A stretch of DNA of 64,000 nt, taken from a phage. Position numbers and translations under genes: made by a program. The stretch lies in the sequence record QB031382.1. The stretch is one strand, 5' to 3'. Within the stretch, counting starts at the first letter, position 1, and every line of letters starts with the position of its first letter. The notes beneath the pieces were generated by a model. The model saw only the letters and a program-made list of their open reading frames with translations. It was not told the origin of the DNA and did no database searches. This document shows, in pieces, positions 1 through 64,000 of the stretch.

Positions 1-521
1 CCAACGATGTTGACCCGACGCACAAGGTACCTTATTATGTTAACGGAACACGTGCCACAATTGTTAAATTTAAGAACAAGGCGGTGGTGGTAGAGCTTGA
101 AGATGGAACACAGGTTGACATAGAGCAGAGGTTGTGGGAGAATAACGAGTATAAGCCATCTCAGAGATACAACATTGCAGAAAGGAAGATGGAGAAGTTT
201 ATAGAGAGGGTAGTGATTGGGTCATACAAGCAACTTCCTCTGAAATCTGGGTACGCCGTAACATCTCATAAAAGTCAAGGGCTTACGCTAGATTGTTACA
301 ACCTAGACCTTGGAAAGAACGGAGCTTTCTCTCCTGGGATGACGTATGTCGCTTTGAGTAGAGTTAAGACAATACAAGGAATAAACTTGTTGCGTCCACT
401 AAGAGAAGTTGACATTATTGTTGACCCGCGAGTCGTAGAGTTTTACAATACAACATTCCCTGACTTAGACAAAATTGTCAGGAAAGATTTTGAAACCAGA
501 GTAGAAGAGGGGGACGTATGA
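1..521 (+). CDS. Dda/RecD-like DNA helicase, C-terminal fragment (gene starts upstream of window)
   Basis: Frame open from window start to stop at 519-521; C-terminal helicase motifs SHKSQGLTLD and MTYVALSRVKT. Confidence 0.6.
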   Translation, partial: NDVDPTHKVPYYVNGTRATIVKFKNKAVVVELEDGTQVDIEQRLWENNEYKPSQRYNIAERKMEKFIERVVIGSYKQLPLKSGYAVTSHKSQGLTLDCYNLDLGKNGAFSPGMTYVALSRVKTIQGINLLRPLREVDIIVDPRVVEFYNTTFPDLDKIVRKDFETRVEEGDV

Positions 522-859
522 GTTTGTGGAGAAATATCGTTAACTACGTGTGTGGCAATCCGACTCCTGAAGAGAAGGTTGTTGTGATTCACGATTTTAC
601 TAAAAGATCTCGTGAAAAAGATCTACTGCTAACAAAGGTGACTGATAAAGATCCTGCAGTAGGGGACTGGGCAGGTTTTGCGTTTACATCGGACAAATAC
701 ACCTTTAACAAAGGTGACTACCTTGTTGTAGATTTTAACGAAGACATTGAGGGTGCTGAACCTTACTATCAAACCCTTATTGTTGCAGGGTGTGTTAATC
801 TCTCTGCAGGCATGCACAGTTTGATTCTTTTTGAGCTTGACTCTGAAGACCTTGAGTAG
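518..859 (+). CDS. hypothetical protein
   Basis: ATG overlaps helicase stop (ATGA); 113 aa ORF. Confidence 0.5.
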   Translation: MSLWRNIVNYVCGNPTPEEKVVVIHDFTKRSREKDLLLTKVTDKDPAVGDWAGFAFTSDKYTFNKGDYLVVDFNEDIEGAEPYYQTLIVAGCVNLSAGMHSLILFELDSEDLE

Positions 860-920
860 TAAGATGTGAGTATAAAGGGGAGGCACTCCTCCCCACAAAA
901 ACTAAGGAGAGCACCAAACG

Positions 921-2249
921 ATGAGTAAAACCAAATTAGAACTTACCTGGGTAGGTAAAAACGAGCGCAAAAAGTTAGAGCCGCACATTTTGTTAGAAGA
1001 TTCTAGCAAATCTTACCACAGCCAGAAAGTGACCGAAAACGATATTTTTGATAATAAACTGATTTTTGGAGATAACTTATTAGCATTGAAGGCGCTAGAG
1101 CAAGAGTATGCAGGCAAAGTGAAGTGTGTTTACATAGACCCACCATTCAATACCGGGAGGGCTTTTGAGCACTACGATGATAGCCTGGAGCATTCCATTT
1201 GGCTGGGCTTAATGAGGGATAGGTTAGAAATAATTCGTAATCTTCTGAGTGATGATGGGGTAATATTCGTTCACTTAGATGGTTGCGAAATGGCGTATTT
1301 AAAAGTTTTGATGGACGAGATTTTTGGTCGTGCAAATCAGTTAAATACCATCTCGATGACCACAAATTCCCCTTCAGGATTTAAGGCAACAGGAGCCACA
1401 GTTTTCTCCACAGCAAACTTTTTGCTTGTATATGCAAAAGATCGCAACCAGAAACCGCTTAACAAAATCTATATACCTAAAGGGTATGATACAGGATATA
1501 ACAAATACCTATTAAACCCGGATGACCATTATAAAAATTGGACGTGGTGTGGTATTGCCGATGCGTTTGCAAAGGCCCATGGCTATAAAGATGCAAAAGA
1601 AGCCAAGAAAAAACTGCCTGACACATTCGATGATGAATTAGCACAATTCGCAATTGATAATGCAGAACGTGTATTTCAATCTGTTGCAATTGGTGGTGGT
1701 GCTAAAATAAAGAGAAAAGAAACTATCGAGAAGTCAAAGAAAGATAGGGATAAGGTTTATGTACATCCAAATGAGGATGTTGAAGGATTTTATATCGCAA
1801 ATGGTAGGCAAATGGTCTTTTACTCCAACAGGCTTTTGGAAATTGACGGTGAGATGCAGCCTGCGGAACTAATAACTGATGTTTGGACAGATATTAGTTG
1901 GAATGGAATAGCAAATGAAGGTGGCGTTAGTTTCAAAAATGGTAAAAAACCAGAAGCGCTTTTGAAGCGGATTTTCGAAATGTGTACGCGAGAAGGCGAT
2001 TTGGTATTGGATTCATTCGGTGGTTCGGGAACTACTGCTGCTGTAGCTCACAAAATGAAAAGACGTTGGATCTTGATCGAACTGGGTGATCATTGTCATA
2101 CCCATATTATTCCGCGCTTGGAAAAAGTGATCGATGGCGAAGATCAAGGTGGTATTTCTAAGTCTGTAAACTGGCAAGGTGGTGGTGGTGGCTTCCGTTA
2201 TTACAAACTTACCCCGGCCTTAATTGCGAAAGATATGTCTGATCAATAA
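921..2249 (+). CDS. DNA methyltransferase, amino-MTase type (N6-adenine or N4-cytosine)
   Basis: Motif IV VYIDPPFNTG followed by motif I LDSFGGSGTT; SD AAGGAGA upstream. Confidence 0.75.
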   Translation: MSKTKLELTWVGKNERKKLEPHILLEDSSKSYHSQKVTENDIFDNKLIFGDNLLALKALEQEYAGKVKCVYIDPPFNTGRAFEHYDDSLEHSIWLGLMRDRLEIIRNLLSDDGVIFVHLDGCEMAYLKVLMDEIFGRANQLNTISMTTNSPSGFKATGATVFSTANFLLVYAKDRNQKPLNKIYIPKGYDTGYNKYLLNPDDHYKNWTWCGIADAFAKAHGYKDAKEAKKKLPDTFDDELAQFAIDNAERVFQSVAIGGGAKIKRKETIEKSKKDRDKVYVHPNEDVEGFYIANGRQMVFYSNRLLEIDGEMQPAELITDVWTDISWNGIANEGGVSFKNGKKPEALLKRIFEMCTREGDLVLDSFGGSGTTAAVAHKMKRRWILIELGDHCHTHIIPRLEKVIDGEDQGGISKSVNWQGGGGGFRYYKLTPALIAKDMSDQ

Positions 2250-2262
2250 AGAGTACAATCAA

Positions 2263-2568
2263 ATGATGAAACGTTATAAACCATACACTTTTGAAATCGA
2301 TTTCGAACTTGACGATATGTTTACTGTAGAAGCTCAGGCAGTTGTCCAGTTGCCAGACCCGGAGTGCCGTGATTCTGATGTTGACTATTACGGATTTAGA
2401 CAAATTACCGATGTGCATGTTTACCACAACGGTGAAGAGGTGGACCTCCACCAACTGCCAAACGATTTGCGACACTCAATTTACAAACGTGCAGCCCGTG
2501 AACTAGAGTCCTATCTGGATGCAGCGACGACAGCAGCTGCATTTGCTGAAGAAGTGGGAGGTTTCTGA
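2263..2568 (+). CDS. hypothetical protein
   Basis: Tool ORF 2224-2568; start moved to first in-frame ATG (MMKRYKPY). Confidence 0.4.
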   Translation: MMKRYKPYTFEIDFELDDMFTVEAQAVVQLPDPECRDSDVDYYGFRQITDVHVYHNGEEVDLHQLPNDLRHSIYKRAARELESYLDAATTAAAFAEEVGGF

Positions 2569-2966
2569 TGATTACAGGTGTGAAGATTATCCAATACCAC
2601 TTAACTAAATTGGAAGATGCTGAAAAAGAGCTTGCAGAAGTTCTGAATAGCGGATATACTTTGCTATCATGCGCCTGCTCAGATACCTACGCTGTGTGGA
2701 CACTTATCCGGAAGGAAGAGCCTGCGGGGATCTTGGTGCCAAACCCTAAGATCATTAGTGAGGTGGATGACTATGCTCAGGACGGCCTGCCAGAAGGCTG
2801 GGAAGTATGGGAAGGTGGTGAAAACCCTGCACCAGGTAAGTGGGTAAAATACAAACTACGTAGCGGTGCACAGTACGCTGACTACTCTGATGACCTGGAT
2901 TGGAGTCATTCTTCACCAGGATCATCTGCAAGTTCATATGATATCATAGCTTTTCAGGAAGAATAA
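2568..2966 (+). CDS. hypothetical protein
   Basis: ATGA overlap with upstream ORF; 132 aa. Confidence 0.5.
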   Translation: MITGVKIIQYHLTKLEDAEKELAEVLNSGYTLLSCACSDTYAVWTLIRKEEPAGILVPNPKIISEVDDYAQDGLPEGWEVWEGGENPAPGKWVKYKLRSGAQYADYSDDLDWSHSSPGSSASSYDIIAFQEE

Positions 2967-2978
2967 GGAGATAGTGTT

Positions 2979-3461
2979 ATGTCAGATTTTATGTGGAAAG
3001 TAGGTTACGCAGCTCCTGAAATGTGTGAGGCTTGCTTTGTGAAAATAGGCCGCGAGGATATCGACAAAGTGATCCTTAAGTTTCGTGATGTGGCTGTGAT
3101 CGGCAACCGAGTGCTTAAGCACTTAAAGAATTTGAAGCTCACTAAAAAGAAGTTCTTCGGACTTTTCGAAGAGAAAGTTGATGCTTGGACCCATTGCATC
3201 CAGGAAGCTAAATCTCACTACAGTGCTATCGTTACTCCAGAACGGGTAGCCAAGATGGAAGGATTCATCAACAGCACAGAATTTGAGTGTCTGAAAGCTG
3301 CACTCGATAGTTATCCGAAATGCCTCAAGCACTTGGACAAGTATGTAGAAAAGGATGGGGAAATGTATCTCACCCTGGACGCATACTATGAGATGCAAGA
3401 AATTTTAAATTTAGATTTGACATTGGTATCCACCGAGTATACAATAGGTATCCGGGTTTAA
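2979..3461 (+). CDS. hypothetical protein
   Basis: SD AAGGAGA upstream; 160 aa. Confidence 0.55.
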   Translation: MSDFMWKVGYAAPEMCEACFVKIGREDIDKVILKFRDVAVIGNRVLKHLKNLKLTKKKFFGLFEEKVDAWTHCIQEAKSHYSAIVTPERVAKMEGFINSTEFECLKAALDSYPKCLKHLDKYVEKDGEMYLTLDAYYEMQEILNLDLTLVSTEYTIGIRV

Positions 3462-3466
3462 CACTA

Positions 3467-3495
3467 GGCCCTGCCCGAAAGGGTGGGGCTTTTTG
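3467..3495 (+). terminator. intrinsic terminator
   Basis: Hairpin GGCCCTGCCC-GAAA-GGGTGGGGC followed by TTTTT; same hairpin recurs at 13952. Confidence 0.6.
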
Positions 3496-3512
3496 CATTA
3501 GGAGACAGCAAA

Positions 3513-4277
3513 TTGAAATTCATCTACAAAGAACACTACCACAAAGGTGTTGTGTGGAGTCTATTTGACGGGTCTGGTGGTGCAGTTATTGACTGGGCAA
3601 AAGCTGGGTACCTGTGCCTGTGCTTTAATGCAGAAGGTGCTGACCACGGCAGTTATGCAGAGGTGATAACCGATCATCCAAATATTCACTATGTGGATTA
3701 TTGGATTGACCCATGGTTCCCTCAAGAAACTTTTTGCATGTATCCAGCTCCAGACTTTATTCTTGCATTTCCTCCGTGCACGCATTTAGCGGTATCAGGA
3801 GCTGCACACTTTAAGAAAAAGCTGGCTAAGGACCCACTGATCCAGATTAACGCTGTAAAGGATGCTCGGGTTGCAGAAGAGTTGGGAGAGATTTACGATT
3901 GCCCGTGGCATGTAGAGAATCCTGTGGGTGTTATGTCCACGCTGTGGCGCAAACCTGATTACCGTTTTCACCCTTCTGATTATGGCGGGTATTTACCGGA
4001 GGATGATGTAAACCCCTGGTTTCCTGAATTTATAGCTCCACGTGATGCCTATCCAAAAATAACTTGCGGCTGGATAGGTAATGGATTTATAATCCCGGTC
4101 ACAAAACCTGTCCCGCAAATAGTTGACGCGGTTAGCGGGTATTCCATGCAACACGCCAAGCTGGGGGGAAAGAGTGCAAGAACAAAGATGATTCGAAGCC
4201 TCACACCCCGTGGCTGGGCAAAAGCTGTATTCTTAGCAAACGAGCCTGCAGTAAGGAGCAGAATTAATGGGAAGTAA
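3513..4277 (+). CDS. C5-cytosine DNA methyltransferase-like protein (small)
   Basis: Motif I WSLFDGSGG, PC motif AFPPCTHLAVSGA, ENV-like HVENPVGV, motif X-like GNGFIIPV; TTG start after SD AGGAGA, since the tool start lies inside the terminator. Confidence 0.55.
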   Translation: MKFIYKEHYHKGVVWSLFDGSGGAVIDWAKAGYLCLCFNAEGADHGSYAEVITDHPNIHYVDYWIDPWFPQETFCMYPAPDFILAFPPCTHLAVSGAAHFKKKLAKDPLIQINAVKDARVAEELGEIYDCPWHVENPVGVMSTLWRKPDYRFHPSDYGGYLPEDDVNPWFPEFIAPRDAYPKITCGWIGNGFIIPVTKPVPQIVDAVSGYSMQHAKLGGKSARTKMIRSLTPRGWAKAVFLANEPAVRSRINGK

Positions 4278-6345
4278 ATTTATGGCATCTGCATACAACC
4301 GTTTCGGTGAGCCAAACCCGAAAGCAACTAAGTATAAAAGTGGGGGAAGTGTGAAACGAGACTATCGTGATGAAAAAGAAGTTGAAACTGTAGAGACTGT
4401 TTTAGAAAATACCAAAATTGTCCCCGTCCCACAACAAAATATCGGTCTGATGGCTGCACAATATTTTGGTGTGCGATCAGCATTATCCCAAGAAGATGGT
4501 GTGACAGTCACTGCAACATATTTCCCATATTACGACCGCTACGGAAATCTGTCCGGTTTCAAAAAGCGTGACTGGACGATTCCTAAAGAGCAAAGAGGCC
4601 ATTTCTCCGTTGTTGGCATAGTAAAGGCTAACTCTCAGATGTTTGGTCAAAAGCTGTGTGCATCTTCCAACAACCGTAAGCAGATTAACGTTTGTGAGGG
4701 AGAAGGTGATGTTATTGCAGCATGGCAGGCTGCATATCAGATACAAGTAAAAGGGATTCTCACCAACGCTAAAGCCCCGGCAAAGGTGAAACAGTGGGCT
4801 AAAGAGGTCCAGGACGGGATCGATGCAGTTATCAACGGTGGCGATCTGGCAGGAAAACCATGCCTGCCTTTTGTTGGAATTAACTGTGGATGTGCAAACG
4901 CAGTAGATACTTTTGCAAACAATGAGAAGTTTATCCGTAGCTATGGAACAGTTGTGCTGGCAATGGATAACGATGCAGCTAACGAGGTAGAGAAGCAAAA
5001 ACACGTCATTAAAGGTGTTGAGGCCACGCACAATATCGCAGCATTTTTGATGGCTGATAACGTTTACCACGTGGAATATCCTGGCGAGGTAAACGACCCT
5101 GATGGTGTAAAAGATATCCGTGACATGCTGAAGGCTAAAAAGCTGGAAGATATTGTAAACATGTTCCGGCATCCTGTTAAGTATGTGCCGGATGCTGTGT
5201 CGGATTTAGAAGACTTCTCTATCGAATCTTTGCGGAAAAAGACTTCCAACGGGGTAGATATCAGCGCAGAGTTCCCAAAACTGCAAAAAATGCTGAAAGG
5301 CTTGCACAAAGGGACACTCGTAATGCTTACAGGGCCATCAGGGGGCGGTAAAACAACTGTAGCTAAAAAACTGGAACATTGTATTGCAAGATACTTGATG
5401 GACCCGACATGCCCGAAGGCCGATGACTATGAAGAGGATGATCGTCTATGCATGATCCATCTTGAGGAGGACCCAGAGGAAGCAATTAACTCCTTGTATG
5501 CAAACCAGTTAGGGTTTGATGTTAAAGAGTTTGTTGAAGATCCTAGCCAGTTTTTAACTGATCAAGAACACGCAGAGATTCACCAATCATGGGCAAAAGC
5601 TGGAAAAATCAAAGTGTTCAAACATTTCGGATCTATTCCGGTGGACGAGTTGATTACCAAGCTTAAGCAAATGGTTTGCCTGTACCATTGCCGTTATATT
5701 GTGCTGGATCACCTGTCCATGGTAATTTCAGGGCTTAATGTTAAGGATGAGCGAAAAGAGCTGGACATGGCTATGACCCAACTGGCTGCGTTTTGTAAGC
5801 AGTTTAACGTGTTTATCCTAGTGATCGCTCACCTCAAACGTACAGAGATTGTGCCTCCTAAGGACAAGGATGGTAACCCGTTACCTTTCTGGTATCCTGT
5901 GCGAAAAGAGAATTTGCGAGGATCGGCTGGGCTTGAACAGTTGAGTTGGGTAGTCATAGGTGTTGAGGCTGAAGAAATGGTAGATCGTTCTCGTGGTCGT
6001 GTCCGTTTAGTAGGTCTTAAAAACCGTCCAGCAAAAACATTGGGTATTGCGGATACTTTGGTTATGGACCCACATACAGGTAAGTTCCATGATGCCAGTA
6101 ATTGGTACTGGGACAAAGAAATGCAGATGTTTACAGACGGAGAAGGTGGGGAGGTTGTTTGGAGACCTCAGGCCATGTTTGAGGACCAAGAGCATGCAGT
6201 TGTAGAAACACCTATGGGCAAGGTTGTAGCTGATAAGGTTGTAACTCCTACTATTAAGCCTGTTGACACGCAGGAAGACCTCCAGTACGATGATCCATCT
6301 TCTGATCCGGTCCCCGGTTTTGAAGATGATGAAACACCTTTTTAA
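4267..6345 (+). CDS. bifunctional DNA primase-helicase (TOPRIM + DnaB-like helicase)
   Basis: TOPRIM motifs CEGEGD and LAMDNDAANE; Walker A LTGPSGGGKTT; SD AAGGAG upstream. Confidence 0.8.
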   Translation: MGSKFMASAYNRFGEPNPKATKYKSGGSVKRDYRDEKEVETVETVLENTKIVPVPQQNIGLMAAQYFGVRSALSQEDGVTVTATYFPYYDRYGNLSGFKKRDWTIPKEQRGHFSVVGIVKANSQMFGQKLCASSNNRKQINVCEGEGDVIAAWQAAYQIQVKGILTNAKAPAKVKQWAKEVQDGIDAVINGGDLAGKPCLPFVGINCGCANAVDTFANNEKFIRSYGTVVLAMDNDAANEVEKQKHVIKGVEATHNIAAFLMADNVYHVEYPGEVNDPDGVKDIRDMLKAKKLEDIVNMFRHPVKYVPDAVSDLEDFSIESLRKKTSNGVDISAEFPKLQKMLKGLHKGTLVMLTGPSGGGKTTVAKKLEHCIARYLMDPTCPKADDYEEDDRLCMIHLEEDPEEAINSLYANQLGFDVKEFVEDPSQFLTDQEHAEIHQSWAKAGKIKVFKHFGSIPVDELITKLKQMVCLYHCRYIVLDHLSMVISGLNVKDERKELDMAMTQLAAFCKQFNVFILVIAHLKRTEIVPPKDKDGNPLPFWYPVRKENLRGSAGLEQLSWVVIGVEAEEMVDRSRGRVRLVGLKNRPAKTLGIADTLVMDPHTGKFHDASNWYWDKEMQMFTDGEGGEVVWRPQAMFEDQEHAVVETPMGKVVADKVVTPTIKPVDTQEDLQYDDPSSDPVPGFEDDETPF

Positions 6346-6403
6346 TGTTTAACAAAGAGTGGGAGGGGTAGTACAACCGCCTCCCCTTTAAGGAGAACTG
6401 TAT

Positions 6404-8827
6404 ATGAGCATGTGGTCGTTCGATTTTGAGTCATCCGGTTTGCTGGAAGACCCAGATCTTTATTATCACTGCGGTCTGTTTAAAGAGTTGAATAAGAACC
6501 GTTTTATGCTGTTCCTTCCTCTAAATGACCGCACACACTACTCCGAGGAGGATATAGAAAAGGCTAAGAACTTCATTCTGGCAAAGAAAACTCTTTATAA
6601 AGATTTTGAAGTTCGCATAGCAGATTTTTCGGAGTTGGAAGGTTGGCTTACAGGAAATTCTGACTGGTCACCAACAGCTTTGAACTGCCATAACTGCTAC
6701 AGTTATGACTTTATGCTGATGGAAAGATTATCCGGTATTCATTTTGATATGTTCCGTGATCCTAAATGCATGGGGACTATCAACGACCACCAGGTTAACC
6801 TGTTTGATACGTTGGCGATGAGCCGAATCTTATGGCCTGATCGCCCTTTACCAAAAGGTTGTCCTGACTCCGTATTCAACCCGGTTACTAAGAAAATGCA
6901 GCCTGTTGGTCCTCACGGCCTTATGGCATGGGGCTACGCCCTTGGTAACCAGAAAGTTCAAATTGATGACTGGCGCGATCTTCCGTTGTGGAAGTATGTG
7001 GATCGTGTATTCGAGGACGTTATCATCCAGGAGCTGCTCTGGAAAGAGCTGGTAGCGGAATCAAAAGGTGTATTCTACGGCAAATCTGACATGCAGAACT
7101 TTATGTACGATCCTGCCAAAGAGAAGCCGAAAGGGTTCAAGAAGATCACCTGGAAGAACGCATTGCGCCGGGGTATGCTGCAACACTTCCTGATGGAGCT
7201 GCAGGCCCGTCAGGGTGTGTATTTTGACATAGATGGGGCTATTGCTTTACGTGACCGTTGCGATGCGTGGATGAAAGAAATCGCTGATCGTGTTGAACCA
7301 CAACTACCTTTAAAAGAGCTGTCAATGTCTCAGCGGCCCAAGTTCCCTGAAAAGCCGTTTAACCAAGATGGGACAATCTCCAATAATGGTTGGAAATGGT
7401 TAAAAGATAAGCTTGGCTATCCTGTGGACATGAGCGCTTTAGAGTTCAAAGCCCCACCTAAGCGAGCATTTACCTCCACAGGGGATGTCAGTAAGATGGG
7501 GATAAAATGGTGTGAAGAGATGGGCTGTAAAGACCCTGATAAGATGGCTGATTTCTTGAGGGGCTATATTAAGGGCACTTCCACACCACAACCTTTACCT
7601 AAAGAGCTAATGGATCAGGCAATAAGTGATCTACAGCAGAAGCGAATGCCTGACTGCAAGATACCTATGAAAATCAGCAATCAGGACGACATTAAGCGAT
7701 ACCTGATTAGTGCTGGTTGGCTTCCGACAATGTGGAGAACTAAGGATGTAACTAAAGACAGCAAGAAGAAAGCTCTACCTGATGCAGATGTTGATGCACG
7801 AGTATATGCATATATGGACGAGCTTTTAGAGTCAGAGTATTGTGACCTGATTATCAACTTCTGGAACAAAACTGATGCTAAGTTCCAGACAACCGTGCAC
7901 AAGTTCCGAAGCTTTCCTAACTCCGAAAGGATTAAAAAGGAAGTATTCGGGAAAATACGTAGAAAAGCTAGGGCACTTATTACTTCTCCGCAACTGAAAG
8001 ATACGTTTGGACACCTATGCCCTAATCTTGAAAAATTGAACGGAGAGATGGCTAAAGATATCGTCTTGTGGTTATCATTGCGAAACCGCAGATCGGTACT
8101 TGATCCAATTAAGGAGGATAAGGTTGATACTGGTCTTCTTAATCACCCACGTTTGAAGATTGACCATAAGCTTCCTGCTAAAAGTTCTGGGTTAACAAAC
8201 ACTTCCCGACAGAAACACAGTATTTGTGCGAACATGCCTAAACCATCTCCTAAAGTGGTTATGGGTAAAGAGATGCGTAGTCTGTGGGGTGTTCCTCCGG
8301 GATACTTTGAGATCGGTATTGACGGGTCCAACTTAGAGCAGCTTATCGGGGCTTGGGGTGCCTTTGAGTTCGACAACGGCTTGTATTATGATGTTGTAAG
8401 TAACGGGGACGCACACCAAAACAATGCTGAGGCATATACAAAAGTAGCAGGCAGAGAGGTGTCTCGTAACGACGGTAAACCTATCACGTATGGGGTTATG
8501 TACGGGGCACAAAAAGATAAAGTTGCAGACATGCTGGATATCTCTCCAGAGTTGGGGCAAAGGGTAATCGATGCGCTTTGGGATGCCAACCCCGGTCTTA
8601 AGGGGCGTAAAGAGGATCTAGAGAAATTCTGGGAAGCAACAGGTAAGAAATTTATCTACTCTTTTGACGGTCATGCCATTTGGACCCGCTCTAAACACTC
8701 TTTGCTTAATGCATATCAGCAAAATGGCGGTGCCTCGTTGTGCGACTTGGTCGGAATCCTCATGCACCACCAAATGGTGAAGCGTGGATGGTATGATGAG
8801 GGTGTTCGTCGTATTATTTATTACCAT
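6404..8827 (+). CDS. DNA polymerase, family A, exon 1
   Basis: Exo I SFDFESSGL, motif A GIDGSNLEQL, motif B KPITYGVMYG; exon ends at the CAT (His) codon 8825-8827 before the intron. Confidence 0.85.
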
Positions 8828-9155
8828 AAATAACATTGTGGCTTCGTGCAGTGATGCACGTCGAAAACCTCTTTAATTGACGGGAAGGCTAAGTTGACTT
8901 TTACACCTAAACATGGTAAAAGCTCAATATGCTAATCCGCAGCGAAGCATCCGAGAGGATGAACGTTCAGAGACTATCGAAAGCATAGCTCCAACATAGT
9001 TTGGTGTGAAGAAGCGAGTAGAGTAGGCCAGCAAGTGCGGTCGAAATGAGAGGTGCCTTGGTAACAAGGCAGTGAGATAGTCCGATCCATACGGGAAACT
9101 GTATGGCTATGCACGTAATGGTGCGGGGTAGCTTAACGACCTACCTGAACTATTG
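8828..9155 (+). ncRNA. group I self-splicing intron (no ORF) in the DNA polymerase gene
   Basis: Core elements P AATTGACGGGAA (8875-8886), Q AATCCGCAGC (8934-8943), R GTTCAGAGACTA (8965-8976), S GAGATAGTCC (9074-9083); U before 5' splice site pairs with guide GUGG 8838-8841; G9155 precedes 3' splice site. Confidence 0.75.
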
Positions 9156-9509
9156 GATGAGTACCAACTTCAAGTACCTGACACACCGAAGTATAAGACT
9201 GTGTACACCTTCGACACAATCGAAGAACTGGAAGCATTTAAGGCAGAGCAGGAGGCCAAACTTCATGTGTTCGACGGTCATAAGTACAAAAAGGCACGCA
9301 AGGATGAGGACGGAAACGAAGTGGTTGACAAGGACGGAAATACGGTATACGATCCTATCTTGAACGATGACGGAAAGCTTGAACTTATCTGGAGCCCTGT
9401 GGGCGAAATGGTGGTGCATTGCTTCTGGCAAGCTTCTAAAATGATGGGCGTTCCGTTCCAGATCACAGGTGAATACTTGTGTGGTCGTAATTGGGGTGAT
9501 TGTCACTAA
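9156..9509 (+). CDS. DNA polymerase, family A, exon 2
   Basis: Begins GAT GAG, completing motif C HDE after splicing; ends with PolA C-terminal motif GRNWGDCH. Confidence 0.8.
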   Translation, partial: DEYQLQVPDTPKYKTVYTFDTIEELEAFKAEQEAKLHVFDGHKYKKARKDEDGNEVVDKDGNTVYDPILNDDGKLELIWSPVGEMVVHCFWQASKMMGVPFQITGEYLCGRNWGDCH

Positions 9510-9558
9510 TGTAAACTATCAACACATGGAAGTGTTGTTGAGCAAAGAGGAGACTTTT

Positions 9559-9843
9559 ATGGTAGTAGAACCAACAAAAACATTTACATCCATGACTATC
9601 CCTGTTATTATGCAGGTGGAGTGTGTTCAGGTATCTCAAGTGTGGCCAGGCACTAAAATCCCAACAGGGCCTGATTTCTTTCAGGTTGGCAAAGTGTACA
9701 ATGTCTGGAAGGCACCAGATTGTTACCCTTTCATCAAAGATGACCGTGGAATGCTGTGGTATCTTGGAAATGATTTGACACTGCACCTTGGGAATGCTAT
9801 TATTGCAGTATTCAGACTTAACAAGAAGGAGACTGATCAATGA
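9559..9843 (+). CDS. hypothetical protein (KDDxG paralogue family)
   Basis: SD AAAGAGGAGA before ATG; motif FIKDDRGMLWY shared with neighbours. Confidence 0.5.
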   Translation: MVVEPTKTFTSMTIPVIMQVECVQVSQVWPGTKIPTGPDFFQVGKVYNVWKAPDCYPFIKDDRGMLWYLGNDLTLHLGNAIIAVFRLNKKETDQ

Positions 9844-10067
9844 CGACTTTGGTTAAAGCTACCTTTGTAGAAGAAAAGATGACAGACCTGTCATTCTTTA
9901 AAGAAGGAAAGACCTACGAGGTTTATTACGATAAAGCTCGTGCAAACAAGATGATTAAAGACGAGGAAGGGATTGCTTGGTTTATCTCCCATCTGGCAAA
10001 CGGTGAGTATCATATCTACGGAACCACCCTGCTTGCCAAGTTTGTAGCTGTTGAAGAGGACCTATGA
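9840..10067 (+). CDS. hypothetical protein (KDDxG paralogue family)
   Basis: ATGA overlap; motif MIKDEEGIAWF. Confidence 0.5.
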   Translation: MTTLVKATFVEEKMTDLSFFKEGKTYEVYYDKARANKMIKDEEGIAWFISHLANGEYHIYGTTLLAKFVAVEEDL

Positions 10068-10258
10068 AAGTAAAGTATCTGGCTGAGGGTATGAGTAGGT
10101 ATTTCACCCTTGGTGAAGAATATTGGCCCTTTACGGAAAATGGAGATGTATACGTGAAGGATGACCAAGGTGTGCCGTGGTTTCTGCACCATAATGGGTT
10201 GGGGTATTCCATCTACTGCGGTGCAGTGAACAACACAACCCTTGCAGAGTTTGTCTAG
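10064..10258 (+). CDS. hypothetical protein (KDDxG paralogue family)
   Basis: ATGA overlap; motif YVKDDQGVPWF. Confidence 0.5.
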   Translation: MKVKYLAEGMSRYFTLGEEYWPFTENGDVYVKDDQGVPWFLHHNGLGYSIYCGAVNNTTLAEFV

Positions 10259-10268
10259 AGGAGGCAGA

Positions 10269-10640
10269 ATGTTAGTAAAAGGTACCCACACAGTAAAGCA
10301 ACGTATTGAAGTTGAGATCGATGATTGTGAGCTGAAGCATATTTTGCGGTCATGCTCCAACGTTTTGCTCCTTAGTATTCTCCAGGAGCGAGCGGAGAAC
10401 GAGTTCTTAAATGCACTGGCAGGCCGTCCTGGGGACTTCTGTGTGCGTAAGCGTGAAGATCATAAGTCATGGTTGTGGGAAATCGATGCCGACTGGGATT
10501 ACCACAAAAATGAGGGCATAGATGAGCCTATTCGTGAATTGACAGATAAAGAGATTCAGATGTACAATGAAGTTTGTCATTGGGCAAAACGCCAACAAAT
10601 TTACCTCGACCCTGTGTGGATGATTGAAAATAGCCATTGA
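10269..10640 (+). CDS. hypothetical protein
   Basis: SD GAGGAGG before ATG (MLVKGTH). Confidence 0.5.
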   Translation: MLVKGTHTVKQRIEVEIDDCELKHILRSCSNVLLLSILQERAENEFLNALAGRPGDFCVRKREDHKSWLWEIDADWDYHKNEGIDEPIRELTDKEIQMYNEVCHWAKRQQIYLDPVWMIENSH

Positions 10641-10665
10641 CAAGAAGTAAGATTGGATATAAGAT
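10637..10665 (+). promoter_or_regulatory. sigma70-like promoter
   Basis: TTGACA, 17-bp spacer, TATAAG. Confidence 0.45.
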
Positions 10666-10716
10666 GCTTCACACAAACAGAGAGTTGATTTTTAAATAAT
10701 TGAGGAGACTGCCAAG

Positions 10717-10971
10717 ATGAAAATTACTTTGAAGCCAGAATGCGTTGCAAATGACCGAGCTTTTAAAGATTGCACAGTCGGTGCAATTTATGAAGCAGAG
10801 TTTTGTGAGAACCCTCTGGTAAAAGCCCTTCTGGAAGAAGGGGCCCCTTTATCACAAGAAGAGATTGATGAGCTGGAAAACTCAGCACAGTGCCTTACCT
10901 TTAAAGATGACGAAGGAGACTCTGTCTGGTGCACTGTTAATGAAGTAGTTTTTGTAAAACCTGAACATTAA
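10717..10971 (+). CDS. hypothetical protein (KDDxG paralogue family)
   Basis: SD GAGGAG upstream; motif TFKDDEGDSVW. Confidence 0.55.
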   Translation: MKITLKPECVANDRAFKDCTVGAIYEAEFCENPLVKALLEEGAPLSQEEIDELENSAQCLTFKDDEGDSVWCTVNEVVFVKPEH

Positions 10972-10974
10972 TAC

Positions 10975-11003
10975 TTGACAACAGTGATGTGGCCTAATAT
11001 AAT
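10975..11003 (+). promoter_or_regulatory. sigma70-like promoter
   Basis: TTGACA, 17-bp spacer, TATAAT. Confidence 0.5.
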
Positions 11004-11034
11004 GGCCCTATCGAAACGGAAGGGGATCACAGCA

Positions 11035-11307
11035 ATGACCAAACAATATCAACGAATTAAAGCCAAGGTTAAGCCAGACTACTTGGAGAAGGACTCTGCT
11101 TTTCGGGACTGCACCGCAGACAAAGTTTACACAGGGGCCGTCCTGTTGAACGACGAATTTGAAGTGGATGTGCTGGGTAAAGAGGCTACTATCAAGGACG
11201 ACCAGGGAGATTATGTTTGCTGCACCACACGCGAGCTAGAAATCTTAGAATACTTCGGTGAAATCTTCACCTCTCTTGATGATTACTTAGATGATGAGGC
11301 AGAGTGA
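11035..11307 (+). CDS. hypothetical protein (KDDxG paralogue family)
   Basis: Start moved to ATG after SD GGAAGGGG; paralogue of 10717-10971. Confidence 0.5.
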   Translation: MTKQYQRIKAKVKPDYLEKDSAFRDCTADKVYTGAVLLNDEFEVDVLGKEATIKDDQGDYVCCTTRELEILEYFGEIFTSLDDYLDDEAE

Positions 11308-11708
11308 TGAAAAACATTTGGGATATCAATATCTTTGAAGCCTCTGAGCTTGACGGTGCCGATGGGGTTATTATAGTTTCTGATGGAAAGGCAACACTGA
11401 CCTCTGGACTGACCTATGAGGACACTACCTACGCATTGGGCGATCTTGCCTTGTTGAAATCAACAGGCGACTCTCTGGAAGAACGTCTGCAAGGATTTGC
11501 CTTTAAAGAAGGCACAAACACCACACTGATGTGCACTACACGCACTGTTCAGTTGGGCAACGGGGTATATATGGTCATTGCAGTGTGCCCCAAATTCAGC
11601 AACATTAATAAAGATGATGCTGACGCTGTCAACGACGTGGTTGTCCTATTCGTGGGTGACGCTATGGCAGATCTGATGAATGCAGGAGAAGCAGCAAATG
11701 AAGACTGA
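11304..11708 (+). CDS. hypothetical protein
   Basis: ATGA overlap with upstream ORF. Confidence 0.5.
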   Translation: MMKNIWDINIFEASELDGADGVIIVSDGKATLTSGLTYEDTTYALGDLALLKSTGDSLEERLQGFAFKEGTNTTLMCTTRTVQLGNGVYMVIAVCPKFSNINKDDADAVNDVVVLFVGDAMADLMNAGEAANED

Positions 11709-12000
11709 AAACATTACACCAGAAGGATTCCTGAAAGTATACCGTGAACTATTGTATACCACAGAGGATAGTGTTCTAGAGTACCCAGAATATCTTTTGC
11801 TGTATAAGTATCTGCAGGAAGCTGGTGAAAATCTTCCAATTAGCGCAGAAGGTGGTCCAAACTGGGTCTACAGTGCATGGAGAAAGGTTGACATTCTCCC
11901 AGATCCCGGTAAAGATATGGTAGTTTGGCAGCTTATCAACAACATCGGGATTCCAATCTTTGATGAAGCTGTTAAAATCTATTTTGAACTTGACGATTAA
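11698..12000 (+). CDS. hypothetical protein
   Basis: ATG after SD GCAGGAGAAG. Confidence 0.45.
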   Translation: MKTENITPEGFLKVYRELLYTTEDSVLEYPEYLLLYKYLQEAGENLPISAEGGPNWVYSAWRKVDILPDPGKDMVVWQLINNIGIPIFDEAVKIYFELDD

Positions 12001-12017
12001 TATCAGGAGACCTTAAG

Positions 12018-12263
12018 ATGGCTGAAGTAGTTGCTCGTGCAGGACAGAAAGTGCGTTGTGTTGAAGTGGGTTTTGGTGGCAAAGGGTGTCAAAACTTGAC
12101 TCAAGGTAAGGAATACACTGTTGTTTCTGGCGGTGGTGACGAAAGTATTGTGTTCGATGACCATATTCTGGATGTTGAAAACTTTGAAATAATTGATGAT
12201 GATGGTGATCCGATCACCTGCCTGCTGAACGGGAGTTGGGGTACTTTCGAAGTAATTGGCTAA
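12018..12263 (+). CDS. hypothetical protein
   Basis: SD CAGGAGA upstream. Confidence 0.5.
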   Translation: MAEVVARAGQKVRCVEVGFGGKGCQNLTQGKEYTVVSGGGDESIVFDDHILDVENFEIIDDDGDPITCLLNGSWGTFEVIG

Positions 12264-12300
12264 CAAATATCTGTTGTAATTTACAGAAGGAGATGCTAAA

Positions 12301-12711
12301 ATGGTGTCTCCTTTATGTTGTTCAAATAAAATCGGAGATTCCATAATGGAACAAATGAACGATCAAGCGTCGGTTGCGATGAACGAGCAAGAACAACCTC
12401 AAGAATTTTTCTTAGGGTTAAGCAAAGATCAGGTGTCTCTCCTGCTAGTGCTCTCTTCTTTCATGGGGAGACTTCAGGAGCTCACACAACAACCAGAGGC
12501 TGAACAATTATTTCAGGCTCTGCGCGAAGAAGAAAAATATCGTCGTTTGGATTATGCCTTAGGTTGGGTAGCTCAGCAACGAGATATGCTAATGGCCCTT
12601 TCTGGGACGACAAGTTTTGCAATGGGCCTGTTGGCTCAAGTGCAGGACAAATTAATTCAAGCAGGGTTTGCACACACAGCAAACACCAACGAAGAACAAG
12701 GAGACAAATAA
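12301..12711 (+). CDS. hypothetical protein
   Basis: SD GAAGGAGA upstream. Confidence 0.5.
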   Translation: MVSPLCCSNKIGDSIMEQMNDQASVAMNEQEQPQEFFLGLSKDQVSLLLVLSSFMGRLQELTQQPEAEQLFQALREEEKYRRLDYALGWVAQQRDMLMALSGTTSFAMGLLAQVQDKLIQAGFAHTANTNEEQGDK

Positions 12712-13937
12712 TGAGCGTTATTCAACAATTTGCCAACCCGATGAATCCGCGTGAAACTGTTTTACTGGCTCACGGCATGATTAAACGTGTCAGCATCAAA
12801 CCTATCAAAGGTGCTGATCCTACAACAGGTATTAAAACCACTGTGTGGCAAGGTAAGAAAATCGAGTCCAGTCACACCATCTCTTTACTGATTTCTGAAC
12901 TGGATTCTTCTGATAACCTACTTCAAGGTGGTGAAGAAGTTTGGATCAGTATGGGTGATAAATTGCTCAAACCTGGTCATCAAGATTCCGTCTCTGTTAA
13001 AATTGATGACAAGTGGGAAACAGTAACGCCAGGATGGATCGTAAATATCCCTTTAAAGGCAAATGAGCATAACGGTAAGACCTACTACAAAGGCTCATTG
13101 GCTAAAATGGTTAAGCTGGGGGCAGGAGAGGCTCCAGCAGCTCCACAGCAACAAAAACAGCAACAAGGCACACAATCACAAGGCCAGAAGCAGAAACCTC
13201 AGCAGAATGCCAATCAGGACGTTTTACGCATCTATGGTGATGTGACTCAGATTGTTGGTAACGTGGTTACTGTCAATGACCACAAGATTGGCGAAGGTGC
13301 TATGGTTGTCTCCGATGAGCAGCTTAAAGACCTGGTGGTTGGCGGTCGTGTTGCAGCTATTGTTGACAAAGACACCGGGAATATTATCAGCGGCTTCAAG
13401 GCCTACCCGCCTAAAGCAGAGAACGGTACACAAGGTTCTGGTGGTAAGCGTAAATCCTCTTACGACCCCATTGGTGTAGAGACAGGGCACAGTATCAATG
13501 CGTTGCAGATCATTCTGGATCGCGGGTTTAAGATTGACAGCCCTTTAGATGTGGCTAAAACATTGCACGTGGTCACCATCGAGCTTAAGAAAGAGTACGC
13601 TCAAGCCACCAACCGGACTGAAGATGAAGTAGGTGCCAGTGTTGGTAACGCGGTATTGAATGCTTGTCGCCGTATTGACAAGAAAACGAAAGTTGATGAT
13701 TTTGCAGCAGCAATTACTGCAGAGGCAAAAGATGTCTTGACTAATCTTGCTGAACCGTTGTACGATTGGATCAAGAATGGTGCGGGGACTACTGAGCATC
13801 AAGAACCTCAAGCTGCCAAACAGGAAGCCACTCCACAGCAAAACACTGTAGATGCCCCTCCTGTAGATGATGACGGAGATGACCCGATGGATCAGAATCC
13901 GGCACAATACGCCTTTGATGATGACATTCCTTTTTAA
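12711..13937 (+). CDS. ssb: single-stranded DNA-binding protein
   Basis: Q/G-rich linker and acidic C-terminal tail AFDDDIPF as in bacterial SSB; start overlaps upstream stop. Confidence 0.7.
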   Translation: MSVIQQFANPMNPRETVLLAHGMIKRVSIKPIKGADPTTGIKTTVWQGKKIESSHTISLLISELDSSDNLLQGGEEVWISMGDKLLKPGHQDSVSVKIDDKWETVTPGWIVNIPLKANEHNGKTYYKGSLAKMVKLGAGEAPAAPQQQKQQQGTQSQGQKQKPQQNANQDVLRIYGDVTQIVGNVVTVNDHKIGEGAMVVSDEQLKDLVVGGRVAAIVDKDTGNIISGFKAYPPKAENGTQGSGGKRKSSYDPIGVETGHSINALQIILDRGFKIDSPLDVAKTLHVVTIELKKEYAQATNRTEDEVGASVGNAVLNACRRIDKKTKVDDFAAAITAEAKDVLTNLAEPLYDWIKNGAGTTEHQEPQAAKQEATPQQNTVDAPPVDDDGDDPMDQNPAQYAFDDDIPF

Positions 13938-13951
13938 CATCTAGTTAACAT

Positions 13952-13980
13952 AGCCCTGCCCGAAAGGGTGGGGCATTTTT
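13952..13980 (+). terminator. intrinsic terminator
   Basis: Hairpin GCCCTGCCC-GAAA-GGGTGGGGC followed by ATTTTT. Confidence 0.65.
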
Positions 13981-13999
13981 GTATAAGGAGATCTGAAAA

Positions 14000-14416
14000 A
14001 TGACATTAGAAGATATCATTGTTAAACCTGAGAACTATGACCAATACAATCTATCAACTCAATCTGTGGACCTTGGATGCGCCACTGCCAGTGCGTGGCT
14101 GGTTAACGGAAAAGAGCTGGATAAATGCTTAGAAGCTCACATGTCTATTAACAAGTTTCTGGATGAAAATACTCACTGGCTTGAGGGTGCAGGCGTATAT
14201 GCTTCATGGTTGGAGAGTATGGGATTCGACTACCAATCTGAAGAGGGGTGGTGGAGCTATTTAGCTATCTGTCCAGAGACGCTACAATGCTTCATGAAAT
14301 ATTCTGAAGATTTGGAGTACCGGGCGATGGTTGATAGTGCTATTGCCCGTTATAGCCGTAAACCTTTTTCCCACGACATTAAAACTGTGGAAGAATTTGT
14401 TGAAGTTTTCTGTTGA
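14000..14416 (+). CDS. hypothetical protein
   Basis: SD AAGGAGA upstream. Confidence 0.5.
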   Translation: MTLEDIIVKPENYDQYNLSTQSVDLGCATASAWLVNGKELDKCLEAHMSINKFLDENTHWLEGAGVYASWLESMGFDYQSEEGWWSYLAICPETLQCFMKYSEDLEYRAMVDSAIARYSRKPFSHDIKTVEEFVEVFC

Positions 14417-14512
14417 CACAGATTGAAAGGTGTGCAATTATAACTTCATAGAACGGGAGGACGTGATGAACGAAGAAAACTGGGATGTATAACTAACAGG
14501 AGGCCACTGCCC

Positions 14513-14710
14513 ATGATTTATCGAATCCGTGTAAGAGAAGATGCACCAGGCTGTTACTTTGACTGGCGTGGGTGGTGGTTTCTCCACCCGATGGATGGAC
14601 TCACAGATAGAATGCTGGATGCTGCCCTTTATACAGATACCGACATAGAATATAATCTCTATCTGAAGGACGGTATAGATAACGGTCTATTTGAAGCAAT
14701 TCCTGTGTAA
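14513..14710 (+). CDS. hypothetical protein
   Basis: SD CAGGAGG upstream. Confidence 0.45.
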   Translation: MIYRIRVREDAPGCYFDWRGWWFLHPMDGLTDRMLDAALYTDTDIEYNLYLKDGIDNGLFEAIPV

Positions 14711-14778
14711 GAGGATGTGATAGCCATGTTTTATGATCTTCCTATAGCGCCACCACCTGTTGAACCCGGAGAACTAAG

Positions 14779-15204
14779 ATGACCTATGAAATGCCAAAAC
14801 TGATTCGTGACGATGCCCAAAACGCTCACACCATTATTATGGGCAAACGCATGGATATTATTTGTCATAAAGATTTCTGGGAAGGAAGTTACTTCACAGA
14901 GTATTTTGGTAAACTGGACAATGGTCTGCTGATCCAGTTCTACACCGATGCGGAAAACAACATTCACTGGGAGTTCGAAACTGAAGATATCCATAAACTT
15001 TTCACCTTCCTCGGTATTAAGGTTGAGGCCAAGTTTGAAGAAGGTGAGTGCGACGATTGTGGATTCTACGAGGTAACAGATTTCTATCTTCCGAGTGGTG
15101 AGAACCTTTACTATGAAAGCCACTTCGGTAACTCCAATATGCCACAGTGCTGGACTGAGTTTTTTGAAATTGTGGAAGAGGAGTTGGCATATCGTGATTA
15201 TTGA
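14779..15204 (+). CDS. hypothetical protein
   Basis: 141 aa ORF with GGAGAA upstream. Confidence 0.5.
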   Translation: MTYEMPKLIRDDAQNAHTIIMGKRMDIICHKDFWEGSYFTEYFGKLDNGLLIQFYTDAENNIHWEFETEDIHKLFTFLGIKVEAKFEEGECDDCGFYEVTDFYLPSGENLYYESHFGNSNMPQCWTEFFEIVEEELAYRDY

Positions 15205-15652
15205 TACTGTAGAGGGAGATTTAATCTCCCTTTTTAAGAGTGGTGCTGGTCACCTGATCCACGGTTGTAACTGCTTCCACACAATGGGCAAGGGTGTAGC
15301 AAAACAGATTGCCCGTGAGTTCCCTCAAGCATTGGCAGCTGACAAAACGACTACCTACGGTTGCCTAAGTAAGCTAGGTGCGTTCTCTCGGTGGGAGCAC
15401 TTATCTCCGAAAGGTATTGTCTACGGAATCAATCTATACACTCAGTTCTACCCAGGGCCTAATGCTGAATATTTCTCAATTCTGAAAGGCTTTGAACGAG
15501 TCAATGAGATATTCAAGGGATCTACTTTACCATTCTACATCCCTAAGATTGGGTGCGGCATAGGCGGCTTGAAATGGGGACACGTAGAGGACGTTATTAA
15601 CCTTGCCACTTTTGATATAGATATTATCGTGGTGGAGTACAAAGAGTGTTGA
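15194..15652 (+). CDS. macro-domain (ADP-ribose binding/processing) protein, divergent
   Basis: VEGDLISL, GHLIHGCNC, MGKGVAKQIA and IPKIGCGIGG align with macro-domain motifs GDIT, VNAAN, GGGVDGAI and ISTGIYG; GTG start assumed. Confidence 0.5.
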   Translation: MIIDTVEGDLISLFKSGAGHLIHGCNCFHTMGKGVAKQIAREFPQALAADKTTTYGCLSKLGAFSRWEHLSPKGIVYGINLYTQFYPGPNAEYFSILKGFERVNEIFKGSTLPFYIPKIGCGIGGLKWGHVEDVINLATFDIDIIVVEYKEC

Positions 15653-15677
15653 CAGCCGGATTTTAAGGTGGTATAGT
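15649..15677 (+). promoter_or_regulatory. sigma70-like promoter
   Basis: TTGACA, 17-bp spacer, TATAGT. Confidence 0.5.
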
Positions 15678-15705
15678 CACCACAACGATTAAGACAGGGG
15701 GCACT

Positions 15706-15906
15706 ATGGAGACTAAAATCTTAATTCTAGCTGTGATAGATACAACAGAAGGGGCTATATTTGAATCTGCAGGAGGGTATTTCTACCTGCCCTATGGAAA
15801 AAGAACTTCCGAGCCGAGTAAAGATTCAATCCTCAAAGTGTTCCCGTGTTCTTTCTGGCTGGAGATTCTGGTAGAGGATTGCAAAGGATTGGAGAGACAA
15901 TTATGA
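15706..15906 (+). CDS. hypothetical protein
   Basis: SD upstream; 66 aa. Confidence 0.45.
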   Translation: METKILILAVIDTTEGAIFESAGGYFYLPYGKRTSEPSKDSILKVFPCSFWLEILVEDCKGLERQL

Positions 15907-16097
15907 GAAACAAGAAAGAGCTTTACTCTGGTGAGTGGATCAACGATCAACAGATCGGAGAGGTAACCTGCTTCCGATGTTTTACCAGGTACAATATTAA
16001 AACTGCACCAAAAAGTGTTCCAAAGACTGACGGTTATTACATAAAAGAACCTCATTGCCCAAAATGTAAATGCCGATTGTACTGGAGCAATCTGTAA
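15903..16097 (+). CDS. small zinc-ribbon protein
   Basis: ATGA overlap; two Cys pairs CFRC and CPKC; SD GGAGAG. Confidence 0.45.
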   Translation: MRNKKELYSGEWINDQQIGEVTCFRCFTRYNIKTAPKSVPKTDGYYIKEPHCPKCKCRLYWSNL

Positions 16098-16101
16098 GAG
16101 G

Positions 16102-16129
16102 TTGACATCTGAAAACTGCAGTGTATAAT
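16102..16129 (+). promoter_or_regulatory. sigma70-like promoter
   Basis: TTGACA, 16-bp spacer, TATAAT. Confidence 0.55.
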
Positions 16130-16160
16130 ATACTCATAAACTAACAGAGAGCGATGTATT

Positions 16161-16352
16161 ATGGTAATTTTTAACCGGGATGGTATCATAGTTAGACAGC
16201 ACCCGTTCCTTGAATACTATCAAATTGAGCAATGGTGCTACGGGGATTGCAGTCACTCCTATGGGCAAAGTTGGGGATATCGCACAGTTTTTGAATCAAC
16301 AGACCTTGACAAAGTAAGACAGAAAGTTTTAGAACTTATTAACAACAAGTGA
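16161..16352 (+). CDS. hypothetical protein
   Basis: Tool ORF downstream of promoter. Confidence 0.45.
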   Translation: MVIFNRDGIIVRQHPFLEYYQIEQWCYGDCSHSYGQSWGYRTVFESTDLDKVRQKVLELINNK

Positions 16353-16359
16353 GTATGAT

Positions 16360-16692
16360 ATGGTAACATTAGAAAGACGTAAAGCTATTGCCGCTACACT
16401 GGCAGACATCTTTTGGGATTGTAATTTAAAAGATACCCGATATTGCGGCGCATCTGTAGATGTATTATTCCCACGGCCCACCATTGTTGCAATGGGCAGT
16501 CTACTGGGCGTAGTTGCAGGTGCATGGGATAAGGAAGGCGGTTTTTATATCTGGCAACCTGACTACGGTACCTGGAAAGAAGTAAGGGGTGCTGATGACT
16601 TTGGGCCTGCAGTTGCTAAGATGGATGGCTGGGAAATTTATGTTGGAAACGACATGAAGCTGAAAGGCGAGATTGTTTACTGGTTACCTTAA
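16360..16692 (+). CDS. hypothetical protein
   Basis: Tool ORF in same-strand array. Confidence 0.45.
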   Translation: MVTLERRKAIAATLADIFWDCNLKDTRYCGASVDVLFPRPTIVAMGSLLGVVAGAWDKEGGFYIWQPDYGTWKEVRGADDFGPAVAKMDGWEIYVGNDMKLKGEIVYWLP

Positions 16693-16712
16693 GAAAGTGC
16701 AGGAGATAAAGT

Positions 16713-16958
16713 ATGAACAAAGGGTGGACATTCGTAGACGGCGTTGAAAACATGCCTCTCGGAAAGTATATCGTAGCCATGGCTGACAAGAATGGCAATG
16801 TAGATTTCGGAGCTTGCGAGGTTGTTCTTGCAGGATCTGGTGGCTATGTGCACAAAACTGGGGTAATTAATGGTCAGTTCTACTTTGATCACAACCCTGT
16901 TGTAGCGTATATGGCTATGCCAGAGTTCAAGCTACCAAAGGAAGGTGCTGATGTTTAA
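16713..16958 (+). CDS. hypothetical protein
   Basis: SD CAGGAGA upstream. Confidence 0.5.
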   Translation: MNKGWTFVDGVENMPLGKYIVAMADKNGNVDFGACEVVLAGSGGYVHKTGVINGQFYFDHNPVVAYMAMPEFKLPKEGADV

Positions 16959-17184
16959 GCTTAAATCTGCATGGAACATTGCTGTAGGCGATGAGATCCG
17001 CATTCCGGGTGGGAAGACCGTTATGAAGATATCCCGTATTGAATACGAAGGTGACCGTGTATTCCATATTTTTGCAGAAGATGGTCGAGAAATTTATATA
17101 CAGGCGGGCTCACACATCTATATTCGTAAAGGGGATGACAAACGACAGAGATCATCATTTCAACTGCAGGGTATGTATTCCTGA
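16951..17184 (+). CDS. hypothetical protein
   Basis: ATG after AAGGAAGG; overlaps upstream stop. Confidence 0.45.
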   Translation: MFKLKSAWNIAVGDEIRIPGGKTVMKISRIEYEGDRVFHIFAEDGREIYIQAGSHIYIRKGDDKRQRSSFQLQGMYS

Positions 17185-17479
17185 CAATCATTGCGCTGAT
17201 CATCTTGGTGGTGGTGTATGGATTTGTTATCCTGCCTATTCTTGAGACATTTAGTTTGTGTCGGTGTTGGAGAAAGGCTTACGGACCACAGCCGTGGAAA
17301 GACTGGCCTCATCTGTTACGCATAGCGTTCTCCTATGCCTATGATCACTCCAGCAGTGCATGCATAACTGGGTATCACGCCCACAACTGGAACTGGGAAG
17401 GGTTGGGGAGATGGAATGTTATAAAAACTATACCTCTACGCATGTACAAGCCTAAAAACAAAGATAGTTGATACTTGAA

Positions 17480-18060
17480 AATCCCTGGCACATCAAACAT
17501 AAGGAGGATTTCTAAAATGGATTTCCTCCTTTTGATATTTTACCTGGCCGGATATTTTAAAATTCTTAGAAAATCAGAAAATGGATCGAAAACTAAAATG
17601 GATTTTTTCAAGACAGGCACGATAAGCTGTGCTAATCATCCTATCGTTCGCACCGTACTTCAAATCACCGTTCCAGATTTTCCGCACACACTCTCACCCT
17701 TCTACCAGAACTTTCCCAACTTACCTTCGGCCTTTTATGACAATAAGTTAATTATTATCAGTAAGTTTTGATACATCTCTCTCAGTACTCGATCTGTTTT
17801 TCATTTCAAAGATTGGATTTTCTGAAAATTTTTCTCGATAAATTTTTCGGTACTCGATCTGTTTTTCGTTTTCTGAATCGGATTTTCTTGAAATTGGTCC
17901 AGCACCAGATCTAAAATTTTTGGGAACGAAAGCGATTTTTCGTTTTCAGAAATGGATTTTTAAAATTTCTATATGGGAATATTTTATGAGGTATTATTTT
18001 ATATAGAATTGTCACGGTAGGTAATTAGCATGCTAACTAAATTTATGAAATGCGAAAAGT
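17480..18060. repeat. AT-rich non-coding region with iteron-like direct repeats
   Basis: TGGATTTT at least six times; GTACTCGATCTGTTTTTC twice, 65 bp apart. Confidence 0.5.
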
Positions 18061-18102
18061 TCTCATTTAGAATTTTGAATGATAATCATTCTCGTTTGCA
18101 GA

Positions 18103-18131
18103 ATAACGGGCACCCCCGGTGATTGTCTCCC
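18103..18131. repeat. GC-rich 29-nt element, left copy of inverted pair
   Basis: ATAACGGGCACCCCCGGTGATTGTCTCCC; exact reverse complement at 26211-26239; degenerate direct copy near 18240-18275. Confidence 0.6.
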
Positions 18132-18640
18132 GGCCCCTACTGCCCCGGCTTGCTATTATAGTATCACACAGGACAAAGAAAGCAAGGAGTTTTTGCATAA
18201 ATTTTTAGACGATAATGATAATCGTTCTCATTTCATGCAGCGCCCATCCCCGGTGGTTGTCTCCCCCGTCACCGGTGCCTGCCGTCCTTTCGATATGTAT
18301 ATTGTGCCACCTGGCGGGGCCGCTGTCAACACTTTTCAAAAATTTTTTTCTAACCTGATGCACTAACCGCTGCAACCTGGCGGGGCCAGCCTGGCAGGAC
18401 CTAACTGACCAGGTGGGCCTATGCTATAGGATAGGTAACAATTGAAGAGGAGGTACAAAAAATGGAAGGTAATATGATCCCCTGGAAAATGTAGCTATTA
18501 ATGACGCTGAGGCTATCGCCCTGGTTGAAAAGGCTATGGCGGGAGCGTTGGAACATAAAGAAGAGTACGAAAAAATTATGGTTAACCTGGCAGGGTCGGC
18601 GGCTGAGGAATTTTGCCCAAAAAATAATTTTAACTAGTGG

Positions 18641-18669
18641 TTGACAGCTCGGACAGTTTTTGCTATTCT
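18641..18669 (+). promoter_or_regulatory. sigma70-like promoter
   Basis: TTGACA, 17-bp spacer, TATTCT. Confidence 0.45.
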
Positions 18670-18721
18670 TATCCTCGCAAGGTGAACAACACCACACTAA
18701 TTAACAGAGAGGATAAAAATC

Positions 18722-18919
18722 ATGAACGCCTACGGAATCAAAGTACGTCGCAACACTCGCCAGGTGGTCACCAATCAAGTGATTTGCCGGGCGGATGTAA
18801 CCATCAACAACGGGCAAGGCCTTTATAAATTTCGTCGCGGTCATAGTTATACCCTGCAACAGCTTAATCGTTGCGCCCTGACAAAAGGCCAGATCAACCA
18901 CTGGTTTAATAAAAAATAA
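18722..18919 (+). CDS. hypothetical protein
   Basis: SD GAGAGGA upstream; promoter upstream. Confidence 0.5.
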   Translation: MNAYGIKVRRNTRQVVTNQVICRADVTINNGQGLYKFRRGHSYTLQQLNRCALTKGQINHWFNKK

Positions 18920-18922
18920 GTA

Positions 18923-18951
18923 TTGACATATAGCCTGACACAAAATACACT
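18923..18951 (+). promoter_or_regulatory. sigma70-like promoter
   Basis: TTGACA, 17-bp spacer, TACACT. Confidence 0.45.
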
Positions 18952-18983
18952 AAAAGCACAAAAGACACTAAGAGGATAAAATC

Positions 18984-19382
18984 ATGAAAACCACTACCTT
19001 TAATTTTGACAATGCGGACTTTTCTTTTTCTGATGTCAAGAACTGCCGCCGTGATCGTGGATTTTATAAGGCTTATAATCTGGTGGGCCTGGACGATGAC
19101 AATAATTTGCACGAAGTAGCTGAGATCCGGTATTATGCCGCCGCCAGTGGGAACACTCACTACTGCGTTTTTTGGATACACGACAACAAGAACAATAAGT
19201 ACGGCTATACTGGCGGCAAGGCGAGCGGTCACGGTTATGATAAAGCTAACGCAGCACTTGAGAGCGCATTAAATGCTATGGGGATCACTGCCGACGGCTG
19301 GATCTACGAAGAAGAGTTTTTGTCGGCACTTGCTGACCGCCTGGGATATAAAAAGCACATTGTAACATGTGCCCACGAATAA
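18984..19382 (+). CDS. hypothetical protein
   Basis: SD AAGAGGA upstream. Confidence 0.5.
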   Translation: MKTTTFNFDNADFSFSDVKNCRRDRGFYKAYNLVGLDDDNNLHEVAEIRYYAAASGNTHYCVFWIHDNKNNKYGYTGGKASGHGYDKANAALESALNAMGITADGWIYEEEFLSALADRLGYKKHIVTCAHE

Positions 19383-19393
19383 AAAAAAAATTA

Positions 19394-19421
19394 TTGACAC
19401 GCTGCAAAATTCAAGTAAACT
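19394..19421 (+). promoter_or_regulatory. sigma70-like promoter
   Basis: TTGACA, 16-bp spacer, TAAACT; A10 tract upstream. Confidence 0.45.
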
Positions 19422-19431
19422 AGACACAAAA

Positions 19432-19450
19432 GGCGGGAATGTTTCCCGCC
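19432..19450 (+). promoter_or_regulatory. 5' UTR stem-loop
   Basis: GGCGGGAA-TGT-TTCCCGCC between promoter and SD; related hairpins before ORFs 20154, 21997 and 22714. Confidence 0.5.
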
Positions 19451-19469
19451 AACACAAAGGAAAAAGATC

Positions 19470-19874
19470 ATGAATAAGAACGTACGCCGCATCATGAACG
19501 AGTTGGCAAACGATGAAAAAATTATTGACATGCATTTGATCAACATTTGCCGCCGTTGTGTAACATATAACAACCGCGCCGCAAAAGCGCGTGAGATGAA
19601 CGCAAAAGGCACCTTAAAGCCATTCCAGGTGGTGGTAAAGGCCATTAAAAATGTAACTAATACGGCAAACCAGGTACAGGGGAACACCAACGAGAGTACC
19701 AATATTGATCCGGCTTACATCATGAAACGGATCCGGACCTGTAAGAACAAAGAGCAAGTGTATAATGTTATAGACTGGTTGGATTCTATGGGCGACGTGG
19801 TGTACAATAGATTCTCGGCAGCTATTGAGATCCAGCTTGACAGGTTGGACGGTAAAGTACTGAAAACTTATTAA
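19470..19874 (+). CDS. hypothetical protein
   Basis: Promoter, 5' hairpin and SD upstream. Confidence 0.55.
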   Translation: MNKNVRRIMNELANDEKIIDMHLINICRRCVTYNNRAAKAREMNAKGTLKPFQVVVKAIKNVTNTANQVQGNTNESTNIDPAYIMKRIRTCKNKEQVYNVIDWLDSMGDVVYNRFSAAIEIQLDRLDGKVLKTY

Positions 19875-19885
19875 GTTTATTTTTA

Positions 19886-19909
19886 GATGGCCTTGACTCC
19901 AGGGCCATC
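19886..19909 (+). repeat. conserved 3' RNA hairpin element, copy 1
   Basis: GATGGCCTTG-ACTC-CAGGGCCATC between TTTATTTTTA and AATAAAGTAAAC. Confidence 0.55.
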
Positions 19910-20074
19910 AATAAAGTAAACTAGTCTCAACTAAGCGAAAAAGGGGGCTTTAAGATGAGCACTACACGCCAATACACAAAGGTAACTATTATCGTTTGCG
20001 TTGTCGGTTACATCCTGGCGCAAATGTTAATGAGTAGCGCCAACAGTTTTGCAAAATTTTTCTTAAATTTTTAA

Positions 20075-20102
20075 TTGACAAGCTAACCCAAATCAGTATA
20101 CT
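20075..20102 (+). promoter_or_regulatory. sigma70-like promoter
   Basis: TTGACA, 16-bp spacer, TATACT. Confidence 0.5.
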
Positions 20103-20153
20103 TAAACACGTAAACGGGAAAACTTCCCAGAACACACAAAAGGAGAAAACACC

Positions 20154-20495
20154 ATGACTACTATGACCGCCGCAGAAAAAGCTATGCAGATCGCCGCGCT
20201 GAAAAAACAGATCGCAGACCTTGAGAACAAGATCGATAACTTTGAAATCGACGAGGACAAGTACGACGAAAACTATAATGAATGGCTAGACGAGATCCAC
20301 GGCGAAATTATGATCGGTAACATTTCTTTTCTTCCGTCGCGTATCCTCAAGGAGTTAGATCCTATCGCTTACCGCTGCGGATTTAGCGACTACATCGACA
20401 GCCTGGGCATTGAGGACGACGAAGACTATCAAGAATTGCAGACAGAGTTGGAAGAAATGAAAGAGGAGCTTTCAAAGCTGGAAGAAAACGAGTAA
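20154..20495 (+). CDS. hypothetical coiled-coil acidic protein
   Basis: Promoter, 5' hairpin and SD AAAGGAGAA upstream. Confidence 0.55.
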   Translation: MTTMTAAEKAMQIAALKKQIADLENKIDNFEIDEDKYDENYNEWLDEIHGEIMIGNISFLPSRILKELDPIAYRCGFSDYIDSLGIEDDEDYQELQTELEEMKEELSKLEENE

Positions 20496-20507
20496 AATTT
20501 ATTTTTA

Positions 20508-20531
20508 GATGGCCTTGACCCCAGGGCCATC
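20508..20531 (+). repeat. conserved 3' RNA hairpin element, copy 2
   Basis: Near-identical to copy at 19886. Confidence 0.55.
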
Positions 20532-20581
20532 AATAAAGTAAACTTTACACTGTTACACTGAACTAATGAGGAGTTAAAACT

Positions 20582-20827
20582 ATGGCAGCACTAATCACAA
20601 AATATTATGCGCCCACCAACACCAAAAGCGCCCGTATCATGGTAAAAGGTTTCGGACGTAAAAAGGTCTACACCTGGGACTATTCCCTAGATATGGAAGA
20701 CAATTATACCAACGTAATGACTGATTTTATTAATGATCTGAATAAACAGATCCTAACCGACTACAAAGTGACCGATATTGTTTACATAGGTGAAGGCGGG
20801 ATCTGTTTTGTAGGCATTGTGAAATAG
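20582..20827 (+). CDS. hypothetical protein
   Basis: SD GAGGAG upstream. Confidence 0.5.
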   Translation: MAALITKYYAPTNTKSARIMVKGFGRKKVYTWDYSLDMEDNYTNVMTDFINDLNKQILTDYKVTDIVYIGEGGICFVGIVK

Positions 20828-20837
20828 TTATTTTTTC

Positions 20838-20862
20838 GGTGGTCCTGGTTGCAGGGGCCATC
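20838..20862 (+). repeat. conserved 3' RNA hairpin element, divergent copy
   Basis: GGTGGTCCT-GGTTGC-AGGGGCCATC; substitutions keep pairing only as G-U in plus-strand RNA. Confidence 0.45.
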
Positions 20863-20903
20863 TATAAAGATAATTTATTAACACCATGAAAGGAGAAAGT
20901 AAC

Positions 20904-21257
20904 ATGATCAGCGGGGCCAGTTTTATTATCGGCGCTATTGCTACGGCTTTAATTGTAAACAAGATCCAGGATAAAAAGGAAAGAGGAAGTACCGCCCTTG
21001 CAGAATATCCATTTTGGACATTCAACGATAACGAAGATTATATTATAAAGTATAAAAATAAAGAAGGCGACCAAGTAACACCGCGACCGATCCCGGCTTA
21101 CAAAATGCAGGAAACACTATACCGCCTTGAGGCGGGCGGCGCAAAAATTGTTGACTTTTGGGGATACGACCACACAGATCAGGAAGTTATAAAGCGCCGT
21201 ATCCGGGCTATTCAGGCCAATATTGAGGTTAGCAAGAGGGGAATATATGAAAATTAA
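20904..21257 (+). CDS. hypothetical membrane protein
   Basis: SD AAAGGAGAAAG before ATG; N-terminal hydrophobic helix. Confidence 0.5.
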   Translation: MISGASFIIGAIATALIVNKIQDKKERGSTALAEYPFWTFNDNEDYIIKYKNKEGDQVTPRPIPAYKMQETLYRLEAGGAKIVDFWGYDHTDQEVIKRRIRAIQANIEVSKRGIYEN

Positions 21258-21444
21258 TTTCGAGAAAATTGTAAAGCGCCCTCATGATTCCGAAGAGTTG
21301 CCAGAACGCCGCCAGCGCAACAATAAGCTGAATAAGCCAAAAAGGTTTGGGAAGATCTGGCGTAATCATTATGATCGTAAATTGCCCGGCCTACTTTTGG
21401 AACGTGAACGACAGGCAGAACGCTACCGCCATAAAGACAAATAA
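21247..21444 (+). CDS. hypothetical basic protein
   Basis: ATG overlapping upstream gene end; Lys/Arg-rich. Confidence 0.4.
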   Translation: MKINFEKIVKRPHDSEELPERRQRNNKLNKPKRFGKIWRNHYDRKLPGLLLERERQAERYRHKDK

Positions 21445-21452
21445 CAACCAAC

Positions 21453-21480
21453 GCCCCGCCATTGTGCGGGGCTTTTTATT
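21453..21480 (+). terminator. intrinsic terminator
   Basis: Hairpin GCCCCGC-CATTGT-GCGGGGC followed by TTTTTATTT. Confidence 0.65.
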
Positions 21481-21601
21481 TCTATCCTACGAATAGCGCC
21501 CCTGGTTGGCCCTGTAAGCGCCAAAAAGGCCCCCACCTATGCAATCGCCCCTTTAACCTGAAAACATCGCCCAGGGCCGTCCTATGGCGTTAAAAATATC
21601 A

Positions 21602-21629
21602 TTGACATCGTCAACAGGTTAGCTATACT
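21602..21629 (+). promoter_or_regulatory. sigma70-like promoter
   Basis: TTGACA, 16-bp spacer, TATACT. Confidence 0.5.
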
Positions 21630-21661
21630 AACCACATCAAAGAGAGAAAGGAGTAAACGCC

Positions 21662-21922
21662 ATGCGTAAATTAAAAAATTTTGATAAAGTTGATGTTATC
21701 CTGAATAATTTTTACTACTGCAACAATAAAGCTATCTGGTGGCGGGATAGTTCCACCGATAAAGTCAAAGCGCGCTTTCTTCAAGGGCACTGGCAAGGCC
21801 GCCCAGTGATTAAAATCATGGGGCAATTGGTAGCGTTTAAAAATTGCCGCCGCGTTGATGACGTTGAGGAGATTTTAAACATTTTGCGCCACAATAATTT
21901 AAAAAATAGTGTTGACAAGTAG
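21662..21922 (+). CDS. hypothetical protein
   Basis: SD AAAGGAG upstream. Confidence 0.5.
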   Translation: MRKLKNFDKVDVILNNFYYCNNKAIWWRDSSTDKVKARFLQGHWQGRPVIKIMGQLVAFKNCRRVDDVEEILNILRHNNLKNSVDK

Positions 21923-21939
21923 ATCTCAATAAGTATAAT
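21912..21939 (+). promoter_or_regulatory. sigma70-like promoter
   Basis: TTGACA, 16-bp spacer, TATAAT. Confidence 0.55.
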
Positions 21940-21949
21940 TAAACACACA

Positions 21950-21968
21950 GGCGGGAAAACTTCCCGCC
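21950..21968 (+). promoter_or_regulatory. 5' UTR stem-loop
   Basis: GGCGGGAA-AAC-TTCCCGCC. Confidence 0.5.
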
Positions 21969-21996
21969 ACTAACAAAGAAAACAGGAGAAAATATC

Positions 21997-22620
21997 ATGA
22001 CCACCGTTAACATTACCACAGGTTACAATTTATCTTTCGACGTGCTGACCGACGAACAAAAAGAAAAAGCCATTGAAATGGTCCGCGAAAGAGAAGAACG
22101 TAGCGGGGACGATTTTTTCGCAGAAAATGTAATTGAATACTATAAAGAACAAGTTTTTCCAGAGTACGGCCTTGAGGATACCGAAGTACATTGGTCCGGC
22201 TTTTGGTGTCAAGGCGATGGCGCATCGATCAGTGCTGAAAATGTAGACTTAGAAAAATTCTTGCGTAAAGTCAAGGCCCTGACCAAGTTCAGATCAATTC
22301 GTCACTTGTTCGGCACAATGCACGATGGCGAACTATCCGCCAGTGTTGAACGCGACAAGTACAGCCATTACAGCCATGAAAACACTATAAGCGGGTACAT
22401 TGATACCACTTGGATAGATCTGACCGCCAAACAAGAAAACAAAGTGGAAGACCTGGAAGAATTGATCACCGAGACGGTACGGGAGCTATCCCGCAAGGTT
22501 TACGTAGACCTTGAGGAGGCCTATCTAGAACAGTTCACCGCAGAAAACCTGATCGGCCTTATTCAGGCCAATGATTGGCGGTTTGATGTCGATGAATATG
22601 GTGAGATGACTTTTTCATAA
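21997..22620 (+). CDS. hypothetical protein
   Basis: Promoter, hairpin and SD upstream; 207 aa. Confidence 0.55.
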   Translation: MTTVNITTGYNLSFDVLTDEQKEKAIEMVREREERSGDDFFAENVIEYYKEQVFPEYGLEDTEVHWSGFWCQGDGASISAENVDLEKFLRKVKALTKFRSIRHLFGTMHDGELSASVERDKYSHYSHENTISGYIDTTWIDLTAKQENKVEDLEELITETVRELSRKVYVDLEEAYLEQFTAENLIGLIQANDWRFDVDEYGEMTFS

Positions 22621-22628
22621 ATAAAGTG

Positions 22629-22656
22629 TTGCAATAACCTAAAAACCTGCTATATT
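22629..22656 (+). promoter_or_regulatory. sigma70-like promoter
   Basis: TTGCAA, 16-bp spacer, TATATT. Confidence 0.45.
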
Positions 22657-22713
22657 AAAACTCAAGGGGGGCAAGACATTTGCCCGCCAACACAAAACAA
22701 AGAGGATAACATC

Positions 22714-23094
22714 ATGAAAAATACTACTAAGGCTATTGACACCGTTATGTTTAACCTGGTTACACTCCGTGAAGATATGAAAGATCTTCCGCGTGAAACA
22801 GTGTGCGACCATATCGAAAACTATCGCAAACTAATCAAAGAGTTGCCATTAAAACGAGATCAGTACGCGGCTAACGCTATGCTAAACGCCATGATCAAAA
22901 AGATGATCCAGTGTGATCTAACCCTGGCCTATGATTATGCAGGCGGTCGTTTTGCAGTATACAATCAGCCCGTGCCTGGTATGAGCACCACCGAAGAATT
23001 GCACGCGCTCAATCTAAAACAGGACGTGTGGGATAGTATGCCTCGCGTGGTGGTATGGGTAGAAAGCGGGAAGATTTACGGCGATAATTTTTAA
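22714..23094 (+). CDS. hypothetical protein
   Basis: SD AAGAGGA upstream. Confidence 0.5.
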   Translation: MKNTTKAIDTVMFNLVTLREDMKDLPRETVCDHIENYRKLIKELPLKRDQYAANAMLNAMIKKMIQCDLTLAYDYAGGRFAVYNQPVPGMSTTEELHALNLKQDVWDSMPRVVVWVESGKIYGDNF

Positions 23095-23158
23095 TCAGGT
23101 AGCAGGCGGCATAATTGCCGCCTTATTGTTGATCAGAACTGCAAAAGGGGTACATAGA

Positions 23159-23530
23159 ATGGAATTTATTATTTTGGCCGTATTGGTTGCCTTATTTAAC
23201 GCCTGGATCGCTGGCAAGATGGGAAGATCCGCCTTTTTATGGTTTATTATATCTATTTTCCTGGGGGTGGTTGCAACTATTGTACTGGTTATCCTTGCAA
23301 TTGTTGACAAGGGGAATAATAGAAAGGGTAAAGTATTTTCAGACCTGTACGACGCTCAAACGTTTGTCAACGCCTATTACAGCGATCTTCCAGTCTCCCT
23401 ACGTTGCAGCCTTGCACAACAGGTTTTTGATGAGGCTAAAACCAGAGATCACGCCCATGAGATTTGTTTAACTGAGGCGGATCGCTTATTTGAGAGGAAT
23501 AGAAAATATGTGGGCCAGCCGTTTAAATAA
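23159..23530 (+). CDS. hypothetical membrane protein
   Basis: Two predicted TM helices; ATG after AAGGGG. Confidence 0.5.
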   Translation: MEFIILAVLVALFNAWIAGKMGRSAFLWFIISIFLGVVATIVLVILAIVDKGNNRKGKVFSDLYDAQTFVNAYYSDLPVSLRCSLAQQVFDEAKTRDHAHEICLTEADRLFERNRKYVGQPFK

Positions 23531-23873
23531 TACCACGTTAATTAATCCATTTAGTGAAGATTTGAGGCCAGCCGCCTGGCGGAATGGATTCAATAACGAA
23601 AAATTTACTTTTAGGCCTGATCTTGAGGAATTTTATAACAATGGATCGAACAACGACAGAAATAATTTTTCTCGTAATGTGCGTGGCGATAATACTCCTG
23701 GGGGCCATTGTAAACCACGTCACTGCTAACAGGAGGAAAGGGGGAGACGATGACAACCAAGGATAAGCCCAGCACCGACAAGGCGCGCCGCGTTATGGTA
23801 TGGCTTGAGATTATCGCCCTTGAAATATTGTTAGGCGTAGGGATGTATTTTATCGCCGTACGTACCTGATAAC

Positions 23874-23906
23874 GGCCCCCGATCCCTGGGGGCCTGACTT
23901 TTTTCA
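23874..23906 (+). terminator. intrinsic terminator
   Basis: Hairpin GGCCCCC-GATCCCT-GGGGGCC followed by T-rich tract. Confidence 0.55.
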
Positions 23907-23933
23907 AAAAAAAAAATTTTTTCTTCCGGGGTG

Positions 23934-23961
23934 TTGCAATCCGGTCCGGAATATGGATAAT
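23934..23961 (+). promoter_or_regulatory. sigma70-like promoter
   Basis: TTGCAA, 16-bp spacer, GATAAT; shares ATATGGATAATA box with promoter at 24752. Confidence 0.45.
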
Positions 23962-24020
23962 AACAATCAACGGGGAGACACTCCCCACCACACAGACAAA
24001 GTTCCAAAAGGAGAAACAAA

Positions 24021-24221
24021 ATGAGCAACAATATCCGCGTTATTAACTTCAAAAAAGAAGAAAAAATAGCTGTGCTGGTTGATGGTCAAGAAATATTCAA
24101 GGGGTATTACGAAGATCATCAGGCGGCGATCAGTATTACCCGCGTAATTGGTTACCATAATTTTTACCCTCAAGGCGCTGAGGCAGCAGTAAAACGAATT
24201 AAGGAGATTGTAGGCCTGTAA
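24021..24221 (+). CDS. hypothetical protein
   Basis: SD AAAGGAGAA upstream. Confidence 0.5.
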   Translation: MSNNIRVINFKKEEKIAVLVDGQEIFKGYYEDHQAAISITRVIGYHNFYPQGAEAAVKRIKEIVGL

Positions 24222-24233
24222 AATTTATTTTTA

Positions 24234-24257
24234 GATGGCCTTGACCCCAGGGCCATC
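24234..24257 (+). repeat. conserved 3' RNA hairpin element, copy 3
   Basis: Near-identical to copies at 19886 and 20508. Confidence 0.55.
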
Positions 24258-24313
24258 AAATAAAGTAAATTTAAAACCTGTTAAAATAATCAGTGCAAAA
24301 AGGAGAAATGATC

Positions 24314-24613
24314 ATGTTTATACCCGCCAATGATCTTTATTTCTTTGATGGTCAGATCGTAGACGGCGTGGAAGTTGAGATCGCTGGATGTAAAGGCGGC
24401 CAGGTAATGATCTTCCGCAATAGTGCCTTTAACGATCATTTTATTACAATGACTGTGGAAGTTAAAAAGCTGGATGATAAGAAAACACTCATTGACTATT
24501 CCGTGAAAGATCATCCAGACTACCACATGATCTATGGTGATTTGTGCATTGTTGACCGTGACAAGGTGGGCGGCATTGTGATCGCTATTGTGAACGATGT
24601 TTTCTCTGAATAA
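24314..24613 (+). CDS. hypothetical protein
   Basis: SD AAGGAGAA 8 nt before ATG. Confidence 0.5.
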   Translation: MFIPANDLYFFDGQIVDGVEVEIAGCKGGQVMIFRNSAFNDHFITMTVEVKKLDDKKTLIDYSVKDHPDYHMIYGDLCIVDRDKVGGIVIAIVNDVFSE

Positions 24614-24673
24614 TTCCGGCAAATGATGCAAAATAAGGCCCATGGCAGGGCCTGCAGCGATATAATCACACAA

Positions 24674-24703
24674 AGGCTATGCAGTTGCATGGCCTTTTTA
24701 TTT
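24674..24703 (+). terminator. intrinsic terminator
   Basis: Hairpin AGGCTATGCA-GT-TGCATGGCCT followed by TTTTATTTT. Confidence 0.5.
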
Positions 24704-24751
24704 TAGCGCTACAGCGGCCCCCAAGGCGTTTAAAAAATTTTTAAAAAGTAC

Positions 24752-24779
24752 TTGCATCAAGTCCGACAATATGGATAAT
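24752..24779 (+). promoter_or_regulatory. sigma70-like promoter
   Basis: TTGCAT, 16-bp spacer, GATAAT. Confidence 0.45.
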
Positions 24780-24838
24780 AGGACTTATCAGGGGGGGGCG
24801 GCCCCCAATCATTAACCGGATAGATGGGAGTTAAAATC

Positions 24839-25123
24839 ATGGCTATTGTTACCGTGGGCGATGTAGTAGAAATGGAAGCAAAATACTTAAAAGCGGGTAT
24901 GCATATCCTACGCAACGATCTTGAACTAGTCCTGACAATGGTCGACTATAATCCCGGTCAGGATTATCCAAGCATCGACTACTTTTTCCAGTATGTTGAC
25001 GAAGAATTAAAAGAAGATGACGCTTATCGTGGTGAATTTTGCAATTTCTTTTGCCCTGATGAGGTTGTAAAAGTTATCTATCAACCTGGCGTACCTTTCC
25101 CGTTGCACGCCATCAATAAATAA
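24839..25123 (+). CDS. hypothetical protein
   Basis: ATG after GGGAG. Confidence 0.5.
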   Translation: MAIVTVGDVVEMEAKYLKAGMHILRNDLELVLTMVDYNPGQDYPSIDYFFQYVDEELKEDDAYRGEFCNFFCPDEVVKVIYQPGVPFPLHAINK

Positions 25124-25584
25124 GCCTGGCGGGGCCGAAAAAGGCCCCTCCTGAAACTATGAAAAAATAAAGATAGGTGAATCATCATGATGGAACAAAT
25201 TAAACGCGCTGAGGCTATTAATGGCAATGATGCCGCCAACATGACAGAATGAAAAACATCATTTACAGATTGACAAAACGCAACATCATGATCGCCACCG
25301 TGATCGCTTGCCTTTTCGCTTTCGTGAGTAACGCAACGTTTAACGCCGTGGGCCGGGTGGTGTTTAATGCTGGCAGTGTTTCAACAGCTAACACAATAAT
25401 CGATTGTTTGCAACTTTTCTTTTATGTTGCCTTTCGTTTAAAAATAGCTTGCAAGGTAGACCGTTTTGATTTACCTTTTATTTGTGGCGGCGTGATCGCT
25501 ATCGTATGCTAACAGAGGATCAGAAGAAAAGTGTACGACATAGGGCGGGGCAATAAGGCAACGCCCATTAATGAGGGTGGAATC

Positions 25585-25689
25585 ATGTTAGAAAAAATTT
25601 TCACGGTTGTAGTAGTTGGCATGGCATTATCGGTTGGAGTGGTTGCAACTATGGCTAACATGATCCTATCTTCCCACGGTATCGGGTAA
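25585..25689 (+). CDS. small hydrophobic peptide (34 aa)
   Basis: Hand-translated MLEKIFTVVVVGMALSVGVVATMANMILSSHGIG; SD GAGGGTGG upstream. Confidence 0.4.
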   Translation: MLEKIFTVVVVGMALSVGVVATMANMILSSHGIG

Positions 25690-25699
25690 GGTGAAACAA

Positions 25700-25858
25700 A
25701 TGATCACGAACAAAACAGGAAAAACGGAATTTTTACGCGGCTTGCAAATAGGTAAGCCTGAGATCTGGTATTGCACTAAAACACCACGTGACGAAATGAA
25801 AGATTTTACCGCCACGCTGAAGCGGGTAAAGATATCTATCACGCAGAAAAAGCCTTGA
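25700..25858 (+). CDS. small protein (52 aa)
   Basis: Hand-translated MITNKTGKTEFLRGLQIGKPEIWYCTK...; SD AAGGTG upstream. Confidence 0.4.
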   Translation: MITNKTGKTEFLRGLQIGKPEIWYCTKTPRDEMKDFTATLKRVKISITQKKP

Positions 25859-26004
25859 TAGTGGTGGAAGGTGAGATCCCTCAAGCCGTTGTTATAGTTG
25901 AGCGTACAGCATAGTTTAATCTATACCGTACGCCCCATTAACTAACAAAGCATAAGCAGGCGGCGGTGACCGCCTTGAACGCAACAGAAAGAGAATAGAA
26001 AAGC

Positions 26005-26139
26005 ATGAGAAAGGTAATTATCACCATAGGGATCGTGGCGGCAATGTTGGCGATCTTTCCCTTTATGGTTAGGTATGTGCTGATCAGTATTGTCCTGATA
26101 GTCAGTGGTCTATTGGAAACGGTTGGCAACTGGTTTTAA
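26005..26139 (+). CDS. small membrane protein (44 aa)
   Basis: Hand-translated MRKVIITIGIVAAMLAIFPFMVRYVLISIVLIVSGLLETVGNWF. Confidence 0.4.
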   Translation: MRKVIITIGIVAAMLAIFPFMVRYVLISIVLIVSGLLETVGNWF

Positions 26140-26210
26140 GATAATAAACAGGGCTTGCAATGGTCCTGTTTTTTGTTATACTTATCTCACGGGTGGCACC
26201 TGGCGACGGG

Positions 26211-26239
26211 GGGAGACAATCACCGGGGGTGCCCGTTAT
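26211..26239. repeat. GC-rich 29-nt element, right (inverted) copy
   Basis: Exact reverse complement of 18103-18131. Confidence 0.6.
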
Positions 26240-26258
26240 ATAAAAACTATAAAAACAG

Positions 26259-26287
26259 TTGACATCTGCCAGGTGGTTAGGTAACAT
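26259..26287 (+). promoter_or_regulatory. sigma70-like promoter
   Basis: TTGACA, 17-bp spacer, TAACAT. Confidence 0.45.
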
Positions 26288-26341
26288 TTATCTTGAAGGG
26301 GCAAAAGTGCCCACACAACAACCAGAAGAGAGGAAAACATT

Positions 26342-26614
26342 ATGTCAAGCTGGATTAATCAAAAAGTTGAATCACGTTTTAATGCTATCTGGGATCTCAT
26401 CGAAAAAGAGGACGGAACATCAAGCCCTTACCTCAATAATCTTGAATTCCATTTTGTGGAAGCGATGAACGCAGAACATGATCACAAAGGTGGCGCGGAT
26501 GAGTTCGCTCAAGGGTATGGCTTCAACAATGCCAACGAAATGATTGAAGCGGTTGTACTTCAGGCTGAGGAAGATTATCAATTAAAAACACTTGAATTTT
26601 GCCGCCGTAAGTAA
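26342..26614 (+). CDS. hypothetical protein
   Basis: SD AGAGAGGAA upstream. Confidence 0.5.
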   Translation: MSSWINQKVESRFNAIWDLIEKEDGTSSPYLNNLEFHFVEAMNAEHDHKGGADEFAQGYGFNNANEMIEAVVLQAEEDYQLKTLEFCRRK

Positions 26615-26675
26615 TAAGATAATGACACGGGCCAAAAGGCCCACCAAACCAGAACCCCATAAAGAGGAAAACATC

Positions 26676-26939
26676 ATGAAACGCCTTGATCAGCTCAAAC
26701 TAGTTCAGTACATGGCCTACAAAGTTATTGAAGTCCAAAAAGGTAGTAAAAAGGAGGTTTGCGAGAAAGCGTATAAGATCTTTACTCGTAAAAAAGATGA
26801 TTGGATGTTACGCCAGACCAAAAAGGCTGATATCCTGGGGTACCTGGAAGAAGAGATCCGGCTTGAAGAGCAAGAAGAGATCCGCCGCAGTGAGGCAGAT
26901 TATCAGGCAGCTTGGGAAAGCTGGATGAGAAACAAATAA
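26676..26939 (+). CDS. hypothetical protein
   Basis: ATG after SD AAAGAGGAAA. Confidence 0.5.
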   Translation: MKRLDQLKLVQYMAYKVIEVQKGSKKEVCEKAYKIFTRKKDDWMLRQTKKADILGYLEEEIRLEEQEEIRRSEADYQAAWESWMRNK

Positions 26940-26951
26940 TAAACATTATCA

Positions 26952-26978
26952 AGGGGCTTAGGCCCCTTTCTTTTTGTT
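26952..26978 (+). terminator. intrinsic terminator ending the plus-strand block
   Basis: Hairpin AGGGGC-TTA-GGCCCCT followed by TTCTTTTTG. Confidence 0.6.
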
Positions 26979-27731
26979 TGCTCTTTTCCTACCATAAACG
27001 GCCCTACCTGGCAAGTGGAATAATTGACGAGCCATTAATCCCGCACACTGTACAAATATACATATAAAATAACTATTGCATAATCTTTCATCTTGTGGTA
27101 GCAGGGTCATTTTTACACGTTTTTCCTTCCAAAAATGCACGTAATGCAGCTATTGCACAAAATTTAACCTGATGCACATTTTCAGCATACTGTCAACAAT
27201 TAAAAACCCTTATAAATCATACACTTACACAAACCAAAAAGCGTGTCCTACGTGAAAAATCGGGTGTAACTATAGCCGACAGATCTCAGAATCCACGTAC
27301 GATCACCATTCTATAGCCTGCTAAGTATTTATTCCAACCACAGAATAACGGAATAGTCAATACCTGTACAAAATAATTATTCGTATAAACTGCATAACAT
27401 AAATTTTCTCATGTGTAAACATTTTTCGTAAACAGTCCGAAATTGTCACGATAGGTTACTATAATCAGAGAAATCTTTAGTCGTCTAATGTTTACTGCAC
27501 ATAACTATACTGACTGGAATCATTAGATGACTAAGAGAAAGATAAGAAATAGTTAACAATGTAATTGTTTTACCTGTAACAATAAGGCAACTATGCAAAC
27601 GAATGTCATGGCGCGACGGAGTCGCGACATAATATAAAAGCAGTAACCATCACCCCCGTGATAGTTTATCTGCAAACTATTGATCAGATCATAGTTGCCT
27701 TAGATTTAGTTAATCATGACATAATAAGCAA

Positions 27732-27759
27732 GGCAACTATAGATCTGATAATAGTTGCC
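27732..27759. repeat. perfect palindrome
   Basis: GGCAACTAT-AGATCTGAT-AATAGTTGCC; half-sites recur nearby. Confidence 0.55.
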
Positions 27760-27789
27760 CTGCTTTTATATTATGTCATATATTATTAA

Positions 27790-27850
27790 CCTGTTAATTG
27801 TCAGCTTATTGGCTGTTAGCTTGTCAATTGTTAACTTGTTAATTGTTATC
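27790..27850. repeat. four tandem 15-bp iteron-like repeats
   Basis: CTGTTAATTGTCAGC / TTATTGGCTGTTAGC / TTGTCAATTGTTAAC / TTGTTAATTGTTATC. Confidence 0.55.
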
Positions 27851-29482
27851 ATGCAAACGAATGTCATGGCTTATCATCTTTGTGTAAACTGTCAGGGTGT
27901 AGACTATTCAAGGTGTAAATTATTCAGATGCAAACTATCCAGGCGTAAACAGTCTATGCGGGAACAATCTGCACGTGAACAATGAAACATGAAATAATAA
28001 CAGTCGTTATTGTATCGAAAGTGTATAAGGTGTCAGATTATGGCATATTGTGTGACATTGTGTCAGACAAGTTTTTCTCCTCTTTGTCAAGTGCTGCATG
28101 TAAAATTTACAAACTGGTATGGTAGCATTTTTGCGGCCCTGTTTACATTCAGGAGTGTATGTATAACCCTTGTTGTGTGGGCGTTTAGACGTCTGGACGG
28201 TCAGAAGTCTGCAGGTTAATATCTAATCTATTGGTCGCTAACTATATCCCCACAAATAATAAGAAATGCAATTGTTATATGCGTAAACAGTAACTCATGT
28301 TATCAATCCCTGTATGTATCGCCAGTGGTGCGCATAATGGGTATTATGTTAAATTGCCCGTAATGATAACGATTCTCACAATGATAGGTATTCTCATTCA
28401 CCCGCCCAGGATAGGTTGCAAATGTTGTGCCACTGTGTGAACGGCCTCGCCTATTAATTTGCCTCACTGCCCCGATATTTGAGAATTATTATAAGAATGA
28501 GAAGTATTCCCATTTCGTCCGCCTGGCAGCACTCCTGTAGGACAAGCACAAAATCGTGGCATAACTGTACCTGTTCAGATATTTCTGGCTGACTCTTCAG
28601 GTCTGTGTGGGAAAAGCCAACCTCTCCGGCGGCGGGGAGTGGGTCAATTAAAAAATTTACGTGGTGTATGAAGCGCTCTTCAGGTAAGGCAGGTATTATG
28701 GGATGAATCACTCTTCAGGTGATGATATTTGTAGGTGTGATATTTGCTGGAAAGCCAGATATGACGGGACTCCCGGCGGGGCAGGGGTAGTACAGACAGG
28801 GAAAATGTGGAGAATGTGGTGGGTAAATTGATCAAGCAGGTAGAGTATGGAATATGTTACAGGTATGTTAAATATGGAGGTAAGATATTTGTAAGATTTG
28901 TGTGTAAAATCAAAGACTTAAGTAGTGTTGTGGTATTTTCTATAAATAATTCAAGTTTAATAGGGAATATTTGCCTCTATCCACTTTGTATGGTAACTAT
29001 ATTCTAATTGAATTGGTTTACAAGTGTATATAAAGTATACAAATTAAAGATACAAGAAACCCCCCTCCCCCTTCGGCTACCATTCACCTTTTCCTCTGAC
29101 TGGTACTTAAACACTTATTCAGACTCTTCAGGTTATCACTCATATATCATATGGCAGTGACTGGTGTCCTCCGGCCCCTCTTTCGTCACCCGTCCGCTTC
29201 GCCATGCTAATGCCATAGCTAACTGTTCGGTTGTTCACCCTGTTCACTCAGGTGTATCTCCATACCCCTTCAAACCGAAGAGAACAGAAAACCCGAATTA
29301 CTCGGTAAAAGAAAAGAGAAGAACTTAATTTTATCAGGATAGGCAAGAATGTCAAGGCATGACTGCTCACTAAACAAGCAAACAGTCATGTGTGGGAGGT
29401 AAGTGATTGTGGTGGTAGGAAATTTAGTTGAAAGATGTGTTATAGGTGCTTCCAGCACTTTAGCCTGGCAGCTAATTGTGTG

Positions 29483-29698
29483 TCAGTCCAGCGGTTCATC
29501 CTCTACTTCACTGAAATCAATGTTCAGGGTCTCTTCCCAACCATCGATCTCAGCACAAGAGTGGAGTTCTTTAGGGTTTACTCCCAAAGCCTCAGCAACA
29601 GAGTCTATATTTAACACCTCTGGCAGGTATGATTCATCGAATTCAAGGTAAATCAGGCCACGAGTGTTGTCAGCTCCACCAAATATTTCTATCTTCAT
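29483..29698 (-). CDS. hypothetical acidic protein
   Basis: Tool ORF; last gene of minus-strand block. Confidence 0.4.
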   Translation of the reverse strand: MKIEIFGGADNTRGLIYLEFDESYLPEVLNIDSVAEALGVNPKELHSCAEIDGWEETLNIDFSEVEDEPLD

Positions 29699-29818
29699 AA
29701 AATCTCCTCTGGAAATGAGAGTGTGAACAGGGTTATACGTTCCAATGCGCAGGAATTTATATACGTTTGCCTCTTCAGGCCATGCTTTAGCATGATAAAC
29801 TTATGTGGGCTCGGTGCT

Positions 29819-30121
29819 TCATAGTCTGCCACCTCTGAACTCTTCGTGCTCGGGCAGGATAGAGAACCAGATGTCTAAGATGTCTTCCCACGTCAGGTCA
29901 TCAGCCTCAGGGTCTAAGTTTTCCTCTACGGTCACTTCTTCAGATGTCTCTTCAGATGCATGTGTGTTGGTCATGTTCCACCCGTTAGTATTCCGGCAAC
30001 AGCCGCTATGGACGTAATGATCATCAGGATCACCACTAAAACTTCGGACAATGTTTTCATTGCGTATTCCATATTCTTCAAACGATGTGAGGATACTATC
30101 ACAGGAGCGGTAATGTGTCAA
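29819..30121 (-). CDS. hypothetical protein
   Basis: Tool ORF; start not refined. Confidence 0.35.
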   Translation of the reverse strand: MTHYRSCDSILTSFEEYGIRNENIVRSFSGDPDDHYVHSGCCRNTNGWNMTNTHASEETSEEVTVEENLDPEADDLTWEDILDIWFSILPEHEEFRGGRL

Positions 30122-30333
30122 CAGAAACGCCGCGAGGGTTGGTTAAAATCCGAGCGTATGGTGATTTGGGTCAAAACGGACGTGCGTTCTCGCTACGCTC
30201 GAAATAGAGAGTTGTTTACAGGCCGCCCTTAAACGCTCTGTAATAAGATTATCCATCTAAGGTATGCAATCGTGCACCAGATAAAGAAAAGGACGCCACA
30301 GAGCGTCCTAGGTGCCTTAAATTTGATATTTTG

Positions 30334-30645
30334 CTATACCCATGAGGGCTTGTCCAGGTTGGAGTAACTGAAAGGGGTCAAAAGGTGACTGTCAAAATCT
30401 TTCAAACTGTCCAGATCTTTTTCCTCGTCCTGACACCATCTGTGTCTACATTTATTGTTGTAGTGCATGGAATGCATAGCGTTCTGCAACTTAATAGGCA
30501 CAAGTGATTCAGGAGTAGATAGAATTGTTGGGTATGCCAGAACTATCTCAAACAATGGAAACACATCGAAACTAAAGTCTACCTCTGCAGAGGTTGATGG
30601 CATATAGGAGTATTTAGCCGCCCTTGTAGACATAATCCACCTCAC
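30334..30645 (-). CDS. hypothetical protein
   Basis: Tool ORF abutting upstream ORF. Confidence 0.4.
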   Translation of the reverse strand: MRWIMSTRAAKYSYMPSTSAEVDFSFDVFPLFEIVLAYPTILSTPESLVPIKLQNAMHSMHYNNKCRHRWCQDEEKDLDSLKDFDSHLLTPFSYSNLDKPSWV

Positions 30646-30872
30646 ACAGGTTTGATAATACCTTTACCGAATAACTCTTCGTATCTAATCTTATCCGGAT
30701 CCCACTCCTGGATAATTTCGAAGACAATATCTAACCCAGGGATAATCACTTCTCCAGTATCAAGTTTGGCAAGAACAAAACCAGAAGGCTGAATGGTTTC
30801 CCAGTTGCGACGATTGGAATAGAAGACCTCAAAAATATCACCGACCTCGATCTGTTGATCAAGATGGTTCAA
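30642..30872 (-). CDS. hypothetical protein
   Basis: Tool ORF. Confidence 0.45.
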   Translation of the reverse strand: MNHLDQQIEVGDIFEVFYSNRRNWETIQPSGFVLAKLDTGEVIIPGLDIVFEIIQEWDPDKIRYEELFGKGIIKPV

Positions 30873-31024
30873 GATTCTCTTTCATACGGACGCAGCGGAT
30901 TTTTCGTGCAGGCCATAGACCACCTGCATCACGTTCATTCAACTCTTTTACAGTGATCGGTATACCCATCTCAAATCTCCTTCATAGATAGTAAAAAGAG
31001 GGGCCCAAGCCCCTCTCTTTGTCA

Positions 31025-31330
31025 TTATTCTACAGAGCGTTTGAACAGAATGTCTGCTTCAGACATGTGCTCAACCTCTTCTTCGATTTTAGCTCGACGT
31101 TTTTCAGCTTCGTAGCGGATATCGAACTCGGTAGCCACCAGAGATTTGATGAATTTAGGAGAATACAGATGATCCTGCTTCTCAACAAGAATGATATCTT
31201 TGATAGCATCTTTCAGATCTTTGATCTGAAGCTGGAGTTCCACCAGTTCTTCGATTGTTTTGCGAAGGCGATCACGTTCTGCAGTGTCAGAAGGAAGAGA
31301 GGTGAACAGTTCAACTTTAGATTTAGCCAT
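31025..31330 (-). CDS. hypothetical coiled-coil protein
   Basis: Tool ORF; terminator-like hairpin downstream near 30975-31000. Confidence 0.5.
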   Translation of the reverse strand: MAKSKVELFTSLPSDTAERDRLRKTIEELVELQLQIKDLKDAIKDIILVEKQDHLYSPKFIKSLVATEFDIRYEAEKRRAKIEEEVEHMSEADILFKRSVE

Positions 31331-31358
31331 AGTAAAAGTCTCCTTATGTTGTTTTAAA

Positions 31359-31610
31359 TTAACGTTCTACAAAAATACCGTTCAGTTCAATAACCAGGAA
31401 TTTCTGGTCTTCACTATCGTCTCGTGCCAGAACCTCACAGACGTATCGGTCATCCCCATCATCATCGCAGTCAAATACAAGACTGAGGACTTTATCATGG
31501 TAAACCTTCGCCACTACCGCCTCGTAAGTATTGCCGATTGTGAATCCAAGATAATCTCCGATGCATTTGACAACAACATGGTCGCCAGCATTTAAGTCAA
31601 TCTTCGTCAT
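31359..31610 (-). CDS. hypothetical protein
   Basis: Start moved to ATG (MTKIDLN) after SD AAGGAG. Confidence 0.45.
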   Translation of the reverse strand: MTKIDLNAGDHVVVKCIGDYLGFTIGNTYEAVVAKVYHDKVLSLVFDCDDDGDDRYVCEVLARDDSEDQKFLVIELNGIFVER

Positions 31611-31765
31611 TACTGTGCTCCTTGGGTGATAATATGGTATGTAAAACTTTAACCAGAGATGTGAATAACGCCCCAAAACACACAGATAGCGCTAAAACGG
31701 ATAAGGCCATCATTAAAGCTTCAGTAAAATCAGTCATTCCTCACCTCTTGTTAGTAACTATACTA

Positions 31766-31966
31766 TCATTTATCTTCGCCGTCAAGAACTTTTTTAAATC
31801 TCTCAGGAATATCTCCTGTTCTTAGATAGCTCATGACCTCCCAAGGTTTCCACTTGAACTTCTTGCACAGTAAGGCAGCCGAGATCGTCTCGTTGCGAAA
31901 AGAAAGGATATTAATATCCCACTCTGAGAACCCCAATTTCCGAAGAGTGGCTATAGAAATCCTCAC
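31766..31966 (-). CDS. hypothetical protein
   Basis: Tool ORF. Confidence 0.4.
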   Translation of the reverse strand: MRISIATLRKLGFSEWDINILSFRNETISAALLCKKFKWKPWEVMSYLRTGDIPERFKKVLDGEDK

Positions 31967-32118
31967 AGCAACCTAACAAGAGAGGCACGCAACAAACGCC
32001 ACTGCCACAACCCACATCAGGATGTTCATACAGCCCCCTTAATGAAATACAAGACATAGTGCCAAGGTCACTATCCAGCAAATAATTAACAGTGCCGTTG
32101 CAACCTTGGCAAGATTTA

Positions 32119-32406
32119 TCATAGCGTCTCTAAAATTTCATACCCTTCGGGTCGGAAAACAAGCCACTCAGGTGCTCCATTTGGTCGATACGCTTTATAC
32201 AGAACAACCTGATCTCGGCACATACACATTGCTACATAGTTTTCATCCACACCTGCAGCCTGCATTGCATCTTCTTCTCCGGCAACCGCTTTGCTTACAA
32301 CTTCCTTGGTAGGCAGGTGGGCGATCAGCTCGTCACCATCGTTAATTCCAAAATGGCTGAGTTCTCCATTGGTATCTTTAATCTTGATCTTAACCAAATC
32401 TTTCAT
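32119..32406 (-). CDS. hypothetical small acidic protein
   Basis: Translationally coupled array 33343 to 32119. Confidence 0.5.
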   Translation of the reverse strand: MKDLVKIKIKDTNGELSHFGINDGDELIAHLPTKEVVSKAVAGEEDAMQAAGVDENYVAMCMCRDQVVLYKAYRPNGAPEWLVFRPEGYEILETL

Positions 32407-32735
32407 TAGTCTTCCCCCAAGTTCAAAGGTCCTAAGATTTCATATGCCAGATTAGAAGTTACCAGGGGATCTTCTGCATCTTTAGTATTATACCACCCGT
32501 GAATAACCAGAGTCCCACTTTGCTTCATGTCTAACTGAAACTGTTCTGCCGTTTCCTCATCCATCTCCAAGATCTCCATGAGGTATTTGATGTTAGGAAG
32601 GTATGCAGCTGTTACAGTCCCCTCTACCAGGCCTTCAGGCCAACCTACATCCGGATGACAAGTAGGGACCAGAGAGGTCAGCTTGATAGTGTATGCTTTT
32701 TCTGCACGAGCCTTCAGTAACGGATCAATTTTCAT
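32406..32735 (-). CDS. hypothetical protein
   Basis: Overlapping start/stop with neighbours. Confidence 0.5.
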   Translation of the reverse strand: MKIDPLLKARAEKAYTIKLTSLVPTCHPDVGWPEGLVEGTVTAAYLPNIKYLMEILEMDEETAEQFQLDMKQSGTLVIHGWYNTKDAEDPLVTSNLAYEILGPLNLGED

Positions 32736-33085
32736 TATTCTTCCTCCTCTTCGGTGCCTGCTTCCAGTAGTAAGTTAAGAACATCTTCAGCAGAAGGTTC
32801 GTAGAACTCCTGGCCTTCGTTGTCGATGATACGATAGTCATCACCACGAATAATCAGAGGATCGTTATCAAAACCTTCAAGACCTTTAACAACGACAACA
32901 CGGTCGATTGCCATCATTGTAAGAACTTTATCAACATCTTCCTCTGCCACACCATACTGCAGTAGGATGTCTTTGGTAGGAGGAACAGCATCAACCACAA
33001 CACCGTTACCAAAACCTTCCGGAAGTTTAGCTAAAATATCTTCCGGAACCGCATTCATATCAAAACCTGTGATCTCTACTTTCAT
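32735..33085 (-). CDS. hypothetical acidic protein
   Basis: Overlapping start/stop with neighbours; poly-Glu C-terminus. Confidence 0.5.
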   Translation of the reverse strand: MKVEITGFDMNAVPEDILAKLPEGFGNGVVVDAVPPTKDILLQYGVAEEDVDKVLTMMAIDRVVVVKGLEGFDNDPLIIRGDDYRIIDNEGQEFYEPSAEDVLNLLLEAGTEEEEE

Positions 33086-33343
33086 TTACAGCACCTCTTC
33101 GTCAACTACTTCATAAAAATGGCTTGGGATTGCAATAGCGTTCTCACCTTCACCTACAAACACGGTCCCGTCAAGGATCAACATCATAAGAATGTCTGTA
33201 ATATCCTCTTCCGGAACGTTGCCAAAACCTTTAATCAACTTATAGGTCGGGATATTCGCCTCTAAGATGTCGCCATCTTTAGAGCGGAAATCAACACCGT
33301 CCTGAATCTCTGCCGTTTCAAGGTTTTTCAATTTAATCTTCAT
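33086..33343 (-). CDS. hypothetical small acidic protein
   Basis: Tool ORF; N-terminus MKIKL shared with 34511-34780. Confidence 0.5.
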   Translation of the reverse strand: MKIKLKNLETAEIQDGVDFRSKDGDILEANIPTYKLIKGFGNVPEEDITDILMMLILDGTVFVGEGENAIAIPSHFYEVVDEEVL

Positions 33344-33422
33344 TAATCAGTCTCCTGCCTTGTTAAGATGAAGGTATTATTGCACACAGGGTTGGTGTTG
33401 TCAACACCTGTGTGGCATAAAA

Positions 33423-33818
33423 TTACTGAAACAGTGCAGATAAATTACCTTCTGGTGGAAACTTATCTGCCAAGAACGGAGTCAGAACAGTGGCCTTCTG
33501 AAGATCTGGAGTCCACTCGTTGTTCAGAACATCCCAGTAGTACGCAATGTTGCTGTGTGGGTGCCGCATTACGAACTTTTTCCCTTCGTAGTCAGTTGAA
33601 ACCTCTACAGAAGAAATAACAACAGAATCTTCAAGAGTTTCTTCATAGAAAGATCCACCCTCGAATTTCCAACGAGATGCAAGAGCTCCTGCCTTAAACG
33701 CTGCAGATAACGGACTGTCGGCAAGAACATACATTTCTTGCACTCTGTCGCTGCGATCTTTGCTTCTTACGTTGTATACAGTATCTGAGCTATACTCAAC
33801 ACGGTATAGACTTACCAT
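33423..33818 (-). CDS. hypothetical protein, paralogue of 35628-36038
   Basis: Shared motif HPxS..YW....WTP. Confidence 0.5.
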   Translation of the reverse strand: MVSLYRVEYSSDTVYNVRSKDRSDRVQEMYVLADSPLSAAFKAGALASRWKFEGGSFYEETLEDSVVISSVEVSTDYEGKKFVMRHPHSNIAYYWDVLNNEWTPDLQKATVLTPFLADKFPPEGNLSALFQ

Positions 33819-34150
33819 TACCGCACCTCCTCAATAACTTCCACATCTGAACCTACCACAAATGCAAAAGGACAGGTTTCATGAAAGACATCCGGATCGC
33901 CGCCAAGCTTGCTAACTATTTCTCCACCACTGATAAACACAAGCTCACCAATATTCATCAGATTGCTGAAATAGTATCCATAATGGTTAAAGAATGCAGC
34001 AGGGTCAGGTAGACTGGTGGCCTCAAGCTCTACATCGGTTGAGATTACTTTCTTATCATACCCTCTGGCCTTTTGAGATGCAAGATCTGCAGAATCCTCA
34101 GGCGACCGAAGATGCACAGGAATTGTTTCACCAATAAAGCGTACTTTCAT
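33818..34150 (-). CDS. hypothetical protein (GxDLxAAGA family)
   Basis: Start moved to ATG (MKVRFIG); family motif present. Confidence 0.45.
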   Translation of the reverse strand: MKVRFIGETIPVHLRSPEDSADLASQKARGYDKKVISTDVELEATSLPDPAAFFNHYGYYFSNLMNIGELVFISGGEIVSKLGGDPDVFHETCPFAFVVGSDVEVIEEVR

Positions 34151-34154
34151 ATTA

Positions 34155-34418
34155 TCACCCAACAACCATAGCTTCAAAAGGGGTCATAAACGAATAAACA
34201 GCATCATCATCTGCTTCAGGAAATGCCCCCAAAGCCTTCATGTCTGAGCCTTTAACAAATACAAGGTTTTGATCAAAAGCTTCTTGTGGATCAATCCGGT
34301 ACATATTTCGTAGGGTATCACTTACCTCATCATCAAGAGGCGAGTATGCTGTGCACGTTTTTCCAATCAAGCTTTGAGAATCAGGGTATCCACCTGAAGT
34401 TTTAAAATAAACAATCAT
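34155..34418 (-). CDS. hypothetical protein (GxDLxAAGA family)
   Basis: Motif FVKGSDMKALGA. Confidence 0.5.
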   Translation of the reverse strand: MIVYFKTSGGYPDSQSLIGKTCTAYSPLDDEVSDTLRNMYRIDPQEAFDQNLVFVKGSDMKALGAFPEADDDAVYSFMTPFEAMVVG

Positions 34419-34510
34419 ATAGTCTCACCTCTGGTAAGAGATGGGGATTCCTTTCCCACAAATAGTTACAAACCTTTCTTGTCGAGGAAAGTATGCTAAC
34501 CCAAGCAGGA

Positions 34511-34780
34511 TTACTCTTCTACAACCTCATACACATCCGGAGTTACAATCAACTCTTCTCCGTTACCCGGTGCAACAAACACCACCAGACCTTCAGGTGT
34601 GTGCTTTTTAGCCATTTCGATGACATCTTCTCGCAGAGCTGGCTCCATCAGATCAAAACCTTCACCCAGGGCATCACGAACCACCTTCATGTAGTCCACT
34701 GGTTGTGCTTCAACGATCATGCCTTCAACCAGTCCACAGTTTTTGTCTGCCAGCTCAGTTTGGAATAATTTAATTTTCAT
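34511..34780 (-). CDS. hypothetical small acidic protein
   Basis: Tool ORF. Confidence 0.5.
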   Translation of the reverse strand: MKIKLFQTELADKNCGLVEGMIVEAQPVDYMKVVRDALGEGFDLMEPALREDVIEMAKKHTPEGLVVFVAPGNGEELIVTPDVYEVVEE

Positions 34781-34806
34781 TTAGAGGTCTCCTCAATTAT
34801 TTGATA

Positions 34807-34908
34807 TTAATAGCCGTAACCTAACACATTAACTACAACTGCGATTGCAAACATAATTTCAAAGCATGCAATCTCTACATTTGGGACTAATTTCTTAATC
34901 ATGCCCAT
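34807..34908 (-). CDS. small hydrophobic peptide (33 aa)
   Basis: Hand-translated MGMIKKLVPNVEIACFEIMFAIAVVVNVLGYGY; SD GAGGTG upstream. Confidence 0.35.
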   Translation of the reverse strand: MGMIKKLVPNVEIACFEIMFAIAVVVNVLGYGY

Positions 34909-34923
34909 TGTAGCACCTCAATC

Positions 34924-35235
34924 TCAAAAGTCAATCTTTACTTTACCTTTTCCCTTACCTTTCTTTCCACCACATTTAGCCAACTGGCGTGCTGCAACAT
35001 CTACCATACGGTCAGTTGCCTCGTAAGCATCACTACCTTTAGCTTTGGCAATGACTTCTTTTCCAGAATTGTCAAAAATGAAAGCCATAACTTCCTGGTG
35101 ATCATTTTCAACTTTTACACTCACACGTGCATAGTTGGCAGAGGGGTGCAAACGCTCCAGCTTAGACATTTTGTGGGAAATGAAAGACACCATACCTTCA
35201 GTGATTTCTACGTTGCCAGTGATTTCAATTTGCAT
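34924..35235 (-). CDS. hpf: ribosome hibernation promoting factor / RaiA family homologue
   Basis: MQIEITGNVEITEGM...KLERL...VSVKVEN...KAKGSDAYEATDRMVDVAARQLAK aligns along its length with remembered E. coli HPF/YfiA; SD GGAG upstream. Confidence 0.7.
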   Translation of the reverse strand: MQIEITGNVEITEGMVSFISHKMSKLERLHPSANYARVSVKVENDHQEVMAFIFDNSGKEVIAKAKGSDAYEATDRMVDVAARQLAKCGGKKGKGKGKVKIDF

Positions 35236-35319
35236 AACGTGCTCCTTTTAAGGAAGAGAGAATAACAACCATCTCTTGAAAACAATAATACTATAGCTGA
35301 AGCGTTGTGTCAACAGTTT

Positions 35320-35610
35320 TTACAGCTTATTATCGATAGTATCTAAAATATCTACAGCAAGATCTGCCATTTTTCGAACATACTCTGCAAACTCAACAGG
35401 ATCCTTGATCAAAGAATTCACAGGGTCGTACCCTAGAGCGTTCAAAATGGCTGCAGCATCTACAACCTTCTCATCATTTGCGAAGATCTCACCGTCAAAC
35501 TTGTAGGTCCATTTTGAGTCAATCTTGGCATGGCAGGATTGGTCCATGCTTATTACACCATCTTTTTTAAACGATTCGGTGTTATCAGTGTCCAAAACTA
35601 AATCCATCAT
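35320..35610 (-). CDS. hypothetical protein
   Basis: Tool ORF. Confidence 0.5.
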   Translation of the reverse strand: MMDLVLDTDNTESFKKDGVISMDQSCHAKIDSKWTYKFDGEIFANDEKVVDAAAILNALGYDPVNSLIKDPVEFAEYVRKMADLAVDILDTIDNKL

Positions 35611-35627
35611 GTAAGTACCCCACTATT

Positions 35628-36038
35628 TCAGCTTATCTTTTCTTCAACAACCCCATAGCTTGGGGCAGAGTCAAGAGCTTTCTGGTTTAAAAGTGGTGTA
35701 GCAGAATCTGCAAACGGTGTCCAGGTTTTTGTTCTGGCATTCCAGTAATGCTTCACTCTAGAATCAGGATGCACTATAATAAAAACTTTTTCACTTGTCA
35801 ACACGTTAATTTCTTCCACACCCTTGCTGACAATTTCTCCGTCATAGCCTCCAGTCTGGTATCCTTCGTACCAGGTTCTTGCATAGGCATATCCAGCCTG
35901 CCAGCATGCAGCCTCTTCAGAGGTGGAGACTACGTAGAAGTCTTTCTCAAACTCTGGGATACGCCCTTGCTTTACGCTCCAAGCTCCGCGAATTTTCATT
36001 GTAACTTTAAACAGTTTATTTTTCACAACAGTCCCCAA
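35628..36038 (-). CDS. hypothetical protein, paralogue of 33423-33818
   Basis: Shared motif HPDSRVKHYWNARTKTWTP. Confidence 0.5.
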   Translation of the reverse strand: MGTVVKNKLFKVTMKIRGAWSVKQGRIPEFEKDFYVVSTSEEAACWQAGYAYARTWYEGYQTGGYDGEIVSKGVEEINVLTSEKVFIIVHPDSRVKHYWNARTKTWTPFADSATPLLNQKALDSAPSYGVVEEKIS

Positions 36039-36293
36039 TCACGGCTCTAAAATATCTGCATCTGACCCTACCCCAAAGGCATAATACGAGTCCTCTCCGA
36101 AATAATATTCCGGAGCACCAGCCGCGATCAGGTCTGATCCCAAAATGAACACCACATTGTGGCCTACATAGCTGTGATTTTGCCGCACAGGATCATCCCA
36201 CGGCAACCCTTCGAAGTATACAGCAGGTACTACCTTTCCCTTCAGGAATGATTGTCCCAAGTAGACGTTAGAGTCAAGAATTTTAACCTTCAT
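36039..36293 (-). CDS. hypothetical protein (GxDLxAAGA family)
   Basis: MKVKILDSN...GSDLIAAGA; coupled to neighbours. Confidence 0.5.
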   Translation of the reverse strand: MKVKILDSNVYLGQSFLKGKVVPAVYFEGLPWDDPVRQNHSYVGHNVVFILGSDLIAAGAPEYYFGEDSYYAFGVGSDADILEP

Positions 36294-36507
36294 AATCGTC
36301 CTCCACTATCTCCACATCCTCCCCTAGGGCAAAGTTGTAGGCCCACTGACTGTCAAAGCATTCCTGAGACGCGCCAGCGGCAATAAGATCTGCCCCTTTT
36401 ATTTTTAAAAGGTCAGGATAATCTTCGTTAGGGATAGCGGTAAACACTTTTCCAACTAAAGGCTCTTGACCAATATAGAAGTTTGAATCTAAAACTTTCA
36501 CTTTCAT
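36283..36507 (-). CDS. hypothetical protein (GxDLxAAGA family)
   Basis: MKVKVLDSN...KGADLIAAGA; start overlaps upstream stop. Confidence 0.5.
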   Translation of the reverse strand: MKVKVLDSNFYIGQEPLVGKVFTAIPNEDYPDLLKIKGADLIAAGASQECFDSQWAYNFALGEDVEIVEDDYEG

Positions 36508-36791
36508 CAGCGGTCTCCATCGGGCGGTTGTGGAACGTAAACACTGTTACGAATCTCGTCAGCAGTGTAGTAACAAGTTTTCCCCTCTCTGTCTCTGGCA
36601 GCAATGTATTCAGCTATACCAATAAGTGCCATAGACTTGGTAGCGTATCTCTTAAGCTCGTTAGCTCCCCAGCAAAATCTCTGCCAAAACGGTATGAAAC
36701 CGAATAGGTACACTTTCTGTTTTACTATCCAATAAGTGCCTTTACAGATCACTTTAAACTCTGCAGCACTGTTGCTGACACCATTGCTCAT
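36507..36791 (-). CDS. hypothetical protein
   Basis: Tool ORF. Confidence 0.45.
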   Translation of the reverse strand: MSNGVSNSAAEFKVICKGTYWIVKQKVYLFGFIPFWQRFCWGANELKRYATKSMALIGIAEYIAARDREGKTCYYTADEIRNSVYVPQPPDGDR

Positions 36792-36803
36792 TATCTTCTC
36801 CTT

Positions 36804-37088
36804 TTATTTTTCTGGGTTTGGTAGATATTGCACATTGGCAGGAGGAACACCGGATAGCTCCCAAACAACCATAGTGCTGTACCCTGGCACACTTCTAACA
36901 TTTAAAAGAGTAGGAGCACCAACACATTTAAACTTCCTTTTCCCAAATCCGTTCTCCATCATAACCCAGTATCCTGTATCCTGATCACCTGGAATTTGTG
37001 TTCCATCATCGTCCACCCAGCGGACGGTCCATTTCGATACAGCAACGGCTCGGTATTTAAACTTTTTAAACCACTCAAACAGTTTCAT
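36804..37088 (-). CDS. hypothetical protein
   Basis: Tool ORF. Confidence 0.45.
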   Translation of the reverse strand: MKLFEWFKKFKYRAVAVSKWTVRWVDDDGTQIPGDQDTGYWVMMENGFGKRKFKCVGAPTLLNVRSVPGYSTMVVWELSGVPPANVQYLPNPEK

Positions 37089-37172
37089 AATTAGCCATAA
37101 TAACTATAAACAGACAAATAATGAATCCGAATGCCACGCCACCCATAAACGTTAATATTGATGCGACCATAA

Positions 37173-37358
37173 TCAATCATCCTCGTTTGGCAGCTCTTCC
37201 ATTTTGACATACCGGAAAGTGTTGCCGTAATAGTTGATCCATGACATCAGCTCGCTTTCTTGCTCTTCCTCTGGGATTGACTCTCGGATGCTGACAAGTT
37301 TTAAGAAAATCCAATCACAATCTGCACCCATCCTACCAGACAGGCAATAGTGCTTCAT
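37173..37358 (-). CDS. hypothetical protein
   Basis: Tool ORF. Confidence 0.4.
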   Translation of the reverse strand: MKHYCLSGRMGADCDWIFLKLVSIRESIPEEEQESELMSWINYYGNTFRYVKMEELPNEDD

Positions 37359-37376
37359 AGAACCCTCCCGACTGGT

Positions 37377-37571
37377 TTAGAATATTGCTTCTTCCATTGC
37401 ACCTGAGAGCAACAAAGAGGTAATATGGCTAACATTCATCTCAGACTCTACTTCCTCCCCTTTGAAAGGTTCGCGGCAGAATAGGACTGTTTCAGGACTT
37501 TTACTTCGAACAATATAATACAAATCATTCAAAGTGTTGTAGTAATAAGTGTTAAAACGTAAGTTTTTCAT
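37377..37571 (-). CDS. hypothetical protein
   Basis: Tool ORF overlapping upstream gene end. Confidence 0.4.
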   Translation of the reverse strand: MKNLRFNTYYYNTLNDLYYIVRSKSPETVLFCREPFKGEEVESEMNVSHITSLLLSGAMEEAIF

Positions 37572-37855
37572 TTTCTAGTCCCCTTCTTAGATTTTTGTGA
37601 AGAAACGCTTTCTGCAATACGAGACAGGCGTTCTTCTGAAGCTTTACCTACCCCAGGTTTCTTGAGCGGGTTATCTTTATGACCGCAATCCAATTGGATG
37701 CTAGATACCTCTCCAACCTTGTAAGTCAATTCTAGCAAAAGGTTGTCGTCCTTGTCAAATGTTTTTACGATAAATTTTTTATCGTCCTCCTGAACTTCAT
37801 ACCTAGTACCTGCAGTATACAGCATGGTGCCATCAGTGTAGGATATCCAAATCAT
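37568..37855 (-). CDS. hypothetical protein
   Basis: Tool ORF; overlapping start/stop. Confidence 0.45.
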   Translation of the reverse strand: MIWISYTDGTMLYTAGTRYEVQEDDKKFIVKTFDKDDNLLLELTYKVGEVSSIQLDCGHKDNPLKKPGVGKASEERLSRIAESVSSQKSKKGTRK

Positions 37856-38199
37856 TGCACCTCCTTCTGCTGCAACAGCATTAACTCTTTGTTGGAAATC
37901 TTTACTACTGTCTTTATTGTTCCATCTTCACGGAACCACGACCAGAATTCTACAGTGTCACCACTATCAAGCAAGGCATGACCATGGTAAAAATCCTTGT
38001 CCTTAGACAGTTTCTCATCTATATCTGCATCGACACATTCGTGATCCATAGCATTTTGCCTGAATGCATCGGTTATGCCAATGCATGCCTTGCTCTCAAG
38101 ACTGGCATATCCGATATCTTTTAATTCAGTTTCCCAAACCCAGAACCCTATAAAAGCCACAACAGCTACCCACATTAATATCGATTTAATCTTTGACAT
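37852..38199 (-). CDS. hypothetical protein with N-terminal signal/TM segment
   Basis: N-terminus MSKIKSILMWVAVVAFIGFWVW hydrophobic. Confidence 0.5.
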   Translation of the reverse strand: MSKIKSILMWVAVVAFIGFWVWETELKDIGYASLESKACIGITDAFRQNAMDHECVDADIDEKLSKDKDFYHGHALLDSGDTVEFWSWFREDGTIKTVVKISNKELMLLQQKEVQ

Positions 38200-38259
38200 T
38201 CTCTCTACCTCTTTCTTAATTTGTTTAATTATGGCACATCCTTTGTGCCTTGTTGCACA

Positions 38260-38730
38260 CTACTTAGACAACAGTTCAAAATAGTGCAAAATTAACAGAA
38301 GTTGAATTACGCCTAGCACAACGGTAAGTATGTTAATCTTAGAATCAAAAAACTTCTTAACTTTTACTCTAAAAGGTTCCTTAATGTCCTTTACGATCCT
38401 ATCTATAGATGACCTCATATCTCTGATTACCATCCTGAACATTAAAGACGGATGCTCCCCCATCTCTGTAACGGAATCGAAAACATACTCTCTTCGGTCA
38501 TAAGGGCCGCCAGCTCTGCGTATTAACCTCTCCACAGAGACCTCGAACGTCACACCTGTAACGTAATCATCTATAACAAGTCGTGACGGGTCTTTACCTT
38601 TACTATCAAGAGGTATCAAAGTTATCTTTCCAGATTTTGTTAAAATTTCTCCTTTTTCAAGCAAGGTGTACCAATGCTCTCTACCAAGATTGTTGAGGCA
38701 CGTTTTTACATATTTAACAAACATCGTCAC
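38260..38730 (-). CDS. hypothetical protein with C-terminal TM anchor
   Basis: C-terminus ILTVVLGVIQLLLILHYF hydrophobic. Confidence 0.5.
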   Translation of the reverse strand: MTMFVKYVKTCLNNLGREHWYTLLEKGEILTKSGKITLIPLDSKGKDPSRLVIDDYVTGVTFEVSVERLIRRAGGPYDRREYVFDSVTEMGEHPSLMFRMVIRDMRSSIDRIVKDIKEPFRVKVKKFFDSKINILTVVLGVIQLLLILHYFELLSK

Positions 38731-38930
38731 CCCTTATCGCACGTCTGATATAACCATTCTATGAAATCTTGATACCACTCTCCCTCTGAGCGCTCCGTAG
38801 GCCAATAATCTTCCCCCTCTCTTGCATTAAAATCTGAGTATTCGACTTTCCACTCCTTTACCAGCTCGTGGAGAAGGTTTTCAGCCTGTTCTAAGGATTT
38901 ATTTTTTGTCATTACTGTCCCCTTTTTCAA
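38727..38930 (-). CDS. hypothetical protein
   Basis: Tool ORF. Confidence 0.4.
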   Translation of the reverse strand: MKKGTVMTKNKSLEQAENLLHELVKEWKVEYSDFNAREGEDYWPTERSEGEWYQDFIEWLYQTCDKG

Positions 38931-39132
38931 GATAATTATACATCAGTGCCGCGCCACCCAAAATGGCTACTAGCAGTAATACTCCAGAGAGCATTTCAAT
39001 AAACATGGCTTGAAACATTAGAAGGCCCCCTCTAATTTCACGCACCATTTTAAATACATACTCTTTTCCCATGAAGATGCTAAACTAAGGTCTGTATAGA
39101 ATGCAATCTCCCTAAGAACAGCATAAACAGTT

Positions 39133-39369
39133 TCAGGCACTGTTACCATTCTTATCTGCCTCCTTCATTTTCCTGACGGTTTTACAGTGATCTACCAAGC
39201 ACATAACCACAATGAAGAGAACAATAGGCCAAAAAGGTGCGGCAGTGATTATAGTTATAAAGTCGTCAAACTTAATTTTTCTACAAGATATGATGCAAAG
39301 AGTTGCTAAAACAACCATTGTCAGAAAGGTCAATGCGCAATACCAAACCAGCACAGTGTCTATAGTCAT
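39133..39369 (-). CDS. hypothetical membrane protein
   Basis: Two hydrophobic helices. Confidence 0.45.
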   Translation of the reverse strand: MTIDTVLVWYCALTFLTMVVLATLCIISCRKIKFDDFITIITAAPFWPIVLFIVVMCLVDHCKTVRKMKEADKNGNSA

Positions 39370-39370
39370 A

Positions 39371-39898
39371 CTATATCTCCTGGTTCAAACTGTTAAGAAA
39401 GGATACCCTGTCTTCGCTATTTTTCTCTGTGATGTACCCTCCAAACATGGAAAGAATCACATGCTTCAAGTAATCTTTTTCTGGGTCGCTTAGATGATTG
39501 CGTGGCTTTATTTCCACATCATGGTAGTCATACAATCCACAATCATGATACCCCCAGTATCGACACACCTCAATACTGATCGGGAGTTTTTTGTCACACG
39601 AAACTTTCCAACGGGTTACGTTGTTACCAGGAGATAAATCCTCTCCCACCTTCACGAATGACAAATCATAATTCATAAACTTTTCGTACAGTTTAAGTAC
39701 AAAACCTTCTACCTGTGGAGAAACACCAGCCACTAGCTGGGCGTATCTATATTTACTTTCAATAATTTTTCGGCGCTTTGCTGTAAGGTTTATTGCAGCA
39801 ATTTGACTCTCCGAGTATCTCCAAGGCTTATATATAAATGCTTTCGGGTCTTTATCGCCATAAAAATCTTTCCAATCAACTAGCAGCATACCTGTCAC
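39371..39898 (-). CDS. hypothetical protein
   Basis: Tool ORF, 175 aa. Confidence 0.5.
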   Translation of the reverse strand: MTGMLLVDWKDFYGDKDPKAFIYKPWRYSESQIAAINLTAKRRKIIESKYRYAQLVAGVSPQVEGFVLKLYEKFMNYDLSFVKVGEDLSPGNNVTRWKVSCDKKLPISIEVCRYWGYHDCGLYDYHDVEIKPRNHLSDPEKDYLKHVILSMFGGYITEKNSEDRVSFLNSLNQEI

Positions 39899-40128
39899 TC
39901 CTCCACAACTTCAAGGCCTTTGCCGCCTCGTTCTGGTAGATTACTTAAAGACAGGTAATACGTATAGTCAGGAGAGATCCTACCAGACTCTGCACCTGCA
40001 GATAGTAAATCTTTTCCCTTAACCATGACAACATTATCGTTTGCAGATAGTCGTTTTGCTTCCACAGTTTTACCAACGCAGTCAACCAAGGAAGGGTACC
40101 CTAAATCTGTAAGAAATTTAACTTTCAT
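39895..40128 (-). CDS. hypothetical protein (GxDLxAAGA family)
   Basis: MKVKFLTD...KGKDLLSAGA. Confidence 0.5.
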   Translation of the reverse strand: MKVKFLTDLGYPSLVDCVGKTVEAKRLSANDNVVMVKGKDLLSAGAESGRISPDYTYYLSLSNLPERGGKGLEVVEE

Positions 40129-40167
40129 GCTACCTCCTACTTCTACCGTCCCTGGTAAGATAAATTA

Positions 40168-40566
40168 TTACTGAACAAAGCGCGGAGCTGGGAAGGATAA
40201 CTCTTCTAAAGAGAAGATTTCATTCCCCACAATCCATGTTGCCGGATCATCTGGGTTGACTGGATAGATAATCATCACCTCGTCCGGGTTACATACCCGC
40301 TTTTTACCTGTGGAGTTATCAGCAACCAGCATGCGCGGTTCTTCAGAAATGCACAGGTAGCCTCCTCGGCCCACTGTTCCTTCCACAGGGTCTTGTCCTT
40401 TGATCACGATGATTATCTTTTCACCTGAGGCGATATTACCTTGCACACTAACCGTTTGACCAACCTTAGATGTGCCAATCTTAGTGACTTCGAACATTGC
40501 ATCCCGAATCACTGTTGCATAATCGCCAGACACTTTCTTACCTTCTTTAGTGATCTCAATCTTCAT
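40168..40566 (-). CDS. hypothetical protein
   Basis: Tool ORF. Confidence 0.5.
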   Translation of the reverse strand: MKIEITKEGKKVSGDYATVIRDAMFEVTKIGTSKVGQTVSVQGNIASGEKIIIVIKGQDPVEGTVGRGGYLCISEEPRMLVADNSTGKKRVCNPDEVMIIYPVNPDDPATWIVGNEIFSLEELSFPAPRFVQ

Positions 40567-40802
40567 ACACTGGGCTCCTTAAATGAATCTATGTAATCAA
40601 TTAAATCCCAAGCATCCCTATGACCTGTCAAAGGGTATACTTCTCCAAGAGGGATCATAGCAATAAGTCTATCAAAAACCCAGTCTGGACGCAACATTTT
40701 ATGATGATATTCCCACTCACCTTCTACAGACTTTTTCTGAGTGATCAGAATCTCTGTGTAGTGTTTTGCCTGTCTTGAGTAGATTGAAAATGACTTGTAC
40801 AT
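40563..40802 (-). CDS. hypothetical protein
   Basis: Tool ORF. Confidence 0.45.
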   Translation of the reverse strand: MYKSFSIYSRQAKHYTEILITQKKSVEGEWEYHHKMLRPDWVFDRLIAMIPLGEVYPLTGHRDAWDLIDYIDSFKEPSV

Positions 40803-40839
40803 AGATGACCCCTCCTCTTGTTGAAAACAAAATACACTA

Positions 40840-41124
40840 CTACCAGGTCACTGTCAAGTAGGCAACCGTGTTATTTTTCTCCGGAGAGATGCCAACAACA
40901 TCCACCTGCAGACCTCCTGCCCTCAAATCCCCAACGATGTGTGGGAAGTAGTCTGAGAGGTGCGATGGGAGATTTATCGAAAATCCGCATCCCAGAAAGC
41001 CTGCTAACGCTTTATTTTGTATCTCCCCTACAATCGCATCATAAATGGAGTTAAGCTCGTCAGGAAGAGTTACAGGACGTTTTAGCGCTAACTGGTGCAA
41101 CTTGTCCTTAGCACTCATTTTCAT
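40840..41124 (-). CDS. hypothetical protein
   Basis: Start moved to ATG overlapping MTase stop. Confidence 0.45.
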   Translation of the reverse strand: MKMSAKDKLHQLALKRPVTLPDELNSIYDAIVGEIQNKALAGFLGCGFSINLPSHLSDYFPHIVGDLRAGGLQVDVVGISPEKNNTVAYLTVTW

Positions 41125-41654
41125 TTCAGGTCTACCTCTGGAGGTGCCAACCACATAAATGGCGGCAGGTCTAAACGGTTCTTCTTGTCCCACACAAAAT
41201 ATGCATATGCTTGCCCGTCAGTTCTGCCATTCGATTGGAATGATGGACGCTTAGATATTGTGATCACAGTGGTAGGTGCATTATCAAGCCACCATTCAAA
41301 TCTGGCTTTGCTTTCCAGAAAATTAAGACGCAAAAGCATAATAACTACGTCAGCATCTTTCAACGCCTTGTCTACAAACTCACGAGCCAGGCTGTACGGT
41401 GGGTTGGTGATAATACAGTCAACATGGTTGTATTCTGTATTCAGATAGTCAACACCTTCTTGGATTTCTCCCCATGCAGATCCTAATGGCATACGGGAGT
41501 AGAACACACCTGAGGCGCTGTTCCTGCAAGGCTCTAGGTAGGTCCAGTCTTCTGGGAACGGAATAAGGTCATACAGCCCTTCTGCACACCACTCCGGTGT
41601 CACATACTCGTCGTAAGCGTTACGTTGTTCATCAGGTTTTCTAGCACAAGTCAT
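41121..41654 (-). CDS. small N6-adenine DNA methyltransferase (phage Dam-like)
   Basis: Motif IV ITNPPYSLA; motif I-like YLEPCRNSASG; only 177 aa. Confidence 0.65.
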   Translation of the reverse strand: MTCARKPDEQRNAYDEYVTPEWCAEGLYDLIPFPEDWTYLEPCRNSASGVFYSRMPLGSAWGEIQEGVDYLNTEYNHVDCIITNPPYSLAREFVDKALKDADVVIMLLRLNFLESKARFEWWLDNAPTTVITISKRPSFQSNGRTDGQAYAYFVWDKKNRLDLPPFMWLAPPEVDLK

Positions 41655-41705
41655 GCAAATCTCCAGATCATAAAAGCCCTCCGAAGAGGGCTTTAGAATT
41701 AATGT

Positions 41706-42755
41706 TTAAGCTTCTTCGACAATTCCTGCACCCAGGATTTTTTCATTGAGCTCTTTTGCTGTTTTAATAATATTGTCCACCAGACGCTTGCGGGTCTTAT
41801 CTTTAACCTGAACTTCTTCACCTCCGTTCAGGGTGGTTTTCAATTGGGACAAAATGTCCTGAAGCTCTACCACAGAGAATCGCTGCAGATCTTCCGAGGT
41901 AATCTCACCCAGTGCAATCTTAACGGTCTCGCCACTCTCCATCTGCAGATTCAGGAACACAGTGTGAACATCACCTTTCACACCATTTGCTTTTGCAGAC
42001 TCAACAGCATGAACCAGCTCGTCCAGAGATGTGCATTGGTGAATCTCTGGCAGGCCTGCTTCACCTAGCACACCTTCTTCATCACTTTTTGCCAGAAGCT
42101 TTTTCGGTTTCTGTCCATTCTGAATGCGCTGAATGTTTTCATCGTCCAGAATAATAGCACCAGTTCGAGATGCCAGCTCTTCTCCATCTAACCACACTTC
42201 GCCGCCAGCTGTGATGGATGCGATCTCATCTTCTGTTAGCACTCCACCGTAGTATTTTTCGATCAGGCGTTCAAAACGTTTCTTCCAGTAGTTGACCTGG
42301 GTATTCATGTTCACACCGTTACCATAGGTGCCACCTTGATAATAGTGGAACATAAATTCTGTGTCCGGAGCCACAGTTCGTTCTTTGCAACCCAGCCATA
42401 AGATTGTTCCTGCTGAACAGCACATCCCTTCAGCGTGTACAACAACGCTTGCCTGAGACTCGCGGAATGCCTGCAAATACGCCATAGCAATGTGAACGCA
42501 ACCACCAGGGCTGTTAATGATTACACGGATACTTTCTTCTGGCTGAGCCATACGAATCGTCTGTAGACGAGACATATGATCTTGCAGGTCGTCCAAATCG
42601 TCAATATAAAGAACGTGGTCAACAACAGGTGTTGGGTAGCTGTATGTTTCCATAATACCACCAGGCATACCAAACATTTTGTTACTCATAGGTTCGAAAC
42701 CGTTCTGTTTTTCTTTCATGCCGTGTACCATGGTGCTGCGAGGTGTTAAATTCAT
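41706..42755 (-). CDS. ClpP-like serine protease with about 170-aa C-terminal extension
   Basis: VIINSPGG, GMCCSAGT (Ser) and MFHYYQGG (His) match ClpP catalytic regions. Confidence 0.7.
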   Translation of the reverse strand: MNLTPRSTMVHGMKEKQNGFEPMSNKMFGMPGGIMETYSYPTPVVDHVLYIDDLDDLQDHMSRLQTIRMAQPEESIRVIINSPGGCVHIAMAYLQAFRESQASVVVHAEGMCCSAGTILWLGCKERTVAPDTEFMFHYYQGGTYGNGVNMNTQVNYWKKRFERLIEKYYGGVLTEDEIASITAGGEVWLDGEELASRTGAIILDDENIQRIQNGQKPKKLLAKSDEEGVLGEAGLPEIHQCTSLDELVHAVESAKANGVKGDVHTVFLNLQMESGETVKIALGEITSEDLQRFSVVELQDILSQLKTTLNGGEEVQVKDKTRKRLVDNIIKTAKELNEKILGAGIVEEA

Positions 42756-42815
42756 GAGAAATCCTTAATATTGGAAGTTGAAAGCTATTTATTTAAACCT
42801 GATTCACATTTACCT

Positions 42816-43127
42816 TTATTTAGCAATCACTATAGAATACTTACGATTGTCAGAAGCATCACAGCTCAATGATTGCCAGTCTACCACATACCACGTATCA
42901 TTGTCAACAATTACTTTATCGCCTGTTCTGTAGCAGGTGCTGCTTTCAATAATCCGAGACTCGATAAAGAATCTGTGTCGGCGCTCACGTAGCAACGCTA
43001 AGTTGATTATATTACCACCACTGTCCTTGGTCCACACATTCTTGGATCCCTTATTTGCCAAAATTGTCTCGCCGTTATATACAAACAGGCAGTATATTTT
43101 ATTCAGTCTCTCTTGTATTGTAGCCAT
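42816..43127 (-). CDS. hypothetical protein
   Basis: Tool ORF; (AAT)7 tract just upstream. Confidence 0.45.
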   Translation of the reverse strand: MATIQERLNKIYCLFVYNGETILANKGSKNVWTKDSGGNIINLALLRERRHRFFIESRIIESSTCYRTGDKVIVDNDTWYVVDWQSLSCDASDNRKYSIVIAK

Positions 43128-43242
43128 ACTGTGCCCTTCTCCTTGTTTTGTTCAATAATAATAATAATAATAATATCTAAAGCTCACCTGTTTGTCAACA
43201 ACTGTTTTAGATATTTAAGGGTGGAATAACCACCCTTCTGTA

Positions 43243-44031
43243 TTACTCGGAAACAGGAGTCCAAATATGATTTGCACGATCCTCAATAAGATTGAGTGCA
43301 ATCTGACGGCCCAACCCGGAACGAACGACATCGTCTGGACTATCAAAGCTAATCATTCCAACCTCAGGATCTGGATGACGAGTAAAGAAATCCGTCACCC
43401 ATGCAAGGCCAGATTTACCAGGGATGTCACGTTGGCTATTATCACCCATAATTACAAGGGTGGCCTGATCAGAGATCCTTGTGATGATTGACAACATTTC
43501 TTCAGGATTGGTTTGCTGTGCTTCATCAATAAGGACAAAGCATCGTTCATCAAAACTACGACCACGAATGCTTTCAACCTCACAAATCTCGATACGGCTG
43601 TTCTGACCGTCCCCAAGCATTGCTGCAAAAGCACCTTTGCCAACACGACGACAAATAGTGTCCATCATGCTTCGAAGATAGGGCCACAGTTTCTGCATTG
43701 CATTTCCGGGTTTAAATCCTGAAGTCTTTCCTGTCTGAACGTAAGGACGTGCAACAATGATCTTATCAATCTCGTTCTTGCGCAGAAGATCACCTGCATA
43801 TGCAGATGCCATGAATGTCTTACCGGATCCAAACACACCGTTTACAATGATAATCTTACGCGACCCTAGATAATCAAGATACTTTTGCTGCTTTTTATTC
43901 ATTGGTCGGAGAGCTGGAGCGGTGTGCTCTCGTTCGTCAGCAAATTTTTCAGCAGCCTTACGCAGGCGATCAGATTTGCGAGCCTCTCTAGCTTCATCAC
44001 GCATGCGTTTTGTTTCTTTAGCTCGACCCAT
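43243..44031 (-). CDS. phoH: PhoH-like ATPase
   Basis: Walker A VNGVFGSGKTF with PhoH-like flanks. Confidence 0.85.
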   Translation of the reverse strand: MGRAKETKRMRDEAREARKSDRLRKAAEKFADEREHTAPALRPMNKKQQKYLDYLGSRKIIIVNGVFGSGKTFMASAYAGDLLRKNEIDKIIVARPYVQTGKTSGFKPGNAMQKLWPYLRSMMDTICRRVGKGAFAAMLGDGQNSRIEICEVESIRGRSFDERCFVLIDEAQQTNPEEMLSIITRISDQATLVIMGDNSQRDIPGKSGLAWVTDFFTRHPDPEVGMISFDSPDDVVRSGLGRQIALNLIEDRANHIWTPVSE

Positions 44032-44070
44032 GTTGGGACTCCTTTCAGATTGAGATGTGCCAAGTACTTT

Positions 44071-44421
44071 TTACTGCAATAGTTTTTCAATAGCCGCTTC
44101 CATGCTGCTTGCAACAGCCTGAACTCGGATATTCATCTCTTCTTGGTGGATCAGCTCCTTAAGCTCTTTAATGGTAAATTCTTTAGAGAAACCTTCCACC
44201 ATAATCTTGTGTAAGGCTTCTTGCGTGTCTACCTGCAAGAACTTTTCCAGTTTGTTGGCAGAGGCTTCTAAATCAGCCCGAATACGAGGGTCATCTGTGC
44301 GATTCAGCATCAGGCGTAAGCCATCAAGATTAGTAGAAATAGCGTCTGCATGTTGAGTAACTAATCGTGGCAAAATGAGATCTACAAACTTATTAGCCAA
44401 ATCGATACGTTCTTGTGTCAC
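44071..44421 (-). CDS. hypothetical helical protein
   Basis: GTG start overlapping upstream small ORF. Confidence 0.5.
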   Translation of the reverse strand: MTQERIDLANKFVDLILPRLVTQHADAISTNLDGLRLMLNRTDDPRIRADLEASANKLEKFLQVDTQEALHKIMVEGFSKEFTIKELKELIHQEEMNIRVQAVASSMEAAIEKLLQ

Positions 44422-44531
44422 TGTTGCACCCCCTCTTCATCCTCATGATGTTTCTTTTCATGCTTGTGTTTTTTCTTAAGCTCAAGCGCAATCTCTTTTT
44501 TGTACGCCTTCTTCAAGGCCTTTTTAGCCAT
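44418..44531 (-). CDS. small Lys/His-rich basic protein (37 aa)
   Basis: Hand-translated MAKKALKKAYKKEIALELKKKHKHEKKHHEDEEGVQQ; SD AGAGGAGGTG; promoter upstream. Confidence 0.4.
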   Translation of the reverse strand: MAKKALKKAYKKEIALELKKKHKHEKKHHEDEEGVQQ

Positions 44532-44550
44532 TTGGCACCTCCTCTGCTTT

Positions 44551-44580
44551 CATTACGCTAATTATAACCAACTTAACAAG
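44551..44580 (-). promoter_or_regulatory. sigma70-like promoter (minus strand)
   Basis: Minus-strand TTGACA, 18-bp spacer, TATAAT. Confidence 0.5.
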
Positions 44581-44593
44581 ACTTTGTCAACAA

Positions 44594-45067
44594 TTAGTCA
44601 ATCTGAACCCAACCGCCTGCTACCTTTTTAAACATTCTTTGGTTATCACTACCTCTGAAAGGTTTTTTGGTTGGTAAATCTTTTACATACTTTCCATCAA
44701 TGACGATATCAGCCAGTTTAAGAACATCACTAGAGATATGCTCAAATGTGAACCCAGTATACACAAGAATAGTTTTCTTGTCACCAAACTTTTCCTTAAT
44801 TCTCCTCATAAGGTCAATAATACCTGGCTCATTATAAGTAGCCAAAGGCTCTCCACCAAGTAAAGAAATACCGCATACAGATTCATTGTCTAAATCCAAC
44901 AAAATTTTCTGCAAATCTTCTTCGGTGAACTCTCTTCCTTTATCTTTTGACCAAAATGCTTGATTAAAGCAACCGGGACAAGCGTGTGGGCACCCAGATA
45001 CCCACAAAGCTGTCCTAATACCTGGCCCCTCGGTGTAAGATATCTCTGTATACCCGACAATATTCAT
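44594..45067 (-). CDS. nrdG: anaerobic ribonucleotide reductase activating protein (radical SAM)
   Basis: GPGIRTALWVSGCPHACPGCFN cluster; start set at second ATG (MNIVGY). Confidence 0.8.
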   Translation of the reverse strand: MNIVGYTEISYTEGPGIRTALWVSGCPHACPGCFNQAFWSKDKGREFTEEDLQKILLDLDNESVCGISLLGGEPLATYNEPGIIDLMRRIKEKFGDKKTILVYTGFTFEHISSDVLKLADIVIDGKYVKDLPTKKPFRGSDNQRMFKKVAGGWVQID

Positions 45068-45180
45068 ACATACTCCGCATCGCATTTAGGACAATGCCAA
45101 ATAAAATCGTCCAGTGCCTTACACCAACGAAGATTGCAATGACAACCACACTTGCAAATTTTATAAATACCTGTAGACAT
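45064..45180 (-). CDS. small zinc-ribbon protein (38 aa)
   Basis: Hand-translated MSTGIYKICKCGCHCNLRWCKALDDFIWHCPKCDAEYV; SD GGAGGT; stop overlaps nrdG start. Confidence 0.4.
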   Translation of the reverse strand: MSTGIYKICKCGCHCNLRWCKALDDFIWHCPKCDAEYV

Positions 45181-45243
45181 GCTGCACCTCCTAGTTTACT
45201 GTGTGACAACAATATGCCACATCCTTGTGACTTTTGTCAAGTA

Positions 45244-46206
45244 TCAGCAACCACAACTTCCGTAGTGCTTAACCCGTTCTATAACCTCCGCTTGCTTACC
45301 TTTATTGTAAGGACGGGAGTTTGGACTGGACAGATACCCGGATACACGTCTAATCACACTGATCGTTCCCTCTTCATGGTTTCCACACTCTGGGCATACA
45401 AAGCCTTTAGCTGTTGCACTGAACTCACCAGAGAATCCACACTTAAGACATTTATCCACAGGCTGGTTAATACCAAAATACATAATGTGTTTATATCCGA
45501 AATCAACAAGAGCTTCCAAAGCATCTAAGTTGTTTTTCAGATTTGGTGTCTCTATGTACCCAATGTTGCCACCAGAGGAGATCATAGCAAAACCTTCCTC
45601 ATACTTCCACTTATCAAAAGGCGAGCTATTGATCCATACTGGCTGATGGAAACTGTTGGTGAGGTATTCATGCTCGTGCTTCAACACTTCTGGGTATTCA
45701 CGATCCAGACAGGTTGCAGCTTTATAGCATAAACTCTCAGAAGGTGTGCCGTACAAGCTAAATGCTAGTCCACTTTCCTTCTTGTATCGCTCACAAGCAT
45801 CTTTCATGTGCTGAAGGATTCCAAGAGCTAAAGCCTTGTCACCCTCTCTGCCCAAAATCTGACAGGTTTCATACACACCAATATACCCAATACTGATGGA
45901 AGCGTACCCGTCATAGAAGAGTTTATCGATACTCTCTTCAGGATCCAGGCGAGCAAGAGCTCCTTCACACCACATGATAGGGTTATGCCCTGCCTTTGTT
46001 CCTTTTAGACGGTTAACTCTTACAAGGTGAGCCTCATATGCCAAATCCAAATATTCGTCAAGAACTGCAAAGAAATCAACACCTTCCGTTTTAGCTTTTG
46101 CCGCAATCATTGGTAGGTTAAGGCTAACAACACCCAAGTTGAATCTGCCAAGGTATTTCTCCTCGCCTGTTACAGGATCGCTATATTTCGATAAGAAACT
46201 TCTACA
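45244..46206 (-). CDS. nrdD: anaerobic ribonucleotide reductase NrdD, exon 2
   Basis: Begins CRSFLSKYSDP; C-terminal zinc ribbon and glycyl-radical motif RRVSGYLSS. Confidence 0.8.
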   Translation of the reverse strand, partial: CRSFLSKYSDPVTGEEKYLGRFNLGVVSLNLPMIAAKAKTEGVDFFAVLDEYLDLAYEAHLVRVNRLKGTKAGHNPIMWCEGALARLDPEESIDKLFYDGYASISIGYIGVYETCQILGREGDKALALGILQHMKDACERYKKESGLAFSLYGTPSESLCYKAATCLDREYPEVLKHEHEYLTNSFHQPVWINSSPFDKWKYEEGFAMISSGGNIGYIETPNLKNNLDALEALVDFGYKHIMYFGINQPVDKCLKCGFSGEFSATAKGFVCPECGNHEEGTISVIRRVSGYLSSPNSRPYNKGKQAEVIERVKHYGSCGC

Positions 46207-46968
46207 CATTATGTTCAAGGTGGTTCGCAAGGCCACCCCCGCACCATTACGTGCTGCTGCATGTCCCCATGCAGATCAGACTATATCTTCACACTTAGTG
46301 TGTCTACCATTTCGAGTGTCATCAGCTTACACCCTACACCGCTACATTCATCACGGTTAGTCGTTAGGCATTTCGTAACAGAACTCGTAATCATAGTTAT
46401 TAGGTGCACCACGTTTCAGGATAGCAGATATTCTTTTTCTATCTATTCCTAAAACATCAGCACAACATCTCAGACTCTTAAAGTGAATAACCACACCAGT
46501 TAATTTGTGGGTGGCTTTCACCCCGTGACATCTTGTGTAAAAAGCATAACAGTTGTTGTCGTATCCTTCTTGAGTATTGTCTGGGCAAGCTCCCCACTCA
46601 AGGTTGTATACGCTGTTATCTTTCCTGTTGTCACCTTTGTGCTTAACATATGGTAAATTGTCTGGATTTGGTAAAAACGCTTCAGCAACAAGTCTGTGAA
46701 CCCTTAGGCAAACAGTCTTTTTGTTCTTGCGTATCCTGACAAGACGGTAACCTGTGTTTATCTCTTCCCACGAATGAATAATTCTTTCATTTTCGTATCG
46801 GGTGCAATAAACATTGCCCATCTCGTCAATTTCATAACCTTCAAAATCACGAATTTGTTTTCTCATTTCAGGACTCCTCTTAGTCAGGAGTTCTGTTACG
46901 TTTAGCACGGGATTGTCCGTTCTGGAGTTTCCCCGTTTAGATAGATTTTACATGAGCAGTTATAGTTT
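46207..46968 (-). ncRNA. group I intron in nrdD carrying an HNH endonuclease ORF
   Basis: U before 5' splice site, G before 3' splice site; P-, Q-, R-like elements at 46880-46940; S element AAGATATAGTC at 46279-46289; 18-nt GCACGTAATGGTGCGGGG (46237-46254) identical to polymerase intron. Confidence 0.6.
46357..46866 (-). CDS. HNH homing endonuclease (intron-encoded)
   Basis: HRLVAEAFLPNP...KHKGDNRKDN...NLEW; start at ATG after SD AAGAGGAG. Confidence 0.75.
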   Translation of the reverse strand: MRKQIRDFEGYEIDEMGNVYCTRYENERIIHSWEEINTGYRLVRIRKNKKTVCLRVHRLVAEAFLPNPDNLPYVKHKGDNRKDNSVYNLEWGACPDNTQEGYDNNCYAFYTRCHGVKATHKLTGVVIHFKSLRCCADVLGIDRKRISAILKRGAPNNYDYEFCYEMPND

Positions 46969-48129
46969 ACCCATGCTTGTTACTTTGCCGTCTGTTGAAC
47001 CTGTCACTTTACGATTTAGCGGAACAGAAACAAAGTCAGGATAAATCCGCTCTGCAGAGCATTCTAAGGCCAATCGTTTCAAATCATAGTTAGGATCCCC
47101 AGGGTTCATGTTGACACCCTCCTCTAAGAAGAACAACACTTTAGGGAACACAGGTGTGATCCGTTCTTCACCAAGACCCATTTTGTGAACTTTCAAGTAG
47201 TTTTTGGTAATCATTCTACCAAAGACCGAAGTATCCAGCCCTAAACTTAATGTGATGAATGGGGTTTGCCCGTTGACAGAAGTTAACGTATTGATTTGGT
47301 AGAGCAAAGTTTGCATACTATCAAACACGTCTTTATCTGTCATTTGCATTGCAACAGTCTCAGCATCTGGCAACCAATGTTCCTGACAAAATTTAAGGTT
47401 CTTCTCATAAGTTGCTTCAGCATACTGTGCCAAATAATGATCAATATGACTCATGGTCTGACCGCCATATTGAGCACTAGCTACTGCACTAGAGATTTGG
47501 CTAAGGATTGTTGTTGCAACCCCTATTGACTTCGGCTTACTGACATGGGCGTTGCCAATGTTGAATCCGTTTTCCAGCATATCCGGATAATTTACCAAAC
47601 AACAGTTTGTTAACGGACTGATCAGGTAGTCAAGATCATGCACATGGATGAAGCCTTTGTTGTGCTCTTCAGAGACACGGTCTGGCAGGATCTGTGTTGA
47701 TGCAAGATGTTTGCTAAGGATGCCTGCAAGCAGGTCACGATGAGTATGCACATGATTAGTAGGCTTATTTGCGTTTTCTTTTGTAAATTCATCACAAGTA
47801 CGATCCAAGAATCCGCTAATATCTGCAAGCAGTTTTCCACCTGCCTCTCTGTTATTATCTCTTGTCTGTCTATACTGGATGTATCCTCTGGCTGCACATT
47901 TTAAACCCATATCCATAAGAGCATCTTCAACAAGGATATGGATATTTTTTACAGAGATCGTGCACTGGTCGGTTGGCAGATTGTTGGCAACAACTTCATT
48001 AACCGCGCAGGCAATCCGGTAAGCTTCTTCTTCAGTATGTCCAGACTCAAGTAAGGCGGACTCTGCCGCCTTGATCACCTTAATTCCGTTATAAAACTCT
48101 TCTCTACCGTCCCGTTTTACAACTTTCAC
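46969..48129 (-). CDS. nrdD: anaerobic ribonucleotide reductase NrdD, exon 1
   Basis: N-terminal ATP-cone-like region; ends ...KVTSMG before intron; in-frame stop two codons into intron. Confidence 0.8.
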
Positions 48130-48404
48130 TTTTTCTCTCCAAAACCATTCTTAACAAAAGAGATGAAATCGTCAGCACCACCTATGTGGATACTGTCAAG
48201 GTTGCTTTCCAAGAAGATCTGAGGCAACGTTCTGGGAACAAATGGGCTACACTTCTCGATAAGCTCTTCTTTTGTGTATCCTTCACCTAGCGTCTTGTAT
48301 ACGAAAGGTATGCCTTTGCTGACTGCAAATTCTTTTGCTCTTACACAATGTGGGCAGTTATCCTTACCGTAAATGATGATGAAAAAAGATTTTTCGCAGC
48401 TCAT
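48126..48404 (-). CDS. glutaredoxin-like protein
   Basis: IYGKDNCPHCVRAKE CxxC active site. Confidence 0.7.
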   Translation of the reverse strand: MSCEKSFFIIIYGKDNCPHCVRAKEFAVSKGIPFVYKTLGEGYTKEELIEKCSPFVPRTLPQIFLESNLDSIHIGGADDFISFVKNGFGEKK

Positions 48405-48407
48405 ATA

Positions 48408-49496
48408 TTAAAACTCCCAAATTTCTTCTTCAGCGTCGTTAACAGTTGTGTTGACGCGGTAGTCAGTGTTCGACATTTCTTGGTTCGCCGTCTGTTGCAA
48501 TGAAGGTTTCATCCACACCTGCATAAACGGTAGCGGGTCCTTTGTTGGCGGCACAAAGTCTTTGTCGATGTCGTAATAATCATAAATCGGTGAGCAGTTA
48601 TAGTCAACCCATTCTTTAAGCAACGGTGAATTAAGACCTATAATCGCTCTTCCTTCGCTGAAAATATAGTCACTCCAACCGTACTCCTTGGTCCGCACTT
48701 CGTCAAGAATTTCTTTTAACTCACCCTTAATCTCAAGAAAGCTTTGCTCCCATGCAGGATCATCAAGCAGAATATCGATGATAGCAAAATCACCTTTCGA
48801 ATGCAGCATTTCGTCAAGCATAATTTTTTGAACAAGTTGCGCCACTTGAACAAAAATACCTTGCTCAGCTACTGCGAACGTACATGCAAAACTTGCAATA
48901 AACTCAATACTTTCTAGAGCTAAAAGTGCAAAAAGTGCTCTAAGGATACATTTCCGTACAACATCTTCTTCAACACTGGAAGGATCCAGTCGGTATTTTG
49001 CACCAATAACCTCAAGCTCTTGCATATATTTGACAATAACTCCAGATCTGCTCAGCACGTTCTGGTTTTCCTGAATCTCTTCTATAATCTCACGAGCATT
49101 AGGAAGGCATTGTCTAACAATCTCTGAGTAAGTTAGTGCATGAAGAACCTCAATCTCAGACTGCTTCATCAACAAGGTGAAAAGCTCACTATTGGTGATA
49201 AATGGTGAAAACAGACAAATGATAGATCTTGCTGCAACACTGTCTGCCTCCCATTGCCACATCAGTGTCTGCACCATCACATCGTAAGTTGACTTTGAGC
49301 ATGTTACGAAATCCGAAATAGACTGTGACAAATCTACTTCGTCCTCTGCCCAATCTTGTTCTTTTTGTTTTTTGTATAGTTCAAACAGCTGTGGATACTT
49401 TTTGTTAATAGAGTCGTACATCCCCATCTGCTGTCCTAGAAACAGCGGATAATCACCAGTTTTATGAGCAGTGTTCTCAGTATTAAATACGGACAT
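48408..49496 (-). CDS. nrdB: ribonucleotide reductase class I beta subunit
   Basis: 362 aa; ferritin-like motifs; directly downstream of nrdA. Confidence 0.85.
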   Translation of the reverse strand: MSVFNTENTAHKTGDYPLFLGQQMGMYDSINKKYPQLFELYKKQKEQDWAEDEVDLSQSISDFVTCSKSTYDVMVQTLMWQWEADSVAARSIICLFSPFITNSELFTLLMKQSEIEVLHALTYSEIVRQCLPNAREIIEEIQENQNVLSRSGVIVKYMQELEVIGAKYRLDPSSVEEDVVRKCILRALFALLALESIEFIASFACTFAVAEQGIFVQVAQLVQKIMLDEMLHSKGDFAIIDILLDDPAWEQSFLEIKGELKEILDEVRTKEYGWSDYIFSEGRAIIGLNSPLLKEWVDYNCSPIYDYYDIDKDFVPPTKDPLPFMQVWMKPSLQQTANQEMSNTDYRVNTTVNDAEEEIWEF

Positions 49497-49504
49497 TATT
49501 CTAC

Positions 49505-49527
49505 CTCTAAAATGGGGCCGAAGCCCC
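49505..49527 (-). terminator. possible attenuator hairpin between nrdA and nrdB
   Basis: Minus-strand GGGGC-TTCG-GCCCC followed by ATTTTA. Confidence 0.35.
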
Positions 49528-49534
49528 TTTTAAA

Positions 49535-51850
49535 TTACAGTGCACAACTTTCGCAATACGGATCTTCAACTGAACTATCTGCAATCAAAGGATAGTTCTT
49601 TCTGGTTTCATCTTCAGCCTGTTTCTTCGCGTGAAGCTCCTCTGTCAAAGAGTCACCAGCACCAACCCGAGAGTTTAAGTAATACCATGTCTTCATCCCG
49701 AATTTAGTAGCACGGATAAGATACCCAAGCTGCTCCTTCATTGAAATTTTACCATCTTTCAACTTGGTGTAATCAATATATAGGTCAGCACTGATTGCCT
49801 GTCCTGTGAATTTTTGAATCACAGCATACATATCAATCATGTCGTTAGTATCAACGTCCCAAGCCGAGGTATAATACTCTTTCAGTTCATCATATTCAGG
49901 AACGATAAACAGCACCTGCCCTTGTGGCGACTTTTTAAAGATAATGTGCTCACGGACAGGATAAACCCCGTTAGTTGTGTTTGTTGCCAACGAAGAGCTT
50001 TCATTAGGCATATATGCTTCAAGAACGCTATTACGTAGTCCACCGTTTTCAATAATTTCTTTACGTAACCCTTCCCAATCCTGCTTAAGAGAAGGATCTT
50101 TCACCACACTATCGACCTCTTTGTTATAAGTGTCGATTGGTAACCAACCATCTGGGTATTTTGTTTTATGCATCCACTCGCAGACACCACGCTCTTTTGC
50201 CAATCGTAAACTTGCCTTATGCAAGCTGTAGCTGTGAAGCTCTGCAAGATCGTGAACAAGCTGTTTACTTTCAGGAGACCCGTAAGCAACCTTGTGGCTG
50301 GCAATAAAATGTGCAATATTGGTAAGGCCAACCCCGATGGATCTGCGTTTTTTAACAGTGCTCTCCATATTTTCATACGGATATGTCATGATTTCCATAA
50401 CATTGTCAATCATAAGCACAGTGTAGTATGCAACATCCTCATACTCCTCTGGGGTAACCCTTCCAGCTACAAGGGATGATAGGAAGCACAATGCAACCTC
50501 ACCATCATCAGCATCGTACTTGAAGATATTACGCATATCTGAATAGCCTTTTGTCGGAAGAGCTATCTCTGCACACAGATTACTTGAATAGATTACATCT
50601 TTAAAAGGTGTATGTCTATTCATCTCATCTGTCCAGTACACATACAGTCTGCCCACCTCGGTACGCTGCGTGATCAGTTCAACAGCAAGGTCTCTAGCAC
50701 GGATCCATGTTTTAGGAATGCTGTCATCTTTAGCGATACGATCAACCTCTGCATCAAACTCCTCCATAGACATGGTGAAGATACCCTCGTGCAGTTGAGG
50801 CGCGTGCTTATAGGAAACAAGCATCCAATCTAAATTCTTAGCCACACGGTTGATAAATGACCTATTAATACCTATAGAGTAGTCCATAGTGTTGATTCTT
50901 TTTGAAGCAACAGTCATAGGGTTTCTCAAACGGATCAGTTCATCAATCTGTGGGTCTAGCGCAAGGAATGATACCGTTGCCGAACCTCCGCGTGATTGTT
51001 GTCTATTCTCCTTAACCCCGGCATCAATGCCTCGATAATATGGAAGCTTACCCATATGTTTAATAGTGTTACCACGAACACCATCACCTGCAGATCTTGA
51101 TGATAGATAGTAGCCAATACCTGCTTGGTTAACCGTCATTGTGTACGCAACTTCACGTGCCACGCCAATAGATTTTGCTGTATCGTCCGCTTTTATTACG
51201 CAACAAGATGCATACCCTGTCTTACCTGTGCGTAGACCGTTTAAGTACGGTGTCGGGGCATTAATCTTCAAGTCCGACAGATAAGTGTATAATTTTACAA
51301 CATCGTCAATACGGCGTTCTTTAGGCATATTCTTCATGACAGCCATTGCTATCCCCATAAACATCATCTGGGGAGATTCAAACAGGGTGTCTTTAAGAGT
51401 ATCCTTGATCCCGTATTTGTCGCGAAACTGTTTAAGGACTGCATAGCCATAACCGAGATCTTTACTGTGATCAATAACAGCGTCTAAAGTGTTTAACTCG
51501 GTAAAGCTATAACCCATATCCTCCCAATACCCTTTATCAACCATGGTATTGTAAAATGAGGGTAAGGAAGGGATCTTTGTAAATCCTCCAAAAGCCTCTT
51601 TATAAATCTGACCAATAAGAACACGACCAGCCATGCGGGAATGTGCTTCGTCTTTACGGCTAACACAGGAGTCTATGATAGCTTGGTTAACTTCTTTTGT
51701 TGTACATCCATCATACAGCCGTTTGTATGCATCGAGTGCAATATGTGACCAATTTCCGTTACCGTCGTCACCGAAAATAGCTGCCTTATTTAAACGTTCT
51801 GGATCGAATGTCACTTCACATCCGTTGCTTTTAATTACCTTGGTGATCAA
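49535..51850 (-). CDS. nrdA: ribonucleotide reductase class I alpha subunit
   Basis: 771 aa; ATP-cone N-terminus; C-terminal CESCAL. Confidence 0.9.
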   Translation of the reverse strand: MITKVIKSNGCEVTFDPERLNKAAIFGDDGNGNWSHIALDAYKRLYDGCTTKEVNQAIIDSCVSRKDEAHSRMAGRVLIGQIYKEAFGGFTKIPSLPSFYNTMVDKGYWEDMGYSFTELNTLDAVIDHSKDLGYGYAVLKQFRDKYGIKDTLKDTLFESPQMMFMGIAMAVMKNMPKERRIDDVVKLYTYLSDLKINAPTPYLNGLRTGKTGYASCCVIKADDTAKSIGVAREVAYTMTVNQAGIGYYLSSRSAGDGVRGNTIKHMGKLPYYRGIDAGVKENRQQSRGGSATVSFLALDPQIDELIRLRNPMTVASKRINTMDYSIGINRSFINRVAKNLDWMLVSYKHAPQLHEGIFTMSMEEFDAEVDRIAKDDSIPKTWIRARDLAVELITQRTEVGRLYVYWTDEMNRHTPFKDVIYSSNLCAEIALPTKGYSDMRNIFKYDADDGEVALCFLSSLVAGRVTPEEYEDVAYYTVLMIDNVMEIMTYPYENMESTVKKRRSIGVGLTNIAHFIASHKVAYGSPESKQLVHDLAELHSYSLHKASLRLAKERGVCEWMHKTKYPDGWLPIDTYNKEVDSVVKDPSLKQDWEGLRKEIIENGGLRNSVLEAYMPNESSSLATNTTNGVYPVREHIIFKKSPQGQVLFIVPEYDELKEYYTSAWDVDTNDMIDMYAVIQKFTGQAISADLYIDYTKLKDGKISMKEQLGYLIRATKFGMKTWYYLNSRVGAGDSLTEELHAKKQAEDETRKNYPLIADSSVEDPYCESCAL

Positions 51851-52077
51851 TTTGCTTCCTCCACTTCATCAACGTATTTATCAAGGCAGGTATCAGTATC
51901 TTGTTGGATAAAGGTATCCTCTTCTACGGAGATATTTATAATTTTACCTGTATACTCGTCATAATAAACATCATCATACATTTTAATATCGTTTGTCAGA
52001 CCGTTGAACCAAAGCCAACCAACATATTCTGCCCGACTTGCAAAACCAAGATCCTTCCACTTGGAGTTATGACTCAT
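51847..52077 (-). CDS. hypothetical protein
   Basis: Start moved to ATG (MSHNSKW) after AAGGTGGTG. Confidence 0.4.
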   Translation of the reverse strand: MSHNSKWKDLGFASRAEYVGWLWFNGLTNDIKMYDDVYYDEYTGKIINISVEEDTFIQQDTDTCLDKYVDEVEEAN

Positions 52078-52087
52078 CTTCACCACC

Positions 52088-52588
52088 TTAGCTTTCAATA
52101 CCGAATAATTTTTCCAGGCGATGCAGATCTTCAAAATTGAAAGGTTCATCAACAATATGAATATCTTCAGCCTTTTCAGATTGTTTTGTATACTTTCTTA
52201 CATTAACACGATCTTCTACAGGGATATCATAGGGGAGATCTTGAACAAGCATTGCCTCATCGGGTGCTTTATCTACATCTAAAATATCTACACCGTTATA
52301 CATTTGCGGGTATCTAAAGTCTGCACGCATGACACCAGCAAATACATCTGCCTTTCTATAATGTGTCGGCTTATTTTTGCATCGAACGTTTTTTCCACGA
52401 AGAACATCAATATTTTTTAAATCAAACCCTACAGCAAAGAGTGCAGCTCGGAGACCGTTTCGTGTGCGAACGTTAAATCCGGGAACAGTAGATAGGAAAT
52501 CTAAAGTAACTGAAATAAATGTCTTTTTAGGAATCATAACATTACTCATATCTGTCTCCATTTCTGGCTCACCAACAAAGTGAGCCAT
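52088..52588 (-). CDS. hypothetical protein
   Basis: Tool ORF, 166 aa, no recognisable motif. Confidence 0.5.
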   Translation of the reverse strand: MAHFVGEPEMETDMSNVMIPKKTFISVTLDFLSTVPGFNVRTRNGLRAALFAVGFDLKNIDVLRGKNVRCKNKPTHYRKADVFAGVMRADFRYPQMYNGVDILDVDKAPDEAMLVQDLPYDIPVEDRVNVRKYTKQSEKAEDIHIVDEPFNFEDLHRLEKLFGIES

Positions 52589-52647
52589 TATTATAGATTA
52601 TCTAATACTATTAGTCAACACAAAAGTTACCTATCGCTGTAATAGGA

Positions 52648-53631
52648 TTAACCTTTCATGAAGTGGTTATTAAGCAGCTGTCTGTGCTGAACCCACCCAC
52701 AAAAGTTGGCAGACCAGAATTTACCATCACGGTCTTGATGGGTTACACCTTCCTGCCAAACACAGCTGTCCTGTGTGATTTCACATGAAGACAGGTAGTA
52801 GTTTAAACGTTCCATTGCGTTATCGTGATCCATAGGTGTTGCCTGGTGCTCGTAAGGGCTTGCATGAATACGATCCCCACCAATCAATTTTTTAGCCACA
52901 CTGTCTGCCTTTTCAAACGTGCTGTCAATATTTCGATAAGATACCTGTGCACAGCAACTAGCACTAATAGACAGAGCTTCTTTAGTATCGAGAATGCAGA
53001 GCTTTCCTTCTGTGTCACGTACAGCGTAGTTAAACTCTCCGTCCAAATAAACGTGCTCTACATATGGGGTGTGCCATTGACCCGGTTTAAGGATTTCAGG
53101 AGTGCTATTCCCAAGAGCCTCCCACATACAATTAGCCAACATCTGAATTGTAGGATCCGCATCGTGCCAGCAACGGAGGTGGAAAAAATTATTCCACTCG
53201 GTGCTTGTTACAACTGTTTTCATGCGTTGAAAAGGTTCCACTAAGCGGTTACATACTTGCTTATGGTAACCAGCAAGGGCGAACTTCTCTGCATGCCAAG
53301 CGGCGTTTTTTGCAGCTTCTTTCCAAAACTCTTCAGGGGTCATCTCCATGTCAGTGTATTCTACACGGATCTTTTGATCGTGTTCCCCTCCATCTTCCAT
53401 TCCTCGCTTATTTACACCGAAGCGAACTGGCATTGCCGGATTCTCCACAATCTGCTGCAGCATCTTGCTGACAGGCACTGCACGAGAAGACATAGCGTTT
53501 CGGCTGAACATTCGATGTGTCATAAGCTCTGAGTGAATAATTCGAGGATATTCTAGCTCAAAAGTAGTGATACGCTTACCTTTCTCGGAAATGCTGTCGG
53601 CAATAATCTTTGCAGTGCACAGTTTTAGCAT
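52648..53631 (-). CDS. thyX: flavin-dependent thymidylate synthase (ThyX)-like protein
   Basis: ELMTHRMFSRNAMSSRA matches ThyX signature RHR-x7-S-x-R with first Arg replaced. Confidence 0.6.
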   Translation of the reverse strand: MLKLCTAKIIADSISEKGKRITTFELEYPRIIHSELMTHRMFSRNAMSSRAVPVSKMLQQIVENPAMPVRFGVNKRGMEDGGEHDQKIRVEYTDMEMTPEEFWKEAAKNAAWHAEKFALAGYHKQVCNRLVEPFQRMKTVVTSTEWNNFFHLRCWHDADPTIQMLANCMWEALGNSTPEILKPGQWHTPYVEHVYLDGEFNYAVRDTEGKLCILDTKEALSISASCCAQVSYRNIDSTFEKADSVAKKLIGGDRIHASPYEHQATPMDHDNAMERLNYYLSSCEITQDSCVWQEGVTHQDRDGKFWSANFCGWVQHRQLLNNHFMKG

Positions 53632-53831
53632 TATTTAGCTCTCCTTGTTTTAATTTTGGAAATTTCGTCTGGGTTTATGTTGGCCTTAAATGCAAGGTAT
53701 CTGTTAAACATATCGGAGCACATATCTTGGGTGATCCTAGAGGCATACACCAGCTTACCGCCCAGATCATACACCTCTATCCAGTCACCGTATCTGACTA
53801 CAGGATCGCCACCTTTAGAACATCTACCCAT
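53631..53831 (-). CDS. hypothetical protein
   Basis: Tool ORF. Confidence 0.4.
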   Translation of the reverse strand: MGRCSKGGDPVVRYGDWIEVYDLGGKLVYASRITQDMCSDMFNRYLAFKANINPDEISKIKTRRAK

Positions 53832-53832
53832 T

Positions 53833-54426
53833 TCAAATACCTTCTAAAAACTTCCCTATTTTATACCAGCTGTTAGCGGTATAGTCAACACTAACCTTCA
53901 ACTCCTCGAATTGCTCGTAAGGAGTGTCTTTTAAGATTTTAATAACTTCAGGGCGTGAAGCGAATTGGTTCAGGTATTCATGCCTGTCGTCAATTATAAC
54001 GTCTACAGCCACATTACCTTTGAAATGTGTGGCGTAGAAGCCGTGACCCTGGGTGTGATCGTCCAGATCCATAAAATCGCTGGTCCAACGCTTTAAGAAC
54101 CTTGATTTAGATGCAAGGTGACCTTTCTTACATACAGAGATAAATGCAAGCTTGTGACCACGAGCCACCAAATCTTTCATAACCTCAATAGCCCCATCTT
54201 CAGGCTTAAGAAAGTCGTAGAGGAACGGGTCACTCCAGAAATCAAAAGGCCCTATGATGTTTTCTTTGGGGCGATCAGGCCAATATTTTGACAGATCGTA
54301 ATACATCAGTCCGTTAGAAGGTTTAGCGACTGTCTTGCTGGCTGGACCATATAAACGCTCTAGCCACTCCCACCATGCTGTTCCTGAGTCTACCAGTGTT
54401 AAATCTACATCAATTCCGATCAGCAT
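53833..54426 (-). CDS. HAD-family phosphatase (deoxyribonucleotidase-like)
   Basis: N-terminal HAD motif I GIDVDLTLV. Confidence 0.6.
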   Translation of the reverse strand: MLIGIDVDLTLVDSGTAWWEWLERLYGPASKTVAKPSNGLMYYDLSKYWPDRPKENIIGPFDFWSDPFLYDFLKPEDGAIEVMKDLVARGHKLAFISVCKKGHLASKSRFLKRWTSDFMDLDDHTQGHGFYATHFKGNVAVDVIIDDRHEYLNQFASRPEVIKILKDTPYEQFEELKVSVDYTANSWYKIGKFLEGI

Positions 54427-54431
54427 TGTTC

Positions 54432-55034
54432 TCAGCCCTCTTTAGCATCAATATACTTGCACACAATCTCAGACGCGCACTCCCAAGGAGCTCCCTCAGG
54501 GTTAACAACATCAAACTCAATACCTTTTATCCCGTTCTTCTCTAGGCTAAGGTAAGTTCTGGAATCATTTCCCCAATCATATCCTGCACGGTGGATACGG
54601 AACAGTAGAAGATCGCCACCTGTGCTGTATGCGTACTCGCCAAGGCATGCCAGCTCCTCTTTGAAGCCACCATCGGAGTAAACAACAACCCCTTTACCTT
54701 CAGGGAAATCTTTCTTCAAGGATGCGACTGCGGCCTTACCGAAAGCATCTTCACCAAAGATAGGTTTAATCAGATTTTCACTACAATGGATCATCCATTC
54801 TCGCGGAGAAACATGCTTGCCGTCTATCATTAAGAACGGGCACGGTTCTTCTTTGTAGCGGCGATCATAAAGTGCATTCCACAACTGTGGTGAAATACCA
54901 GCTGCCTTAATTGCCACACTGAATAGCATTTCCTTTACCTCGCGGTGATGCGAGTTTGGAATGGCTTCCAACAAAAGATCTGCGATATGGTCTTTTCCAG
55001 AACTTGGTGGAGCATTAAGAACAATAATATCCAT
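54432..55034 (-). CDS. P-loop deoxynucleoside monophosphate kinase-like protein
   Basis: N-terminal P-loop NAPPSSGKD resembling T4 gp1. Confidence 0.55.
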   Translation of the reverse strand: MDIIVLNAPPSSGKDHIADLLLEAIPNSHHREVKEMLFSVAIKAAGISPQLWNALYDRRYKEEPCPFLMIDGKHVSPREWMIHCSENLIKPIFGEDAFGKAAVASLKKDFPEGKGVVVYSDGGFKEELACLGEYAYSTGGDLLLFRIHRAGYDWGNDSRTYLSLEKNGIKGIEFDVVNPEGAPWECASEIVCKYIDAKEG

Positions 55035-55237
55035 TAAAAACCTCCGTGGTATTCTTCAACTGCATCAATAATACTTTTACACTTATCTACCAGCTCGTTA
55101 GCTACTACAGCATCGTCTTCCCAAACAGCCTCCTCAATCTGATCAAGCAGTGATCGCATCTTCTTCATCATTTCTGGGATAAAGCTTTCTGAAAAGCTGT
55201 CTGGAATTGTTAACTCTGGTGTCATTGCGGTCTCCAA
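55034..55237 (-). CDS. hypothetical acidic protein
   Basis: Tool ORF. Confidence 0.45.
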   Translation of the reverse strand: METAMTPELTIPDSFSESFIPEMMKKMRSLLDQIEEAVWEDDAVVANELVDKCKSIIDAVEEYHGGF

Positions 55238-55252
55238 TCATACTGCACGTTA

Positions 55253-55711
55253 TTAGAAGTTTGTTTTTACACGTCTCTTTTCATCTACTTCGTTGTTAGC
55301 TAAAAGCGTTACAAAGTCTGTAAAACGAACATGAAGAACTCTTTTCTTATCCAGGTATCCTAAAGCCACACCTGAGAAATTTAGCATTAAAGGGGCTAAA
55401 GAAGCTCTAGCACTGAGATGCTGCTGTTCAACTCTTCCAACACCCTTAGTATAAGAAGGGTTGAGATTGTAAGTTCTGAATCCAAGTTTTGTTGGAGCTT
55501 TAGAATTAAAAACAACTTTATAACGTTTCTTACTCAGCTTATGTTCCAGAATAAGCATTCCCTTTTCGCCACGGATAAGCTGAAAATCTGTAAAATGCTC
55601 TTTTAAGACAAAAGGTAGTGCCAGCCCCATAGCCTGTCCCCTTTGCACAGCTGTCTCACCAAAAGCCTTTGCATCAGTAAGCTCTTTAGTCAAGTCTATA
55701 CTTTTGATCAT
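55253..55711 (-). CDS. hypothetical protein
   Basis: Tool ORF. Confidence 0.45.
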   Translation of the reverse strand: MIKSIDLTKELTDAKAFGETAVQRGQAMGLALPFVLKEHFTDFQLIRGEKGMLILEHKLSKKRYKVVFNSKAPTKLGFRTYNLNPSYTKGVGRVEQQHLSARASLAPLMLNFSGVALGYLDKKRVLHVRFTDFVTLLANNEVDEKRRVKTNF

Positions 55712-56492
55712 ACCTGGTCTCCAAAATGTATTGTAGTTCTTTCTTGCCTATACTCTTCATTCCAGCAGTCTTACCTGCTTCTTCTTGAAAAGAAGAATAG
55801 CATTCAGCAAACACTCTGTCAACACCATCAACTAAAGATTTTATGAAATATGTTGATTCTTCAGATTTTGGGTCATCCTCCCCCAATACTTTTCCAGCAT
55901 TATACCCGACACGTCTTATGCAGAAGTCGTAGTCATCTGGTGTGCTAAAAGAAAATAACTTATTCTCCCCAATCTCTACAGGATTCCTATTGCACACCTT
56001 TTTCTCCCAAATTTGGAAAACACATGGCACGTCATAAGGTTTGCCGTTAAGTAAAAACGAGTTCTTGGGGCACCTTTCGCTGTAAATAAGGTGCATCGAC
56101 ATGTCAAGCCTGTTTGCAAAAAATATTTTTTCAAATGTCCGTGGCAAGATGAAGGCTATAGCCCCACCAGGCTCTAGCAATGATGCACAGTGGTTAAAGA
56201 ACTTGCAAGCTAAAGACGAATTTTTGCCGAATGGAGGATTGCCTATGAAGACATCAGCCTTAGGGTACACCTCTAAGAAGTTTGCCTTAATACACGGTGT
56301 TGGGCCTTCAAATTCAGGATCTGGTACCAAATCGTACGACAGTATCTCTGAAAATAGTTTTGAAAAAGAACCCTTTCCAGCAGAAGGCTCAACGTATGCA
56401 CAATTCCCATACCTAACTTTTACTTTACCAACAAGATATTCTGCATACTCAGGGTCTGTGTAATATTTGTCGTTGGACTCTTTCTTGCTCAA
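55686..56492 (-). CDS. N6-adenine DNA methyltransferase
   Basis: Motif I VEPSAGKGSF and motif IV FIGNPPFGKN. Confidence 0.7.
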   Translation of the reverse strand: MSKKESNDKYYTDPEYAEYLVGKVKVRYGNCAYVEPSAGKGSFSKLFSEILSYDLVPDPEFEGPTPCIKANFLEVYPKADVFIGNPPFGKNSSLACKFFNHCASLLEPGGAIAFILPRTFEKIFFANRLDMSMHLIYSERCPKNSFLLNGKPYDVPCVFQIWEKKVCNRNPVEIGENKLFSFSTPDDYDFCIRRVGYNAGKVLGEDDPKSEESTYFIKSLVDGVDRVFAECYSSFQEEAGKTAGMKSIGKKELQYILETRYDQKYRLD

Positions 56493-56538
56493 GGTGCCTC
56501 CAAAATGAAAAGGGGAGGCGCAAGCCTCCCTCTACTTG

Positions 56539-57522
56539 TCAGATTATCTGAATCAGGGTGTTTTTCATCTCTTCTCGGGTACGGATGTTGTTACGATCAC
56601 GAACAACAGATCCACAACCTTCGCAGCGGTAGGTTTTAAATGCACTCAGTTGAGTATACGCCAAAGCCTCTTCCTCGTGAAGGTGTTCTCCACCACAACG
56701 TGGGCAACGAACTTTTGACTCCTCATCTTGGTAGTACAACGACATGTTGGGGTGCTGCTTAGCAAACGGACGCGCCAGCAAATACAGACCTTCCAGAGAC
56801 AAGATGTCCCCAACATTATACTCCCGCATCTGTTTAAACGCCTCAAGATCACCATGAACACACTTGATCCACATTTCAAATGTGTGGGCAATTAGTTTCT
56901 GTCTGGCCAGTTGGAAGTATTTACATGCATACTCTAACGTGTTTGCATTCAAACGGAATGCCTTTTTAATCATCTTGAGGGTGTCAACCTCTTTGTATGG
57001 GCTTGTTGGCGGCAAACCGTGAAATGCAAATCGTTGGTTGGCCCACCCACAGTCAAAACCAGAGTTGTGCGCTACTGCGATATCGCATTTATCCAGATAA
57101 TACCACAAATCTTGAATCAGTTCAAGATCGTTGTGGATATCCTCGTCCCACATTTTGTAATCAGGAAGAGCACAGTCAACCACGCTAGGACTGTCTAACC
57201 ATTTACCTGCGAAAGTTAGCATATATGGCATAATTTCAATACCGCAGGTTTGAATGTTGGTCTTATAATGCCCAAAGAACCAGCCGTTTGTTGGAGATGT
57301 CTCTGTATCATACACCCAAACTTTGGCACCTTTGTGTTCTTCAAGGAAGCGCTCCGTTGCCTCTCCTACAATCTCTGACATATTCTCTTGTGCACGTTTA
57401 AGCTGTAGTCGGATCCAGCTCTCACGTGACTCACGACCTAAAAATTCACGAGCAATTTGTCTATTAGTGTATCCCTGTTGCTTCAGTGTTAAAATTTGCT
57501 CAAGAGTTAACTTTGTCATCAT
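56539..57522 (-). CDS. DEDD-family 3'-5' exonuclease with N-terminal HTH-like and C-terminal zinc-ribbon regions
   Basis: Exo I VWVYDTETS, Exo II AHNSGFDCG, Exo III YNVGDILSLEGLY; C-terminal CPRCGG...CEGCGS. Confidence 0.65.
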   Translation of the reverse strand: MMTKLTLEQILTLKQQGYTNRQIAREFLGRESRESWIRLQLKRAQENMSEIVGEATERFLEEHKGAKVWVYDTETSPTNGWFFGHYKTNIQTCGIEIMPYMLTFAGKWLDSPSVVDCALPDYKMWDEDIHNDLELIQDLWYYLDKCDIAVAHNSGFDCGWANQRFAFHGLPPTSPYKEVDTLKMIKKAFRLNANTLEYACKYFQLARQKLIAHTFEMWIKCVHGDLEAFKQMREYNVGDILSLEGLYLLARPFAKQHPNMSLYYQDEESKVRCPRCGGEHLHEEEALAYTQLSAFKTYRCEGCGSVVRDRNNIRTREEMKNTLIQII

Positions 57523-57534
57523 CGTTAAGATTCC

Positions 57535-57756
57535 TTAGTAAAACTGAAGAATGTCTTTTAAAGCGAAGTCACGATATTCGCCCTTGTCTACATCAAATGC
57601 ATGCATCAACCACTGCTCTTCTTTATGATACTCTGTAGAGCCAAACCATAAATTGGGCTCAGTAACGCAGCGATCTGCAACAACACCTTTCCAGTTACGG
57701 TATTTCATCCTGATCAGGACTGAATCGCAAGGATTGAATACCTTTTTCATCCCCAT
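57535..57756 (-). CDS. hypothetical protein
   Basis: Tool ORF. Confidence 0.4.
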   Translation of the reverse strand: MGMKKVFNPCDSVLIRMKYRNWKGVVADRCVTEPNLWFGSTEYHKEEQWLMHAFDVDKGEYRDFALKDILQFY

Positions 57757-58300
57757 AGAAATCTCTCTCCTCAGTTTTCTTTATAAACTCCTGCATGTAG
57801 GCCTCAATAGCCTCATGCTTGGTGTACTCTGAATTAATGACAAGATCAAGATCCGATTCTGCCCGTGCAATAATCGTAGCTTTAGAGCATCTCCTCAAGA
57901 ACTTTGTCATATCGTCCCTGTAGTTTTTGTGGAGCGGGAAGTCGCTGTAGTCTTTCTCCAGATAGTCAGCCATCCGGCGCAACGCCTCTGATAAACTGCA
58001 ATCTGTGTACTCGTTACAGTATTTCATCCAGTATTTAAGCACATACCCCTCGAAGGTATTAGTGCATTGGGACAAAACACCCCTGCAACGACCAGTCAGA
58101 TGATCATGATCTAAACAAGGCTTACGAAGTGGTTCACACAAGATCGGATCAAGACCATCCTGCTCTTCTGACAATTCTTTTCGAAAGTTGGCTATGTCCT
58201 TAGAATCTTTTAGCCACCCGCTATGAACGGGGGCTTTGACAGCTTTCTTTCTTATTTTACGCTTTGCGATAATCCCTCCAGATGCGCCCTGCCTATCCAA
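57695..58300 (-). CDS. endonuclease VII-like Holliday junction resolvase
   Basis: CLDHDHLTGRCRGVLSQCTN resembles T4 endo VII HLDHDH...RGLLCNLCN; start uncertain. Confidence 0.65.
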   Translation of the reverse strand: MDRQGASGGIIAKRKIRKKAVKAPVHSGWLKDSKDIANFRKELSEEQDGLDPILCEPLRKPCLDHDHLTGRCRGVLSQCTNTFEGYVLKYWMKYCNEYTDCSLSEALRRMADYLEKDYSDFPLHKNYRDDMTKFLRRCSKATIIARAESDLDLVINSEYTKHEAIEAYMQEFIKKTEERDFYGDEKGIQSLRFSPDQDEIP

Positions 58301-58881
58301 TAAGCATCTGCGAGATCGGCCTTACCTTGTACCAAATTGATCCCATCTAGGAACCCAGGTTCAGATACTTCGCAGGCCTTAACCATCAACTTTTTATCCA
58401 TTGTAACAGGTTTCTTCACAGTATGCTCTTTACCTGTCTTTTTGTCAAGCTTTTTCTTCTCCTCGAAAGCAAGTTCCTCAGGAAGATGACTACGAGCAAA
58501 CTTTTTGGCAGTTGTTGGTGTCACTGTGTGGACCTTAAACAGGCCGTCATTTTCACAATCAGCTAAGGCATCCCAAAGCATAACTTCAAGACCGTAAAAC
58601 AACCCAGCCAGTTCACGTGTGGCATCACCGCGTGATCCAAAGGAAAGCCCTTCCATAACTACGGTGTCAACGCCGTGCGTGTGGATATAATATCTGACCT
58701 GTTTGCAGATCCAGTCAATACGCTCAGCAGCTGTTGCAAAAGAAACCGTCCCTGGTTTCTTCTCTTTTGCAGATGAGCTTTGAGTTCGTAACACAACCTT
58801 ATGAACAGGCTTTCCATCGTCCCATACAACGCAAGCTGTGTGTGTCAACGACTGGTCTATGGATAATAGACGCTCTCTCAT
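58252..58881 (-). CDS. putative RuvC-like resolvase/nuclease
   Basis: LSIDQS, VVMEGLSF and C-terminal DLADAYWIG resemble RuvC catalytic positions; weak. Confidence 0.45.
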   Translation of the reverse strand: MRERLLSIDQSLTHTACVVWDDGKPVHKVVLRTQSSSAKEKKPGTVSFATAAERIDWICKQVRYYIHTHGVDTVVMEGLSFGSRGDATRELAGLFYGLEVMLWDALADCENDGLFKVHTVTPTTAKKFARSHLPEELAFEEKKKLDKKTGKEHTVKKPVTMDKKLMVKACEVSEPGFLDGINLVQGKADLADAYWIGRAHLEGLSQSVK

Positions 58882-59213
58882 GCTTCCTCATCCCCCTCTC
58901 CTTCATCAGGAGCATAAGCCTTATCTTTGAACAAGACGAGAGAGCAAAGCTTAACATCTGTTTCCACACTGGTGAACATGCATAACCGCTCGCCCTCAAT
59001 CAGCTCACAATCCTCTTTTAAAACAGCAGACCATACACGGTCATCTGCGTAATCATCCGTGTACAGGATGTATGAAATGGTGTCATCTTCATACAACCGC
59101 CACATACCTGTGGCAACAACGAATGTGTTTTTTGTTTTAAGTGTCCCTGTTGTATGATCATCCTCAAAAACAGCTTCCATAATTGCGTTATCTACAGCAT
59201 TTTTAGTCATCAA
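58878..59213 (-). CDS. hypothetical acidic protein
   Basis: Tool ORF. Confidence 0.45.
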   Translation of the reverse strand: MMTKNAVDNAIMEAVFEDDHTTGTLKTKNTFVVATGMWRLYEDDTISYILYTDDYADDRVWSAVLKEDCELIEGERLCMFTSVETDVKLCSLVLFKDKAYAPDEGEGDEEA

Positions 59214-60349
59214 ATTGCTCCAACATTTCTAAGAACGTTAACAAGTTTTGTTTGATCATTGAATGTTCGCTTCATATACAAACAGTCAAAAATTATACTC
59301 ATCCATTGACCTACGGAAATTCTGCGATCAATACCATTGAAGTCAGTATACTTAACAACACCTTTCGGGAACCACTTCTTGTACTGATCAATAATAGCCA
59401 CCCACATCTCCTTTGGAGTGCTGCACTGAGACAGTAGGTAGAATGCTGAGGCATCCCCGAACTTACCCTTACCGATAAGTCCTTGATACGGCTTGATATT
59501 GTCAGCAGAGTCACCACACAGCATTTGGTATCCGAAGAACAGCATCCCGTAACCACCAACCTCTCCATTAGGCTTCATGAAGATGTTCCCCATACCGTTG
59601 TCGATCAGCATAGGGGTTTCCCTTACAAAATCTCCCTTATCGTTTCGCATGGGATCGAACACAAGCCCCGGTAGTGTTCTTTGGTCCTTATCAATAGAGA
59701 TAATAAACTTGTTGAACTTACCTGTTTTTTGGTAGTGGTTCCAACCTTCAAATTGCTGGATAGCTAACCAGTCGTCAGCCTCGATACCGTTGATCACTTG
59801 AGCATTATACTGCTTTTGGAGATACTGTCTTGCATCTCCAAGCAGCAGTGGTCGAAGAGTATTGTTACGGTTGGCTTTATATCTTTCCGGCATGGGAAGA
59901 TCTAGTCTGAAATTACCTGTGCCTCCAAGTACCCCCACGCACCGATCTTCCGGAATACCGAGATAATTAAGGACTGCATTAGCTTTACACTTAATTGTGT
60001 GCAAGCAGTTCTCTACAGGATCAGGGGTTTGGATATCCAAGACATCGAAATCTTCTCGTGTCCACGGAATAAACTCCTTGCCAGCCTTTTTACATGCAGC
60101 TTCACGGTTGGTATTCTCAGCTTTTAACCAACCACCAACGGTGTTCTTCTGCCTCCCCCAGAACTCTGTTCGTGTTTTAAACATCTTCTTACGTCCGGAG
60201 GCTTTGTGTGTTACCTCAATTGTCCTTTTTTCACAACTTGCTGCAGCTTGATATGCAACCTGATCGAAGTCATAATAAACTATAGCGTCAGGTTCAAGAA
60301 GATCAGCCAGACAATCTATGGACTCAATAAGTGGATATTCTCTACTCAA
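59210..60349 (-). CDS. 5'-3' exonuclease / flap endonuclease (T4 RNase H-like)
   Basis: IVYYDFDQVA, GIEADDWLA, IISIDKDQ and LCGDSADNI match FEN metal-binding motifs. Confidence 0.75.
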   Translation of the reverse strand: MSREYPLIESIDCLADLLEPDAIVYYDFDQVAYQAAASCEKRTIEVTHKASGRKKMFKTRTEFWGRQKNTVGGWLKAENTNREAACKKAGKEFIPWTREDFDVLDIQTPDPVENCLHTIKCKANAVLNYLGIPEDRCVGVLGGTGNFRLDLPMPERYKANRNNTLRPLLLGDARQYLQKQYNAQVINGIEADDWLAIQQFEGWNHYQKTGKFNKFIISIDKDQRTLPGLVFDPMRNDKGDFVRETPMLIDNGMGNIFMKPNGEVGGYGMLFFGYQMLCGDSADNIKPYQGLIGKGKFGDASAFYLLSQCSTPKEMWVAIIDQYKKWFPKGVVKYTDFNGIDRRISVGQWMSIIFDCLYMKRTFNDQTKLVNVLRNVGAI

Positions 60350-60364
60350 AGACCCTCCTGTTAG

Positions 60365-60649
60365 TTATTCTGCAAGATGGTTGGATGCTGTAATGGAATG
60401 CATCATCACTCTCTGCAATAAGTGACTCAACATCCCAATACTTTTCAAAAAGGAACGGATTAGACCCCAGTGGTGGGTTATTTTCATCAAGGAGTCTGGT
60501 ATCAGATAGCCACAGATCTTAATTACATCGCCAGGTTGAATTGTATTTTCATGAAGGTTGCTTGCCTTCTTCAGGATCATACCTTTATGATTCTCGTTTG
60601 CATACAACTGGACAATATCTTTATCTTCAACAATAAAAATTTTAAGCAT
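60365..60649 (-). CDS. hypothetical protein
   Basis: Tool ORF; C-terminal half low-complexity. Confidence 0.35.
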   Translation of the reverse strand: MLKIFIVEDKDIVQLYANENHKGMILKKASNLHENTIQPGDVIKICGYLIPDSLMKITHHWGLIRSFLKSIGMLSHLLQRVMMHSITASNHLAE

Positions 60650-60708
60650 ACCTAGTTCTCCTGGTTTATAAATATCTGACTGATAATATCAGATTAATAA
60701 CACTTTTG

Positions 60709-61005
60709 TCAAGACTTTTTAGTCTTCCTTGGAGAGCTTTTTGTTGATCTTTTCCTTTTGTGGTAGATTCCAAGTGCAGCGTTTTCTTGGGCGCACGTTT
60801 TAACAGTTCTCAGACAAGAGCTTTCAGCTTTAGGCAGGTTTAGCTCCCACCAACCAAGCCAGTAAAGTTCTGATTCAGACAACTGCTCTGATTCAGCCTT
60901 TCTATACAATGATTGCATACCTCTAATAATGTCGTCCAGAGGTGTATCGAATACAAAAGCTGTCTTATCAAATTTCTCTTTTACAGGTTTCTTAGCCACA
61001 CTCAC
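60709..61005 (-). CDS. hypothetical basic protein
   Basis: Tool ORF. Confidence 0.4.
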   Translation of the reverse strand: MSVAKKPVKEKFDKTAFVFDTPLDDIIRGMQSLYRKAESEQLSESELYWLGWWELNLPKAESSCLRTVKTCAQENAALGIYHKRKRSTKSSPRKTKKS

Positions 61006-61894
61006 CTCTCACACAATCATCCACTGACTTAATGAACTCTTGCACCCAAAGTGCCCCTATTTGCGGAACTATAGCGTTACCGAAGCCTTTGTGGCGAGAC
61101 AATCCCATTGGGGTGGATAGCCCATCAACCAACAAGGGAATGCCGGGTTCAGGAAGTTTACGCCATTTTCCGTCTCGGCATAGACACTGTCCTGTATGCT
61201 CCCACACCCGTAATACATCCTCACCTGCTCCCACAGATTCCCAGGACTTAATGACTTCCTGCCAGTTGCTAAGCGTTGTTGCTTGCGCCTCTCCATCGCC
61301 TCCTGAGATCTGCACCCTACCTGAGTTACCGTAGGGGTTAACCATGTTGCTAACTGCCCCGAAGTAAAGTCGTTCGCGGCGGTGCGGGGCGTTGAGGATT
61401 GCAGCATTAAGTATGGAAGCCCCGAAGCTGTAACCAGCGTTTTCCATTTCATCCTGCATATCGTCGAGCCATCCAGATTCAGTCGCTTTTGCAACCTGCT
61501 CTCCAAACATGAACTCAGGTCTAAGCTGTTTAACGATCCGGAGGTATGTTGGTGCGAGATGTCTTGGGTCAAATTTTCCACGTTGCTTACCTGCCTGAGA
61601 GAAAGGTTGGCAGCACGGAGATCCTGTGCATACCGACCAAGTTTCTGGAATGCCAGCAAGTTTCAAGGCCAAAGGCCATCCACCTATGCCAGCGAAGAAG
61701 TGCCACTGTGTGAAACCTTTAAGATCTTCTACAGTAACCTCTGTGATAGAACGATCATCAACCTCGCCTTGAGGAAGTAGCCCTAAAGATATTAGGTTCT
61801 TCAACCAAGCAACGGCATCTTTATCATTATCGTTATAGTATACCACACTCAACTCTCCAAATACTGATGTATCCAAGAAAAGTCTGTTTCCCAT
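60992..61894 (-). CDS. DNA cytosine-5 methyltransferase (compact)
   Basis: Motif I HFFAGIGGW, IV SPCCQPFSQAG, VI FGEQV, VIII ILNAPHRRERLY, X GNAIVPQI. Confidence 0.8.
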   Translation of the reverse strand: MGNRLFLDTSVFGELSVVYYNDNDKDAVAWLKNLISLGLLPQGEVDDRSITEVTVEDLKGFTQWHFFAGIGGWPLALKLAGIPETWSVCTGSPCCQPFSQAGKQRGKFDPRHLAPTYLRIVKQLRPEFMFGEQVAKATESGWLDDMQDEMENAGYSFGASILNAAILNAPHRRERLYFGAVSNMVNPYGNSGRVQISGGDGEAQATTLSNWQEVIKSWESVGAGEDVLRVWEHTGQCLCRDGKWRKLPEPGIPLLVDGLSTPMGLSRHKGFGNAIVPQIGALWVQEFIKSVDDCVRGECG

Positions 61895-62313
61895 TCTGGA
61901 ACCTTGCTGAGCTCACGCCACTCTGCAAAGCAGTCTCGGTAATAAGCCTCTGCCATACCTTTAGTGATCTTATTCACCTTAGCCAACTGATTAACTGCCT
62001 GAGCATACTTTCCACGGATATTTGCTAACCCAGGATGCACCGATGTGTGACAATCTGGGCACAACGCTATCAGTCCGACAAGCCGGATCACCCCCTCTTC
62101 GAAGGTGTAAAGTTCATGACACTCCACAGGGTGTTTGCTACCTTTGCCGCCGCACACCTCGCAAGTGTAGTTGGCCTCTCTGTAGCACTTCTTACGGATC
62201 TTATCCCACTCACTCTTCTTCACAGCGTTTCGGAGGTTATTATACCAAGCTGTTTCTGGGATCAGTTGCACAATAAGCCTGCGTTCAGACTTCATTAAAC
62301 GTCCGTCTTCCAC
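61849..62313 (-). CDS. hypothetical zinc-binding protein (possible HNH-like)
   Basis: CEVCGG...HPVECHE...CPDCH. Confidence 0.4.
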   Translation of the reverse strand: MEDGRLMKSERRLIVQLIPETAWYNNLRNAVKKSEWDKIRKKCYREANYTCEVCGGKGSKHPVECHELYTFEEGVIRLVGLIALCPDCHTSVHPGLANIRGKYAQAVNQLAKVNKITKGMAEAYYRDCFAEWRELSKVPEWETDFSWIHQYLES

Positions 62314-62322
62314 GTATCCTCC

Positions 62323-62529
62323 TCATTCAAAGAAATGGGTGCGAGGGCAGGAACCTGCCTCACCTTGTTTCACAAGCTCATATAGCTCACCTTGGCTTGT
62401 CTCATAAAGGCAAATACGTTTACCATTGTCCCGATATACATCTACAAGGTACGCTGTCTCACCTGCAAACACGACACCACAGACAAGGCATGCTGCCATG
62501 AACAAAATTGCCAACAGAAAATCTTTCAT
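62323..62529 (-). CDS. small secreted protein or lipoprotein
   Basis: N-terminal signal-like LLAILFMAACLVCG with possible lipobox. Confidence 0.45.
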   Translation of the reverse strand: MKDFLLAILFMAACLVCGVVFAGETAYLVDVYRDNGKRICLYETSQGELYELVKQGEAGSCPRTHFFE

Positions 62530-62592
62530 GGTTAAACCCTCCTGAACATTCTATGAGGCAACAATACCACATCCGTGTGGTTATGTCAATGA

Positions 62593-63063
62593 TTAATCCA
62601 GGACAACGCCGCCTGACTTTTTAAACACCTCGATCAACTTTTCGATCTTCTGTTCGTGCTGACCGTACCCTGCACCTGGGAGGCTTGCCCATCGGGATCT
62701 GCAAAGATGGATGGCCTGGTGAATACGACCTTCATCAATATTATCGAGCGCCTTACACTCACGGATCAGTTGCAACGCAATCTTGTCCTGACTGGTAGGG
62801 CCAAAATCTGGTAATCCTAACTGTTTCATATAGTGTTTAGCAAACTTCTCCAGAATCTGGTAACGCCCAGCAGCAGAGGAGGTAAGTTTAGCATTTAGTT
62901 TAACGTAAACACCTGGATGCTTACTGTAATCGCTAAACAGCTTGCCCCCGACTATGACATCGTAGCCCCGATCCTTGGTAGGTTGTCTACCATTATCTGT
63001 ACCTTCTGAATATGCGATCATATCCAAGAAAGCTTTTCGTTGAACATTTTTATCAAGTTTCAT
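62593..63063 (-). CDS. endolysin, lambda R-type lytic transglycosylase
   Basis: QRKAFLDMIAYSEGTDNGRQ...GYDVIVGG...AAGRYQ...WASLPGAGYGQ near-collinear with remembered lambda R. Confidence 0.9.
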   Translation of the reverse strand: MKLDKNVQRKAFLDMIAYSEGTDNGRQPTKDRGYDVIVGGKLFSDYSKHPGVYVKLNAKLTSSAAGRYQILEKFAKHYMKQLGLPDFGPTSQDKIALQLIRECKALDNIDEGRIHQAIHLCRSRWASLPGAGYGQHEQKIEKLIEVFKKSGGVVLD

Positions 63064-63187
63064 TTTTCATACTCTCCAGTTTACTCATAACTAACCAGAT
63101 CAACAACACTGCATAATGTGGTTATGTAGGTGCCAATTGAAAAACCATCATTCAATTGGCTACCGTTATCTACTAAACATCTCTACA

Positions 63188-64000
63188 TTATTCCAGCACC
63201 TCCCAAGTGTCTGGATTAACATTTCGGACGCAGATACCGACAGGGAATTGGTAGTTGTTGTCTTCTGTCCTTGCTTGATATTTGAAGGTGACAAACTTGC
63301 CGATCATTTCCTGCATCCTGTCATAGCTACGCTCCTCGTGCGTACCTTTCATCTTCATTTTAACAACAATACCTTCCTTGTCAACACAGATAAGAACACC
63401 TTCATCATTCTTATCTTTCTCAACGTCAATAACTTTCACCTCTGCGTCGTTGAACTTTTTCCATTTCAATGCTTCAGATGTTCGCTGACCATACTCATAT
63501 TTACCACAGAAGTTACGCATGATAGTACCTTCATACCCTTCGGACATGAATACACCAACAGACTCTTCGCAATGATCAACTGTGTACGCAATCTCTGCGT
63601 CAACAACCTTGATATGGTCAAGCATCAGAGTGGTAATGGTATCTTCTGCATCCATAAGATCCTTGCAGCGTCCAGACTCTGTTTCTGGATCCCACCACAC
63701 CTTGTCACTAGGGATATCAAAAATGTGATACTCTAGATCATAGCTGCAGTACCCTCCGTAACGCAAATCATCACGAACAGGCTCAACATCGACAGGAATA
63801 TCTACCTTATTGAAGTTTTTGTATGTTGATAAGCCTGCCTTAATTGCGGCATGACGGCGTTTTTTATCTGCCTCGTAGTCTTTATCGATCTCGGCCTGAA
63901 TCTCTTCCTGTGTGCGCCACCGTTTAGCAAGAGACACTATTTTCTGCAGAGGCAGGCCATGAATATAGATCTCTCCGTCGAGCTGTTTAATCCCGGTGGT
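63188..64000 (-). CDS. ATP-dependent DNA ligase, C-terminal part (gene starts beyond window end)
   Basis: Frame open to window end; IKQLDGEIYIHG, EGYEGTIMRN, ALKWKKF and FPVGICVRNV match ligase motifs III-VI. Confidence 0.75.
   Translation of the reverse strand, partial: TTGIKQLDGEIYIHGLPLQKIVSLAKRWRTQEEIQAEIDKDYEADKKRRHAAIKAGLSTYKNFNKVDIPVDVEPVRDDLRYGGYCSYDLEYHIFDIPSDKVWWDPETESGRCKDLMDAEDTITTLMLDHIKVVDAEIAYTVDHCEESVGVFMSEGYEGTIMRNFCGKYEYGQRTSEALKWKKFNDAEVKVIDVEKDKNDEGVLICVDKEGIVVKMKMKGTHEERSYDRMQEMIGKFVTFKYQARTEDNNYQFPVGICVRNVNPDTWEVLE

What the first reader, a model, noticed from the sequence alone, without database searches (positions are those of the whole stretch)
34924..35235. Phage-encoded ribosome hibernation factor (HPF/RaiA) homologue
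The 103-aa protein aligns along its length with bacterial HPF/YfiA as I remember them (MQ-I-ITGN-VEITE...KLE...V-VKVE...A-G-D-Y-A-D...ARQL-K) and has a Lys/Gly-rich tail. It sits with its own SD among small host-takeover-type genes. A phage copy could stall host ribosomes or shield them during infection.
Basis: partly seen in the sequence, partly recalled or inferred. Interest (0 to 1): 0.6.

Follow-up and report, generated by a model that had tools for sequence, protein, structure and literature searches.

The report
Known phage HPF ribosome-factor homologue
The gene is a real phage copy of the bacterial ribosome hibernation factor HPF, but it is the already annotated and published rV5 ORF144 gene, whose function in infection is still untested.

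Summary
The 103-aa ORF at 34924..35235 is real and lies on the minus strand. It belongs to the HPF/RaiA (PF02482) family: Pfam gives 48.4 bits against a cut-off of 23.7, and TIGR00741 also passes.

It is not new. The window is an rV5-like Vequintavirus, and the protein is 100% identical over its 103 residues to rV5 ORF144, annotated as "sigma 54 modulation factor". Mizuno et al. 2019 (PMC6375957) described the gene and expressed it in E. coli.

What I add:
- It sits on the short-HPF branch (40-44% identity to HPF, about 24% to RaiA), with no close bacterial donor.
- It is under strong purifying selection (dN/dS 0.03-0.11).
- It has its own conserved sigma-70 promoter and a Shine-Dalgarno site.
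- Both phage lineages have lost the ribosome-contact residues K80, K89 and H55 and carry a disordered polybasic tail (pI about 9, against 6.5 for E. coli HPF).
- The published negative ribosome-binding result is uninformative, because host HPF was also absent from those salt-washed ribosomes.

The function is unresolved. Competition for the host HPF/RaiA site is the most likely mechanism.

The parts
35285..35313 (-). Sigma-70-type promoter, TTGACA-17 nt-TATTAT, directly upstream of the gene
   Evidence: It matches the consensus at 11 of 12 positions. It corresponds to the promoter P144 annotated in the rV5 record. The divergent orthologous locus L003 has TTGACA-17-(TG)AATTAT at 5949..5977, before its gene at 6001.
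35242..35247 (-). Shine-Dalgarno sequence AAGGAG, 6 nt upstream of the ATG
   Evidence: Read directly from the sequence. A ribosome-binding site is annotated at the same place in phage Murica.
34972..35235 (-). [quoted passage not shown]
   Evidence: Pfam PF02482 matches residues 3-88. The AF2 model has pLDDT of 87-97 per 10-residue block over residues 1-80, and 80 for residues 81-90. It superposes on 6h4n_x at rmsd 1.1 A and on 4hei_A at rmsd 1.2 A. dN/dS is 0.03-0.11.
34924..34971 (-). Codons 89-103 plus the stop: a Lys/Gly-rich polybasic tail (GGKKGKGKGKVKIDF) predicted to be disordered
   Evidence: pLDDT is below 50 for residues 90-95 and 97-103. Net charge is +5. The tail is basic in the 64%-identical orthologue too (YSKSKGIDKRTAKWDY). 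It varies among phages: rV5 ends ..KIDFGE, this window has GGA->TGA two codons earlier, and Murica has a 1-nt deletion giving ..GKAK*.

Best explanation
This is the Vequintavirus (rV5-type) orthologue of bacterial short HPF. It is a single S30AE domain with a phage-specific, disordered polybasic tail, and it is transcribed from its own host-type (sigma-70) promoter inside a long block of small genes on the same strand.

Shown here: family membership, fold, purifying selection, the promoter and SD motifs, and the pattern of retained and lost contact residues.

Inferred: like host HPF and RaiA, it docks in the 30S channel between head and body, overlapping the A/P-site tRNA and mRNA positions of vacant ribosomes. 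It would use the retained basic residues of helix 1 (K22, K25) and helix 2 (R83, K87). Core binding would be weaker and salt-labile because K80, K89 and H55 (E. coli numbering) are replaced. The flexible Lys/Gly tail would add non-specific rRNA contacts and would project, as the RaiA tail does, toward the RMF site.

The likely net effect is competition with host RaiA/HPF/RMF for idle ribosomes. That would keep them as monomeric, protected and quickly reusable 70S particles, rather than a hard shut-off of translation.
For: - Homology: Pfam, TIGR and PDB sequence hits.
- Fold: the model and its PDB matches.
- Subfamily: median 40% identity to HPF-type proteins against 24% to RaiA-type. Identity to the phage protein rises with identity to E. 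coli HPF (r=0.90).
- Selection: dN/dS of 0.03-0.11 over the core among Vequintavirus species, and dN/dS of about 0.085 against the 64%-identical lineage, where dS is saturated.
- Conservation: the gene is present in 118 phage records at 90% identity or more and in a syntenic position in a divergent uncultured lineage.
- Promoter: conserved in both lineages.
- Contact residues, taken from a cryo-EM preprint: K23, K26, R83 and K87 are kept. K80 is replaced by V or T, although it is K in 34/36 HPF-like and 87/87 RaiA-like bacterial sequences. K89 is replaced by G or S, and H55 by F, in both phage lineages.
- Charge: pI is 9.0-9.4 against 6.5 (HPF) and 6.2 (RaiA) for the E. coli proteins.
- Tail direction: the RaiA tail is reported to head toward the RMF site.
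- Not a strong inhibitor: cells were grown overnight under arabinose induction of the viral gene and reached OD 1.
- Published MS lists: host RaiA is on the washed ribosomes of the two other samples (score 137 in Data 3) and in the crude extract of the viral-HPF cells. It is absent from the washed ribosomes of the viral-HPF cells, even though similarly scoring S14 and S17 are still seen there. This is compatible with displacement of RaiA.
Against: - No ribosome binding has been demonstrated. Mizuno et al. found the viral protein in crude extract but not in 70S/100S fractions, and saw no change in 100S.
- Three to four canonical contact residues are lost, which could equally mean loss of ribosome binding.
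- The RaiA-displacement reading rests on a single unreplicated presence/absence comparison in shotgun MS.
- The direction taken by the tail on the ribosome is an inference from RaiA, not modelled here.
- Expression timing is inferred from a promoter motif only. I found no transcriptome data.
- Some viable phages (Murica, and probably APECc02 and YN3, whose matches also stop at residue 88) have a truncated tail, so the tail may be dispensable, or those records may carry homopolymer sequencing errors.
Confidence: 0.55

Rival explanations
1. Canonical hibernation or shut-off factor. The phage protein acts like host HPF: together with RMF it drives 70S ribosomes into inactive 100S dimers, or it otherwise blocks the decoding site strongly enough to stall host translation.
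For: It lies on the short-HPF branch rather than the RaiA branch. Its fold is near-identical to E. coli HPF as seen in the 100S particle. Helix-1 and helix-2 basic residues are retained.
Against: Expression in E. coli had no discernible effect on 100S formation, and cultures grew under continuous induction. A general inhibitor made from an early promoter would also block phage translation. The added 15-residue tail resembles in length the RaiA tail, which is reported to head toward the RMF site and is associated with 70S rather than 100S hibernation. K80, K89 and H55 are lost.
Confidence: 0.15
2. Exaptation. The HPF fold is retained, but the protein no longer binds the ribosomal decoding site. 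It instead binds another RNA or a host protein, for example as an inhibitor, using its new basic surface and tail.
For: It was not found in purified ribosomes. The otherwise invariant K80 is lost, along with K89 and H55, in both phage lineages. The pI shifts by about 2.5 units. It fails the HPF and RaiA equivalog cut-offs. No bacterial relative exceeds 45% identity among 1.84 billion representatives. The fold search gave a weak match to T7 Gp1.2, a protein inhibitor of dGTPase (E=2.3e-3, TM about 0.45-0.52).
Against: The published negative is uninformative. Host HPF and RMF were in the crude extract but were also absent from all three 500 mM NH4Cl-washed ribosome preparations. K23, K26, R83 and K87 are all conserved across 64%-diverged phage orthologues, and E60 is kept in the window lineage. 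That is what continued selection for the ribosomal interface would predict. The Gp1.2 similarity is marginal.
Confidence: 0.2
3. Functionless passenger: a host gene picked up by chance and decaying in the phage genome.
For: Nothing beyond the absence of a demonstrated phenotype.
Against: dN/dS is 0.03-0.11. The ORF is intact in 118 phage records and in a lineage that has diverged to 64% protein identity with saturated synonymous sites. A dedicated promoter and SD are conserved.
Confidence: 0.02

Closest known systems
Escherichia phage rV5 ORF144 (ABI79209), 'sigma 54 modulation factor' / viral HPF of Mizuno et al. 2019 (PMC6375957)
   Same: It is 100% identical over all 103 residues, sits in the same genomic position and has the same upstream promoter, P144. 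It is the same gene family as in FV3, JES2013, FFH2 and about 115 other Vequintavirus records.
   Different: The window's copy ends at ..KIDF because GGA is TGA, whereas rV5 ends ..KIDFGE (105 aa). There is no other difference in the protein.
E. coli short HPF (YhbH, P0AFX0; PDB 2rql, 4v8h, 6h4n)
   Same: It has the same single-domain fold (rmsd 1.1 A, 42% identity). Its length is similar. K23, K26, E60, R83, K87 and K91 are conserved. This is its closest bacterial subfamily.
   Different: It scores 55.9 bits against the 125-bit equivalog cut-off. K80 is V, K89 is G, H55 is F, T53 is F and Q29 is R. Helix 2 ends at residue 88, followed by a 15-residue Lys/Gly tail in place of E. coli's seven-residue HKDKLKQH end. 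pI is 9.0 against 6.5. It showed no effect on 100S when expressed.
E. coli RaiA / YfiA / protein Y (P0AD49)
   Same: It has the same fold and, presumably, the same 30S site. It has a C-terminal extension beyond helix 2, like the RaiA tail that heads toward the RMF site. RefSeq names the phage protein RaiA.
   Different: Identity is only 23%. NF007654 scores 17.7 bits against a cut-off of 158. The RaiA tail is net acidic (-3) and its sequence is unrelated, while the phage tail is +5.
Other phage S30AE-fold proteins (Cronobacter phage GAP32 K4F6Q6, Escherichia phage PBECO4 L7TII8; phrog_8990)
   Same: They have the same fold and are encoded by large myoviruses of enterobacteria.
   Different: Identity is only 19-26% and they belong to a separate PHROG (phrog_8990 at E=1.4e-6, against the gene's own phrog_12469 at 7e-70). 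Mizuno et al. place GAP32 apart from the gammaproteobacterial HPFs in their phylogeny, so these look like independent acquisitions.

Membership tests
HPF/RaiA superfamily (Pfam PF02482 Ribosomal_S30AE; TIGR00741) | Profile score above the curated cut-off | tested here: met
   PF02482 scores 48.4 bits against 23.7 and covers 83 of 88 profile positions. TIGR00741 scores 46.0 against 40.9.
HPF/RaiA superfamily (Pfam PF02482 Ribosomal_S30AE; TIGR00741) | [quoted passage not shown] | tested here: met
   The AF2 model has pLDDT 85.6 and the right order of elements. The Foldseek top 35 PDB hits are all HPF/RaiA/pY, the best at rmsd 1.1-1.2 A.
HPF/RaiA superfamily (Pfam PF02482 Ribosomal_S30AE; TIGR00741) | Conserved basic track on helices 1 and 2 that contacts 16S rRNA (K23, K26, K80, R83, K87, K91 in E. 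coli numbering) | tested here: inconclusive
   K23, K26, R83 and K87 are kept in both phage lineages. K80 is lost in both (V or T), although it is K in 121 of 123 bacterial sequences. K91 is kept only in the window lineage.
HPF/RaiA superfamily (Pfam PF02482 Ribosomal_S30AE; TIGR00741) | Binds the 30S subunit at the A/P-site channel of vacant ribosomes | not testable with these tools
   The one published test was negative. It used a 500 mM NH4Cl wash, after which host HPF and RMF were also undetectable, so it does not decide the question.
Short HPF, gammaproteobacterial equivalog (NCBIfam NF007780) | Equivalog score of at least 125 bits | tested here: not met
   It scores 55.9 bits. Identity to enterobacterial HPFs is 40-44%.
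Short HPF, gammaproteobacterial equivalog (NCBIfam NF007780) | Promotes or stabilises RMF-dependent 100S dimers | not testable with these tools
   Published work reports no discernible effect on 100S at the end of exponential phase. It was not tested in stationary phase or in vitro.
RaiA / YfiA equivalog (NCBIfam NF007654) | Equivalog score of at least 158 bits, and a RaiA-type C-terminal tail | tested here: not met
   It scores 17.7 bits and has 23% identity. A tail is present, but it is Lys/Gly-rich with charge +5 and is unrelated to the net-acidic RaiA tail.
Long HPF (Firmicutes/Thermus type) | C-terminal dimerisation domain after a linker (about 180-190 aa in total) | tested here: not met
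   The protein is 103 aa with a single Pfam domain. The residues after 89 are predicted to be disordered.

The most novel reading that the evidence does not exclude
The phage protein is an anti-hibernation decoy. It is an HPF derivative tuned for weak, rapidly reversible occupancy of the 30S decoding channel, through loss of K80, K89 and H55. Its polybasic tail occludes the RMF site. Together these would evict host RaiA/HPF/RMF and prevent 100S formation, so that ribosomes of slow-growing or stationary-phase gut E. coli stay protected yet immediately available to phage mRNAs. The disappearance of host RaiA from ribosomes of cells expressing the viral protein would be the first trace of this.
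Probability: 0.25. Interest if true: 0.6.

Novelty: already known. Interest (0 to 1): 0.22.

Why it matters
How lytic phages deal with hibernating ribosomes in non-growing hosts is an open and practically relevant question, because phage therapy targets dormant cells. A phage-encoded HPF is one of the few direct handles on it. The existence of this gene has, however, been public since the rV5 genome record, and it was analysed and expressed in 2019.

This work adds three things:
- A sharper hypothesis: specific contact residues are lost and a basic tail is gained.
- The observation that the gene is strongly constrained in two diverged phage lineages.
- The point that the only negative experiment could not have detected even host HPF.

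These make a proper binding and competition test worth doing, but they do not change the classification.

Tried and rejected
- The word-indexed protein search with the phage protein alone returned only phage copies. I had to seed it with E. coli HPF and RaiA to reach bacterial homologues.
- The exhaustive HMMER search of 1.84 billion representatives found no close bacterial donor. There were only 22 hits at E<=1e-3, and the best non-phage hit was 45% identical. A recent host-to-phage transfer is therefore not supported by identity levels, although enterobacterial HPFs are the nearest relatives.
- Literature searches for functional follow-up on phage HPF or for Vequintavirus transcriptomes found nothing beyond Mizuno 2019 and Mathieu 2020.
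- I checked whether a second 'sigma 54 modulation factor' in the region, annotated in some records, is a paralogue. The 89-aa ORF at 34511..34780 has no Pfam hit and no similarity to the HPF gene, so that label is an annotation error.
- I checked whether bacterial HPF/RaiA proteins carry comparable Lys/Gly tails. They do not in the 125 bacterial sequences sampled (including the two E. coli references). Most of the 'basic tails' there look like read-through artefacts.
- None of the seven neighbouring small ORFs that I scanned gave a Pfam assignment.
- I could not model the protein on the ribosome, because no tool here handles protein-RNA complexes or PDB coordinates.

Full report
**1. The observation**

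The window holds an ORF at 34924..35235 on the minus strand, running ATG to TGA and encoding 103 aa: MQIEITGNVEITEGMVSFISHKMSKLERLHPSANYARVSVKVENDHQEVMAFIFDNSGKEVIAKAKGSDAYEATDRMVDVAARQLAKCGGKKGKGKGKVKIDF. The finding gave the right coordinates and length but not the strand. A strong Shine-Dalgarno site (AAGGAG, 35242..35247 on the minus strand) lies 6 nt before the ATG. A near-consensus sigma-70 promoter (TTGACA-17-TATTAT, 35313..35285, 11 of 12 matches) lies just upstream.

**2. Family and fold**

The sequence evidence is as follows.
- Pfam PF02482 (Ribosomal_S30AE) matches residues 3-88 at E=1.7e-12, 48.4 bits against a gathering score of 23.7.
- NCBIfam TIGR00741 (HPF/YfiA family) passes its cut-off, 46.0 against 40.9.
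- The narrower equivalog models do not pass: HPF NF007780 scores 55.9 against 125, and RaiA NF007654 scores 17.7 against 158.
- Against PDB sequences, the best hits are E. coli HPF entries (2rql, 4v8h, 6h4n) at E of about 5e-12 to 2e-11 over residues 1-89.

The structural evidence agrees. An AlphaFold2 model built on a 48-sequence alignment has mean pLDDT 85.6 and the expected order of elements: E2-7, H13-29, E33-43, E46-55, E60-67, H70-88. Residues 90-103 are disordered, with pLDDT below 50. The top 35 Foldseek PDB matches are all HPF/RaiA/pY chains. V. cholerae HPF (4hei) superposes at rmsd 1.2 A, and E. coli HPF in the 100S ribosome (6h4n_x) at rmsd 1.1 A with 42% identity.

**3. What the window is, and prior knowledge**

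The 3-kb surroundings are 94-97% identical to more than 100 Vequintavirus (rV5-like) myovirus genomes; FV3 is 96.7% identical. The protein is 100% identical over its 103 residues to rV5 ORF144 (ABI79209, 'sigma 54 modulation factor'). Other records name it RaiA, 'ribosome hibernation promoting factor' or 'ribosome hibernation factor'. The rV5 record also annotates the promoter, as P144.

Mizuno et al. 2019 (PMC6375957) list HPF in rV5, FV3, JES2013, FFH2, O157 typing phage 14 and GAP32. They place the coliphage proteins among gammaproteobacterial HPFs and propose that viral HPF might compete with the host protein to prevent ribosome dimerisation. They also expressed the rV5 protein in E. coli. 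It was detected in crude extract but not in purified 70S/100S ribosomes, and it had no discernible effect on 100S. Mathieu et al. 2020 (PMC6969025) again note hpf in their five rV5-type isolates. I found no later functional work. The finding is therefore correct but already known.

**4. Subfamily and origin**

Across 123 bacterial homologues that I collected, identity to the window protein has a median of 40% (maximum 44%) for HPF-type sequences and 24% (maximum 29%) for RaiA-type sequences. Identity to the phage protein rises with identity to E. coli HPF (r=0.90), so enterobacterial short HPFs are its nearest relatives. Even so, 42% identity to E. coli HPF is hardly more than the 38% between the paralogues E. 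coli HPF and RaiA.

An exhaustive HMMER search of 1.84 billion cluster representatives found only 22 hits at E<=1e-3. The best non-phage sequence was 45% identical. So there is no close bacterial donor. The gene is either an old acquisition or went through a period of fast change. The RefSeq name 'RaiA' fits less well than 'HPF-like'.

**5. Selection and conservation**

The gene occurs in 118 phage records at 90% protein identity or more. A 64%-identical orthologue (P0004, also 103 aa) lies in a syntenic block of small genes on 125-137 kb contigs from metagenome and read-archive assemblies. These contigs align to Vequintavirus only patchily, over about 28% of a 5-kb stretch at 77-83% identity.

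Nei-Gojobori dN/dS over codons 1-88 is 0.03-0.11 among Vequintavirus species. Against the divergent lineage, dN is 0.26 with synonymous sites saturated. The divergent locus also has TTGACA-17-(TG)AATTAT immediately before its gene. The protein is clearly maintained by selection and has its own host-type promoter. The gene sits in a long same-strand array of small unannotated ORFs, which fits an early region. I found no expression data, so early timing is an inference.

**6. How the protein departs from host HPF**

I used the contact list from a 2025 cryo-EM preprint on Gram-negative hibernating ribosomes (bioRxiv 10.1101/2025.10.07.680626), in E. coli numbering.
- Kept in both phage lineages: K23, K26, R83 and K87.
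- Kept in the window lineage only: E60 and K91.
- Replaced in both lineages: K80 by V or T, K89 by G or S, H55 by F, T53 by F or R, and Q29 by R.

K80 is K in 34 of 36 HPF-like and 87 of 87 RaiA-like bacterial sequences. The two exceptions are long-form proteins that align poorly there.

After helix 2, both phage lineages carry a basic tail of 15 residues, with net charge +5 in the window protein and +3 in P0004. This raises the pI to 9.0-9.4, against 6.5 for E. coli HPF and 6.2 for RaiA. No comparable Lys/Gly tail occurs in the bacterial sample.

The tail is somewhat plastic. rV5 ends ..KIDFGE. The window has a GGA->TGA change two codons earlier, so its protein ends in D-F just as the divergent orthologue ends in D-Y. 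Murica has a 1-nt deletion in the repeat, giving ..GKAK*.

**7. Re-reading the published negative result**

In Mizuno et al., cells were harvested at OD600 of 1 after continuous arabinose induction, and ribosomes were pelleted through 500 mM NH4Cl. Their protein lists show the following.
- Host HPF (P0AFX0) and RMF (P0AFW2) are in the crude extract of the viral-HPF strain (Data 5) but in none of the three washed ribosome preparations (Data 2-4). The assay therefore does not retain even the genuine short HPF, and the absence of the viral protein is uninformative.
- Host RaiA (P0AD49) is present on washed ribosomes from the bS21 sample (score 22.6) and the bL12 sample (score 137, similar to S17 at 139 and S14 at 129). 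It is also in the crude extract of the viral-HPF strain (score 188). It is absent from the complete 71-protein list for washed ribosomes of the viral-HPF strain, where S17 (110) and S14 (101) are still seen.

This is a single presence/absence comparison with no replicate, so it is weak. It is, however, what would be expected if the viral protein had displaced RaiA from the shared site in vivo and was then itself washed off. Growth under continuous induction also argues against a potent translation inhibitor.

**8. Mechanism**

Established knowledge of the family, from my own knowledge of the structural literature and consistent, is this. HPF and RaiA bind vacant ribosomes in the 30S channel, overlapping the mRNA and the A/P-site tRNAs. 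Short HPF works with RMF to form 100S dimers. The RaiA tail runs toward the RMF site, and RaiA stabilises 70S monomers.

My best-supported reading (confidence about 0.55) is that the phage protein still uses this site, binds more weakly through its core, and competes with the host factors. Its tail would add electrostatic affinity and possibly block RMF. The rivals are:
- a canonical 100S-promoting or shut-off role (0.15), disfavoured by the lack of any 100S effect or toxicity;
- exaptation to a non-ribosomal target (0.2), favoured by the lost contacts but disfavoured by conservation of the remaining interface residues;
- a functionless passenger (0.02), refuted by the selection analysis.

**9. 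Verdict**

The observation and the homology interpretation are confirmed. The gene is the known rV5-type phage HPF homologue, so novelty is 'already known'. The function remains open. The residue-level differences and the critique of the only experiment make a proper test more attractive, but the finding itself would not surprise a specialist. Interest is about 0.2.

Noticed in passing
window 8818..9105 (+): There is a group I intron here (Rfam RF00028, 75.6 bits against a gathering score of 50, full-length model match), within the region annotated as DNA polymerase in related phages. Several relatives (I29, APECc02, EmilHeitz, Phage 203) carry about 0.5 kb more at this place, annotated as an HNH homing endonuclease. 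This window and JLBYU08 lack that extra DNA.
   Followed up: partly
window 34511..34780 (-): This 89-aa ORF, two genes downstream of the HPF gene, is labelled 'sigma 54 modulation factor' in several records (nomine, A6-1 and others, propagated from APECc02). It has no Pfam hit and no similarity to the HPF gene (BLASTP E=41), so the label is an annotation error. Conversely, some records label the true HPF gene 'ATP-dependent protease La type I'.
   Followed up: yes
Mizuno et al. 2019 Supplementary Data 2-5 (not window sequence): Host HPF and RMF are absent from all salt-washed ribosome preparations but present in the crude extract. Host RaiA is on the ribosomes of the bS21 and bL12 samples but missing from those of cells expressing the viral HPF. 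This may be a trace of displacement of RaiA by the viral protein. It rests on one unreplicated comparison.
   Followed up: partly
L003/L004/L005, gene at 6001..6312: These are contigs of 44-126 kb from metagenome and read-archive assemblies (the cluster's longest contig is about 137 kb). They carry a 64%-identical HPF orthologue in a syntenic array of small genes, and they align to known Vequintavirus genomes only patchily (about 28% of 5 kb at 77-83% identity). No HPF match at this identity level appeared in the phage genome collection searched. This looks like an uncultured sister lineage of Vequintavirus.
   Followed up: partly
window 33423..33818 and 35628..36038 (-); 36039..36293 and 36283..36507 (-): Two pairs of paralogous small genes flank the HPF gene. 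The 131-aa and 136-aa proteins are 26% identical (E=4e-11). The 84-aa and 74-aa proteins are 41% identical (E=1e-16), and their genes are adjacent and overlap by 11 nt. The three members of these pairs that I scanned have no Pfam family. Many neighbouring ORFs share MK(I/V)K(L/I/V) N-termini.
   Followed up: partly
window 34807..34908 (-): A 33-aa strongly hydrophobic ORF (MGMIKKLVPNVEIACFEIMFAIAVVVNVLGYGY) starts 15 nt after the HPF stop codon and has its own GAGG Shine-Dalgarno site. It is annotated as a hypothetical protein in rV5 (ORF145) and several relatives, but not in FFH2. It may be a small membrane peptide co-transcribed with the HPF gene.
   Followed up: no
phage collection records MG0656xx (e.g. 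C15, C5, D#, A141): Eighteen records named 'Campylobacter phage', with Campylobacter jejuni given as host for most, carry this region. Their HPF proteins are 97-100% identical to those of rV5-type coliphages. The host attribution of these unannotated records looks doubtful.
   Followed up: no
protein P0123: The second-best hit in the exhaustive search is a 1160-aa protein with eight separate stretches matching residues about 35-81 of the phage HPF (E=2.3e-9). This would be an unusual tandem array of S30AE-like segments. Its origin is unknown.
   Followed up: no

Follow-up and report, generated by a model that had tools for sequence, protein, structure and literature searches.

A phage gene for a ClpP-like serine protease with a long C-terminal extension could serve head maturation, ATP-dependent proteolysis or neither, and the gene at positions 41706..42755 (minus strand) of the 64-kb phage DNA analysed here (the whole stretch, hereafter the window) raises the question of which of these applies. 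The gene is an intact open reading frame of 349 aa, with an ATG start and a TAA stop. The preferred reading, to which a probability of about 0.65 is given, is that it encodes a ClpP-fold serine peptidase that is neither a virion component nor involved in morphogenesis.

Source phage, family assignment and protein architecture

Nucleotide identity over the region 41000-44100 is 97.9% with Escherichia phage EPFV3 and 97.5% with phage FV3; the region is matched by 123 phage records, essentially all of them rV5-like Vequintavirus. By sequence similarity, the source of the window is a Vequintavirus, an rV5-like E. coli phage. At the protein level, the ClpP-like product shares 99.4% identity with its EPFV3 counterpart, annotated as “ClpP protease subunit”, and is the homologue of FV3 ORF114 and of rV5 gp122, a 349-aa protein described as a “ClpP (ATP-dependent) protease subunit” (Table S3, PMC3606486). 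Since its counterpart is the annotated rV5 gp122, the gene is already known, with annotations in over 100 rV5-like genomes and a PHROG family (5410) of its own. The searchable literature yielded no functional study of a phage-encoded free-standing ClpP, nor did it report on the expression, activity, oligomers or substrates of any family member.

The ClpP-type motifs reported in the original prediction are present, namely INSPGG at residue 80, GMCCSAGT at residue 110 (including Ser114), and MFHYYQGG at residue 135 (including His137), and the Pfam CLP_protease model matches residues 59-168 with 50 bits (cut-off 20.2). The highest PHROG score was obtained with PHROG 5410 (516.7 bits, residues 24-345 against positions 4-322 of the 323 in the profile), followed by PHROG 1827 (135.3 bits), both labelled “ATP-dependent protease” in the category “other”. 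The head-maturation PHROGs reached at most 84 bits, with PHROG 1684 at 83.8 bits over residues 70-257, and the top NCBIfam match, the ClpP-related head-maturation protease model NF045542, scored 62.8 bits, under its cut-off of 120. HMM classification, by which a prohead-protease assignment could have overturned the original prediction, therefore did not place the protein in such a family. Models for SppA/S49, SDH-type and NfeD peptidases also remained below their cut-offs (SppA_dom 14.3 against 155, SDH_protease 18.2 against 31.3, and NfeD1b_N 15.5 against 40).

An AlphaFold2 model based on 40 sequences of the family was compared with known structures using Foldseek, and the top 50 matches were all ClpP (best E-value of ~3e-10, TM-score of ~0.7 on the target, with ~20% identity to E. 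coli ClpP). Together with the profile scores, this similarity far exceeds chance expectation. Relatives in the PDB were likewise cellular ClpPs only, with a best profile E-value of 2.6e-12. The N-terminal 44 aa (42624..42755, minus strand) are predicted to be disordered (pLDDT 35-45) and contain invariant alignment columns; this segment is rich in Pro and Gly, carries the conserved elements F28-G29-x-P31-G and Y40-P41, and occupies the position that helix A and the N-terminal axial loops have in ClpP. The ClpP-fold catalytic domain, whose top Foldseek match is ClpP, comprises residues 45-215 (42111..42623, minus strand; pLDDT ~90). It is followed by a variable linker of residues 216-242 (42030..42110, minus strand), with gappy and poorly conserved alignment columns and predicted disorder over residues 223-242 (pLDDT <50 in the model). 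The C-terminal domain of residues 243-349 (41709..42029, minus strand) is modelled as an alpha/beta domain of ~100 aa with secondary structure spanning residues 243-343, in the order helix, beta-hairpin, short helix, and two long helices. Residues F293, E297, and R322 of this domain are invariant in the family alignment, and no relatives of it were detected outside its own family.

The original prediction had described about 170 aa of acidic, helical sequence after the ClpP part. The extension exists, but as the ClpP fold reaches to about residue 215, its length is ~134 aa. Its acidity holds in a mild form (pI 5.0, the ClpP domain being more acidic at 4.7), whereas the helical description is too simple for a segment that includes a disordered linker and a beta-hairpin.

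The head module and the question of a morphogenetic role

The absence of capsid and portal genes from the window, stated in the original prediction, was borne out by tblastn. None of the queries, which were the terminase, portal, XkdF protease, scaffold, capsid, sheath, and tube proteins encoded by a close relative, had a counterpart in the window, the best match being a 22-aa segment with an E-value of 0.02. In the complete genome of phage DrSchubert, the head module is located at 3-8 kb and consists of genes for portal (matching Portal_Mu), prohead protease, scaffold, decoration protein, and capsid (matching Phage_cap_E). The prohead protease of this module (bas50_0006, 139 aa) matches Peptidase_S78_2/XkdF with 65 bits against a cut-off of 24. 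Like the ClpP-like protein, it is a phage serine protease of the same genome, but it is unrelated in sequence (BLASTP E = 1.2) and is encoded between portal and scaffold, and this XkdF-type enzyme is likely the true capsid-maturation protease of this group of phages. The ClpP-like gene of DrSchubert is found at 107 kb, ~100 kb from the head block, surrounded by genes for PhoH, NrdDG, NrdAB, thymidylate synthase, and exonucleases; in the window, its neighbours are PhoH, NrdDG, NrdAB, and a methyltransferase-like gene. Close relatives thus carry a full head module with a separate XkdF protease and scaffold, away from the ClpP-like gene. The original prediction doubted a prohead protease with fused scaffold, and the whole-genome context of the close relatives supports the free-standing protease that it proposed instead.

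Prohead proteases usually leave the capsid, so absence from virions is weak evidence on this question. With this limit, published virion proteomics agrees with the genomic context, as gp122 is not among the 19 proteins that the text (16 proteins) and Table S5 (gp1, gp27, and gp228) of the rV5 study give for the virion by mass spectrometry. In the virion table for phage CB7, CB7_5, annotated as a prohead protease beside the portal, is listed as detected; in the part of that table considered here, all ORFs lie between CB7_4 and CB7_29 and the ClpP-like protein does not appear.

Predicted transcription signals bracket a two-gene unit. A sigma70-type promoter (TTGACA-17-TATTAT; 43170..43198, minus strand), coinciding with the predicted rV5 promoter P121, is placed to drive a 103-aa ORF and the ClpP-like gene. 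An intrinsic terminator, GCCCTCTTCGGAGGGCTTTTAT (41670..41691, minus strand), begins 15 nt past the stop codon and is identical to rV5 t122 (Table S4, PMC3606486). Promoter-like sites were not in excess overall (22 against 16.2 +/- 3.9 in shuffled sequences), and only 11-12/12 matches at published rV5 promoters were used. The putative late promoters of rV5 have a different motif and are all assigned to genes 030-064. Because the promoter of the unit is of the sigma70 type, unlike this late motif, the predicted signals suggest early expression by the host RNA polymerase. The -10 element of the promoter lies inside a (TAT)n tract that exceeds its counterpart in five relatives by 12 nt.

The same separation from head genes was observed among more distant relatives. 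A search of 1.84 billion representatives retrieved 3282 relatives with E-values up to 0.001, of which 753 had values no higher than 1e-10; most were 190-330 aa long. In the cultured phages examined, the homologue was always situated in a non-structural region, such as near NrdAB, PhoH, and ligase (ICP1 gp211), near ligase and dCMP deaminase (Pakpunavirus EPA3), between DHFR and recombinase (KVP40-like R10Z), or in the non-structural regions of phiTE, Otagovirus phiPsa267, Iguana, and EC152. In phages Roth49 and H101 the neighbours were mostly hypothetical, with no head gene. A separate prohead-type peptidase (or XkdF) has been reported for phages Barba18A, P26059A, and CB7. Environmental loci were retrieved from IMG/VR with an alignment of six sequences, giving 80 loci in 43 clusters at 70% identity. 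Around 41 cluster representatives, the commonest neighbours were NrdB, NrdA, PhoH, PD-(D/E)XK nuclease, RuvC-like protein, peptide deformylase, Mre11-like phosphoesterase, and RNase H, and no head genes occurred among the recurrent neighbour families. Judged by homology, the protein belongs to a large clade of ClpP-fold peptidases encoded in DNA-metabolism modules of big lytic phages. Its relatives in PHROG 1827, such as gp211 of Vibrio phage ICP1, gp047 of Pseudomonas phage phiPsa267, the Pakpunavirus “protease subunit”, and the KVP40-like proteins, have a catalytic domain 25-36% identical to that described here and are encoded away from structural genes, frequently a short way downstream of PhoH; many also carry C-terminal extensions. 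However, most of them keep the canonical Asp of the catalytic triad, and their extensions vary, about one third having at least 60 aa.

These observations bear on the possibility that the gene encodes a second, ClpP-type head-maturation protease, with the C-terminal extension as a scaffold or capsid-targeting domain. The ClpP-related head-maturation proteases (NF045542; PHROGs 1684, 94, 2976, and 133) rank directly behind its own families as the closest named ones; they too are phage-encoded Ser/His peptidases with a ClpP fold that lack the features for docking an unfoldase. Head proteases of Gordonia phages align with the protein at ~30% identity. Since these profiles are the next best beyond its own families, the protein probably shares ancestry with head-maturation proteases. 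However, the genes of the latter are located between portal and capsid and their products act inside proheads, whereas the gene studied here lies in an early nucleotide-metabolism region, under a promoter without the late-type motif, in a phage whose relatives already encode XkdF. Together with the sub-threshold NF045542 score, the lack of gp122 among the listed virion proteins, and the DNA- and nucleotide-metabolism neighbours that prevail in the environmental loci, this makes a second head protease very unlikely. Genome papers, e.g., PMC5964084, have explained such phage ClpP-like genes as prohead proteases, an explanation that the context here contradicts.

Active site and ClpX/ClpA docking surface

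The catalytic and docking positions were examined in an alignment of 185 homologues (39 close and 146 distant) with the E. coli ClpP sequence, in which precursor residues S111, H136, and D185 sit at the expected places. The three motifs align with the Gly68/oxyanion loop, Ser97, and His122 of E. coli ClpP. The catalytic codons were checked on the minus strand and correspond to Ser114 (42414-42416), His137 (42345-42347), and Glu186 (42198-42200). Ser114, His137, and the Gly of the oxyanion loop are invariant in the 185 homologues, which span less than 30% identity, and the alignment clearly indicates selection on the Ser/His machinery. The position of ClpP Asp171 is more diverse, being occupied by Glu186 here, by Gln in 35 of the 39 close relatives, and by Asp in 98 of the 146 distant ones (D 98, E 37, Q 44, and another residue in 6 over the whole set). 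Because the triad acid is Glu in this protein and Gln in most close relatives, its catalytic efficiency appears uncertain. A ClpP-fold protein with little or no catalytic activity, serving in binding or as a structural element, could account for these substitutions and for the Gly found at the Arg170 equivalent. However, the Ser, His, and Gly residues are invariant, and in all but 6 homologues the third position is D, E, or Q, each able to form hydrogen bonds, which makes this the least probable of the readings considered.

The surface with which ClpP receives its unfoldases is less well preserved. The pocket for the IGF loops in E. coli ClpP is presumably formed by Y60, Y62, F82, I90, M92, F112, L114, and L189, whose equivalents in the phage protein are, in the same order, R77, I79, E99, H107, E109, T127, A129, and I202. 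Five of the eight positions (R77, E99, H107, E109, and T127) are polar or charged, and these are invariant in the subfamily; with the pocket residues so taken, the hydrophobic apical pocket for the IGF/LGF loops of ClpX/ClpA is not conserved in the alignment. Alignment to E. coli ClpP is poor over the N-terminal region, with a gap in the column of Leu23 (helix A), and neither the N-terminal axial loops nor helix A of ClpP were found in the alignment or in the AlphaFold2 model. The equivalent of Arg192 is Asp, and that of Arg170, which in ClpP belongs to the ring-ring sensor, is an invariant Gly. Because of this Gly, the protein may form an assembly other than a tetradecamer. The handle segment retains a ClpP-like length in the alignment.

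Compared with cellular ClpP (MEROPS S14; E. coli ClpP, PDB 1TYF/6WR2), the phage protein therefore shares the alpha/beta fold, the positions of Ser, His, and oxyanion loop, and the handle length, but differs in the Glu/Gln at the triad Asp, the unconserved IGF-loop pocket, the Gly for Arg170, the missing axial loops and helix A, and the additional ~134-aa C-terminal linker and domain. Because of the polar or charged pocket, the replacement of the triad Asp, Arg170 and Arg192, and the missing N-terminal elements, the label “ATP-dependent protease subunit” in its canonical sense is not supported by the sequence. A genuine ATP-dependent ClpP subunit, either working with host ClpX/ClpA or co-assembling with host ClpP and so redirecting host proteolysis, would be in line with the Pfam match above the gathering score, the best structural matches (ClpP in ClpXP complexes), the conserved handle length, and the name carried by GenBank annotations. 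This reading is nevertheless unlikely in view of the docking features described above, the ~20% identity to E. coli ClpP, and the scores with ClpP equivalog models, which are only 22-41 bits against cut-offs of 228-361 (for instance, 33.5 against 308.6 for TIGR00493 and 41 against 228 for PRK12553). The usual name is thus misleading for a protein that is neither a plausible partner of ClpX/ClpA nor the capsid protease.

Under the preferred reading of a non-virion, non-morphogenetic peptidase, the protein would be made early by the host RNA polymerase and would assemble into ClpP-like heptameric rings, forming a self-compartmentalising Ser/His(/Glu) peptidase. Since it lacks helix A, the axial loops of the N-terminus, and a hydrophobic pocket for IGF loops, it would be expected not to dock host ClpX or ClpA. 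In ClpP, the C-terminus leaves the ring at its apical face, so seven tethered C-terminal domains could lie over this face, at the site usually taken by the unfoldase. In this position the C-terminal domain would most likely act as a built-in gate or as a receptor for substrates or partners. The peptidase could then degrade cytoplasmic host or phage proteins and peptides during infection. The nature of its substrates, whether host defence or regulatory proteins or early phage proteins, would bear on the biology of phage takeover and is of relevance to therapeutic Vequintavirus phages.

Linkage to PhoH and other neighbouring genes

The PhoH-like P-loop ATPase encoded upstream (43243..44031, minus strand; Pfam PhoH, 160.9 bits) is a candidate partner. 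In Vequintavirinae and their relatives, ICP1, Otagovirus, and Pseudoalteromonas phage H101, the PhoH gene lies upstream of the protease gene and on the same strand, a pairing that recurs strikingly at protease identities of 25-36%. The spacing between both genes varies, with one small gene in Vequintavirus and H101, two genes in ICP1, three genes in Seunavirus and Iguana, 3.4 kb in phiTE, and overlapping genes in phiPsa267, while in Rheinheimera phage Barba18A they are adjacent by gene number. PhoH was present in 17 of the 80 environmental loci (10 of the 43 clusters at 70% identity), and in 15 of these 17 it was located upstream on the same strand, abutting the protease gene or at most 1.1 kb from it.

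This recurrent synteny, together with the replacement of the canonical docking surface by a different and invariant polar surface, could suggest a two-component ATP-dependent machine for protein degradation or remodelling, formed with the phage PhoH-like ATPase. However, about three quarters of the environmental clusters have no PhoH within 8 kb, the pairing is also lacking in Pakpunavirus, KVP40-like phages, and Roth49, and in the phage studied here the PhoH and protease genes are set apart by a hairpin and by a promoter separate from that of PhoH. In addition, the PhoH-like protein matches helicase-type P-loop profiles and not AAA+ unfoldases, and inheritance of a conserved early module could account for the synteny, so that such a machine seems improbable. 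The related idea of a host-independent regulated protease, in which a peptidase without the ClpX/ClpA docking surface takes the PhoH-like ATPase, its own C-terminal cap, or both as partners, is similarly doubtful. To our knowledge, PhoH is a very widespread phage gene without known function; if the partnership were true, it would give phage PhoH its first biochemical role. A PhoH link or an anti-host role, if demonstrated, would raise the importance of the protease beyond modest. The upstream gene of Roth49, annotated as “phosphomevalonate kinase”, was considered as a hidden PhoH and discarded, as it did not align with PhoH.

The small ORF co-transcribed upstream of the ClpP-like gene (42816..43127, minus strand; PHROG 5456) encodes the 103-aa homologue of rV5 gp121, and its product matched no Pfam family. 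Its tblastn matches came from 120 phage records, none below 90% identity and all from Vequintavirus, a confinement that rules out gp121 as a conserved adaptor or general partner of the protease. An Rfam scan of positions 41000-48300 gave no match of any kind, not even to a group I intron where nrdD is split. The downstream neighbour (41121..41654, minus strand) is a small gene resembling N6-adenine methyltransferases, with an NPPY motif and a match to PHROG 799 of 227 bits, the matches to Pfam Dam and EcoRI_methylase being under the cut-off. This methyltransferase-like neighbour recurs in phages phiTE, Iguana, and EC152.

Gene order around the protease

The arrangement in which the PhoH-like P-loop ATPase gene is followed by zero to three small genes and then by the gene for the ClpP-like protease (349 aa, 41706..42755, minus strand) is repeated in very divergent phages. 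This order was tallied over the window, five loci of named phages (L004, L007, L010, L095, and L096), and 17 of the 80 environmental loci from IMG/VR (L011-L090). On the 3' side, Vequintavirinae and their relatives carry a small N6-adenine-methyltransferase-like gene directly after the protease gene; the protease stop codon abuts the start of this gene in phages Iguana and EC152, and in phage Barba18A the gene numbering places a DNA adenine methylase gene next to that of the protease. Alignment of five phage PhoH-like proteins, namely that of the window (43243..44031, minus strand) and those of loci L004, L006, L007, and L010, showed that a Lys/Arg-rich N-terminal stretch of approximately 40-60 aa precedes the P-loop domain in all of them.

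The protease itself has an N-terminus (residues 1-44; 42624..42755, minus strand) that is predicted to be disordered and bears a short motif, F28-G29-x-P31-G followed by Y40-P41, conserved across the 40-member protease family. By analogy, this motif could be regarded as reminiscent of the Gly-Phe tips that unfoldases bear on their IGF loops.

Promoter and hairpin upstream of the protease unit

A (TAT)n microsatellite (~43150..43176, minus strand) overlaps the -10 element of the promoter that precedes the 103-aa ORF, the first gene of the two-gene protease unit. The tract is 12 nt (four repeats) longer in the window than in phages EPFV3, FV3, WM, Mangalyan, and DrSchubert; the 17-nt spacing from the -35 element to the first -10 register is retained. 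Tract length is a possible source of variation in the expression of the protease operon. Directly past the PhoH stop codon and before this promoter lies a hairpin, GGGTGG-TTATT-CCACCC (~43216..43236, minus strand), which is invariant in the six phages compared and is not accompanied by a clear T-run; it may terminate transcription weakly or serve as a site of processing.

The split nrdD gene

The nrdD gene of the window is found in two pieces (45244..48129, minus strand), whereas that of phage DrSchubert, a close relative, is uninterrupted. The 5' ORF (46960..48129, minus strand) covers the ATP-cone and positions 1-263 of the NRDD profile, and the 3' ORF (45244..46236, minus strand) covers positions 263-562 and the glycyl-radical domain. 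Between them, a 183-aa ORF (46357..46908, minus strand) gave a weak match to HNH_3, and an Rfam scan of 41000-48300 detected no group I intron at the split. The interruption probably reflects the insertion of a homing endonuclease or an intron.

Labels in records of related phages

Nineteen GenBank records (MG0656xx) named "Campylobacter phage", with C. jejuni as host, match window positions 41000-44100 with approximately 94.5% nucleotide identity, and the protease of the single one of these records listed is 96.3% identical at the protein level. Some fall short of full length (35 kb, 75 kb). Contamination with, or mislabelling of, Vequintavirus sequences is the probable explanation for these records. 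In addition, the 103-aa ORF (42816..43127, minus strand) is labelled "ClpP ATP-dependent protease subunit" or "PhoH-like protein" in some records of close relatives, such as PQ014731 and MN850630; these labels look like off-by-one annotation transfers.

Follow-up and report, generated by a model that had tools for sequence, protein, structure and literature searches.

A predicted sunY-type group I intron with an HNH endonuclease gene in its P6a loop interrupts a phage nrdD gene directly before the radical cysteine codon

The DNA analyzed here, referred to in the following as the window, comprises 64,000 nt of phage record QB031382.1, and all positions are those of the whole window. On its minus strand, the nrdD gene is found in two parts, separated by an insert that contains a third open reading frame (ORF). 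This raises the question of whether a single NrdD protein is restored by splicing, and whether the insert is a mobile element. The reading that we favor, with a probability of roughly 0.88, is that the insert is a mobile IA2 intron of the sunY lineage, which would excise itself, restore the mRNA for a 707-residue NrdD and home by means of an HNH endonuclease encoded in its P6a loop. The main features of the locus are as follows.

46969–48129, minus strand: nrdD exon 1, ATP-cone and N-terminal half, residues 1–387 (Pfam ATP-cone and NRDD 1–263; rV5 junction; protein alignment with T4, phi92 and rV5)
46207–46968, minus strand: predicted group I intron (IA2, sunY-type), 762 nt, omega G at 46207 (insertion relative to rV5; RF00028, 32.9 bits; ORF-less siblings; covariation)
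46357–46866, minus strand: putative homing endonuclease gene, 169 aa, I-HmuI-like HNH type (phrog_59; PDB 1U3E; dN/dS)
45244–46206, minus strand: nrdD exon 2, residues 388–707, starting with the Cys388 codon and containing the glycyl-radical domain (Pfam NRDD 264–562 and Gly_radical)

When positions 45244–48129 of the minus strand were aligned with the uninterrupted nrdD gene of phage rV5, the insert appeared as one gap of exactly 762 nt, running from 46968 to 46207. Its edges read ...AGCATGGGT|AAACTATAAC... and ...AACATAATG|TGTAGAAG..., and shifting the boundary by one base in either direction lost the match to rV5, in which the intron-less site reads ...AGCATGGGT|TGCCGGAGTTTTCTTAGC.... The last base of exon 1 is U and the last base of the insert is G; the 3' end, ...AUAAUG at 46207, thus provides the omega G at a boundary set by the intron-less rV5 allele. 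The flanking ORFs cover positions 1–263 and 264–562 of the Pfam NRDD profile, so the exon junction is seamless. The joined coding sequence specifies 707 residues without internal stops and reads ...KVTSMG|CRSFLSKY... across the junction (...AGCAUGGGU|UGUAGAAG..., or ...AUGGGU|UGUAGA... in the RNA). Its product could be aligned over its full length with the NrdD proteins of T4, phi92 and rV5. A first-pass annotation, made from the window sequence, had described the two minus-strand ORFs as N- and C-terminal halves of NrdD lying 762 nt apart, with splice sites in which exon 1 ends ...GGU, the intron ends in G and exon 2 begins UGU; the exact rV5 junction, the NRDD matches and the continuous alignment of the joined protein bear this description out. 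The insertion separates the Gly387 codon from that of Cys388. The latter residue corresponds to T4 Cys290, the radical cysteine (the numbering of Cys290 and Gly580 was checked on the T4 protein).

An interruption of this kind could also be due to an intein, a group II intron or an insertion sequence, a reading to which we give a probability close to nil. Nothing beyond the gene interruption itself speaks for it. The reading frame of exon 1 ends at a stop lying two codons inside the insert and there is therefore no intein, a scan of the insert gave no meaningful match to any Rfam family except RF00028, and the ORF encodes neither a reverse transcriptase nor a transposase.

When the window was scanned with Rfam at the gathering threshold, an intron of the polymerase gene was the sole match and the nrdD insert was absent. 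The first-pass annotation had pointed to a covariance-model scan of the minus strand as a check; in a permissive scan, the insert was indeed recognized by RF00028, but only in part (32.9 bits, E = 2e-6, covering the 3' half from J6/7 to P9) and below the threshold of 50 bits, because the ≈500-nt ORF interrupts the model. Natural ORF-less siblings at the same site were used as stand-ins for an ORF-deleted window intron. Scored on RF00028 against the same threshold of 50 bits, the copies in phi92, ECGD1 and L014 reached 70.6, 70.4 and 70.5 bits, respectively, and outside P6a the cores of L014 and the window are just nine substitutions apart. By blastn, the T4 nrdD intron is 70.5% identical to the ORF-less phi92 intron over 78% of the latter.

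The fold consists of the following elements, beginning at the 5' end.

46950–46976, minus strand: P1, in which the final 8 nt of exon 1 and intron A1 (46968–46976) pair with the guide UGCUCAUGU (46950–46958) (RNAalifold consensus)
46907–46945, minus strand: P3 5' strand (46940–46945), P4 (46931–46936 with 46907–46912) and P5 (46924–46926 with 46916–46918)
46869–46906, minus strand: P6 5' strand (46905–46906), P6a 5' strand CGUAACAGAACUC (46888–46900) and a local hairpin (46869–46895)
46279–46362, minus strand: 3' half of the core, with the P7 5' strand GACUA (46358–46362), J8/7 and the P7 3' strand UAGUC (46279–46283)
46353–46357 with 46338–46342, minus strand: P7.1, 5 bp, four of five pairs compensatory
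46329–46334 with 46314–46319, minus strand: P7.2, 6 bp, 98% paired
46303–46308, minus strand: P3 3' strand
46298–46302 with 46290–46294, minus strand: P8, four of five pairs compensatory
46207–46274, minus strand: 3' domain, including the 3' tail ...AUAAUG
46268–46274 with 46257–46263, minus strand: P9, five of seven pairs compensatory
46251–46254 with 46241–46244, minus strand: P9.1, a closed 4-bp hairpin
46233–46237 with 46219–46223, minus strand: P9.2, all five pairs compensatory

In an alignment of 11 sequences, 95% of the predicted pair positions form a pair, compared to 33–44% with slid partners, although the fold had been worked out on the window sequence, and this alone gives it an advantage over the slid controls. 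Compensatory changes on both sides were found in 37 of 71 pairs, and the covariation score was 0.433, against 0.05–0.08 in the controls; none of 500 shuffles reached the observed values. The helices of variable length (P5, P6a and P9.1) were not aligned correctly by MAFFT, so that their counts are too low; for P6a, each sequence was examined again individually. In P1, GCAUGGGUA pairs with UGCUCAUGU, and the final U of exon 1 (...AUGGGU) supplies the U(-1).G pair at the splice site; this helix is 96% paired, with the splice-site U.G in 10 of the 11 sequences. The L1 sequence CUAUA (46961–46965) can pair with the start of exon 2, UGUAG (46202–46206), as P10. Judged by P10 pairing and reading frame, the intron of Vibrio phage F100 ends ...GGGAUG like the others. 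P3 is 100% paired with five of its six pairs compensatory, P4 is 100% paired with two compensatory pairs, and P7, likewise 100% paired, shows a single double change, from U-A to C-G. P6a is a 13-bp long-range stem (46888–46900 with 46374–46386) that is kept in every lineage even where its sequence differs; in L024, read by eye, it is CUUUCU/AGAAAG. P7.1 and P7.2, the extra helices of subgroup IA2, both lie between P7 (5' strand) and P3 (3' strand). Almost all helices show compensatory changes, in at least five phage lineages, which implies selection on the RNA fold. Judged by these comparisons, the nrdD insert belongs to the group I introns of subgroup IA2 and has a core homologous to that of the T4 nrdD (sunY) ribozyme.

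The same data bear on whether nrdD might instead function as a gene in pieces, its halves being translated separately and assembling after translation, as has been reported for Aeh1 NrdA, with the RNA no more than a decayed or non-functional intron remnant. The early stop in the exon 1 frame would suit such an arrangement, as would the in-frame AUG formed by the insert's final three bases, at which translation of the C-terminal half could, in principle, start on unspliced RNA. This terminal AUG is found in nine of ten lineages of the nrdD intron, but there is no Shine-Dalgarno sequence 5–12 nt from it, and the copy in Felixounavirus Meda ends AAG. Most GenBank records list two CDSs, and precedents exist: in Aeromonas phage Aeh1, nrdA is split by mobE with no intron and no splicing, and phage CB7 has a non-splicing HNH insertion (PMC7344957, PMC3653736). 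The Aeh1 case resembles the present one in that a phage ribonucleotide reductase gene is interrupted by an HNH gene; here, in contrast, the ORF sits inside a complete, covarying ribozyme. Decay is difficult to reconcile with an intact core that has compensatory changes in at least five lineages, or with ORF-less versions that retain the ribozyme and nothing else, and the split would fall directly before the radical cysteine. We therefore consider genes in pieces quite improbable.

Where the ORF lies within the predicted fold was resolved by the ORF-less copies. The first-pass annotation had placed P-, Q- and R-like elements before the ORF and an S element after it, with the ORF in the P8 loop. 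This arrangement fails, since R is the P7 5' strand GACUA at 46358–46362, which overlaps the stop codon of the ORF. The last ten codons and the stop overlap the P6a 3' strand (46374–46386), the P6 3' strand (46368–46369), J6/7 and the P7 5' strand. The ORF-less copies in phi92, ECGD1, TH18 and L014 retain CUGUUACGAAAUGCCUAACGACUA, the end of the ORF, and this stretch must therefore represent the P6a 3' strand, P6 3' strand, J6/7 and P7 5' strand. By this comparison, the endonuclease ORF lies in the P6a loop rather than the P8 loop. Another GACUA upstream of the ORF was considered for R and rejected: it forms the loop of the hairpin covering the ribosome binding site (RBS), is missing in ORF-less relatives and has no conserved counterpart in phi92 or VEcB.

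The ORF at 46357–46866 starts with ATG, has the sequence AGGAG 8 nt upstream and encodes 169 residues. Its assignment to the HNH type in the first-pass annotation agrees with matches to PHROG 59 ('HNH endonuclease', E = 4.5e-32) and to I-HmuI (PDB 1U3E, E = 6e-8, over residues 3–166 of 169). With the exact boundaries, the joined protein and the covariation, the I-HmuI match supports the wider proposal of a group I intron in nrdD that carries an HNH homing endonuclease gene. Residues H76, N88 and N97 align with I-HmuI H75, N87 and N96 and are kept in VEcB, Meda and F100. The Shine-Dalgarno AGGAG (46874–46878) is covered by the local hairpin at 46869–46895 (-11.7 kcal/mol, z = -2.95); in VEcB and F100, this hairpin is preserved through compensatory changes. 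A promoter scan inside the intron gave nothing above chance, and no late promoter or operator was identified.

It could be argued that the intron still splices but is no longer mobile, its endonuclease being inactive or recruited as a maturase or repressor, so that inheritance is vertical only. The position of the I-HmuI metal ligand Asp74 is occupied by Lys in the ORF product, and the Pfam HNH_3 match (20.0 bits versus a cut-off of 24.8) is sub-threshold, as is that to the I-HmuI NUMOD-like region (18.5 versus 27). Moreover, ORF-less derivatives are common, and the ORF is thus dispensable for persistence of the intron. Against loss of mobility, the dN/dS ratio is 0.04 relative to the 85%-identical VEcB copy, at a synonymous divergence above 1, so the ORF is under strong purifying selection, and the catalytic H76, N88 and N97 are conserved in four lineages.

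The distribution of the insert also argues for recent horizontal spread. It is present in 18 of 298 matching phage records, while many relatives with ≈95% identical exons lack precisely this sequence; the distribution is patchy, and the intron is 97–100% identical between phages whose exons are merely 94–96% identical. Nucleotides 1–60 of exon 2 differ from the intron-less allele at 17 positions, compared to about 3 (1–6) per 60 nt elsewhere. The unusually diverged tract comprises the first ≈40 nt of exon 2, reads TGTAGAAGTTTCTTATCG in the window and starts with TGTAGA, which is common to intron-bearing alleles of other lineages. Such a tract is consistent with, but does not prove, co-conversion, and the spike could have arisen by other recombination; together with the presence/absence pattern, it fits homing. 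ORF remnants are found in the ORF-less derivatives in phi92, ECGD1, L029 and L032, which fits a gain-and-loss cycle of homing endonuclease genes. Taken with the selection on the ORF and its conserved catalytic residues, the patchy distribution, the high intron identity and the exon 2 tract make an immobile intron very unlikely in our estimate. A literature search found no paper on this nrdD intron in Vequintaviruses.

A mobile, self-splicing intron would work as follows. By homology to sunY and in line with the covariation, the transcript would fold from P1 to P10 and excise the intron by two guanosine-initiated transesterifications, leaving the mRNA for the 707-residue NrdD. The 169-residue HNH protein is predicted to nick or cut intron-less nrdD alleles in mixed infections. 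With the intron-bearing genome as template, repair would then transfer the intron together with a short flank of exon, as the presence/absence pattern, the exon 2 tract and the purifying selection suggest. Endonuclease expression is probably restrained by the hairpin over the RBS, and probably also by the overlap of the 3' end of the ORF with P6a, P6 and P7, an overlap that would make translation of the ORF and folding of the ribozyme mutually exclusive in any one RNA molecule.

The window contains a further group I intron, with which the nrdD insert had been grouped by the first-pass annotation.

8828–9155, plus strand: polymerase-gene group I intron (RF00028, 75.6 bits; exact insertion relative to the intron-less phage slur16)

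The proposed relationship holds for the 3' domain (P7 3' strand, P9, P9.1 and P9.2), but not for the P3–P8 cores, which do not align. An 18-nt block, GCACGTAATGGTGCGGGG, is found at exactly two places in the window, 9111–9128 on the plus strand and 46237–46254 on the minus strand; from 100 shuffles, none would be expected. It was said to lie 30 nt before the 3' splice site in nrdD and 27 nt before it in the polymerase gene, which is correct with the polymerase intron at 8828–9155; the nrdD copy corresponds to the P9.1 hairpin and a G run. In FV3, the polymerase intron has an HNH ORF in P6. We also considered whether an FV3-type second nrdD insertion occupies the T4 intron site, and rejected this, as it lies at codon 287 versus the equivalent of 277. 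Relatives of the sunY-type core of the nrdD intron occur in terL, thyA and a tape-measure-like gene.

By sequence, the nrdD insert is closely related to the T4 nrdD (sunY) intron rather than to the polymerase intron. Self-splicing of the T4 intron is experimentally established. The two introns share the host gene, a homologous core and the guide GCUCAUG, and are very similar in J3/4, P4, J6/7-P7, P7.1/P7.2, J8/7, P9 and P9.2. The T4 3' tail, UGAACACAUUG, resembles UGAACAUAAUG here, and the 5' exon target, CAAGCUUAUGAGU, resembles CAAGCAUGGGU. They differ in position, however: the T4 intron interrupts codon 180 (alignment column 277), whereas the present one lies at column 387, between the equivalents of T4 Gly289 and Cys290, 110 codons downstream. 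The T4 intron carries the GIY-YIG endonuclease I-TevII in its P9.1 loop; here, P9.1 is a short closed hairpin and the HNH gene is in the P6a loop. In the T4 td intron, the I-TevI ORF is likewise looped out of P6, but I-TevI is a GIY-YIG enzyme. I-HmuI is a nicking HNH homing endonuclease from the DNA polymerase intron of the Bacillus phage SPO1. It can be aligned end to end with the ORF product (174 versus 169 residues; PDB 1U3E), sharing the His/Asn/Asn of the beta-beta-alpha-metal motif and a C-terminal NUMOD-like helix-turn-helix, but the two share little sequence identity overall, Lys takes the place of Asp74, and host gene, target and intron are different.

The same ribozyme occupies the same site (ATGGGT|...|TGTAGA) in phi92 and in Felixounavirus phages such as Meda. 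In phi92 (gp192A 'spliced variant', FR775895), the ORF has been lost, leaving a 43-nt remnant of the P6a loop. Meda has a homologous HNH ORF in P6a, 49% identical to that in the window, which stops earlier, in the single strand just after the P6a 3' strand and before P6, and its CDS is annotated as a join. The depositors of both records had already treated the inserts as introns.

An nrdD intron with a homing endonuclease gene is a well-known kind of element and as such raises no new question. That a single lineage with the guide GCUCAUG occupies two nrdD sites with nearly the same 5' exons (CAAGCUUAUGAGU in T4 and CAAGCAUGGGU here) but different endonucleases fits a further reading, which we put forward tentatively and consider rather unlikely: that a sunY-type core moved between nrdD sites by guide-directed reverse splicing and then gained a new endonuclease gene. 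If true, this would be a natural phage case of a group I intron that transposed ectopically and later had its endonuclease replaced, and the copies in terL, thyA and the tape-measure-like gene would be further products of site switching.

These E. coli phages are candidate agents for therapy and biocontrol. In most of their GenBank entries, nrdD is given as two fragments, accompanied by a 'hypothetical protein' or a 'homing endonuclease', whereas it should be annotated as a single spliced gene with an intron-encoded endonuclease. The predicted intron adds an example of self-splicing introns targeting ribonucleotide reductase genes at their best-conserved catalytic codons, in this case the radical cysteine, and of ribozyme cores and endonuclease genes being exchanged independently. 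It also adds an example of endonuclease gene gain and loss in which ORF-bearing, ORF-remnant and ORF-less copies can all be compared.

The nrdD region lies in a minus-strand gene order of nrdB, glutaredoxin, nrdD and nrdG, and is 99.1% identical to that of Escherichia phage vB_EcoM_SYGMH1 and 94–99% identical to those of many other rV5/FV3-like Vequintaviruses. When positions 45244–48129 were aligned with nrdD of phage rV5, which has no interruption, a single gap of 762 nt appeared, running from 46968 to 46207, exactly the boundaries proposed in the first-pass annotation from the sequence alone. The gap placement was unique, with flanks ...AGCATGGGT/AAACTATAAC... and ...AACATAATG/TGTAGAAG.... 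The two flanking ORFs, taken there as the halves of NrdD, matched positions 1–263 and 264–562 of the Pfam NRDD profile; joined, they gave a 707-aa CDS without internal stops that aligned end-to-end with NrdD of rV5, phi92 and T4. The ORF reported inside the insert was also found, with an ATG start, AGGAG 8 nt upstream and a length of 169 aa. The features are as follows:

46969–48129, minus strand, nrdD exon 1
46207–46968, minus strand, nrdD intron, 762 nt
46357–46866, minus strand, HNH endonuclease ORF
46237–46254, minus strand, 18-nt block, first copy
45244–46206, minus strand, nrdD exon 2
8828–9155, plus strand, group I intron within the gene for DNA polymerase, 328 nt, ORF-less
9111–9128, plus strand, 18-nt block, second copy

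The insert had been read as a group I intron. In a covariance-model scan at the Rfam gathering threshold, the polymerase intron alone was detected (RF00028, 75.6 bits), and the nrdD insert appeared on a permissive scan as a partial RF00028 match (32.9 bits, E 2e-6) covering J6/7, P7, the P3 3′ strand, P8, J8/7 and P9. With a 500-nt ORF lying inside it, the model predictably had its 5′ half forced onto ORF sequence. ORF-less inserts occur at the identical nrdD position in phi92 (279 nt) and ECGD1 (290 nt), with 90% identity to the non-ORF parts of the window's insert, and score 70.6 and 70.4 bits; an ORF-less copy in L014, an uncultured Vequintavirus-like contig with nine substitutions relative to the window core outside P6a, scores 70.5 bits. 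Since these inserts are versions of the same intron that naturally lack the ORF, its group I identity is settled. Intein, group II intron and transposon were each considered as the identity of the insert and excluded. The presence of P7.1 and P7.2 assigns the intron to subgroup IA2. When the ORF-less core was searched by blastn, the T4 nrdD intron, sunY, emerged as its closest characterized relative (70.5% identity across 78% of the query); sunY is self-splicing in vitro.

The ribozyme fold was examined for covariation in an alignment of 11 sequences, comprising T4 and five phage lineages with an intron at this site, drawn from Vequintavirus, Justusliebigvirus (phi92), an unclassified Vequintavirinae phage (TH18), Felixounavirus (Meda) and Vibrio phage F100, along with several uncultured contigs. 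In ORF-bearing copies, the distal part of P6a was replaced by a GAAA loop before alignment. RNAalifold recovered P1, P3, P4, P5, P6, P6a, P7.1, P7.2, P8, P9, P9.1 and P9.2 unaided. For pair counting, the structure was written from the window sequence, with P7 added as a pseudoknot, and the 3′ partners were slid by 1–3 columns as controls. Across the 11 sequences, 95.0% of cells were paired, compared to 33–44% in the slid controls, although this measure tends to favour a structure taken from a single member over slid controls. Counts of double changes are free of this bias, and 37 of the 71 pairs had changes on both sides, compared to 6–15 in the controls. The covariation score was 0.433 (0.05–0.08 in the controls), and none of 500 shuffles reached any observed measure. 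Compensatory pairs were found in P3 (5/6), P7.1 (4/5), P8 (4/5), P9 (5/7) and P9.2 (5/5), while the only change in P7 was a double one in TH18, from U-A to C-G.

A serious alternative is that nrdD is unspliced and expressed as "genes in pieces", as in the precedent of Aeh1 nrdA (PMC3653736, PMC7344957). The last three intron bases (46207–46209, minus strand) read AUG, in the exon 2 frame, in nine of ten lineages (the window, phi92, TH18, L014, L039, L045, L026, L024 and F100), which favours this alternative, and the GenBank annotation starts the second nrdD fragment there. However, no Shine-Dalgarno sequence was found near this AUG, it is missing in Meda, and a complete, covarying ribozyme persists after loss of the ORF. 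A constraint from the ribozyme may account for the terminal AUG, or it may serve as a back-up start. GenBank already contains the identical sequence, in most cases annotated as an endonuclease and two fragments of nrdD; the depositors of phi92 and Meda annotated the homologous insert as spliced.

The first-pass annotation had placed R, the 5′ strand of P7, before the ORF, and hence the ORF in P8. This placement is wrong: ORF-less copies keep ...CUGUUACGAAAUGCCUAACGACUA..., which makes up the last ORF codons in the window (...CYEMPND, stop), and this stretch comprises the P6a 3′ strand, the P6 3′ strand (GC), J6/7 and the P7 5′ strand (GACUA, 46358–46362). Two bases of the UAA stop codon are shared with P7. 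The other GACUA, upstream of the ORF, forms the loop of a local hairpin instead. The ORF thus sits in the loop of P6a. All lineages form this stem, each from its own sequence:

Pairing strands of P6a
Window: CGUAACAG/CUGUUACG, extendable to 13 bp
TH18, L039: CGGU/ACCG
T4, L014: CAGC/GCUG
Meda: GAUGUA/UACAUC
F100: CAAAGUAUU/AAUACUUUG
L026: UCUAUA/UAUAGA

Among 35 IMG/VR contigs selected by the J6/7-P7-P7.1 motif, P6a inserts fell into classes of 16–20 nt (no ORF), 55–80 nt (ORF remnants) and 506–828 nt (ORF). ORFs reaching into the intron core are a recognized arrangement (PMC3984707).

The 169-aa protein matched PHROG 59, "HNH endonuclease" (E 4.5e-32), and its residues 3–166 aligned with the whole of I-HmuI (PDB 1U3E; E 6e-8); matches to Pfam HNH_3 and to the I-HmuI NUMOD-like domain were both sub-threshold. 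I-HmuI residues H75, N87 and N96 correspond to H76, N88 and N97, whereas Asp74 is replaced by Lys. The H-N-N motif is kept in the Meda and F100 homologs (49–52% identity). Comparison with the VEcB copy gave a dN/dS of 0.04 at a synonymous divergence above 1, indicating strong selection on the protein. By analogy with I-HmuI, the enzyme would most likely introduce a single-strand nick near the insertion site.

That site separates the codons of Gly387 and Cys388. Aligned with T4 NrdD, Cys388 corresponds to Cys290 and Gly677 to Gly580, which in the T4 structure are the thiyl-radical cysteine and the glycyl-radical site. In T4, nrdD is interrupted at codon 180, which lies 110 alignment columns further upstream; the intron described here thus represents the sunY ribozyme family at another nrdD site with another endonuclease: GIY-YIG in P9.1 in sunY, HNH in P6a here. 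The guide-recognized sequence is common to both sites (CAAGCUUAUGAGU in T4, CAAGCAUGGGU here), and the intron-less Cys site of T4 likewise reads AUGGGU/UGC. In two IMG/VR contigs (L026, L043), exon 1 ends in ATGGGC at the Cys-site intron, so that position −1 forms a Watson-Crick C-G pair with the guide-sequence G rather than the U.G wobble that is near-universal at 5′ splice sites of group I introns. The same sunY-type core, with an identical J6/7-P7-P7.1 motif, also occurs in IMG/VR contigs in other phage genes, whose identities were read from translated flanks alone: terL-like (L018, L030, L033, L036, L037), thyA-like (L035, with a 260-aa GIY-YIG ORF in P6a, not HNH) and tape-measure-like (L012, L022).

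The insert is present in 18 of 298 phage records matching the gene, and relatives of about 95% identity lack it precisely. It is 97–100% identical among phages whose exons are 94–96% identical. The exons of the window and rV5 differ at 1–6 positions per 60 nt, but at 17 in nt 1–60 of exon 2; this tract begins TGTAGA, as it does in intron-bearing alleles of other lineages, and matches the trace expected of co-conversion from a foreign donor. In-frame ORF remnants in phi92, ECGD1 and two Felixounavirus-like IMG/VR contigs (L029, L032) fit the loss phase of an endonuclease life cycle. In the latter two, the 80-nt P6a insert fuses the endonuclease start codon (ATGCCAAAT...) in frame to its last codons (...NFEYEFEYI, stop); the interior of the gene is cleanly deleted and the ribozyme stays intact. 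Unannotated GenBank records MG0656xx ("Campylobacter phage" A142, C2, A147 and others) are 94–97% identical to E. coli Vequintaviruses over nrdD, the intron and the polymerase region; their host labels look doubtful.

The polymerase intron is polymorphic in Vequintaviruses: slur16 and many others lack it, and FV3, APECc02, I29 and others have a copy with a 168-aa HNH ORF in P6. Over 100 residues, the FV3 protein shares 32% identity with the endonuclease of the nrdD intron. The proposed relatedness of the two introns held only for the 3′ domain (P7 3′ strand, P9, P9.1 and P9.2, with the 18-nt block), whereas the P3–P8 cores do not align. The block, P9.1 plus a G run in the nrdD intron, occurs exactly twice in the window (chance expectation, none), at the reported distances from both 3′ splice sites, given a polymerase intron at 8828–9155. 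A shared origin of the module could explain this similarity, as could recombination of introns residing in one genome. Separately, FV3 nrdD (L003) contains a 798-nt insertion after codon 286 (gene nt 861–1658), also found in JEP1 and phita32. It has J8/7 and P9 sequences resembling those of group I introns and an HNH ORF of its own, which seems to follow the P3 3′ strand and so to lie in the region of P8. This insertion is absent from the window; some phages have both nrdD introns.

The Shine-Dalgarno sequence of the ORF is predicted to be buried in the local hairpin CAG-ACUCCU...AGGAGU-CUG (−11.7 kcal/mol, z −2.95), which is kept in VEcB by compensatory changes; F100 has an analogous one, and that of Meda is weakly predicted (z −0.47). 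Because both this hairpin (46869–46895, minus strand) and the 13-bp long-range P6a stem closing the ORF loop (46888–46900 with 46374–46386, minus strand) need CAGAACUC, they are mutually exclusive, and the alternative could serve to switch the RNA between translation of the endonuclease and folding of the ribozyme. The two processes would be expected to compete on the same RNA molecule, as the 3′ end of the ORF overlaps P6a to P7.

No description of the nrdD intron was found in the literature searched, and the rV5 paper mentions introns for the terminase gene only. The nrdD intron is, on comparative evidence, a new and well-supported member of a thoroughly known class, for which splicing and homing are predicted.
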